A stretch of 41,295 nt of DNA. It comes from Octopus bimaculoides (taxonomy: Eukaryota). The translations under genes were made by a program, and so were the position numbers. Each line of letters starts with the position of its first letter. The first letter of the stretch is position 1. Where the stretch lies: the NCBI RefSeq assembly GCF_001194135.2, contig NC_068999.1, positions 30,192,442-30,233,736 on the forward strand. The letters run 5' to 3'. The notes below the pieces were generated by a model. That model made no database searches, had not been told where the DNA came from, and saw nothing but the letters and a program-made list of their open reading frames with translations. Below, piece after piece: positions 1 to 41,295 of this stretch.

Positions 1-118
1 ATATATATATGTGTGTATATATAATTGCATATGTATGTATATACATGTATATATATATGTGTATATATGTATATATATATATATGTGTATACATATATAT
101 ATGTATATATGTGTGTAG
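1..118. repeat. (TA/TG)n degenerate microsatellite
   Basis: Direct reading of alternating atat/gtgt runs. Confidence 0.9.
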
Positions 119-120
119 TT

Positions 121-365
121 AAAAACTTGGAAATGGATGCGTGACGTTCAATCAAACAATAATATAAATAATATATATATGCATATATACACACACATAT
201 GTACATACATACATATGTATGTATATAGGTATGCATATATGGGTACGGGACGTCACAAAACGTAAACAACATGAAATAAGAAAATAACGTTGAGTACGCA
301 AAGAACGAGAGAAACAATGGAAAACACGACAAGTAACATAAAAAACGACCCTTCATCAGTTGTTG
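121..365. repeat. Interspersed repeat, copy 1 of 3 (others at ~38150 and ~38905); unclassified
   Basis: acttggaaa(t/a)ggatgcgtg...ataatataaataatatatagatatatgcat...gggtac(g/a)ggac...aaaacg recurs at 38150 and 38905. Confidence 0.7.
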
Positions 366-640
366 GCATACATATAGTTATTCATATATACACATATACG
401 TACACTTATAAATGTATACATACCAGTACAGATATACACACTTAATAAAATTTTCTAATCACGTATTCAGTATAGTGTATACAAGATAGAACACTCTCAC
501 GTCTTTCATTAAGCAATTTCTTCTTCGATGTTAATATCTGACATAATTCATCTATACACAGGTTACATGTAGCATCATTAAACTTATACGATCTAGCATG
601 ACTAAGTACTTTCCGATTTTTTTGTAAGATTTCTTACATA

Positions 641-758
641 GGCGCAGGAGTGGCTGTGTGGTAAGTAGAATGCTTACCAACCACATGGTTCCGGGTTCAT
701 TCCTACTGCGTGGCACCTTGGGCAAGTGTCTTCTACTATAGCTCGGGCCGACCAAAGC
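641..758 (+). mobile_element. tRNA-derived SINE, 5' head only
   Basis: Pol III box A-like tggctgtgtggta and box B-like gggttcattcc, followed by caccttgggcaagtg; truncated by the LINE that follows. Confidence 0.75.
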
Positions 759-759
759 A

Positions 760-1946
760 TTCGCCACCTCTTCCCATTTCTGGGTGAGATTGTTCACCCT
801 GTTCATCACCTCTCCCCAGTTCTTCTACCTGGAGATCCGGACCAAACCAGACCCAGAGCAATTTAACCGGTACTTCCGTCCAACGCCCTACAACGCTGTC
901 GTTTGGCTTGGACTCGTCTCTCCAAGTACCGAGCTGCAGGCGCACCGACTTGTCCTGATTAATCTTTGTTGCTGTCACCGCTTCGTACTCCTTTAAGGTA
1001 GAGCCGATCAACTCGATTTTCGAGTTGTCCGACACTATAATGGTGACTTCGTCCGCATAAGCCGACAAGAACATTGCCCATCCTAGATCACGTGGGATGT
1101 CACTCGAAATATCCAGCTTCCTCAGTAATGGCTCGAGAGCTAGCACATACAGAATGAAAGAGAGTGGGTATCCTTGACAGACCGACCGACCGACCGACCG
1201 AGCGATGCTAAACGATTCCGATACATGGCCGTTTGCTTTGACCACCGAACAGATACTGCTATACAACGCAGTGAGCCAGCGACTGAAAACGTGACTGAAG
1301 CCAGCCCCCGCAAGAATAGCCTCCAAGTATTGATGGTCGACCCTGTCAAAAGCTTTTCACTGATCCAAATTGATCAGAGTCCAACCCATGCCAGGTTCCT
1401 TCCCTACCCTCTCTATGATGTAGCGCGTGAGGTGGAGGTAGTTGTGATTAAGTCTGTTCGGAATAGCGCATGTCTGCGCGTTACTGATCAGCCTACTGAC
1501 GACAAGCGCCAACCTCTTGGCTAACACCTCGGCCATATTCTTATAAAATGCGTTCAGCAGAGTTATGGCCCTAAAATTGTTTATTTGGTGCCCCTTGTTC
1601 GGGTCCTTTCTCAGCAGCACCACCACGCCACGCTTTACAACATTGAGTATTCTTTCGTTTTGTTACCAGTAGCGGTAGATATCCACCAAGAGATCACTGA
1701 ACAAGTCTGGTGTATGAAGATAAAGCTCGAAAGGCAGACCATTCAGCCCCGGAGACTTCTCCCTTGTGCATTCGTCATCGCGTCCCGTATTTCTTTGGCT
1801 GTTATCGGCATTTTGAAGAACTCCGCATCCCTGGCCGAAACGCGTGGCATCCCATCAAGGTAGGAGGTGAAATCCACCTCCATCCCCGACACACCGCACG
1901 CCCCGAACACGTTTAGAGTACTCCCGTCCCGGCCCGCCAAAGACCG
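760..1946 (-). mobile_element. Tx1/L1-clade LINE ORF2 reverse transcriptase fragment, copy 1 (degenerate)
   Basis: Frameshifted pieces FRAITLLNAFYKNMAEVLAKRL, LINLDQ*KAFDRVDH, QGYPLSFILYVLALEPLL, AYADEVT, KINQDKS match L1/Tx1 RT domains; (GACC)n expansion near 1177-1200. Confidence 0.9.
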
Positions 1947-1947
1947 A

Positions 1948-2005
<58 letters not shown>
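1948..2005. repeat. (AAT)n microsatellite
   Basis: Pure AAT run. Confidence 0.95.
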
Positions 2006-2007
<2 letters not shown>

Positions 2008-2399
2008 CAACTACAATATCCTTAACTGGACACTAAATGAACTAACGAAAATAGACAGAAAAACAAGAAAAATAATGACAGGATCTGGGATGCACCACCC
2101 AAAATCTGACATAGAAAGGTTATATATACAACGTATAGAAGGTGGTAGAGGCCTAATACATCTGGAAAACTATTATAAAATAACCACTATAGGACTGCAA
2201 AAATACCTACTTCAGAAAAGATGAAACAACAAAAGCTATAAAACAAATGAAATCCAAACTAAAATTAGAACAGCAACGGGCCATGATAAAACGATGGCAA
2301 GAAAAGCCCCCTCATGGCAAATACTGGGCTAAACTAAATGCAAAAGAAATAGACAGAGAAAAACTCCAGCGATGGTTGAGAAGCTCAGGACTCTGGAAA
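2006..2399 (+). mobile_element. R4/Dong-clade non-LTR retrotransposon fragment (RT thumb region)
   Basis: Translates to LNWTLNELTKIDRKTRKIMTGSGMHHPKSDIERLYIQRIEGGRGL and RWQEKPPHGKY...WLRSSGL; starts directly after the (AAT)n run. Confidence 0.8.
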
Positions 2400-3995
2400 T
2401 TATCCATAATGTCCTTCGGAAAAGACCGGCTACATGATCCCTCCCGACTCCCAGAGTTACCCCGAGGACGTCGTTTCTCAAACTCGATACTAATCCACTA
2501 TAGAACTCCATTGTGGAACTTCTACAGATCACGTTGCCCGACTGGCAGAATGCTGTGAGCGCTTGCCGACACTCCAGGTGCCAAGCACCCTTTCTCGGCC
2601 TACGTTTGATCCAAGACTGTAGCTGCGGAAAATTCTGTCTGACAAACGGCGATCACACCTGTTCACCATTAAGAAACCGCTGGAGATGTCGCAGGCTCAA
2701 CGCATATCTGTGCATTATTAGCCACGGCATGTCCAGTCCTCCACTCAGTAGCTGCTGACGAAGAGGAACCGTCTGACGAGTGGAACGCAACCCTTCCACA
2801 GAAATTGAAAGAGCAAGCGCTCTAGCTTGATCAGTCACGAAGCAGGACAAGGGTAAACGGCCAGGCAGTAAGAGATGACGGAAGCGATATACGCATTCAC
2901 TACCTTCCCCCGACCTTTCAAGGATAGCTTCCTCTCTGTCCATTTCTGGGTGAGATTGGTCACCCTACTCATCTCCTCCTCTCAGTTCTTGTCCACCCGG
3001 AGTACCGGACAAAACCAGATCCTGAGCAGTTTAATCGGTACTTCCGTCCAGCACCCTACGATGCATGGACCTGCCTATCTAGGTGCTGAACTCTAGGCCC
3101 ACTGACTTGTCCTGATCAATTTTTGCTGCTGTCACCGCTTCGTAGTCCCGATCAACTCGATTTTCGAGCTGCCCAACACTATTACGGTGACGTCGTCCGT
3201 ATAAACCGACACGAGCCTTCCGCATCCAAGTTCATGCAGGATGCCCCTCGAAATATCTAACTTCCTTGGTAATTGCTCGAGAGCCATCACGTACAAAAGA
3301 GTTGAGTGTGGGTATTCTAGATAGATCGTACAAGCGATGCTAAACAACTCCAATAGGTGGTTGTTTACTTTGACCACTGAACAGATATCGCTGTACATTG
3401 CAGTGACCCAGCCTCTAAAAACGGAACCGAAGCCGGCCACCGTGAGGACAGCCTCCAAGTATTGATAATCAACCCTACTAAAAGCTTTGGACTGATCCAA
3501 ACTTATCAAGGCCCCACCCATGCCAAGTTCCTTCCCTACCCTCTCTATGATGAAGCGCGTGAGGTGGATATTGTCGTGGATAAATCTGTTCTAGATTGTG
3601 CATGTCTGCGCGTCATTGACCAATTTATCGACGACGAGCGCCAACCTCTTGGCTAACCCCTCGGCCAAAATATTATAATCTGCGTTCAGCAGAGTTAAAT
3701 GATCTATTTGGTCCCCTTTGCTCGTGTTCTTCTCAGCAGTACCACCACGCCACGGCTAACAGCACTGGGTATTCTCCCGTTCAGCTGCCAATTGCAGTAG
3801 ATATCCACCAAGAGATCACCGAACAAGTCTGGTGTATGAAGATAAAGCTTGAAGGGTAGACCATTCAACCCCGGAGACTTCTCCCTTGTGCAGCGCGTCA
3901 TCGAGTCCCGTATATCTTTGGCTGTTATCAGTATTTCACAGAACTCCGCGTCCTTGACGAAAGGTGTGGAATGCTGCCGAGGTAGGAGGTGAAAC
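2400..3995 (-). mobile_element. Tx1/L1-clade LINE ORF2 fragment, copy 2 (RT to C-terminal region)
   Basis: KSPGLNGLPFKLY, ALISLDQSKAFSRVDYQYL, VYTDDVTVIV, then C-terminal AGLFRRT; colinear and clearly similar in DNA to copy 1. Confidence 0.9.
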
Positions 3996-4077
3996 TATTA
4001 TTATTATTATTGTTGTTGTTGTTGTTGTTGTTGTTGCTGTTGCTGCTGATGCTACTGTTGTTGTTGTTGTTGTTATT
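3996..4077. repeat. (TTA)/(TTG)/(CTG) compound microsatellite at the 3' end of the minus-strand Dong element
   Basis: Direct reading. Confidence 0.9.
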
Positions 4078-5236
4078 CATATACACACACCAGATTAGAC
4101 TGTTCGAAAAGAAAACTTCCTAACATCAGGCTATAACAACTAACCTTAGATGTTAAGAACCCTCCTAAGTATCCTAGCTGTCCTTAATAACACTGTTTTC
4201 TGGAGCTGTACTAAACTGGATTTTATGCCTATTTTCTCTATCCATCTATTCAAATCTTTAGGGATAGTTCCTAATGCACCTATAACTGCTGGGATACATT
4301 TTACCCGCACTTTCCATAGTCTCTGTAATTCAAAGGTTAGGTCCTGATACTTTGCTCTTGTTTCTATACCCCTCATATTGATTTTTTCATCATTTAGGAC
4401 TGTAAAGTTAATTATCTGACACTTTCTATTCTTTTTGTCTGCTACTACTAAACTAGGCCTTCTAGTTTCTATTACTCTGTCAGTCTGAATGTTAAAGTCT
4501 CACAACATCGTATATTACTTTCTAGTGCTTTACTTGGTTCATTTTCATACCATTTATCAGTATGGTCAAATCCTGCTCTCCCTAAGTTGTCATGTCTTGT
4601 ATTCTTTCTGTGCAAGCATGCTACATTCACTTACTATATGAATAACTCTTTCCTCTTTTGATTTGCATTACCTACTTTGGGAATCTACTTGGTTTTTGTG
4701 TATCTTGGCTTTTATCCAATTAGTCCTTAATGCTTGATCTTATGCTACTATTAATAAACTTTCTGTCTCCCTTTTCAGCCTTCCTTTCTGCAACCATAAC
4801 CATGTCTCACTATTACTATTTGATGCAACTATCTTTGGGAATCTACCATGCAAAGCCTTCTCCTGCAGTCAGATAACTTTTGTTCTTTTTTCTGATTTTT
4901 AAGTTCGTTTTTTTTTGTTTCATTATGTCTTGCTGTGATTCTAGCAGCTCTTAATAAAGTTTCTTCACTATTGCCTACATAGGACTCTATATCTACTCTA
5001 GCTAACTCCACACAGTCTTCTACTGATATTAACAACTATTCCACCTTTCTTTCTATCTAGGTAAGTATAATCTTGCTACTCCTGCCCTTGGGTGGAGTCT
5101 TCCATTTGTATTGAATTCCTTCCTATTTCTTCTGTTTATCTTTGCTAATTCAGTTTCTGTCCAATCTACAAAAGCTGCTGAGTATCTAAGTAATGATGCT
5201 GTCTAAGTATTTACATCCTTCACTAGATTCGGGCCA
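4078..5236 (-). mobile_element. R4/Dong-clade non-LTR retrotransposon, 3' part (RT thumb, Zn region, restriction-like endonuclease, short 3' UTR)
   Basis: LLRYSAAFVDWTETEL...LHPRAGVARLYLPR, RHDNLG, WYENEP, DFNIQTDRVIETRRPSLVVADKK and the C-terminus KYQDLTFELQRLWKVRVKCIPAVIGALGTIPK...QKTVLLRTARILRRVL*. Confidence 0.85.
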
Positions 5237-5249
5237 TATTGTTATTATT

Positions 5250-5797
5250 GAGTGAGAGAGTAATGTATACCATCAAAGTGACACTGGAGTAAAATATACG
5301 AAGCTCAGTATACCATCGTGGCTTATCCGTCTGGTAAGGGTATAACAGATACATGCATCACAACCATATGTGCTCAACATGGTGATATCATATCAGCATA
5401 AACAGCATGACCTTGAAGGTGGAGCCCAGTTAGAATTTTCTTCTTCAGGTCGAGTAGTCCATCCCGCTTAAAAGGTCTCTGAATAAGGTTTGAACAAAAC
5501 ACCCATGTTTCCAGAGGTGAATTATTCAAAAGAGAAAGAATTCCTCTCAACACACGGCTATGATACTCTCCAGCAACTTCTGCTCGTGATCAGAGATGCA
5601 CATATCGTCAGCCACTAAGGGACATGCTCAACTGGTTAAAGTCAAACAAATGACAAGCAAATCTGTGGTACTGAGCAGAACATTTGCTGTAGCCCATCTT
5701 TTGTATCAAGACAAAACAATGTACTTCCAAACAATCTACTTCCAATCAGTTAAGATCAAAATCCATGAGAGTCACTGCTTGGTACTGCATCAGTGAA
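5250..5797. mobile_element. ~550-bp non-coding interspersed repeat embedded in (ATT)n, copy 1
   Basis: Starts gagtgagagag after ttattatt and ends tggtactgcat before the (ATT)n at 5798-5855; diverged direct copy at 5856-6388. Confidence 0.8.
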
Positions 5798-5855
<58 letters not shown>

Positions 5856-6388
5856 GAGTGAGAGAGCAGTTCTTGCCATCAAAGTGACACTGGGGTAAAA
5901 TATACGAAGCCCATTATGCCCATCATGACTACCCGTCTGATAAGAATACACCAGGCACATGCATAACAACCATATGTGCGCGACATGGTAATCTCATATC
6001 AAGATAAACAGCGCATGACCACGCAGGTGGGGCCCAGTTAGAATTTTCTTCAGGTCGAGTAGCCCATCCTGAATAAGGTTTGTTTAAGGATGTTGAGCAA
6101 AATACCAATGTTTCCAAAGGTGAATTATTCAAACCCCGAAGAATTCCTCTCAGCACATGGCTATGATGCTCCCCCACTACTTCTGCTCATGATCAGAGAT
6201 GCACATATCGTCAACCACTAAGGGTCATGCTCAACTGGTTAAGGTCAAACAACTGACAAGCAAATCTGTGGTATTAAGCAGAATATTTGCTGTAGCCCAT
6301 ATTTTTATACCAAGACAAAACAATGTACATGATAACACTTCCAACCAATTAAGATCAGAAGCCATGAGAGCTACTGCCTGGTACTGCA
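5856..6388. mobile_element. ~550-bp non-coding interspersed repeat embedded in (ATT)n, copy 2
   Basis: Colinear with 5250-5797 with many substitutions and indels; flanked by (ATT)n at 5798-5855 and 6389-6440. Confidence 0.8.
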
Positions 6389-6437
<49 letters not shown>

Positions 6438-6881
6438 GTTATTTTTCACAAATTTTCGGAGATAAGGGGAATATTACAGGAGCAAATTACAGAAAAGGTG
6501 ACATTTATTCACTATGAATTATAAAAAATCAGGCCTGTAAAGCAAAATTTTCATAACAAATTGTAAGGTATAGCCACTAAGTATCGGAGAAAAACTCTCA
6601 CACCCATGATTAGCATGAGCATGTGAACTCTTCCACCGAAACGATGTAGGAATTCCTTATCTGCTGTCTTGAATTGCTTCCTCTCAGTCAATTTATTGTT
6701 TTTGATTGGATACGGACATCATTATTCCATCTCAGCTCCTATAATCGGATTCTAAGCTGTTTTAAAGTAGCGAATTATTGGCCTAACTTTAGTTAAATCG
6801 GTGATCCCTTCACCTACTGCCTCATATTTCAACGTCTATTTTGAAGTCACCATGACTCAAAGACGAATTAATTCTGCCTTT

Positions 6882-6971
6882 TGACTGATACATGTATGAC
6901 TGATACATGTATGACTGATACATGTATGACTGATACATGTATGACTGATACATGTATGACTGATACATGTA
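6882..6971. repeat. Minisatellite, 6 x 15 bp (TGACTGATACATGTA)
   Basis: Six perfect consecutive units read directly. Confidence 0.95.
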
Positions 6972-7299
6972 TCGAATTCGATAGGATGAAACTTTACCAA
7001 TTCTTCTGAATTGGAGTCTATAAAGATTTCATTGTCTTGATAATTTGAGAAACTTCATGAAATTTTATTTTTCACTTTTTTGTTTAGGAAATTGTTGTTT
7101 AATCACAAGTCAGCCATAATCGAGCTGACTCTGACATCGTTCTTGCCATGACCATCTTGCCTCAGACAAATTTAATCTCAGGCCATATTTAACACGTCCT
7201 TCCTTTAAAACAAATGTAGTATGATTTCAGAAGATTTAGCTGCAATCAGGTCAGGCAATCACTTAGATATTCCTTCATTAACATATACTTTTGTAATGG

Positions 7300-7710
7300 T
7301 AGTGTTGTTGGTGGTGAAAGGGAGAATAGTGGTGATGGTAGTGGTGACAAAAGAGATGTTGATTGTAAAGTGGTAATGGTAGTATCTTTAGCAATGGTAT
7401 AGTGATAATAACAGTAGTGGTGGTCACATTAAAAACGGTCATTTGAATTCTCTTTATTTTTGTATAGTTTTTGTTGTCGATATATAATTTCTCACCTCAA
7501 CTATTGCAAAATAATTATAAATTAAGACCATTAAACATATAATTACCTAAGCATCACCACTACCACCATCACCACCATCACCATCACCATCACCATCACC
7601 ACAACCACCAGCATCATTGCCGCCATCACTAAGAACAACAATATCACCGCTAATACTATCAGTACCCTACTATCACCATCATCATCACCATTACTTCCAA
7701 CAACAAGATG
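7300..7710. repeat. Degenerate GGT-rich (7300-7400) and CAC/CAT-rich (7553-7710) trinucleotide tracts
   Basis: Direct reading; source of spurious poly-V/M ORFs. Confidence 0.7.
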
Positions 7711-8027
7711 AACAAGAAGAAAAAAACTTCCATTTTCACGATCATTTGCTATAAATGTCCTCTTGCTATTGTTTGTCGTCTTGGTGAGCAGTGATTTGGT
7801 ATCGGTGATCGATTTCTGCGTCATCCCGTATTACCTGGATACAGATGACTGACAACAGAAATATCATCCCTTCCATAGTCGTCGTCATTGCTACTTGTCT
7901 TTCTCCTCCAAATACATGTTGTGACCAGTTTCCATAGCAAGCCAAGTCTTGATCAAACCATACAATTGTCACAGCAATGCTATGGATGATAGTTTTGTCT
8001 CCGCTGGAAGTCCCAGGTTAATTACAG

Positions 8028-8072
<45 letters not shown>

Positions 8073-8170
8073 GCCTATTTCACCCCTGTCTCTCTGAGCC
8101 TGTATGTCTCCTCATTCACTCTCTCTCCCTCTCTCCCTCTCTCTCTCCATCTCCTCCTCTCTCTCTCTCC
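8028..8170. repeat. (TCTA)n and (CT)n microsatellites
   Basis: Direct reading. Confidence 0.9.
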
Positions 8171-9179
8171 TGTTTCTCGCTTTTCACTACTTGTCTAACC
8201 TGCTTACTGCTTCTTTCCTTCTCTACTTTCTCTTTTTCTGCCCTTCCTCCCATTTCATTCCAAAATTACTTCCTATGTTCTTTCCATTTTCTACACCACT
8301 CCCAACTGCAGCCTCATTATATGGGATCTATGTATACATGTATGTATTTACTCGTCAATATACCTCTTTCTCTCTCACCCTCCCTCTCTGAAATATATAT
8401 ACGTACACACATACATATATTCCTTATTTTCGATGTAAGCAGTATTAGTTCAGAATAGCATTTTGTATATCTTAATATGGATATACTGTAGAAAGCCACA
8501 AAACTACGATATTCGTCTTGAGAAAGCATCTCGTATAAACGTACAGGGCTAAAAGCATGTAAGTATATCAGCAGCAATGATGGAATTGCTAAATCTAGAT
8601 TTTTCTTCGAACATTCGCATCATCAGTAGCAAGCATTCACTATCAACTGCATACTTAGACAAATTTTGTCTCTACTGATATAAAGGAACAGTAATTAACA
8701 AATCACTGGTGTTGCAAATAGCCGGCAGGTTGGGTAAAAGTTTGCTAACGACGGAGGCAGTATTAACTCAGAATAGCATTCTGTGTATCTTTCTTAACGT
8801 ATGCCACAAAACTGCGGTATGCATATTGTGTCCCTACTACTGTTCCTTTTTCACTAGTACCCATATAAAATTATCCATTGTCCACAGGTGAGAGTACCAT
8901 CCACTTTCAGAAGCACTGGTTGAAATATTAAGGTTTGTGTTTTTCAAAAGTCAAATCTTGTAATGATTCTTTTACAGAAAAGAAATGAACGATAAAGGAA
9001 ATGATTAGAGCTTTCTCCCCTACATTAAAGAGTTCCTTAATTCCTTTAAAATGAATGCAAATATGATTAGTACGATTCGTGTGATAACTTTCGTTTCAAG
9101 ACCGACTAAGTTTGAATACTGAGTAGTGGCTTTCACTTTAAAACATTTTGCTCAGAATTTCAAATATTCAACTCAGTGG

Positions 9180-11177
9180 TCGGGAGGAGGTGGTCAAGAA
9201 GACAAGGACAGGTACAGCCACAGAACCGAGTGAAGGTATCTTTTCAAGTTGTACAAGAACTGCGCAGGAGTACCCCACATGCTCCAGAGGATCGTGGGGA
9301 TTATTTGAAGAGACAGTAGAAGTGTGCCGACGGTATATGGATTCAAAAGGAGGAAAAGTGAAAGACCATCAGTTAGTTTAGAATAATTTCGCTTCTCAGT
9401 GTCCAGAGAAAGCTATTATTCAGACTACCAATCTAGGAATTCCTACAGCGATACCTCAAATCAGAAAGGAGGTATTCCAAAAATATCAGGGTGTCTGAAA
9501 CACTTAGGTGTAATTATCCAATTGATTAGGAGAGCCTCAGAGAATAAGAAGGCAAGGCATTATTGTAGCTGGATCTTGCAAACACATGTGGGTCCATTCC
9601 CTGTAAGCTGGTTGAAGAGGTATTAAAAGAGGCACCATGTACCTACCAAGTTCAGCTATCTTTTCTGGATTACTACAATAACCTCGGTGTGAGAGTTCTC
9701 TGCTTCCACAACATCAAAGTAGCACAAGCTCGAGAAGGGCATTATCTCTGGACGTATCTTTTAAGTACCACTTTCGCGCTTGCAATGAACATGTTGGTAA
9801 AGTCGGATGAAGTATAGTGTAGTGGGTCGTTCATCATGTCTCCCCTTTAGGGCCTTTATGTCTAACCCAACTATGTCAACAACATCAGTCACGAGAAGGA
9901 AAATCCCAAAGAGCCTTGAGCATTCGTTGTTTGAGCTTCACATATTTCAAACCAGTCGATTCCCGATCTCTTGTGTTGAAGAACCGTAGCGTTAGCAGCA
10001 AGTCCAGCTTCTAGATTGGTAGCATACAGATACCTTCAATTACCGAGAAACCGGTGAAAAGCCTTCGAAAGTTTTTTAATAGCAGTCTAAATGGTACAAC
10101 ATCCATTCATAAAACCAGTTATCCACAGTAGGCAAATCAATTCTATCTGGAAAGTATAAGGCATGGCATCCTCCTACATATTATTTAGCCAGTCACGGTA
10201 CATGAAACCCCATTAAGTACAGAAGAGGGCTTTGAGGGGAGCATCATCTGATTCCTGCGGAAATGTCAGAGACTTTCTCAGAACATGAGTATCATCACCC
10301 TGTATGAACAGAATAACAAGCTGAAGCTTTTTATCAGCAGACTGAAAAAAGAATTCATAGTGAACGTACTGGCGAGGTGCTGCAAAACTGAGATTCTTGC
10401 GATCCAAAAGTCTCTTAGATTGATACTGAGATCAGAACAAGATGAGAGTAGAGAACAACGGAAGCTGTTGAGGCTGCAGAATCACGACTAAGGCATAGAG
10501 TGCTGGTTGGTGTTGCATCTTCTGGAGGACACTACATCTCACTATGATGTGGTGCAAGAAAAAGACAGTAGGTTATTGATCCGAAATAAGGCGAGAGCCT
10601 CTGAGGTGGTGTAGGCCAGGTAAAATGCTGAGATACAGCATTAAGATGCCTGGTTGAAAATGAAGCAGGTGATGGTACACAAAATTTCGTGAACTTTGGA
10701 GTGCGGACCCTCCTCGAACGAAATCCCTGATTCAGGCAGTTTGTGACTTCCTACCGGTCCATCTAGTTTGTTCTGCTTGGGAAAGTTGGAATCATCAGCT
10801 TGTTCTCTATGCCTGGGGAGGACATCTTGGATAACATCGTCAGTAGCTGTCCAAAAGCCCTGAGACGAAGGCACTACCACTGGTGACATAACTAGGTTCT
10901 GAAAGTCACAGATTATACGCAGTGGTAGTGGTACTGGTCATTGCAGGCGCCTCCACCCAACAAAAAAAGACTATCGTCTTTGTCAAGGCTGGCATAAAGA
11001 AGATACCAGCTACCTCGTCCGTGTCCTCAGAGTTAAAGGCAACAGCAAAAGACCGGAATCTGAAAGTCGAGCTGGGAAAGCAACTGAAGTTCTCAGAAAC
11101 TGCCACTTTAACATTGAAAAAAACAGACACGGTGCTAATCGTGGAAGCATCGAATCAGGTGGTTCTGTTCGACTTCT
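9180..11177 (+). mobile_element. HERO-like (RLE-type) non-LTR retrotransposon, degenerate RT, Zn knuckle and RLE
   Basis: EEVVKKTR, QKGGIPKISGCLKHLGVIIQLIRRA, LDLAN, LEKGII, FALAMNMLVKS, FRAFMS (FMDD site), IVSSCPKAL...HYHW*HN*VLK, LKVELGKQLKF...TDTVLI fit the HERO-type pattern. Clade call is from recalled motifs. Confidence 0.8.
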
Positions 11178-11452
11178 GCTTGTATTAATATATGTCAGAC
11201 CCTCATTCGGTTTTCGAAAGGATTATAGGTACCAGTGTCTAAGTCTAAGACACTGAGGAAATCAACCACTTTCAAATTGCTTCAATTGTGACCTTGAGTT
11301 CGAGAGAATTACGTGTATGGGTTACATTTTTCATAAGCCTAGCAAATGTGTTAGCCATTCGTCCCAATCGATTGTGTCAAAGCGTCGTCCCTATAAAGGC
11401 CAAAGCTAGTTAAGGAACATTTCTTATTGAGAATATATCGAATAAAAAAAAC
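11178..11452 (-). mobile_element. Penelope-like element RT, 3' half (catalytic YRDD and thumb)
   Basis: FIRYILNK...FGLYRDDAL, then across a frameshift LKVTIEA, KVVDFL, LDLDTGTYNPFRKPNEGLTYINTS. Confidence 0.8.
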
Positions 11453-11454
11453 TA

Positions 11455-11632
11455 TAAGGTTGAGTAAAACATAAGCAATGTTTTGAACCATGAAGAATTT
11501 GTACCGGATTTTTGCAGAGTTTTGAATTTTTTTAAACATTGTTTTGCAATTGTCTGAGAATACAGACATAGACTTACCCAAATGCATCAATAAATTAACA
11601 TTGATATTTTTTTCACCGCTGCTCCAATCACC
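11455..11632 (+). mobile_element. Mariner transposon left end (left TIR and 5' UTR), preceded by TA at 11453-11454
   Basis: tataaggttgagtaaaacataagcaatgttttgaaccatgaa matches the reverse complement of the right end (tatcaggctgaattaaaagtaagcaacgttttgaaacatgaa) at 34/42 positions including the TA. Confidence 0.85.
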
Positions 11633-12762
11633 GCATAGCTTGCTAGTGTGATTTTGTTTGCGGCTGCGTGCCTACTGTTACGTTCCTCGGAATACTGTTG
11701 CTTGGTTATTATTGTTACCATTGTTGGATCATGTTACCGTTGGATTGTTATTGCTGTTTCGCCTACGGGCTTGTGGTTCTTGTTTGACTTCCTTTCTCTA
11801 GTTTGGGGGAAAGAATTTTGAAATGGAGTATTCGCCAGAAAACGTCGGGAGTTATGCGTCGGCGGCGGGTAGTCGCGCGACCAACGCTACGAACACATTA
11901 GAGGTGTGAGAGGTAGCAATAGGCATCGAGAAGATTGGGAGTCACAGGGAGCTGCTCCAGAAGGAAAGGGAAAGTCTAAGATTGATCCCTCCAGAGGACG
12001 TGACCAATAGTACCAGGAGAAGGATAGTGTTCTACAGACCGCTGTCCTTATCCAGCAAGAAAATTGAGATGGCAGCGGAGGAGGCTATTGAGAAATGCCT
12101 AGAAAGCGTGAAAGCGTAGCCTCTTACTACACCAGAGGAAGAAAGTATGCCACAGTGGAGGTGAGGCTTGCCACTGAAGAAGAATCAATGAATCACTCCA
12201 CTGTGCCTCTGAGATCACAGGAATGCGTACTTCTGCCAACCTACTGAGAATCAGGGTTGGCAGGGTGCCGCCAGAAATAGAGAACCCAGCAGTTGAACGG
12301 CAGTCGAACGGCAGTCGAACACAAGATTACCAAGATTAAGTCGGTGATCAGAGTAAGATTGCCGGCTGAGGCGAACCCGGAATACACCAAATGCATATTA
12401 ATCGACAGAGAAAAGTACACAAAATTAAAAGAATCATTTGGTTCATTGAGGAGGTAGAATATGTTAGGAGCGGAGGCAGAATACGATACCCTATTTCCGG
12501 TTGTAGATTACGAAGACATAATGCAGTACGTGAACTGGTAAATACAGTAAGTAAAATTTTAAATGATGAAAATTTGATAAACTTAAAAAAAACCCAGTTA
12601 AATGTAACCACCCGAGAATGCGGCTCGAGTGGTCATTTCACCCTCATTTTTATGTAATTTCACCTTTTATCCGTTTCACGTTTTTGTCCCCACTTGTTTT
12701 CTTCTGTCTGTCCTTGTCCCGCCCCCTCTATGTTACGCCTTATGGCGGAATAAAAAAAATTT
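11633..12762 (+). mobile_element. Array unit A: ORF1-only Tx1-derived element, internally deleted (no Zn knuckle)
   Basis: 5' UTR tagcttgctagtgtgattttgtttgcggctgcg shared with C and D; ATG 11823 (MEYSPENVGSYASAAG); deletion near 12285-12320; shared 3' tail ending AATAAA + A-run. Confidence 0.85.
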
Positions 12763-12774
12763 GTTACAATCATC

Positions 12775-14533
12775 TCCTAGCTTGCTGGTGTGATTTTGTT
12801 TGAAGGCTTCTGCCCAGTATTGTGAACTGTTGAAATTGTTGGAATTTATTGCTTAATTTGTTGTTGGTTGTTAAAAACACATAGTTTATTCAGCAAGCTT
12901 GTGTTTTTTGTTGTATATTTTCCACCCCCATTTAGGGTGGAAAAATGTCTGAAATGAGGGTGGAGCGCGAGGGAGCACGAGCAGGAAGCTACGCGTCTGT
13001 AGCTGGAAATGGGAACATGGCGAAGACAGTGAGACAGTTGGAAATGCGAGAGGTTATCATTGACCGGGAAGCATAGTGTGACTGCATGCAATTTATAGAA
13101 AGAGAAGGGTTGAGTGTAAAGTTGATCCTCCGGAGGAAACAACCTGTAAAATGAGAAGAACGGTGATGTATAGGACACTGTACTTGCCGAAAAAAAAAAG
13201 ATCGGGATGGTACTGGAGGATGCCATAGAAAAATGCTTAGACACAATAAGAGGCGACATCTCCTTCTCCACCAGAGGTAGGAGATACGGTACAGTGGAGG
13301 TAAGATTTGCCTCCGAAGAGGTGGGAATTTAATCACTCCACTGTACCAATAAGGACTGAAGAAAGGCTACTCCTGCCAACCTACCTAGGGAAACGTGTTT
13401 CTAGAGAGAAGATTGGCAGGATTCCGCCAGAGGTAAAAGAGATATGGATAGCGGCAGCTATACTCACCGGAACAAAGGAAGAGGTAAAAGTTGTTCAGGC
13501 AACTCGAACACAACAATTGAATTGATGGGGTTACGGCCTGAAATTAATCATCCAGGCCACCCAATCGGACCTAAATGAGGTCCATGAAATTATCGAGTTA
13601 CCAGACGATATAAAACTGACGGTGACAGTGGAAGGGAGACCTCCCACCTGATATTGTTGTAGCCAGAAGGGGCACATAAAAAAGTGTCCCCAAAATGTAC
13701 AAGAAGAATAGAGGAACGCAGCTGAGAGCCAAAGCGAGCCTGAGAGCATCGCGAAGGTAACGGAACAGACCCAAGAAGCGATGGAATTAAAACGAACATA
13801 CCAAGAATATTCCGAAAAGGACTACATTGAAGTAACAAGGAAAAGAGAACGAACCAATGCACCACAAAAAAAAGGGAGAGTTGCTCACAAAATAAGACAC
13901 ACACCAGTCAAACGAAATGCAGACAACCCTATAGAACAACGCACCCACACAGCACACATCACTGATATCATCCCCGCAAAAAAAAAAAAAAAAACTGCCC
14001 AGAATATCCCACCAGGCATTCACATGCAGACGCACAACACAGTCAAACCGCACCAGAACACATTGCATGCCTAATGACATACAGAAAAAGTATATCCATA
14101 GAAAATAAAATCACAAAATTAAAAAATATTATTAGAGTCAAACTACCTAAAGACAACGCAGCAGACACAAAATGCATCTTGATTGATGAACAAAGACACA
14201 CAACATTAAAAGAAACATTCACATCCGGTATAGATCCTCTGGAGTTAGGGGTGAGGTTTGACTCTCCCCACCATGGTAGAATATAGTGAACTTACGCCAC
14301 ATTTTGTATGATAAGGAAAAAGACATTAAATAAGATTGTTTTAAACGATTAAAAATTGATGAACTAACAGATAATGAACAGTAAAACGTGACTGCCCGAG
14401 AGGGAAGACATTCATCCTCATTTTGTATATTCATTTCCTTCACTATTTTGTATTTTATGTCCCCACTTGTGTTGTCTCTCCTTGTGCCGTACCTTCTATG
14501 TTACGTCTTTATGGCGAATAAAGAGAAAAAAAC
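12775..14533 (+). mobile_element. Array unit B: ORF1-only Tx1-derived element, divergent subfamily
   Basis: Only the first ~25 bp of the 5' UTR are shared with A/C/D; ATG 12945 (MSEMRVEREGARAGSYASVAG); GTVEVRFASEE, LLLPTYLGK, degenerate knuckle near 13650; shared 3' tail with AATAAA. Confidence 0.85.
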
Positions 14534-14545
14534 GTTAGAATCATC

Positions 14546-16225
14546 TACTAGCTTGCTAGTGTGATTTTGTTTGCGGCTGCGTGCCTACTGTTACGTTCCT
14601 CGGAATACTGTATCTCTGTTATTACTGTTACCGTTGTTGGATCTTGTTACCGTTGTATTGTTATTGCTGTTTCGCCTACGGGCTTGTGGTTTTTGTTATT
14701 CTTTTCGCCAATTTGGGGTAAAGAATTTTGAAATGGAGTATTCACCAGAACACGTCGGGAGCTATGCATCGGCAGCAGGTAGTCGTGCGACAAAAGCTAC
14801 GAAAACATTGGAGGTACGAGAGGTGGCAATAGACCTCGAGAACCTAGGAAGACATAGGGGGCTGCTCCAGAAAGAGGAGGAAAGTCTAAGGCTGACCCAT
14901 CCGGAAGAAGTAACTAACAGTACGGAGAAAAGGACAGTTTTCTACAGACCTCTGTCATTAGACAGCAAAAAGATAAAAATGGCGACAAAGGAAGCCATAG
15001 AAAAGTGTCTGGAGAGTATAAAGAATGCAGAGACATTTTACACTCGAGGAAGAACGTACGGCACACTGGAGGTAAAGTTCGCCACTGAACAAAAGGCAAT
15101 AAACCACTTCACTGTGCCTTTAAGGTCAGAAGAATGGGTACTCCTTCCAACCTATTGCGGCAAAAGTGTCGCAAGGATCAGGGTTGGCAGGGTACCTCCC
15201 GAAATAGAAGAGGCGTGGCTGGTGGTAGCTATAATCTACGATAAAAAAGAAACCAGAATTTTGCAAGTGACAAGGACAAAAGAAGAGAATTGTTGGGTTA
15301 TGGCCTGGAAATGGTAATCCAGGCTACCCAAGAAAATTTAAACTCTATAACGGAGGAAATGCTGTTGGCAGAAGATAGGAAATTGAGGGTGGTAGTGGTG
15401 AGTCGATCGCCCACCTGCTACCACTGTGGAGAGATGGGGTACATAAAAGTAAAGTGCTCCGAGTTGAAAGAAAGTACTGAGACAACTCTAACAATCGACG
15501 AAAACACGGAAGAACCAGACTCGGGGGAATTCACTGAGGTTCCAAAGAGAAAGAGAGGTAGAACAATGTTTTCGCTCCCGAAGAAAAACATAAAGAAAAA
15601 AAGAGGAGTGCAATATGGAAGAAGAGACATACACATTATATAATTGCACACAGTACACATCACCACTGCAAACACCACAAAAAAAAGAAGAAATATTATC
15701 CCAGATAGTCCTAGTTCACCAAATAGGATCCCAACCAGAATTGTAGACAACACACAGCCCTCAAAATCCCCAGGAAACAAAGAACATGTATCATGACATA
15801 CAAAAAAAGTACATCAATAGAACGTAGAACTGCTAAAATTAAGTCGGTAATAATTATAAAATTTCCAGTGTAGGAAAACAAAAAAGGTATCTTAACTGAC
15901 GTAGAAGTATATCAAAAATTAAAAAAAACGATTTGGATCGAACATTGAGCCGTTTGGGATCGGAGGTGGAGTATGATACCTTAACCCCGGCCGTTGACTA
16001 CAAGTTAATGCCATGCAAAGTAAGTTTCTTCTATGATTATAATAGAAGATAAAAGAAGAACTTAAAAAAAGAAAACAGCAAATGTATACCACCCGAGAGT
16101 GGGTCTCGAATGGCCATTTCACCCTCATTTTTGTATAATTTCATCTTTCATTCGTTCCATATTTTTGTCCCCACTTGTATTGTTCTGTCTGTCCTTGTGC
16201 TGTCCCTTTTATGTTGCACTTTTAT
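14546..16225 (+). mobile_element. Array unit C: ORF1-only Tx1-derived element
   Basis: Same 5' UTR as A and D; longest intact ORF1; 3' tail with a modified terminus (no AATAAA seen). Confidence 0.9.
14733..15643 (+). pseudogene. Gag-like ORF1 protein (putative RRM region plus CCHC Zn knuckle) of unit C, one frameshift near 15300
   Basis: MEYSPEHVGSYASAAG...GTLEVKFATEQ...LLPTYCGKSVARIRVGRVPPEI, continuing in another frame as GYGLEMVIQ...RSPTCYHCGEMGYIKVKC and FTEVPKRKR; L1/Tx1-type ORF1 layout. Confidence 0.8.
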
Positions 16226-16237
16226 ACCACATTCGTC

Positions 16238-17983
16238 TACAAGCTTGCTAGTGTGGTTTTGTTTGCGGCTGCGTGCCTACTGTTACGTTCCTCGGAATAC
16301 TGTTGCTTGGTTATTATTGTTACCGTTGTTGGATCTTGTTACCGTTGGGTTGTTATTGTTGTTTCGCCTACGGGCTTATGGTTTTTGTTTGCTATTCTTT
16401 TCGCCAGTATGGGGAAAAGAATTTTGAAATGGAGTGTTCACCAGATCACGTCGGGAGCAATACGTCGGCGGCGGGTAGTCACGCGACCAACGCTACGAAC
16501 ACATTGGAGGTATGAGAGGTGTCAATAGACCTCGAGAAGCTAGGAATATACAGTATGCTGCTCCAGAAGGAGGGTAAGTCTAAGTCTAACTCCTCCGGAA
16601 AAAGTAACTAACAGCACGAGGGAAAGGACAGTTGTCTACAGACCGCTGTCCTTAGCCAGTAAAACATTAGAAATGGCAGCGGAGGAAACCATAGAAAATG
16701 TCTGGGGAGTATAAAGAATGCAGTGACATTTTACACCCAAGGAAGAAGGTACAGCACAGTATAGGTAAGGTTCGCCACTGAACAAAAGGCAATAATCCAC
16801 TTCACTGTGCTTTTAAGGTCAGAGGAATGGGTACTCCTGCCAACCTATTGCGACGAAAGAGTCGCAAGGATCAGGGTTGGCAAGGTACCTCCCGAAATAG
16901 AAGGGGCGTGGCTGGTGGCAGCTATAATCTACGATACAAACGAAACCAGAATTTTGCAAGTGACAAGGACTGAAAACGCGAATTGTTGGGCTATGGCCTG
17001 GAAATGGTGATCCAGGACACCCAAGAAGTTTTTAAAATCTATAACGGAGGAAATGTTGTTGGCAGGAAATAGGAAATTGAGGGTGGTAGTGGAGAGTCGA
17101 TCGCCCACCTGCTACCATTGTGGAGAGTCGATCGCCCACCTGCTACCACTGTGGAGAGTCGATCGACCACCTGCTACCACTGTGGAGAGAAGGAGCACGT
17201 AAAAGTAAAGTGCTCCGAGTTGAAAGAAAGCACCGAGACAACAGCTCTAACAATCGAAGAAAACACGGAAGAACTCGGAGGAATTCACTGAGGTTCCAGA
17301 GAGAAAGAGAGGTAGAACAACGTTTTCGCCCCCGAAGAATAACATAAGGAAAAAAAAAAAGAGGAGTGCAATATGGAAGCCGAGGCATACACATTAGTTA
17401 ATTTCACACAGCACACATCACCACCGCAAACGCCACAAAATGAGAGATATTATCTCAGATAGTCCTAGTTCACCAAATAGGATCCCAACCAGAATTGCAT
17501 GCAACACACAGCCCCACAAAACCCACAGAAAACAAAGAACATATGACATACAAAAAAGTACATCAATAGAACGTAGGATTGCTAAAATTAAGTCGGTAAT
17601 AAGAATAAAGTTCCCAGAGGAGGAAAACAAAAATAAAGGTATCTTAACTCACGTAGAAGGATACCAAAACTTTTTTTTAAATGATTTGGATCGAACATTG
17701 ACCCTTTGGGACCGGGGGTGGAGTACGATACCTTACCTCCGGTCGTTGACTACGACGAGTTAACGCCATTCAAAGTAAGTTCATCCTATGATTATAATAC
17801 AAGATAAAAAAACTTTAAAACAAAATCAGTTAAAACAGAGTGGGTCTCGAGTGGCCATTCCACCCTCATTTTTGTATAATTTCACCTTTCATCTGTTTCA
17901 TGTTTTTGTCCCCACTTGTATTGTTTAGTCTGTCCTTGTGCCGTCCCTTCTATGTTATGCCTTCATGGCGAAATAAAGAAAAT
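16238..17983 (+). mobile_element. Array unit D: ORF1-only Tx1-derived element
   Basis: Same subfamily as A and C (ATG 16429, MECSPDHVGSNTSAAG); 31-bp triplication at 17089-17189; 3' tail with AATAAAGAAAA. Confidence 0.9.
17089..17189 (+). repeat. 3 x 31-bp tandem repeat (GTGGAGAGTCGATCGCCCACCTGCTACCAYT) in the unit D Zn knuckle
   Basis: Direct reading; unit C has a single copy. Confidence 0.95.
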
Positions 17984-17995
17984 GTTACAATCATA

Positions 17996-20123
17996 TCGAC
18001 TTGTTCGTACATGTTTGTACATTGTTCCAAAGGTCAGTAACGTTTATTGCAAGGTGTTTATTGTTGATTTTAGTGGTTTTTGACACTTGCTTTTGCTGCC
18101 TTACGGCAGCTTTGTTGTCGCTGCTCACCTTATTTGAAGAGTGCAGCGCTGTTTGGAAAAAAGAATTATCATAAATTATGAGAACTGAAGCTCCTCAGAG
18201 TTCTCTTCTTCAGAGGAGGAACTAATAAAAGCCCTGGAGAACGCTGACAGAAGCCACCAAAAACAAGTTAATTTGCAAGAAATCGGAAATCATAAGGAGA
18301 TATTAAGAAGGGATTGACACAATGTGAAGGTGTCCCTTCTCTAAGAAGCAATGCAAGATGAGAAGGAGAAGATCATTATTTACAGAGCATTTTCTGTGAA
18401 GAACCAGAAAATGGAAGTAATGACGGTTGCCCAAATTGAAAGGGCGTTAAAGTCAATATAGAGAGAAATTGTTTACCTCAACAGGAGCCGAAAGTTTGGA
18501 ACTGTGGAGGTGCGGTTCTGAGATGCAGCGACCGCAAGGCTACACTCGGCAACCCCTTTAAAAACGGAGGAGGTAGTGCTTCTACCCATATACTTTAGAA
18601 GGCGTACTTCTAGGGTAAGGGTAGAAGACACCCACAGAAATAGACGTAGTCTGGTTAGCGGCTGCTATCCTGTTGGGCTCGGAGGAAAAGGTGGTGGTCC
18701 TCCAAGCCACTTGTACTGCCCACAAGAATTGGCAGGGGCAGGATCTCGATATGATGATCGAGGTCGCTCCGGAAGACCTAGAACAGCTGATAGAGACTAT
18801 AACGATTGAAGACACAATACTGAGGGTTAGAGTGAAGGGCAGGATCCCTCGGTGCTACAAATGTGGCCAAAAAGTTCACATTAGAGTAGACTGCCCTTCA
18901 CTACCGGCAGATATGCAGACGAAGCCCGTGAGCGGAAAGGAAGCCGCACCTTCGCCTCTAGCAGTAACCAGTGCGAAAGTAGAGATAAGTGAAAATAAAG
19001 AGGGAGACGGATGGGAAAATGTGGGAAAAAGGAGAAAGAAAAGGAGGAAGACACAATCTGTGAGTGATAAGCCCCATCCCACGCCAACCCGACTCCTACT
19101 CAAGCCCACTTTGCCCTACCCTTCCTCTGCAGACACCAATCATTTCCCTGCCCCACCCAACACGGAAGAAACAAGCATATGTACACAGGAGTCCTAAATT
19201 TCCTAATCCCTGCTCTGTAAGGAAAGAAAAGGAGTACATCGTTTTTTATGATAAAGCAAATATGAAACTATTAAATGAAGTCTCTTGTTGGGACAAGTCG
19301 CCGGGACTAGACCTGAGAGAGACTCTAGGCTTCAATGATGGTCAACTAGCCGGCTTGTTCCGAAGGACATTTGGGTCAGGAACCTTGGATAACTTCCAAG
19401 GATCCCTGGCTTGACAGTGTTACCGAGGAGCTTTACCAGTTTGCGATAAACTCGCAAGGCATGGTGCCCCTTGTTCACCCATGTGCCCAAGATGCGAGCA
19501 GAACAGGGAAACCGTTCTGCACGCGATTGTACAATGCTCCAAAATTTCTGAAATGTGGGTTACGTTGAACACCTGCTGTCATATCTGGGAAGAGTACAAC
19601 AGTTTTGCGAGTCGATTGTAAAGATTGTTACTCCTGTCTCTTTTAACAAAGAAAGTAAGGCTTGTTTTCTCGCTGTGGCCGCTATAGCGAAAGAAGTGGT
19701 ATGGAAGACCCGCGTGAAAAGAATCATGACAGGCATCGTCATCTTCAGTCTTAGACTCGTTAATTTCCTCATTTACCACCTTAAGAGGAAAATAAGGGTG
19801 GAGAGAAAATGCCTGTTACCTGATATATAATGAAAAAGATGGAAGTCTGTAGCGAGTTTGTTGAGAATGAATGAACCCGCATAGTATTTCCATAAGGTTA
19901 TACAAAAGGTTACAGTGGTGGCTCGGGGCTAGCGGTGTGAAAGCTAACTAAACCCGTCCCCCACTTCATTGTTTGTGTATTTGTTTTGCTAATCATTTTT
20001 TTATCATTCGATTGTATAAATTTTTTTCTTTTCACCTCTGTGCAAAAACCATACTCACCATGGTCTCCTCCCTCATTTGTACCGTCCCTCTATGTTTGAC
20101 GTCCTGTGGGCAATAAAGAAAAG
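17996..20123 (+). mobile_element. Array unit E: bipartite Tx1-derived element (ORF1 + ORF2 C-terminus; endonuclease and RT absent)
   Basis: Distinct 5' UTR; ORF1 with GTVEVRF, LLPIYF, RIPRCYKCGQKVHIRVDCP; then ORF2 C-terminus LAGLFRRTFGSGTLDNFQGSLA, ETVLHAIVQC, AKEVVWKTR (to ~19830); 3' UTR ends ccgtccctctatgtt...AATAAAGAAAA like units A, B and D. Confidence 0.85.
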
Positions 20124-20139
20124 GTTACAATCATCTGAA

Positions 20140-21139
20140 ATGGAAATGTCAAAGCGCAATATTCGAGCAATTTTGCTATTTAACTTTAAAAAAGGACTGA
20201 AAGCATCTGAAACTGCTCGCGATATCAGCAAAACGCTTGGTGAGGAAATGACCAGTGAGTGGTCAGCTCAAAAATGGTTTAAACGATTTCGCAGTGGCAA
20301 CCTGGGCCTTGAATATCAGGAGCGTAGCGTACGCCCATTTGTGGTCGATGACGGTCAATTAAAGACTATCATTGAGAAAGATCTTCATAAAACCAATCGA
20401 GAACTGGCAAAAGAACTTCAAGTTAGCCAGAAAACTGCCTGCAACTATTTGCATGCGATCGGAAAATCAACAAAGCTCGACAAATGGGTACCACACGATT
20501 TGAATGAAAATCAGAAAATGCACAGATATAAAATTTGCTCGTCGCTTCTTCTCGACTGTATTGTAACGATGATAAGTAGATTCTGTACAATAATAAAAAA
20601 AAACCGTTCTTCGCAGTGGCCGGACCAAAATGAAGCACCGAAAACTTTCCCTAAACCCGAGTCTTCAAAAAGGTTATGGTGACTGTTCGGTGGTGTACTG
20701 TTGGACTCATCCACTCTAGCTTCTTTAAACTTCTTATCCACTATAACTACTGAAGAAACATATTGCTATGAAATTGCCGAATGAACGAAAAACTGCTACT
20801 CCTCCGTCCCAGACTGGTCAACAGAAGAGGGCCAATCATTCTTCATGACAATGCTCGACCTCACGTTTCACTAATGACGCTCCAGAAGTTGAGAGAACTT
20901 GGCTACGAAGTTCTTCCTCACCCAGATTATTCCCCAGACCTTTCACCTAGAGACTACCACTTTTTCAAGCCATTTGATGGTTTCTTGCGAGAAAAGGAGT
21001 TCAAAAATCAAACCGATGCTGAAAGTGCGTTCAAAGTATTCAGTTGCAAAACTCCAGATTTTTATGTTACCAGAATAAACAAACTTGTAACTCGTTGGCA
21101 AAATGTGTTGATTGTAATAGTACTTACTTTGATAAATAA
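20140..21139 (+). pseudogene. Mariner (DD34D-type) transposase, frameshifted; N-terminus resembles Hsmar1/cecropia-type elements
   Basis: MEMSKRNIRAILLFNFKKGLKASETARDI, WFKRFRSG, WVPHDL, HDNARPH, YSPDLSPRDYHFF, and TYFDK* in a shifted frame. Confidence 0.92.
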
Positions 21140-21173
21140 AATTTCCGCATTGTTGAAATATATTGTGATGAAT

Positions 21174-21213
21174 TTCATGTTTCAAAACGTTGCTTACTTT
21201 TAATTCAGCCTGA
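21174..21213 (+). mobile_element. Mariner right TIR followed by TA (21214-21215)
   Basis: ttcatgtttcaaaacgttgcttacttttaattcagcctga|ta; inverted match to 11455-11494. Confidence 0.85.
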
Positions 21214-21215
21214 TA

Positions 21216-22040
21216 TAAGGTCACATACATCAACTCTGTCGAATTCTTCCATGTTTATGTCATCACAAATTTCGGTATTGTCCCTAGAGAAGTTGAGTGC
21301 CTTGTATAATAATCTCTCGATACAGAGAGGTAAAAGTTCACTATACTAGATTGTGTAAACCTTGCTCTACTTCTGCCGGCGTTGGTGTTAAACCATGATA
21401 TGATCTCATTGGTATTGCATCACAGGGAGAGGCTAGAGGCTCTCCTAATGGCGGTGCTGATCATTCTGTGCAGGTGTATGCTCAATAAGCCGATCTCCGA
21501 ACTTGCGAAGTTATTAGGCCGACGTTTAGCGTTGGAGATAAAGTTATGTTTGTGGTCCTTAATTGTTATAAAGGCCCTAGCTCGATGCATAATCTAAAAG
21601 CTATTTCTTTGACCTCATTGTTACTGTTATTTTAGGCCTAAAGGGCAACCTTCCTGTTGTTTGTTTGTGTAAATGGACTTATTAATCATTGTCTGCCCTA
21701 TATAAAATGTTAGTATTGTTTGAAAAGACTAAAGCGCTATTAGAATTTTAAAGGTTACAAATGTATACTTTAAGTTTATTCGCATATTCTCGACTTTGAA
21801 ATGGTGTTCAATAGGTCAGCTTCAAACGTTTCCAGTTTCTTAATCTTGATTGAGAATCTTTTATACATGATGCCAAAGTGCATAGTCGTCGAAAAACACT
21901 TTCGATCTCATATTCTTCACCAGGTCGATCATCTCCAGTAGCAGTCTAGTAGAGAACTCGTTAGATGGAGTTGTTATATTCTTTGTAGAGTATGCGAGGT
22001 CATATAGTTCCGTAGTGGTTAAAGGACATTAAATCTTTAA
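21216..22040 (-). mobile_element. Penelope-like element RT, 5' half
   Basis: YSTKNITTPS...KNMRSKVFF, LETFEADLLNTI, NNEVKEIA, AFITIKDHKHNF, SSEIGLLS, NTNEIISWFN, IVNFYLS, KALNFS, MEEFDRVDVCDLI fit PLE RT N-terminal and core motifs. Confidence 0.8.
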
Positions 22041-22086
22041 TGACTATAAAGAGCACACTACTAGTCCCCCACCACCAAGATATGAA

Positions 22087-22120
22087 TATAGGGTGTTTCC
22101 GAAAAAATGAATACACACGT
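22087..22120. mobile_element. Possible Tc1/mariner-type terminal repeat remnant
   Basis: tatagggtgtttccgaaaaaatgaatacacac resembles TA+CAGGGTG-type TIRs; no partner TIR found. Confidence 0.3.
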
Positions 22121-22639
22121 TGAATGCTTATAAAATCGGTGTTTATTAAAATACATTTTCTTTTCAAAATTTGATAAAACCTACTGACAGTTTTTATTTA
22201 TTTTTTTATGAACCCTGCAGAAAACAAAGAGTACGAGGAAAGCTGAACTGGATGGACTTTTCTACGAACTGTATTGCAACATGCCACATTTGTGAGCTAC
22301 TCTCGTGGTATATGTCTACCGCAACTGGCAGCATTCTCAGTTGTGTGAGCCGAGAAAGAGTTAGTCTTGAACAAGGGAAACAAATAATTTTATGTTCATA
22401 ATTGTGGTAAATACCGAGTTAAAGATTTTGATAAATATGTAGGGAGGTCGCTTGACACTACCTGAGTGTCGAAATTGAATCGGTAAATTTTCCCCTAGCT
22501 ATACAGCCGAGGAAAAATGATGTGGATGTCGAGGAACAACGTCGTTTTGTTCAACCTGTGGCCTTGCCAACATTTGATTGACGCATTTTCCTCTTGGTCC
22601 ATAACCCTTCTAGGCTACAAAGAGTTTAAATAAACAAAA

Positions 22640-24400
22640 ATAAGTTACTCCACAAATGACTAGTTACAGTTACAACGGTATAATTTTTTTTCTAGCTGGT
22701 CTATATACTTATAAATACAAGCAGTTCCAAGAAGACCAGACAGAGGCAGAGAGAGAGAGAGAGAAAGCGGTCCTACGTGACAGTCAGCAGCTATGGTGTT
22801 TCACAATACAACTTACCTCTCCTGTCTCTCACTTGTTCACTAGCTCTATTCTTACAAACATTACTCTGTGTATCTCTTTCCTGCTGCTAGAACGACAAGA
22901 ATATGTTAACTTAAGACCATACACTCTCATACAAGAAAATACAACTCTGTTTTACCTGGTAGGCTTTTCGACTGATTTGTTTTATACACACCCGTATTCG
23001 TTAGGAAATGATTATATATAACGGTGCAATAAAATATATGATCTACAACTTCAGTCACGGTCCTTACTCATTGAAGTCCAACACAACGACACCCACATCA
23101 TCTTTCTCTTCTTCAACATAAACAACACCTGTTACATTTGGAGATCCCGACTGAAAAGAATTACAGCCTTCGCTTGAACATTCGTCACAACCTGTTAAAT
23201 TTGTTGATACTGACGCTAAAACGAATTACTACCTTCTTTTCCATCGTACATACACTTTCCAGACCAAGACGTTCCTGCATCCTCTTCTTCTTCTGTGGAC
23301 ATGTCACTACCTCAGGCCGCAATTTCAATAAAAGTGCCACCCTTCTGGTCTTTCGATCCGGCCCTCTGGTTCGCCCACATCCAGGCTCAGTTTGCTTCGA
23401 ACCGAATAGTAAGCGACGCAGCCAAGTTAACTAATTTGATCGGTGCCCTTTGGCCAGAAATAATGATGGCGGTCAGGGACTTGATTATGGCTTCACCAGG
23501 TTCGGTATCTTACGGCACTTCGGAGGGAACTCATTAAGAGGACCTCCGACTCTGAACAATGGCGACTACATCAGCTTTTGATATCCGAAGAGTTGGGGGA
23601 TAAAACTCCGTCGCAGCTCTTGCGACGGATGAAACAACTTCTGGGGGATTATACCTTATCGGATGATACATTTAAACAACTTTTCCTCGAGCGTCTGCCT
23701 TCCAACACACAGATCGTACTGACATCTACCAAAGAATCGGCCTCTATCGATGAACTGGCCGAAGTGGCGGACAGAATCGCTGAGGCGGTTAAACCGTTTT
23801 CAACTATGACCCTGGTAACACTTTCTACAAATCCTTCCACTGTTTCCTCAGATTCCTCCTCCAACTCCCTTTCGTCAGTTAGGCCACTTCCTCGGTTTAT
23901 TTGACTTATATCGTTGATTCATTCCTCACTGCGCTGGACTCCTGTCTCCACTCACCAAGCTTCTCAAGAAACGACGTAAGAAGAATGAAACCATTTCGCT
24001 TACTCCTACTCAAGCCAAAACTTTCGACGCTGTAAAACACTCTCTCTACAGCATCCCTCTTTGCACACCTCCGATGCAAAGCTTTCACTTGTGGTTGATG
24101 CATCAGACACTGCAATCGGTACTATTTTACAATCCTTTCATCAACAACACCCACGCTTCCGTCACATTTACTTCAATCTCATTGGACCCTGGGCCGTTAC
24201 TCTCGGATACACTTTCATTTTTACTCGCTGTCCTGACGCCATGTCGCTAATTCATATTTCTTACACTGTAGTGCGAGCCCTGATATCGGGTTGGTTATCA
24301 CGCTACACTCCGCTCTTACACACACCACTCCATACACGTCATGTCCAAGGGACTTTGCTGGACTCTATGTATATGAACTGGCCTTAAGTGCCTGTCATTT
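22640..24400 (+). mobile_element. Gypsy LTR retrotransposon remnant (putative 5' LTR, PBS, gag, RNase H and integrase scraps)
   Basis: LTR-like end ...gttaca (23136), PBS-like tggagatcccgac (23139-23151); gag IKVPPFWSFDPALWFAHIQAQF and ELGDKTPSQLLRRMKQL...FLERLP; VDASDTAIG; FNLIGP...RALISGWLSRY. The left LTR boundary is approximate. Confidence 0.85.
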
Positions 24401-24660
24401 CCTCATTTGTGTGTACTTGCCTTTTCTTGCATTTGTTATATTGTTTTTCTTGATGCGTTCATGTTTTTCTGTTCGTTTGAATATTTTGCTTTGCATTTAC
24501 GCATGTTTATTTTCGCTTTTCGGGACCCTTTTTATCCTTGTTCATGTGTTTTAACTGTACTATATTAGGTCGTCAAGTATGGAAAACAGTTTGCTAATGT
24601 TTTATAAATACAAGGAATAGTTTTATTCATCAAAGTATGTGCCCATATTGTCAATACATT

Positions 24661-26000
24661 TGTAGTGGCGCGAAATTATAGCCGCCATTGAGGAAGCACT
24701 CAACGAAGCACTCTTCACCACGATGCTATCGATATGATAGCTATTTGCTCCTCTGGCATGCATCAAGGAAGCTCTTAATCTTCCAATACTGATCACCAAT
24801 TAATCAGCGGCTGCTAAGCTGAGTGACACAGGATTTATAAAACCAAGCATCATCAAAAATAAAACTTATTTTTATTATGTTGTTAATCGTTCTACTGCTG
24901 CTTCATATATAATTATGTTGAAAGGTGATAGAGAGAGAGAGACTAATGTCTCTATTGCAACTATCAACCTTTTACACTGGTGACCCTGACGTGATTCTGT
25001 TCATGCAGTTTCTCTTTAATGGCGATTTTTGTGCCAGCTTTAGGACCAACCGTTTTTTCAGTTCTTTCACTACAATTATTTTTCTGTGTCGTCTGTTTTG
25101 TCTTCGACACACAGACTGGTGTGAGGCTATTGTAGTGAAACCTCTCTCTCGGGCATTCAGTCATAAATGATTATCAAGCGGCTAACATCTAGCCTTCGGC
25201 TGCCTTTGACTCGTCTGTCCACCACCCTGATTCGTTTTCACTTGCGCGGAAATTGTCCCCAGTTCTGCTTCGCGCCAGGATGCATACCGTCCAATCGTGG
25301 CCTCCAGATAAGGTCACGTGAGAGAGAGTTTTTCTGGGTTTCCGGTGAGCCCTATTTCATCTATAAATAAGCCCGCTCCAACGACGCCAGTCGTCTTCGA
25401 TTTCAGATCTCTCACAGGTCTGGGCGCTGACCACACACACATACAGAACACAGCTACAGCCAGATTCCAGCGACGACGTCTTCACCACCTATGTACTGAC
25501 TACCACAATGGCGTCGCCAGCAACACCATCACCAACGCATACACCTTTATCATCACCATCACCAACACATACACCTGTGAAAACTCCACCTTCATCGTTG
25601 AGAACTACCACAAGTGAACCCTATGTCACTAGATCTGGCCGTACAGTGCACTGTCCAAAGAAACTCTCCAAGACAATTTATATTTGACTGCATTGTATAT
25701 TATTGCATTTTTCAGCATTCCTTTTGTAAAAAAGGCTCAAACTGTGTTTTTCCCTATTAGTGCTGAACACTCAGACATTTCTTGCACCACTGCATCAATC
25801 ACAAGTAATAAAGGAACTGACCTAATATTTTGTTCGCAAAAATTTCTTTTTACCAACGTTCATACATACACCTGCATGCTTACACTGTCACACTCATGCA
25901 CCACATCATGCCTTTCCCGTTTGTTTCTCATGTTCTCTGCGCCCTTGTAAACACAACTTACCTCTATTGAACCCTTCGTCGGTCACGTATTTAATGGAGG
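24661..26000 (+). mobile_element. Second Gypsy-type LTR (24661-24976, TGTAGT...TTACA) with PBS, followed by integrase C-terminal remnant
   Basis: PBS-like tggtgaccctgacgtga at 24978; downstream IIKRLTSSL, SINKPA and VTRSGRTVHCPKKL resemble Gypsy integrase tails; purine tract ggagggaat near 25997. The integrase part could belong to the upstream element. Confidence 0.65.
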
Positions 26001-26459
26001 GAATTGTTTGTCCTTTACAACGCGCCAGCATGCTACACTTTCGCTACTGCTTATTTTAAGTCATTTAAGACCTCATGCATCGGCTGGCATATTCAGCACC
26101 GCCTCAGTCCCTGGCATAATCAACACTGTATTTGTGATCACTGCACTAGCATACTGCCTCAGCCTTGCATCACATCCATCCACTCTGACAGGTTATACAT
26201 TCTGAATGTTGATTTTTCACTTTGGTTCTGAAATGTTGCATTTTTACCCATTTTTGCTTCATCCGTTTTTGTCATGTATTCATTTGTTTCTGTATAACTG
26301 TATATACATTTTTTTTGCATTTTCTTTGTACATGCGGCAGCATAGACCCTATTTTTCGTGAGAACTTTGTCCTTCACTCATGTTTCTTTCTTAGATGGTT
26401 CGTTTCTTTTTCTTAGAAACTCTCTAGCCGGAGAATAATGTAGAGACCTCTTTGACCCT

Positions 26460-26600
26460 ACCTGAGCTTTTTCATGCCTGGTTGCTGGGAGGTGGGGCAC
26501 CCTTGTATTGAGTACTACATGTTCTTCGTAGCAGGGGGCTCCCAGTGTCATCAGATGCCGAGGCAATTGCCCCCTTCTGCACCCCTAGAAATCCGGACGT
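26460..26600. repeat. Short interspersed repeat; related copy at ~33450-33570
   Basis: tgtattgagt(a/g)ctacat...tagcagg...gatgcc...ggcaattgccc...cccct is shared by both sites. Confidence 0.55.
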
Positions 26601-26899
26601 GTCTCTCTCACTACTTTGTCCCATGCCTTCCTGAGTCTACCCCTTCCACATATCCCCTTCACAACAAAGCATTCGTTTCAATTTTAACCACACCATGGTC
26701 ACAGCAGGTAATATTTTTACCCATAATTTAAGAATTTAATGTGAAATGTGACTAAAGTTTGTTGTAGGAAACTAGTAATAACGGTACACCCCGCGAACGT
26801 GACGAATGGAATAACCTAGTCACTATAAGTAAAGAGAGTACGTAGTAGGTGGTCAGAGATAGTCGTGTCTCCAGAGTTGTCGAGTCGTTTGATTCCCTG

Positions 26900-28335
26900 T
26901 TGTAATTTGCTGTAAGTCGCTTCATATAAATCGCTTGTTGTTTAAATGTTGAAGGTCTACTGTACCTAATTGTTGAATTATCGAAATTGTTGAATTGTTG
27001 TGCGTTACCTGTTGGTTTTTGTTTTCTTCCCCATTTATGGGTGACGTTGTTACTAACGAAGTAATGCAGAGTCAACCAGTTCCAGCCGGTAGTTACGCTG
27101 CAGTAACTGGGAAAAGTTTGACGGCGGATATTTTACAAGTAAAAGAGGTGAAGATATATGAGACAAATTTAAAGAATTTGAACAAACTGATAACGAAGGA
27201 AGGAGAAAGACTGCGGTTGACTCCGTCGAAGGAAGTAGTTGAAAGGACAGAAAAAAGGACAGTAATCTACAGAACTCTGTCTATAGCTACCAAAAGAATT
27301 GAGATAGCTGCAGCGGAGGCAGTGGAAGAATGTATAAAGAAATTAAGAGCCTCACAACGTTTTATATTAGAGGCAAGAAATATGGCACAGTGGAGGTTCG
27401 CTTCGCGAGCGAACAAGAAGCGATAAAGCACTCCACTGTGCCTTTGAGATCGTCTGGGTGGGTACTACTGCCAACCTACTGTGGCAAACGTGCGGCAACA
27501 GTTAGGATTAGTAGAGTGCTCCCGGAAAATGACGAGGCGTGGCTGGTGGTAGCCATCCTCTACAACTCAGAAGAGGAGACGAAAATCCTCAAAATTACAA
27601 GAACAACAGAGGTAAACTGTTGGGGATATGGCCTTGAGGTGACGGTCTAAATCAGTTTACTAGACCTCCACAAAATTGTAGAAGAGGAAATATTACCCAA
27701 CGAGACGAAGGTAAGAGTGGTAGTGGAGGGAAGATCTCCCATATGCTTTCAGTGTGGAGTACGGGGACACATGAAGGCTAAGTGTCACCAAAAACACGAA
27801 GAGGAGGTAATGGAGAAGGAACGGCAAGGAGAGGAAGAGGTTCAAGGCATAGAGTAGCAAAGGCCAGTAGAAAATATGGAAGAAAAGTATATAGTGATGA
27901 AGAGAAAGAAGAGAGAAGAAAACGCGGACTTAACACCAAAAAGTCCCATGAAGAAAAGAAAAGGAAGTGTAGAGGAGAGACTAGGTTTACCAAAAGGAAG
28001 AAAAGCGAACAAGCAGAAAAGAAACGAGATGTCGGCAAAATAAAGCGAGAAAGACGTAGAGAGAAAACAGAGATCGATACAAGCAACTAGCATGGAGGAG
28101 AAAGTAAAAGGGCAGGAAATAAAAGGAAGATAGAAGAGGAATGACAACAATTGAGTGAGATACAAGCAGAGAAGAAAGAGATGGAAACACCAGCAACAGT
28201 AGAAGAGATTAGTGATGGAAATCAGAAAGAAACACTGAAGGGAAAACAATTAAGAACTACGATACAGTACAGAAAAAAATGTGGAGATTGAAAAAAAGAT
28301 CACGCAAATGAAAAATGTAATTAGGGTGAAGTTAG
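26900..28335 (+). mobile_element. Unit F: solitary ORF1-only Tx1-derived element, 3'-truncated; both boundaries approximate
   Basis: ATG 27064 MQSQPVPAGSYAAVTG, TEKRTVIYRTLS, GTVEVRFASEQ, VLLPTYCGKR, CWGYGLEV, CFQCGVRGHMKAKC, and C-terminal IEKKITQMKNVIRVKL as in units A-D. Confidence 0.85.
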
Positions 28336-28639
28336 GGCCCACTGAGTACAATGAAGGATTAAAAGCAGTTTTGCATGTAAAACATTCAATTTGGAACCAT
28401 TCAGAGCAAACAGTTCAGTATCATTTGAGCTTGGTCTATTAGATAAGAGTGCTGTATTATCTGCGGAGTCCATATCTGTGATGGTTACTGCTGGCACTCA
28501 TGATCATTACTGATCTATGATGAAACCAAGGATCATGCATTGCATAATCCAATACAGATACAAACAAATATGGTGCAGGTGTATCTCCTTGTAGCACCCC
28601 AACTAGTATTTGAAAGAATTTAGAGCACTAAAAATTGAC

Positions 28640-29170
28640 TGAAAGAGGGAAAAGCTGCTGGCCCTGATGAACTTTACTCTAAAGTTATCAAAAGGTGCAA
28701 TCTGGATTAAATAATACTGGATTTGTGAATAAGCTTTTGCAGAACCAAGAAAGTCCAGATCAGTGGTTTGAGATTAACTTGATGCCAATTCCAGTGTCAG
28801 GAAACCTCAGCAATGAAACTAACTACAGAGGAATTGTACTGTCCAATATCTCACTCAAAGTCATCAACCGAATGATCCTCAACGGGATTTAACAGGTCCT
28901 TCATAGCCTTGTAAGACCAAATCAAAATGGATTTAGACCAGGGAGAGCCAAAACATTTCAGATCTTAGCCCTGGAGCATATCATAGGAGTTCAATCAGGA
29001 CAGCTACCTGCCATTATAACCTTCATGAACTTCATTGTTTCAAAATATTGAAAATCTTTCAAGCATATGGCATTTCAGAAGAACTAGTTCTTGCTATTGC
29101 AAAGACCTATGTGAAAATCAGAACTCGTATGTTGTCATCTGTTGGAGAAATGGAATTCTTTCAGAATAGC
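28640..29170 (+). mobile_element. RTE-clade LINE RT fragment
   Basis: KAAGPDE, PDQWFEINLMPIPVSGNLSNETNYRGIVLS...KVINRMILN, PNQNGFRPGR, KIFQAYGISEELVLAI. Confidence 0.85.
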
Positions 29171-29689
29171 TGTCCCGTATATGTTGGAATTACACAAATT
29201 TTGTCACGATTTTCTCATCATACCTTTGGAACAGCAACTACTAAAATGATATATTTTTCTTTTTCGTAATTTTTTGTCATTTTATCATATTCTACATTCT
29301 GAAACATTTGTAACTCGCATCAAAGAAAAAAATCTTACTCCCTCTTCCCTACTTCATTGTACTTTTCACAATAAACGAAAAGTCAAACATTGCAAGTGAA
29401 TGTGTGAGAAAAAATTTTAATTTTGAAAAATGTATCTATAAAGCGATATTTTCAGTCATTTATTTAAACTTTCTCTGCTACCTCGTCAAATACAATTACA
29501 TGCGATAGATGGGTTTTGAGATATGAATTTGCTAATTTTCCAAAATTTTAAATCTTGTGCATGAGGGATCCCACCGAATTTCAAGTATCCGCCACTCCCA
29601 TGGTTTAAATCCAATCCTGAAGAAAGTGTTTTCAGACACTGGGCATCACAGAGAGAATGACAGAGGACTGAGACTTCTGGCTATTTGCT

Positions 29690-30012
29690 GTGCTTGAGAC
29701 TACACATCAAGCTAAGTGAAATCATGGTTGTCCCTGTGTTCTTCTTCAGTTGAGCATCCCTAATCTTGCAGACTTATGGGTGCTGGTACCATGTAAAAAT
29801 CACCCATACTAGTGCTACATAAATGCACCTATGCCGGTGCTGCATAAACGCATCCAGTACACTCAGTAAAGTGGTTGGTGTTAGAAAAGTCATCTAGCTG
29901 TAAAAACCAGGCCAAAACCAACATGGAACCTGGGCAGCTCTTCAGTTGGCCAGCTCTTGTCAAACTATCCAACCCATGCCAGCATGGAAAACAGATACTA
30001 AATGTTGATGAT
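29690..30012 (+). mobile_element. SINE-like repeat, 3' portion
   Basis: Ends caacccatgccagcatggaaaacagatactaaatgttgatga; a similar tail (gccagcatggaaggtggacgttaaacaatgatgatg) is at ~31425-31470. Confidence 0.6.
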
Positions 30013-30307
30013 TGTTTACCCTGGGTCAGATTTTGTAGTGAGGCTCAGGAATTCAGGAGTTTTGGTAAATATGGTGCTACTCCTTACTCCATCACTGCTC
30101 CCATGTTTGTTCTAACCTGGGTCGGTAGTTACTTTTTAGTTACCCCATTTATAGATCAAATGGCAGAAGATGGACCTGTGGCTAAACTATACAGAACTAG
30201 GAGAACTGGCCTTGAAACATGGATCCTACAGGCTCACTGGTATGTGAACATGGTCTAATATCATGTGAACCAGTTTCCCTACCTAATATTGAAACAGGCC
30301 CTTTGCC

Positions 30308-30501
30308 TTAACCCTTTAGTATTTAACCAATCATTCTACCTGTTTTATGTCCGAACTATCCAGATCTGGCTTCTCACACTTACCCTATAATGTCATTTTG
30401 AAAGTAAACTATTGCATCGTCAAAATCTCAGAGCGTGATTAATTCAAGGCATAATAAATAAGCTTTAGTTTGATAGAATAATTTGAATGCTAAATGGTTA
30501 A
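30308..30501. mobile_element. piggyBac-type MITE (TTAA-flanked)
   Basis: TTAA-ccctttagtatt ... aatgctaaatgg-TTAA; TIRs match 10/12. Confidence 0.7.
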
Positions 30502-31719
30502 GGGTAAGTTCAAGGAAGCAGGAGACTTGTTGGGTAAACTATAAATAACCTCAATAAACTGACAGAAAGCAATGCAAACCACTGCTGTATCTTGCCCACA
30601 AAAAGTCTTGAATCCTCACACTTTGGCATAAAGTTCCATGATCGTTGATTCCTACAGATTTGGTATATGAAAACAGAAAAGCTTGTTGTGGAATTTTATA
30701 CATAAGGAGCATAAACAAGATGTTCAAAACACTTTTCATACCATTTTTATTCTCAGTATAAAATATTTAATTACTGAAACTCTACAGAAGACTGAGAAAT
30801 TGAGTAAAGAATCACATATTGTCAATGTATTTATATCTTGAAAGTCTTAGAAGGAGGTTTTTTTTCTTGGATATCAATAAACGATACTTGTATGATGTGA
30901 TATTTAACTGATTATCAGTTGATGTAATCTGCGGTCTACACTTGTAGAATAATAAAACTATTTTTGTGAGTTTATTAACTTTATTCAGAAAAGTGATTTT
31001 AATTTGCCTCTTTTTCACAATTCTTGAAGTAGCATTTTGCACCCCCAACTGTGTGGACACCCAGGTTGTAAGATCCAAGTAGTACAGAAATGCCCTTTTT
31101 TTAGTGTTTTTACTCATGTCACTTATCCCCAGAATATCTCTCTGATTGAGCTGATCCAACGTCAAAAGTGTTTCAGCTATGACCCTATATCTAGGATTTG
31201 GTTCAAGGGAGATTTCACTGCTATTTCTGTTTGTCTTTCTGTGTGTACATGTCCATGCAAATACACATAAAATACGCATTGTGTTTATTTGTGTATAACT
31301 AAAACCACACAACAATGCTAAATACACACACTTATGATAGAAGTGAACAAACAATGTTGATATGTTGTTTAGTGTAATAACTGAGTGTAGTCTTGACCAT
31401 GATAAATCTTTGTGATTAATGCAGGCGAGCCAGCATGGAAGGTGGACGTTAAACAATGATGATGATGATGATATATCATCATTATATATTCCAGAGAGTT
31501 AAACTAATACATCCATTTGTTGTTTACACCACCTGTCTTCGTCTGTTGTTTTTTTTCGTAAATTCTCCCATATATATACATATATATATATATCTTCACA
31601 CAGGCATACATGATTGCATATGTGGATGTGGTGTATGTACAGGTGTTGTTATTGCTACATGCACCAACTCACATATGCACCTGAACATCTGCCACATACA
31701 AATACTAACTTCCTAGTTA

Positions 31720-32260
31720 ACCTGCCTTTGATATTGCTGTACCTCTTATGTGTCCATAGCTTGCACTAGGTACATCTTATAGAGTTTCTACCTACACCTT
31801 TTTCTACAGATCGAGCAGGGCAATCTACCTGAAGGGGTTTGTGTTTTGTCTACCTTCCTACTTATTAGGACTTTGGTTTTAGCTAGGTTGACTCTAAGGC
31901 CCTTCGATTCTAGTCCTTGCTTCCACACCTGAAACTTCTCCTCTAGTTCTGATAGTGACTCAGCAATTAGTGCAAGGTTACCAGCAGAGAGGAGCTCCCA
32001 AGGCCTTCCTATCTTGAATTCCTCTATTATCGCCTGAATAAATAGGAGGAGGCTGAGGACAGAACCTTGGTGGACCCCTACCTCTACCCGGAATTCTTCG
32101 CTGTACTCATTGCTAACCCTCACCTTACTGATAGCATCTCTGTACATGCCTCGCACAGCTCTCACTAACCATTCTTCTATCCCTAGTTTCCTCATTGACC
32201 ACTAGATAAGGGATCGGGGGACCCTGTCAAACGCTTTCTCCATGTCAACGAAAGCCAGGT
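31720..32260 (-). mobile_element. RTE-clade LINE RT fragment
   Basis: KAFDRVP, MRKLGIEEWLVRAVRGMY, VGVHQGSVLSLLLF, PWELLSAGNLALIAES, GLRVNLAKTKVL. Confidence 0.9.
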
Positions 32261-32342
32261 ACCCCACCCCTGCACATTCCTACCCCACAATCCCTATATG
32301 TCCCTTTCCACTCCACCCCACCCATACATTTCACTCCCACAT

Positions 32343-32431
32343 ANNNNNNNNNNNNNNNNNNNNNNNNNNNNNNNNNNNNNNNNNNNNNNNNNNNNNNNNN
32401 NNNNNNNNNNNNNNNNNNNNNNNNNNNNNNN
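32343..32431. other. Assembly gap within a degenerate CA/CAC-rich tract; other gaps at 36493-37163 and 39401-39500
   Basis: Runs of N flanked by simple repeats. Confidence 0.95.
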
Positions 32432-33169
32432 CCCCGCTCCTACCAACACCCAAACGCACACCCCACCCTTTCCTCCCCCACACTTCAACACCACCACACC
32501 ACATACCATCACACCACACCTCACACCACCATACCACACGACACCACATCACACCACCCACCACACACTAGCACTGACCACTTCCCAGCACCCATACCAT
32601 CATCCACACACCTACACATGCACACACACACGTCAAGGTCACCAGACCCTATCCACACGCACATACACGCTCTCACATGCACACATACGCTCACCTTCAT
32701 TTTGGGATCACCACTACTTTCTTTTCTTTCCCCTTCTTTGTAGCTCTCCTGTCTGGCCATCTCTGTCCGGCATTCGCCATGATCGATCGCTAGCCACTAA
32801 ACCATTTTTATTTTCTCTCTCTGCTTATTTCTGTGTTCCTTTCTGTTGAAGATGTAGGCTCGAAACTTAAAAGACTTTCTCACTTCCCGAGCGTTAAACT
32901 AATACGTCTGTTTGTTGTTTACACACCCATCTTCGTCTTTTGTTTTCTTTTTGTTGTACATTCCAACAATATATGTGTATGCCTATTTATGTGTGTGTGT
33001 GCGCGCATATGTGTGTGTGTGCGTGTGTATGTGTGCGTGTGTATGTGTGCGTGTGTGTGTGTCTTTAATGCCCGGTGGTCAATTGAAAGAAGGAATTTGA
33101 ACTAGAGATGATAACTTCTTTATTCAATCTCTTTACCTTTATATACATCCATATTCTCTCTCTGTCACA

Positions 33170-33214
<45 letters not shown>

Positions 33215-34784
33215 TACAAACACTCACTCACAGATACATACAACTTTTGGAGTCTTTTGTTGTTTTCTTTCAATGTCCGAAAAGGAACTACAATTAATTC
33301 CCATGGGAATTGTGGCTGCTTTGGTAATGGGCAGCAAAGTGCTTTTTAATTGAATGAATTGATGTCACTAATGTAGTTAAAACTGGTTATTTATGAAAAA
33401 AAGGGTTCATTACATTTTTTATATGTTTGCTTATTGAAAGAGAGCCTCTGCATGCAGGATTGCTGAGAAATGGTTCCTGTATTGAGTGCTACATACCATT
33501 CATAGCAGGAAGACCCTATATCTGTGGATGCCCGGGGCAATTGCCCTCTTCGACCCCCTATAAATCCAGCTCTACTTACATCTACAAATTTTATGTCTTT
33601 GGTGGAGAAGCAATGACAAGTTAAGACCTGTATATCCTCCACTGTTGGATAATAAAGAAATCATCGACACAATCACATACGCTTATCATTGACAACTTAT
33701 TTTTTCCACAACAATACATCCATGTTTTCCTTTCAATCACAACTTACAACCTGAATTTTTCTATGTTGTATATTTGATTCTTTTATTTTTAGGTCTCTGA
33801 TAGTTTTTCTCTTCTACTACTAAAATAAATATTAGAGTTAGGAGAACAATGACTTGGCTTCCTATTCTAGCATTAGAGTAAAAGGAAAAAAAAAGAACAC
33901 AATGTACATCTATTACAAAACATTCTATTGAATGTAAACTGTGAGAAAAACTGCTACCATCACATTTGCTGTGAATACTTTCTTGAAAATGGTGGAACAT
34001 TTATGAGAACAATATAGAACATGTCCATTGTTCCAGAGAAAATAGTTGTGTCATTGCATGTGTCAGCTAAGTGGCAAATTAGTCAATTGATAATTTGATT
34101 TGCAAGAACATGCTTCGATCACTCTATCCATATTCAATAGGATGGTATTCATTGGAAACTGAAGTTAGTTGGTATAAAGTGTCCCATCTAAGCTTTTTCT
34201 GTTCCCACGCTCTCTCTTTTTTCTCTCCTCCCCTCTTTTTCTATCGTTCTCTCTCTTTACCTGATTGCTACGTGAAAATCAACTAAAAAAGATAGCCTTA
34301 CAACGAAAAAACCCTTATGATGTAAATATGTTCATAATTCAAAAGACGATGAAATTAATAGGGAAAGTCTGAAGGCTGCTTTGCGTAACATTATTAATTG
34401 TACGTAAATTTCATCCGTCTAATTGGCTATACAAATGCTTGTGCAAAACAACTTTTTGCGCTGCCTTGATTATACATAGTAGGGTAATCCCTTTTCGAAG
34501 GAGGTAGGACGGCAATTTCTGATGAAGCAATTGCTGGCGATCTGTTGCTACACAGTTCTGCCAGAATTCTATCAGATTGGGCAGTAGATGTTGATGCACC
34601 ATTTTGCATTATGTTCAAAGTAGCTTCTGGAATGTGGTGAACTGCTGCAGTCTGTTGCTGTCTTTTTAAACTAGTTGCTTTCTTTCCCCAGCAAGCTCTC
34701 TTCTTTGGAGGCATAATCTATGTACATATTAAGTAGAACAACAAAAGTTATAATAGATAGCAGGGTCAATAGTTTGCACATTTC

Positions 34785-35075
34785 GGTAATTTTTCAGATT
34801 AACATCCGCACGATTACGTAACCCTAACCCTAACCCCTAACCCTAACCCTAACCCTAAGCCCTAACCCTAAAACCCTAACCTTGACCCTAAAACCGTAAC
34901 CGTAACACTAACCCTAATCGTAACCCTAACCTTAAACCCTAACCTTAAACCCTAACCTTAAACCCTAACCCTAAACACTAACCCTAACCCTAAACACTAA
35001 CCCTGACACTGACGCAAAAACCGTAACCCTAACACCCTAGTGAAAATCGTGCGGGTGTTAATCTGAAAAATGACC
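34785..35075. mobile_element. MITE with 31-bp TIRs enclosing a degenerate (CCCTAA)n telomere-type tract
   Basis: ggtaatttttcagattaacatccgcacgatt (34785-34815) versus aatcgtgcgggtgttaatctgaaaaatgacc (35045-35075) is an inverted match at 29/31; flanks cacatttc / tacatttg match 6/8. Confidence 0.8.
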
Positions 35076-35591
35076 TACATTTGTAATGAAGTTCACTGAT
35101 TTGCAATGTGTTGTCCATAAGCTCCGTAGTTTGTATATTTACAAAACATTGACGAACATGAGTTATATTGTAGTGAATGCTTGTGTGTACGTGCGCGTGT
35201 ATGCGTTTGAGAGAGCGAGAGAGAAGAGCGAGAGAGGAAGAGAGAGAAAGAGAGGGTGAGAAAGGAATAGAGAACGGGAGCAATGAAGAAAGAGAGGAAG
35301 GGAGAACGGAAAACAATTATAAAATAGCAATGCGTGCGCATGTTTATATAAGAAACACACAGGAACTAAATCTTATATCTATAATGTTGATGTGTGTATG
35401 TGTATGTTGTTGTCACAGATCACGTATGTGTGGTTGTGTGTGTTTTTACGTTTCTATGTTATGAAAAATATGTTAGAGGTAGAGGGATAGAAGAAAGCTA
35501 TTAAATGGGAGAGAGAAAGAAGAACGAAGTAAGAGTGAAAAGGTAGAAGGAAAGAATAGTCTTAAAGCAAGTTAATCTATGACTTTGTATG

Positions 35592-35629
<38 letters not shown>

Positions 35630-35739
35630 TTTTACTCTTACTCTGTATATTAAATGTTGAGCGCGTGATCGATGTGTAAGAACGCTGATACAGGTAGAAG
35701 GGAAGAAATATAAAAGTTGCTAGAAACAACAGTCAAATC

Positions 35740-35920
35740 TCCCTTAAATCACACAAAGTAAACGGAATTTAAAAAATCTAATTACTGCACTGGAAAGTTC
35801 ACATCCAGAAAATTCCATTGATGTAAAAAAATTTTACGAAAATGTGGAAAATGTGGATTTCTATAAACTTTTAAAAAGGCTTCACACAGATACACAACTT
35901 CAGCATTATATATTAAGACG
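35740..35920 (+). mobile_element. Possible DINE/HINE-like (Helentron-derived) core remnant
   Basis: aaaattttacgaaaat...cacacagatacacaacttcagcattatatattaag resembles DINE-type 3' cores; from recalled similarity only. Confidence 0.35.
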
Positions 35921-36239
35921 AGCAACACACACACACTAAAAAAATGACAGGTATTTGTATGTATATGTGTATTAATGTGTATTCTGTGTCTATATATATA
36001 TGGTAGTAAGTAAATGCGTTTTAACAAAGATATTCAAAAAATCCAGTTTGTAGGGAATAAATGTTTGACTGTCGATCGTATTTGGAAGAGACTGACAGGT
36101 ATTTGTATGTATGTGTTTATTTGTATGTATGTGTGTATTTGTACGTATGTATGTATGAGTGTGTATTTTAAAACATCTATATTTACACTTTAAAGTTGGT
36201 TTTCACACTCAACCCGGTTCTGCAGAATCAGTGTAGCAA

Positions 36240-36430
36240 TGGGAGGTTTGTGCCCATCTCTACGTTCTGAGTTCAAATTCCGCCGAAGTCGACTTTGCCT
36301 TTCATCCTTTCGGGGTCTAAAAAATAAGTACCAGTTGAACACAGGGGTCGATATAATCGACTATTCTCCACCTGCCCCAAGCCGCCCTTGTGGGAAAAAT
36401 TTTAAATAATAATGATAATAATAATAATGA
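36240..36430 (+). mobile_element. tRNA-derived SINE with Meta-like central domain
   Basis: Box B-like gagttcaaattcc, core gtcgactttgcctttcatcctttcggggtc...taagtaccag, (AAT)-like tail. Confidence 0.7.
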
Positions 36431-37163
36431 CCTCTGCCGATCAAACTCCCAACCGACAACTAAGGTAGAAGTGTATATATATATATATATATNNNNNNNN
36501 NNNNNNNNNNNNNNNNNNNNNNNNNNNNNNNNNNNNNNNNNNNNNNNNNNNNNNNNNNNNNNNNNNNNNNNNNNNNNNNNNNNNNNNNNNNNNNNNNNNN
36601 NNNNNNNNNNNNNNNNNNNNNNNNNNNNNNNNNNNNNNNNNNNNNNNNNNNNNNNNNNNNNNNNNNNNNNNNNNNNNNNNNNNNNNNNNNNNNNNNNNNN
36701 NNNNNNNNNNNNNNNNNNNNNNNNNNNNNNNNNNNNNNNNNNNNNNNNNNNNNNNNNNNNNNNNNNNNNNNNNNNNNNNNNNNNNNNNNNNNNNNNNNNN
36801 NNNNNNNNNNNNNNNNNNNNNNNNNNNNNNNNNNNNNNNNNNNNNNNNNNNNNNNNNNNNNNNNNNNNNNNNNNNNNNNNNNNNNNNNNNNNNNNNNNNN
36901 NNNNNNNNNNNNNNNNNNNNNNNNNNNNNNNNNNNNNNNNNNNNNNNNNNNNNNNNNNNNNNNNNNNNNNNNNNNNNNNNNNNNNNNNNNNNNNNNNNNN
37001 NNNNNNNNNNNNNNNNNNNNNNNNNNNNNNNNNNNNNNNNNNNNNNNNNNNNNNNNNNNNNNNNNNNNNNNNNNNNNNNNNNNNNNNNNNNNNNNNNNNN
37101 NNNNNNNNNNNNNNNNNNNNNNNNNNNNNNNNNNNNNNNNNNNNNNNNNNNNNNNNNNNNNNN

Positions 37164-37223
<60 letters not shown>

Positions 37224-37664
37224 ATCTGCCTTTTATAGATAAGATACTAGGTCAAACTGTTGCTCAAAGGTGTAATGGCTGTACAGGTAAAAATATGTGT
37301 TGATTAAATTAACACATACATGGCTATCTGAGTAATACATGGGAGAAAAAAATATGTGATTTACTGGCAGAATCCATCGTTGAATTAACGCTGTTAAACT
37401 CTGCTCAGATCGGTCAGATCCTTCCACTAAGAAATATTTCTTAGAAACTCTCTCTATTCTGCCAAAGACCCACTCCCCTTAATTTCTGTTTACTTTTTTT
37501 TAAGCCTGTAAACTGAACAATCACCGATATTGAGTTTTGTATGAATAAATCACCTTTGATTTTTTTTTTGTTAAAATTCCGGCAATGAGGACTAAATCAG
37601 GATTCTCCCTACTTCACCCCGTATAGCTCATGAATTTAGAGGGTTTAGATTTGTGATAGTATCC

Positions 37665-37885
37665 CTTTATTTTCCATCGTAGATGGACAGATTCCTAAAG
37701 AATCTGCCCGCGCATTCACAGCAAACACGGCACAGGGCCAGACTTTAGATCACGTAACTGTATTTTTACCCACTCCGATGTTTACACTCGGCCAGTTATA
37801 CGTCGCCATGAGTAGAGCAACAGACTCCAGTAATTTGAAAATTAGTGTCAACTAAAGAAAATATCGTTACAAAGAAGTTTTGTAA
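37665..37885 (+). pseudogene. Helitron RepHel PIF1-like helicase C-terminal remnant
   Basis: AFTANTAQGQTLDHVTVFLPTPMFTLGQLYVAMSR matches PIF1 motifs V/VI (KxQGQTL, HGQLYVALSR); ends YKEVL*, typical of Helitron helicases. Confidence 0.85.
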
Positions 37886-38149
37886 TCATATTGAGAATAT
37901 CGAAGGAATATGATTCATAATTTAAATAGGGAAATTTGTGAACTTTGAATGACTAAGCTTAACATAGTGTAAACAACTAAAATGAAAGTATATCTAAATA
38001 ACATCTTTTCCTCAATACTTTTTATGTAGTGGTCGAAGGAAGCTTTAGCTTTCGTTAGGAGTTGTCCACATAACCATTTATGATACAAAGGCTGGGAGCC
38101 CGTTGTACACACACACACACATACACACACACACATATATATATATATA

Positions 38150-38460
38150 TACTTGGAAAAGGATGCGTGGTGTTCGACCATATAAAAATATAAATAATAT
38201 ATAGATATATGCATATATCCATACATATATGTACATATCTACATATATATGTATATATACATGCATATATGGGTACAGGACATAAAAAAAAATCTTAAAC
38301 ACAATGAGAAACGAAAACATAAAAACGAAAACAGAAATCGAACTTTTTTCGAACAAAGAAAAAAAAACAGAGAAACGAGATATGCAACATAAAGAGTATA
38401 TCCCTTCGTCAGTTGTCCCTGTCCATCTACTCCGCGTTACGAAGGGAAGAAAAATACGCG
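38150..38460. repeat. Interspersed repeat, copy 2 (family of 121-365)
   Basis: See the 121-365 feature. Confidence 0.7.
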
Positions 38461-38904
38461 ACTTCGTTGGAGCAGTCCTTCCCGCAAAGCAAATTAAATA
38501 AACTTTGGAAATTTTTGCGGAGGGTGAAAGTGTTAACAAGAATAGGACAGTGAGAGCAAGACAGTAAAAACAATAAAAACAGTAAAAACAAAACAGTAAA
38601 AACAAATGGAGGGCTGTTGAGCCAAGACGATAGAAAAATTATTATGAATGCTAAGTAGAAGAGACAGAAAAAACACGTCTGTTCTATAGGAAGACCAGTG
38701 GGCAGAAAGGAAGAACCCCTTTCATCACGTGTCAGCGACGAGAGAGTCAAGGAGGAAGAGGAGGAGTGAGAGAGAGAGAGAGGGGGAACAGTGAAAAGGA
38801 GAGAAGAAGAATAAGGAAAGGGTGGGAGAGAAAAACTGAAAGGATGAAGAACAAGAGAGGGAGAGAGATAGTAGAAGAGTGCGCATTGTAACTATCAAGA
38901 TAAA

Positions 38905-39115
38905 ACTTACTTGGAAAAGGATGCGTGGCGTTCGATCATATAATAATATAAATAATATATAGATATTATATATCTACATCTATATGTATACATACATGCA
39001 TATATGGGTACAGGAAGGACATAAAAAAAACGTTAAACACAATGAGAAACGAAAACATAAAATCGAAAAGAGAAAACGAACTTTTTTTGAACAACGAAAA
39101 AGAAAAACCAAACAA
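38905..39115. repeat. Interspersed repeat, copy 3 (family of 121-365)
   Basis: acttggaaaaggatgcgtgg...gggtacagga...aaacacaatgagaaacgaaaacataaaa is nearly identical to 38150-38350. Confidence 0.75.
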
Positions 39116-39134
39116 ATATATGTATGTATATATT

Positions 39135-39357
39135 TATGTGTGTGTGTCTGTGTTTGTCCCCCCAGCATCACATGACAACAGATGCTGGTTTGTTTATGTC
39201 CCCACAACTTAGCGGTTGGGCAAAATATACCGATAGAATAAGCATTAAGCTTACAAAGAATAAGTCTTGGGGTCGATTTCTTCGACTAAATCCCTTCAAT
39301 GTGGTTACCAGCTTGGTCGCAGTCAAATGACTGAAACAAGTAAAAGAATAAAAGAAT
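39135..39357 (+). mobile_element. SINE 3' half
   Basis: gtccccacaacttagcgg...cttacaaagaataagtcttggggtcga...gcagtcaaatgactgaaacaagtaaaagaataaaagaat with a short tandem tail. Confidence 0.65.
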
Positions 39358-40249
39358 GAGTGTATGTGCGTATATGTATATGTGTATATATATATATATA
39401 NNNNNNNNNNNNNNNNNNNNNNNNNNNNNNNNNNNNNNNNNNNNNNNNNNNNNNNNNNNNNNNNNNNNNNNNNNNNNNNNNNNNNNNNNNNNNNNNNNNN
39501 ATATGCATATATATATACACATACACATTACAAATAATAAAATAAATAGAGAAATACAATTGAAAATCTAAGCTGATTTGCAAATAACTTGCAAACGAAA
39601 GTGCTACCAGTCGAGAACTCCGCATACCGGAAGCCAGCAAATGCATGTGGTCATCAGGAGAGAATGCGCGCCGTTTCGGGGCCTATCTCTCGAGCCCCCA
39701 CCTCACTGATATGAGATCCCGCTTACTAAATCAACTGGTTATCAAATAAAGCTCAATATTCTTCTTAGCTATCACTCATCGTCTCTTTTTAACCAAATCT
39801 AGTGGCTAGCCTTTTCCACTGTAGTTTATTATATTATAATATAATATGATATAATATAATATAATATAATATAAAATATAATATAATGTAAAATGATATA
39901 ACTAATCTTTAAAAAAAGCCCAAATAAAGCCAGCAATTTGTTTCGACTTATATACATTATTTGATTTATAAACTATTCATATCCATGTATACAAGTCTCT
40001 TCAGGGCCTAGGTTTAAAAAGACAGACGAAATTCCATGTAAAAGGACTGCTGATTGCATAATACTGATTCAAAATACCTATGTTTAGGAGCGTGAGCCTT
40101 AACAATTCAAATACAACAAAAGAACAACAAAATTCAAATGGATAAATTAAGTAAAGAAAATACGTAACGGTCAAAAAATGGTTATATATATCTCCAATAA
40201 TTAGTAATTTAAATGTATTTAAATCGAAAGTAATCACTTACCATTTTAA

Positions 40250-40251
40250 TG

Positions 40252-40341
<90 letters not shown>

Positions 40342-40348
40342 TGATGAT
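40250..40348. repeat. (AAT)n microsatellite
   Basis: Direct reading. Confidence 0.95.
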
Positions 40349-40667
40349 AATATATAAATATATAAATAAAGTATCAGAGTTTTACTTAGTGTTATAGATG
40401 GATTAATCGTGTAAATCCATATTTATTCTATACATATGACTCTACATGTTCGAAAGAACGTATTTCTAGTATATCAACTAACCATTTATTTATATGTGAT
40501 ACTATTCATATATTTATTATTACTCAAAGAAAATATATAAATTATACGTAATGATAATATATAATAACCCCTCTCATTTATCTATTGTTACTGACAATGA
40601 TTATTTAAAGTAACTAACAAATAATGGGCCTTATTTACATAGTTTATCGAAGACAAAACATCATAAA

Positions 40668-40886
40668 TTAAAACAAGCAAGAAACATAGATCTACGATAA
40701 TTATAATCTATATTACTTTTCAGATAAAGAGACAAGAAGCTATAATATAAATTGCAATACTCTAATTTCGTTACTTCTGAAAGACTTAGTAATATTTTTT
40801 TATTTATATTATAGCTTCTTGTCTCTTTATCTGAAAAGTAATATAGATTATAATTATCGTAGATCTATGTTTCTTGCTTGTTTTAA
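40668..40886. repeat. Perfect 85-bp inverted repeat with a 49-bp spacer
   Basis: 40668-40752 is the exact reverse complement of 40802-40886, checked base by base. Confidence 0.95.
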
Positions 40887-41295
40887 ATATGACAATTTAA
40901 ATATGTTAAAAGTTACCATGGGTAGCAAAAATCACACAAAAAACAGGATACCACACCCGTTTTATAGGTAGAGATACCAAGTTAAAGTGATGCATTTTGA
41001 GTAGATATGAATGATAACAATAAATGGAGCAAAACGCATATAAATAAAAGTTCCTTTAATTCCTACATATGTTTCAAAATATATGTGCACTCTACTCCAA
41101 AGTAGTAAGAGCTGCTGGAATTCCACATATATTCATCGTCAAGGAACCAACATATAGAAGCAAGACAAATGCGAAATGATGAGGTAACTTACGAGTTATA
41201 ATATTATAATATTATATGGCCAAGCAAGTGACCGTTAGAAGTAAGAACGCTTGTTTACATAGAGTTATAACGGGAGGGGGCTGTAAACGCTATAC

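Follow-up and report, generated by a model that had tools for sequence, protein, structure and literature searches.

One decayed mariner (11455-21213) in the window, the whole 41,295-nucleotide stretch of Octopus bimaculoides DNA analysed here, is split by 8.5 kb of retroelement sequence made up of five units (A-E), all on the + strand and head to tail, as the original prediction described. This array is a real case of retroelements targeting another transposon, and we consider it probable that non-autonomous derivatives of an L1/Tx1-superfamily LINE struck an old octopod mariner on at least four and possibly five occasions. The same prediction knew of no described mariner-targeting system, but one is on record; in crocodilians, Tx1-Mar LINEs and SINEU insert preferentially into Mariner-N4_AMi (Kojima, 2015; PMC4494074).

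The two separated parts of the mariner (Table 1) sum to 1256 bp, the normal mariner length that had been predicted, and both outer ends carry a terminal inverted repeat (TIR) and a TA duplication. The TIRs are imperfect and about 40 bp long, with the sequence from 11455 pairing with that ending at 21213. The left part is 81-90% identical in alignments to two uninterrupted copies, L001 from Octopus vulgaris and L002 from Octopus sinensis. The transposase begins with an HTH_48 domain (Pfam, 1.8e-18), and its translation reads HDNARPH followed by a D 34 residues further on, the first catalytic D lying within a decayed stretch. Together with the TA duplication and TIRs, these features identify a Tc1/mariner element of the DD34D type. 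Its closest relatives, SETMAR-like by name, come from O. vulgaris and O. sinensis.

Table 1. Features of the interrupted mariner and its insertions (window positions).
Feature	Position	Strand	Description	Basis
TA target-site duplication, mariner left	11453..11454	.		TIR alignment
Mariner left part	11455..11632	+	Left TIR and 5'UTR, ending in the leftmost decayed 12-mer	alignment to L001/L002; TIR
12-mer, leftmost	11621-11632	+	Decayed, GCTCCAATCACC, 9/12	
Unit A	11633..12762	+	5'UTR, ORF1 (ATG 11823), C-terminal domain ending ..VNW*, 3' tail	
12-mer, A/B boundary	12763..12774	+	GTTACAATCATC, 12/12	
Unit B	12775..14533	+	Distinct subfamily; own 5'UTR past first ~40 nt, decayed ORF1, 3' tail	
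12-mer, B/C boundary	14534..14545	+	GTTAGAATCATC, 11/12	
Unit C	14546..16225	+	Most intact; 5'UTR, ORF1 (ATG 14733), K-rich linker, C-terminal domain, 3'UTR	
12-mer, C/D boundary	16226..16237	+	Degenerate, ACCACATTCGTC, 7/12	
Unit D	16238..17983	+	~87-93% identical to C throughout, frameshift common with C	
12-mer, D/E boundary	17984..17995	+	GTTACAATCATA, 11/12	
Unit E	17996..20123	+	Unrelated 5'UTR, ORF1, ORF2 C-terminal remnant, 3'UTR	
12-mer, rightmost	20124..20135	+	GTTACAATCATC, 12/12, then tgaaATG; contiguous with remaining mariner	
Mariner right part	20136..21213	+	TGAA, transposase ATG 20140 (decayed; HTH_48, DD34D motif), right TIR	alignments, Pfam, TIR
TA target-site duplication, mariner right	21214..21215	.		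TIR alignment

A copy of the 12-mer GTTACAATCATC is present at each unit boundary, at the six positions and with the match counts that had been predicted. Allowing at most one mismatch, the whole window contains four copies against 0.18-0.31 expected, and 4/4 fall exactly on unit boundaries. It had been proposed beforehand that empty mariner copies should read the 12-mer once, and this is true of both L001 (..CACTGTAGTTATAATAATCTGAAATGG) and L002 (..CACCGTTGTTACAATCATCTGAAAAGG); in these uninterrupted mariners of two Octopus species it occurs once, immediately 5' of TGAA-ATG. The 12-mer is therefore mariner target DNA, and its copies around every unit of the array are target-site duplications, as originally suggested. 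The predicted length of 12 bp is less fixed: the mariner has a T after the 12-mer, as do four of the five units at their start, so the duplication could span 12-13 bp. The window alone, where the 12-mer always comes after an element tail, could also suggest that it is the retroelement's own 3' or 5' end and that its association with the mariner is coincidental. We rejected this candidate, to which we give next to no credence: the empty mariner copies of two species, which contain no LINE sequence, contradict it by carrying the 12-mer at the same place, the leftmost copy in the array comes after the mariner 5'UTR rather than a LINE tail, and a further mariner copy (L003) carries its own mariner's substitutions in the 12-mer (CTTACAGTCATC).

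L003 provides a second and independent case of a filled site, its insertion matching the array in both nucleotide position and orientation. This third mariner copy outside the window lies on an independent short-read contig of 900 bp (its left side unseen), which was found through its mariner protein only and occurs in four samples. In it, a B-like LINE tail, 74% identical to the window's unit B over ~380 nt, is joined to CTTACAGTCATC-TAAAATGG. Of three mariner copies sampled irrespective of LINE content, one is thus filled at exactly this nucleotide. Among four mariner copies compared (two filled, the window and L003, and two empty), the stack in the window and L003 show site specificity. Could a single chance LINE in one mariner instead have been carried along as the filled copy spread by mariner transposition, so that there is no target specificity and L003 is not independent? 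Kojima had to weigh the same possibility for SINEU-3 (PMC4494074), and L003 is seen only from its right side. However, the element adjoining the ATG differs between the two sites (E in the window, B-like in L003), and the LINE in L003 is more diverged from unit B (74%) than the two mariners are from each other (82.6% identical). Such spreading would also leave unexplained how one copy came to have at least four different elements at a single nucleotide, and we regard it as very unlikely. A metagenome scan for the site gave three chance matches without the surrounding mariner.

Units A-D follow a single plan: between 5'UTR and 3'UTR lies one complete ~400-aa ORF1 with a CCHC knuckle, and ORF2 is absent. 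They align to the full length of P0007, a 404-aa O. bimaculoides protein covering the ORF1 region from start to stop, up to the terminal ..W*, after which the 3'UTR follows directly. The region past the CCHC knuckle was considered as an ORF2 remnant and rejected, as the P0007 alignment shows it to be the C-terminal domain of ORF1. Unit A has an internal ORF1 deletion of ~550 bp, with loss of the CCHC region; unit C has a single 1-nt-deletion frameshift near 15292, a CCHC-type knuckle (H->Y) at ~15413-15460 and a 3'UTR that has lost its terminal ATGGCGAATAAAG tail; and within the CCHC region of unit D, 31 bp are triplicated in tandem (17089-17189). Unit E encodes an ORF1 from the protein family seen in A-D (CCHC CYKCGQKVHIRVDC) and an ORF2 remnant that matches Pfam zf-RVT (3.1e-7, ~19421-19558). 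Since all array copies have decayed, none of them is demonstrably active.

All units and L003 conserve their last ~60 nt (..CTATGTTA.GCCTT.ATGGCGAATAAAGAAAA), which end in AATAAAGAAAA(n), and AATAAA lies only ~6-10 nt 5' of the 12-mer. None of the units is truncated at the 5' end. A search of the array for inverted repeats found none, and the units have no LTRs or TIRs; the conserved A-rich 3' tail and a duplicated target sequence of which empty sites have one copy mark them as LINE derivatives. An Rfam scan of the array gave no match, and the units lack snRNA or tRNA heads of the kind found in SINEU and some Tx1-Mar. The tail folds (Alifold) into a 4-bp hairpin only, which we do not count as evidence. 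Pfam found neither RVT_1 nor Exo_endo_phos in the units, where the zf-RVT remnant in E was the only match; with no reverse transcriptase or endonuclease of their own, the units are non-autonomous derivatives.

The junctions between units also bear on whether the array is an assembly artefact, in which separate filled mariners were collapsed or chained through their common tails and heads. The scaffold does contain N gaps (32344-32431, 36493-37163 and 39401-39500), and exact look-ups of six window ORFs, one of them spanning the C|D junction, found nothing on record and so retrieved no independent assembly of the locus. Nevertheless, 11.4-21.3 kb is free of gaps, and each junction consists of tail, 12-mer and head with no mariner flank between them, as only a tandem array would give. 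The identity at the junctions (12 nt plus heads at 88-92%) is also too short and diverged for chaining at typical k-mers. Misassembly therefore seems highly improbable to us.

Comparisons of the units bear out at least three subfamilies by 5'UTR, as predicted. The 5'UTRs of A, C and D are 90-93% identical, unit B has only the first ~40 nt in common with them, and unit E matches A-D at the nucleotide level in its last ~60 nt only. Between A and C/D, identity is 71-72% in ORF1 but 90% in the 5'UTR. Their differences fall mainly on third codon positions (positions 1/2/3: 39/32/85 for A vs C, p=1e-7; 43/35/71 for A vs D, p=7.5e-4), so these sequences diverged while functional, and on this codon pattern we read A and C/D as elements that evolved under selection before insertion.

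These comparisons also speak to a single insertion followed by tandem amplification of unit plus 12-mer in situ, through unequal crossing-over, with later divergence. Units C and D would fit such a history: they are 87-93% identical over their whole length, they have the 1-nt deletion frameshift in common, and their differences are even across codon positions (21/22/30, p=0.37). The unrelated 5'UTRs of B and E, the lack of nucleotide similarity of E to A-D beyond the tail, and the strong third-position excess of A vs C/D, which points to functional divergence before insertion, do not fit. In situ duplication would account for the C-D pair at most, and as an origin for the whole array we think it unlikely. 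Repeated insertion, which the original prediction favoured over amplification of one unit, is what the subfamily differences and third-position excess support. Its count of five different elements stands only in part, because C and D, with their common frameshift and neutral divergence, may stem from one event; the sequences indicate at least four independent insertions, possibly five. No insertion order could be read from the array, as the 12-mer copies have no common derived substitutions and the most intact unit (C) lies mid-array.

Assignment of the octopus units to Tx1 is plausible yet unproven, since their coding content is limited to ORF1 and a single zf-RVT remnant, with neither a reverse transcriptase nor an endonuclease anywhere in the array. 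Neighbouring reverse transcriptase fragments (600-4000, minus strand) match human L1 ORF2p (1.8e-11) better than R2 (7e-3), which places them in the L1 superfamily, and they share a TLG..AGLFRRT motif with unit E. Mollusc surveys label L1-superfamily LINEs as L1-Tx1 or Tx1. No ORF2 occurred among the HMMER matches to the ORF1 family, the long ones being ORF1 fused to unrelated host domains, and searches of a word-indexed protein database with the E ORF2 remnant and C ORF1 gave no matches. As the array lacks these enzymes and no autonomous partner was found among the protein-search and HMMER matches, we infer both clade and enzymology.

We propose that an autonomous partner would supply an endonuclease whose bottom-strand nick in the mariner 5'UTR falls between CCGTT and GTTAC, and that the top strand would be nicked 12-13 bp further downstream, leaving 4 bp to the transposase ATG. 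An RNA with the common ~60-nt tail at its end could then be copied by target-primed reverse transcription, which would insert the element in the orientation of the mariner. Each insertion would duplicate the 12-mer and regenerate the site, so that further insertions would line up head to tail, neighbours being separated by exactly one 12-mer. Units A-D are ORF1-only elements comparable to mammalian HAL1, and E is an internally deleted LINE that retains the ORF2 C-terminal zinc finger. All units would have been mobilised in trans by a Tx1-clade APE+RT element, possibly with use of the mariner promoter.

One or a few integrations might instead have produced concatemers, if the reverse transcriptase, on reaching the 5' end of one RNA, switched to the 3' end of another, a read-through RNA carrying the downstream 12-mer. 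The 5'-complete units are compatible with such jumps, and with AATAAA so close to the 12-mer, transcripts would naturally reach into it. In other site-specific LINEs (R1Bm), read-through target sequence aids priming. We nevertheless think concatemer formation quite unlikely; sequential insertion is simpler, and was adopted for the tandem SINEU-3 copies (PMC4494074).

The closest known system is that of Tx1-Mar and SINEU, which also insert at defined positions inside a mariner, where non-autonomous partners use the same target and tandem copies sandwich one target-site duplication (PMC4494074). The differences are considerable. The host is a reptile rather than a mollusc, the mariner is of another family (Mariner-N4_AMi), the insertions lie near positions 240 (antisense) and 830 (sense) rather than in the 5'UTR 4 bp before the ATG (sense), and the duplication is ~16 bp rather than 12-13 bp. 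Non-autonomous partners there are snRNA-headed SINEs, whereas the octopus has ORF1-only or ORF2-deleted LINE derivatives. The Tx1-Mar reverse transcriptase clusters with Keno, while the octopus array, having no reverse transcriptase, resembles this group in behaviour only. Other APE-type LINEs of the L1/Tx1 group likewise choose specific sequences in multicopy targets, including DNA transposons (Xenopus Tx1L in Tx1D, Keno in U2, Kibi and Koshi in microsatellites, Tx1-9_AMi in Harbinger), although their targets differ and the octopus units are putative members of this clade.

Mammalian HAL1 ('half-L1') elements are non-autonomous, encode ORF1 only and are mobilised in trans (PMC5753468). Units A-D have the same architecture, A vs C/D indicate selection on ORF1, and mobilisation in trans would apply here too. 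HAL1 differs in its mammalian L1 origin, Type II ORF1p and lack of site specificity; the octopus ORF1, a member of an octopod family, carries a CCHC knuckle. R1 and R2 similarly reuse one site in a multicopy target (rDNA), and R2 depends on its target's transcription (discussed in PMC4494074), but R2 has a restriction-like endonuclease, while the zf-RVT tail of unit E and the neighbouring reverse transcriptase fragments point to the L1 superfamily.

With this array, the targeting of transposons by site-specific LINEs, known from vertebrates (Tx1L in Tx1D, Tx1-Mar in a crocodilian mariner), reaches a mollusc, where another mariner is hit at another and very precise site. This extension suggests that L1/Tx1-type elements have repeatedly used multicopy DNA transposons as a safe harbour. 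It may be, though we think it less likely than not, that an octopod L1/Tx1-type lineage independent of crocodilian Tx1-Mar has an endonuclease specific for this 12-13-bp mariner 5'UTR site 4 bp before the ATG, inserts always in sense, borrows the mariner promoter while cutting the transposase off from it, and has spawned ORF1-only derivatives with ORF1 under selection. If true, this would be transposon-on-transposon parasitism with a convergent choice of mariners as safe harbour. The precise 5' and 3' junctions and 12-13-bp duplication provide a defined substrate for how an APE-type endonuclease reads sequence, with a bearing on site-specific LINEs as targeted-insertion tools. For octopus genomics, the array accounts for one class of nested repeat arrays, otherwise split by automated annotation into unrelated pieces, and it gives a clean ORF1-only (HAL1-like) example beyond mammals.

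The ORF1 family itself gave 442 matches at E<=1e-3 in an exhaustive HMMER search, and 6/10 of those looked up carried octopod names. Type-I-like ORF1p (RRM plus CCHC) has been reported for Tx1-type elements (PMC5203782). Pfam detected no RRM in ORF1, and its zf-CCHC match in E scored 19.9 bits, narrowly below the 20.8-bit cut-off; an AlphaFold model built on window sequences alone had too low a pLDDT (38) to be of use. Units D and E contain the C-X2-C-X4-H-X4-C motif, and so does F, another copy of the ORF1 family in the window (~26.9-28.45 kb). Copy F does not adjoin this mariner; either some relatives do not target it, or F represents a subfamily with another target.

The LINE-derived units A-E interrupt a single mariner (see table), whose two parts of 178 and 1078 bp lie 8.5 kb apart and add up to 1256 bp, a normal length. 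Pfam detects HTH_48 at the N-terminus of its transposase (1.8e-18), the HDNARPH..34..D motif is still legible, and a query with the N-terminus matched only "SETMAR-like" proteins of Octopus vulgaris and O. sinensis and one short-read contig. As originally observed, the units are stacked head to tail, all on the + strand, with a copy of the 12-mer GTTACAATCATC at every boundary (11621, 12763, 14534, 16226, 17984 and 20124; 9, 12, 11, 7, 11 and 12 of 12 bases matching, in order). Copies with at most one mismatch number four in the window, against 0.2-0.3 expected, and all four fall on boundaries. Misassembly of the array is unlikely; the region is free of gaps, and junctions running from tail through 12-mer to head are possible only in a tandem array.

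Two uninterrupted copies of the same mariner family, obtained from contigs encoding two mariner relatives (L001 from O. vulgaris and L002 from O. sinensis; 79-81% identical to the window mariner), read ..TTTTTTCAC(C/T)GT(T/A), a single 12-mer and then TGAAA(T/A)GG, with no LINE sequence. The 12-mer thus belongs to the mariner, and its inter-unit copies are target-site duplications, bearing out a prediction that had named empty mariners as its first test; that the 12-mer is instead part of the retroelement is contradicted by these empty sites, which carry it without any LINE. The duplication may be 13 bp long, since a T follows the 12-mer in the mariner and in 4/5 unit starts. At the A/B junction, two further upstream bases match as well.

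Features located in the window
Feature	Position	Strand	Details
Mariner, single, decayed	11455-21213		imperfect ~40-bp terminal inverted repeats and TA duplications
Copy F, sixth copy of the ORF1 family	26900-28450	+	intact CCHC (CFQCGVRGHMKAKC)
Two 5'-truncated RT-bearing L1-superfamily copies in tandem	600-4000	-	human L1 ORF2p 1.8e-11 vs R2 7e-3

At one and the same nucleotide, the array records no fewer than four independent insertions. B and E are outright different subfamilies. A, C and D share 90-93% identity in the 5'UTR, and the ORF1 of A differs from that of C/D by 28-29%. These differences are in excess at third codon positions (85/156 for A-C, p=1e-7; 71/149 for A-D, p=7.5e-4), which indicates that A and C/D split while ORF1 was under purifying selection, i.e. 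before insertion. C and D match each other at about 87-93% throughout, with differences spread evenly over codon positions (p=0.37), and both carry a frameshift from a 1-nt deletion that is absent from B, E and F; the pair may thus have arisen by duplication in situ, or both may be copies of a single defective master. The original claims of five different elements and of no tandem amplification of one unit therefore hold for A, B and E, but perhaps not for C-D. In situ amplification accounts for that pair at most, leaving the third-position divergence of A and the distinct subfamilies B and E unexplained.

A second filled site comes from L003, a 900-bp short-read contig (identical in four samples) picked solely for encoding a mariner N-terminus. 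It reads from a LINE tail (..TTTAAATAGAGAAATAT) through CTTACAGTCATC into TAAAATGGAAC.., with 82.6% identity between its mariner portion and the window mariner. The best alignment of its LINE part is to unit B (74% over the 380 nt at the 3' end), whereas the neighbour of the ATG in the window is E, so L003 represents another locus, filled at the same nucleotide and in the same orientation by a different element. Four mariner copies were examined in all; of the three sampled without regard to LINE content, one is filled at this exact position. Hitch-hiking of an inserted element on mariner transposition does not fit, given the different element in L003, and would leave the stack in the window unaccounted for. 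At 424-771 of L003, the recorded gene call and the listed product disagree under standard stop codons (there is an in-frame TGA), and the gene caller seems to have applied a different genetic code, which matters for exact-protein look-ups on eukaryotic contigs.

Repeated target-primed reverse transcription at a self-regenerating site is the best-supported explanation; each insertion would regenerate the 12-mer and leave it open to the next. Read off the junctions, the bottom strand is predicted to be nicked between CCGTT and GTTAC and the top strand 12-13 bp downstream, 4 bp ahead of the ATG. None of the units is truncated at its 5' end, and all run in the orientation of the mariner, whose promoter they could possibly use. 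AATAAA sits 6-10 nt upstream of the 12-mer, so transcripts would extend into the target sequence. Such read-through could help priming, as it is known to do in R1Bm, and could also permit a template-jump origin for part of the array.

Contrary to the original suggestion, mariner-targeting systems had already been described. Crocodilian Tx1 families ("Tx1-Mar") and SINEU prefer Mariner-N4_AMi, at two positions, and tandem SINEU-3 copies enclosing a 16-bp target-site duplication were interpreted as sequential insertions (Kojima 2015, PMC4494074). The octopus elements likewise sit at a defined position in a mariner, in tandem copies with duplications between them. Other crocodilian Tx1 families target Harbinger or LTR elements, and the classic transposon-targeting case is Tx1L in Tx1D (PMC4494074). 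No report of this behaviour in cephalopods or other molluscs appeared in the literature searched, Repbase entries being outside its scope. New here are the phylum, the mariner, the 5'UTR site and the ORF1-only passengers; the targeting behaviour itself was already known.

Unit C is the most intact, with a 5'UTR of ~190 nt and an ORF from 14733. The O. bimaculoides protein P0007 (404 aa) can be aligned over its entire length, start to stop, with the region encoded by A-D. This region opens with an N-terminal part, followed by a conserved core (..YTRGRxYGTVEVRFA..LLPTY..RIRVGRVPPE..), a C-X2-C-X4-H-X4-C knuckle and a linker rich in lysine; its C-terminal domain ends in ..VNW*. Since P0007 spans the whole coding region and the 3'UTR follows the ORF1 stop directly, A-D are, judging by this alignment, ORF1-only elements without any ORF2, a design in common with the known ORF1-only LINE derivatives HAL1 (PMC5753468). 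The stretch after the knuckle in A-D is not an ORF2 remnant, as the P0007 alignment places it in the ORF1 C-terminal domain. Unit E opens with a 5'UTR unrelated to the others and encodes a homologous ORF1. About 600 nt from the C-terminal end of an ORF2 come next, in which Pfam detects zf-RVT (3.1e-7), and the final ~60 nt of the 3'UTR match those of A-D. This combination links the ORF1 family and its tail to a LINE ORF2. No RT or endonuclease sequence was found in A-E, making all five non-autonomous. All of them, like L003 and the window mariner, are decayed. In unit D, a 31-bp tandem triplication (17089-17189) repeats the start of the CCHC knuckle (..SRSPTCYHCGE..). In unit A, 2.9 copies of the 11-bp repeat GCAGTCGAACG (12289-12320) lie where about 550 bp are lost relative to C/D, and may be a repair scar of that deletion.

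The ORF1 family comprises 442 proteins at E<=1e-3; among ten matches looked up, the six named are all octopod (O. bimaculoides, O. sinensis, O. vulgaris and Argonauta hians). Three annotated octopus "genes" (P0016, P0093 and P0075) join an ORF1 fragment to host domains (WD40, LDL-receptor class A), and are probably gene-model artefacts from unmasked copies. Copy F, whose ORF1 matches that of C at about 69%, carries a 5'UTR of its own and lies outside the A-E mariner; from about 28.5 kb its 3' part is replaced by the 5'-truncated RT of another LINE type (..GKAAGPDELYSKVIK..).

The "Tx1-derived" assignment is plausible. The zf-RVT tail of E is consistent with it, as are CCHC-bearing ORF1s (PMC5203782), and target specificity is a hallmark of many Tx1 families (PMC4494074). 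In mollusc surveys, LINEs of the L1 superfamily appear under the names L1-Tx1 or Tx1, and O. vulgaris has 13 L1-Tx1 families that were recently active. The assignment is not firm, as the array lacks an RT, Pfam detects no RRM in ORF1, and no autonomous partner emerged from protein searches with the E ORF2 remnant and the C ORF1 or among the ORF1-family matches. The RT fragments at 600-4000 speak for the Tx1 assignment, being L1-superfamily and sharing a TLG..AGLFRRT motif with E. Their mutual similarity starts at ..TTCACCTCCTACCT.., and microsatellites flank them, (CAA)n/(ATA)n and (ATT)n (1948-2006, 4010-4074); they may represent a Tx1-like family that targets microsatellites, or a block that was duplicated. 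A further RT fragment (31788-32195, - strand; Pfam RVT_1, 4.7e-5) lies beside low-complexity, CA-rich sequence and an N gap of 88 bp (32344-32431), which with those at 36493-37163 and 39401-39500 marks the window as draft scaffold. An interstitial telomere-type (TAACCC)n tract of about 29 copies (76% match) lies at 34819-35004.
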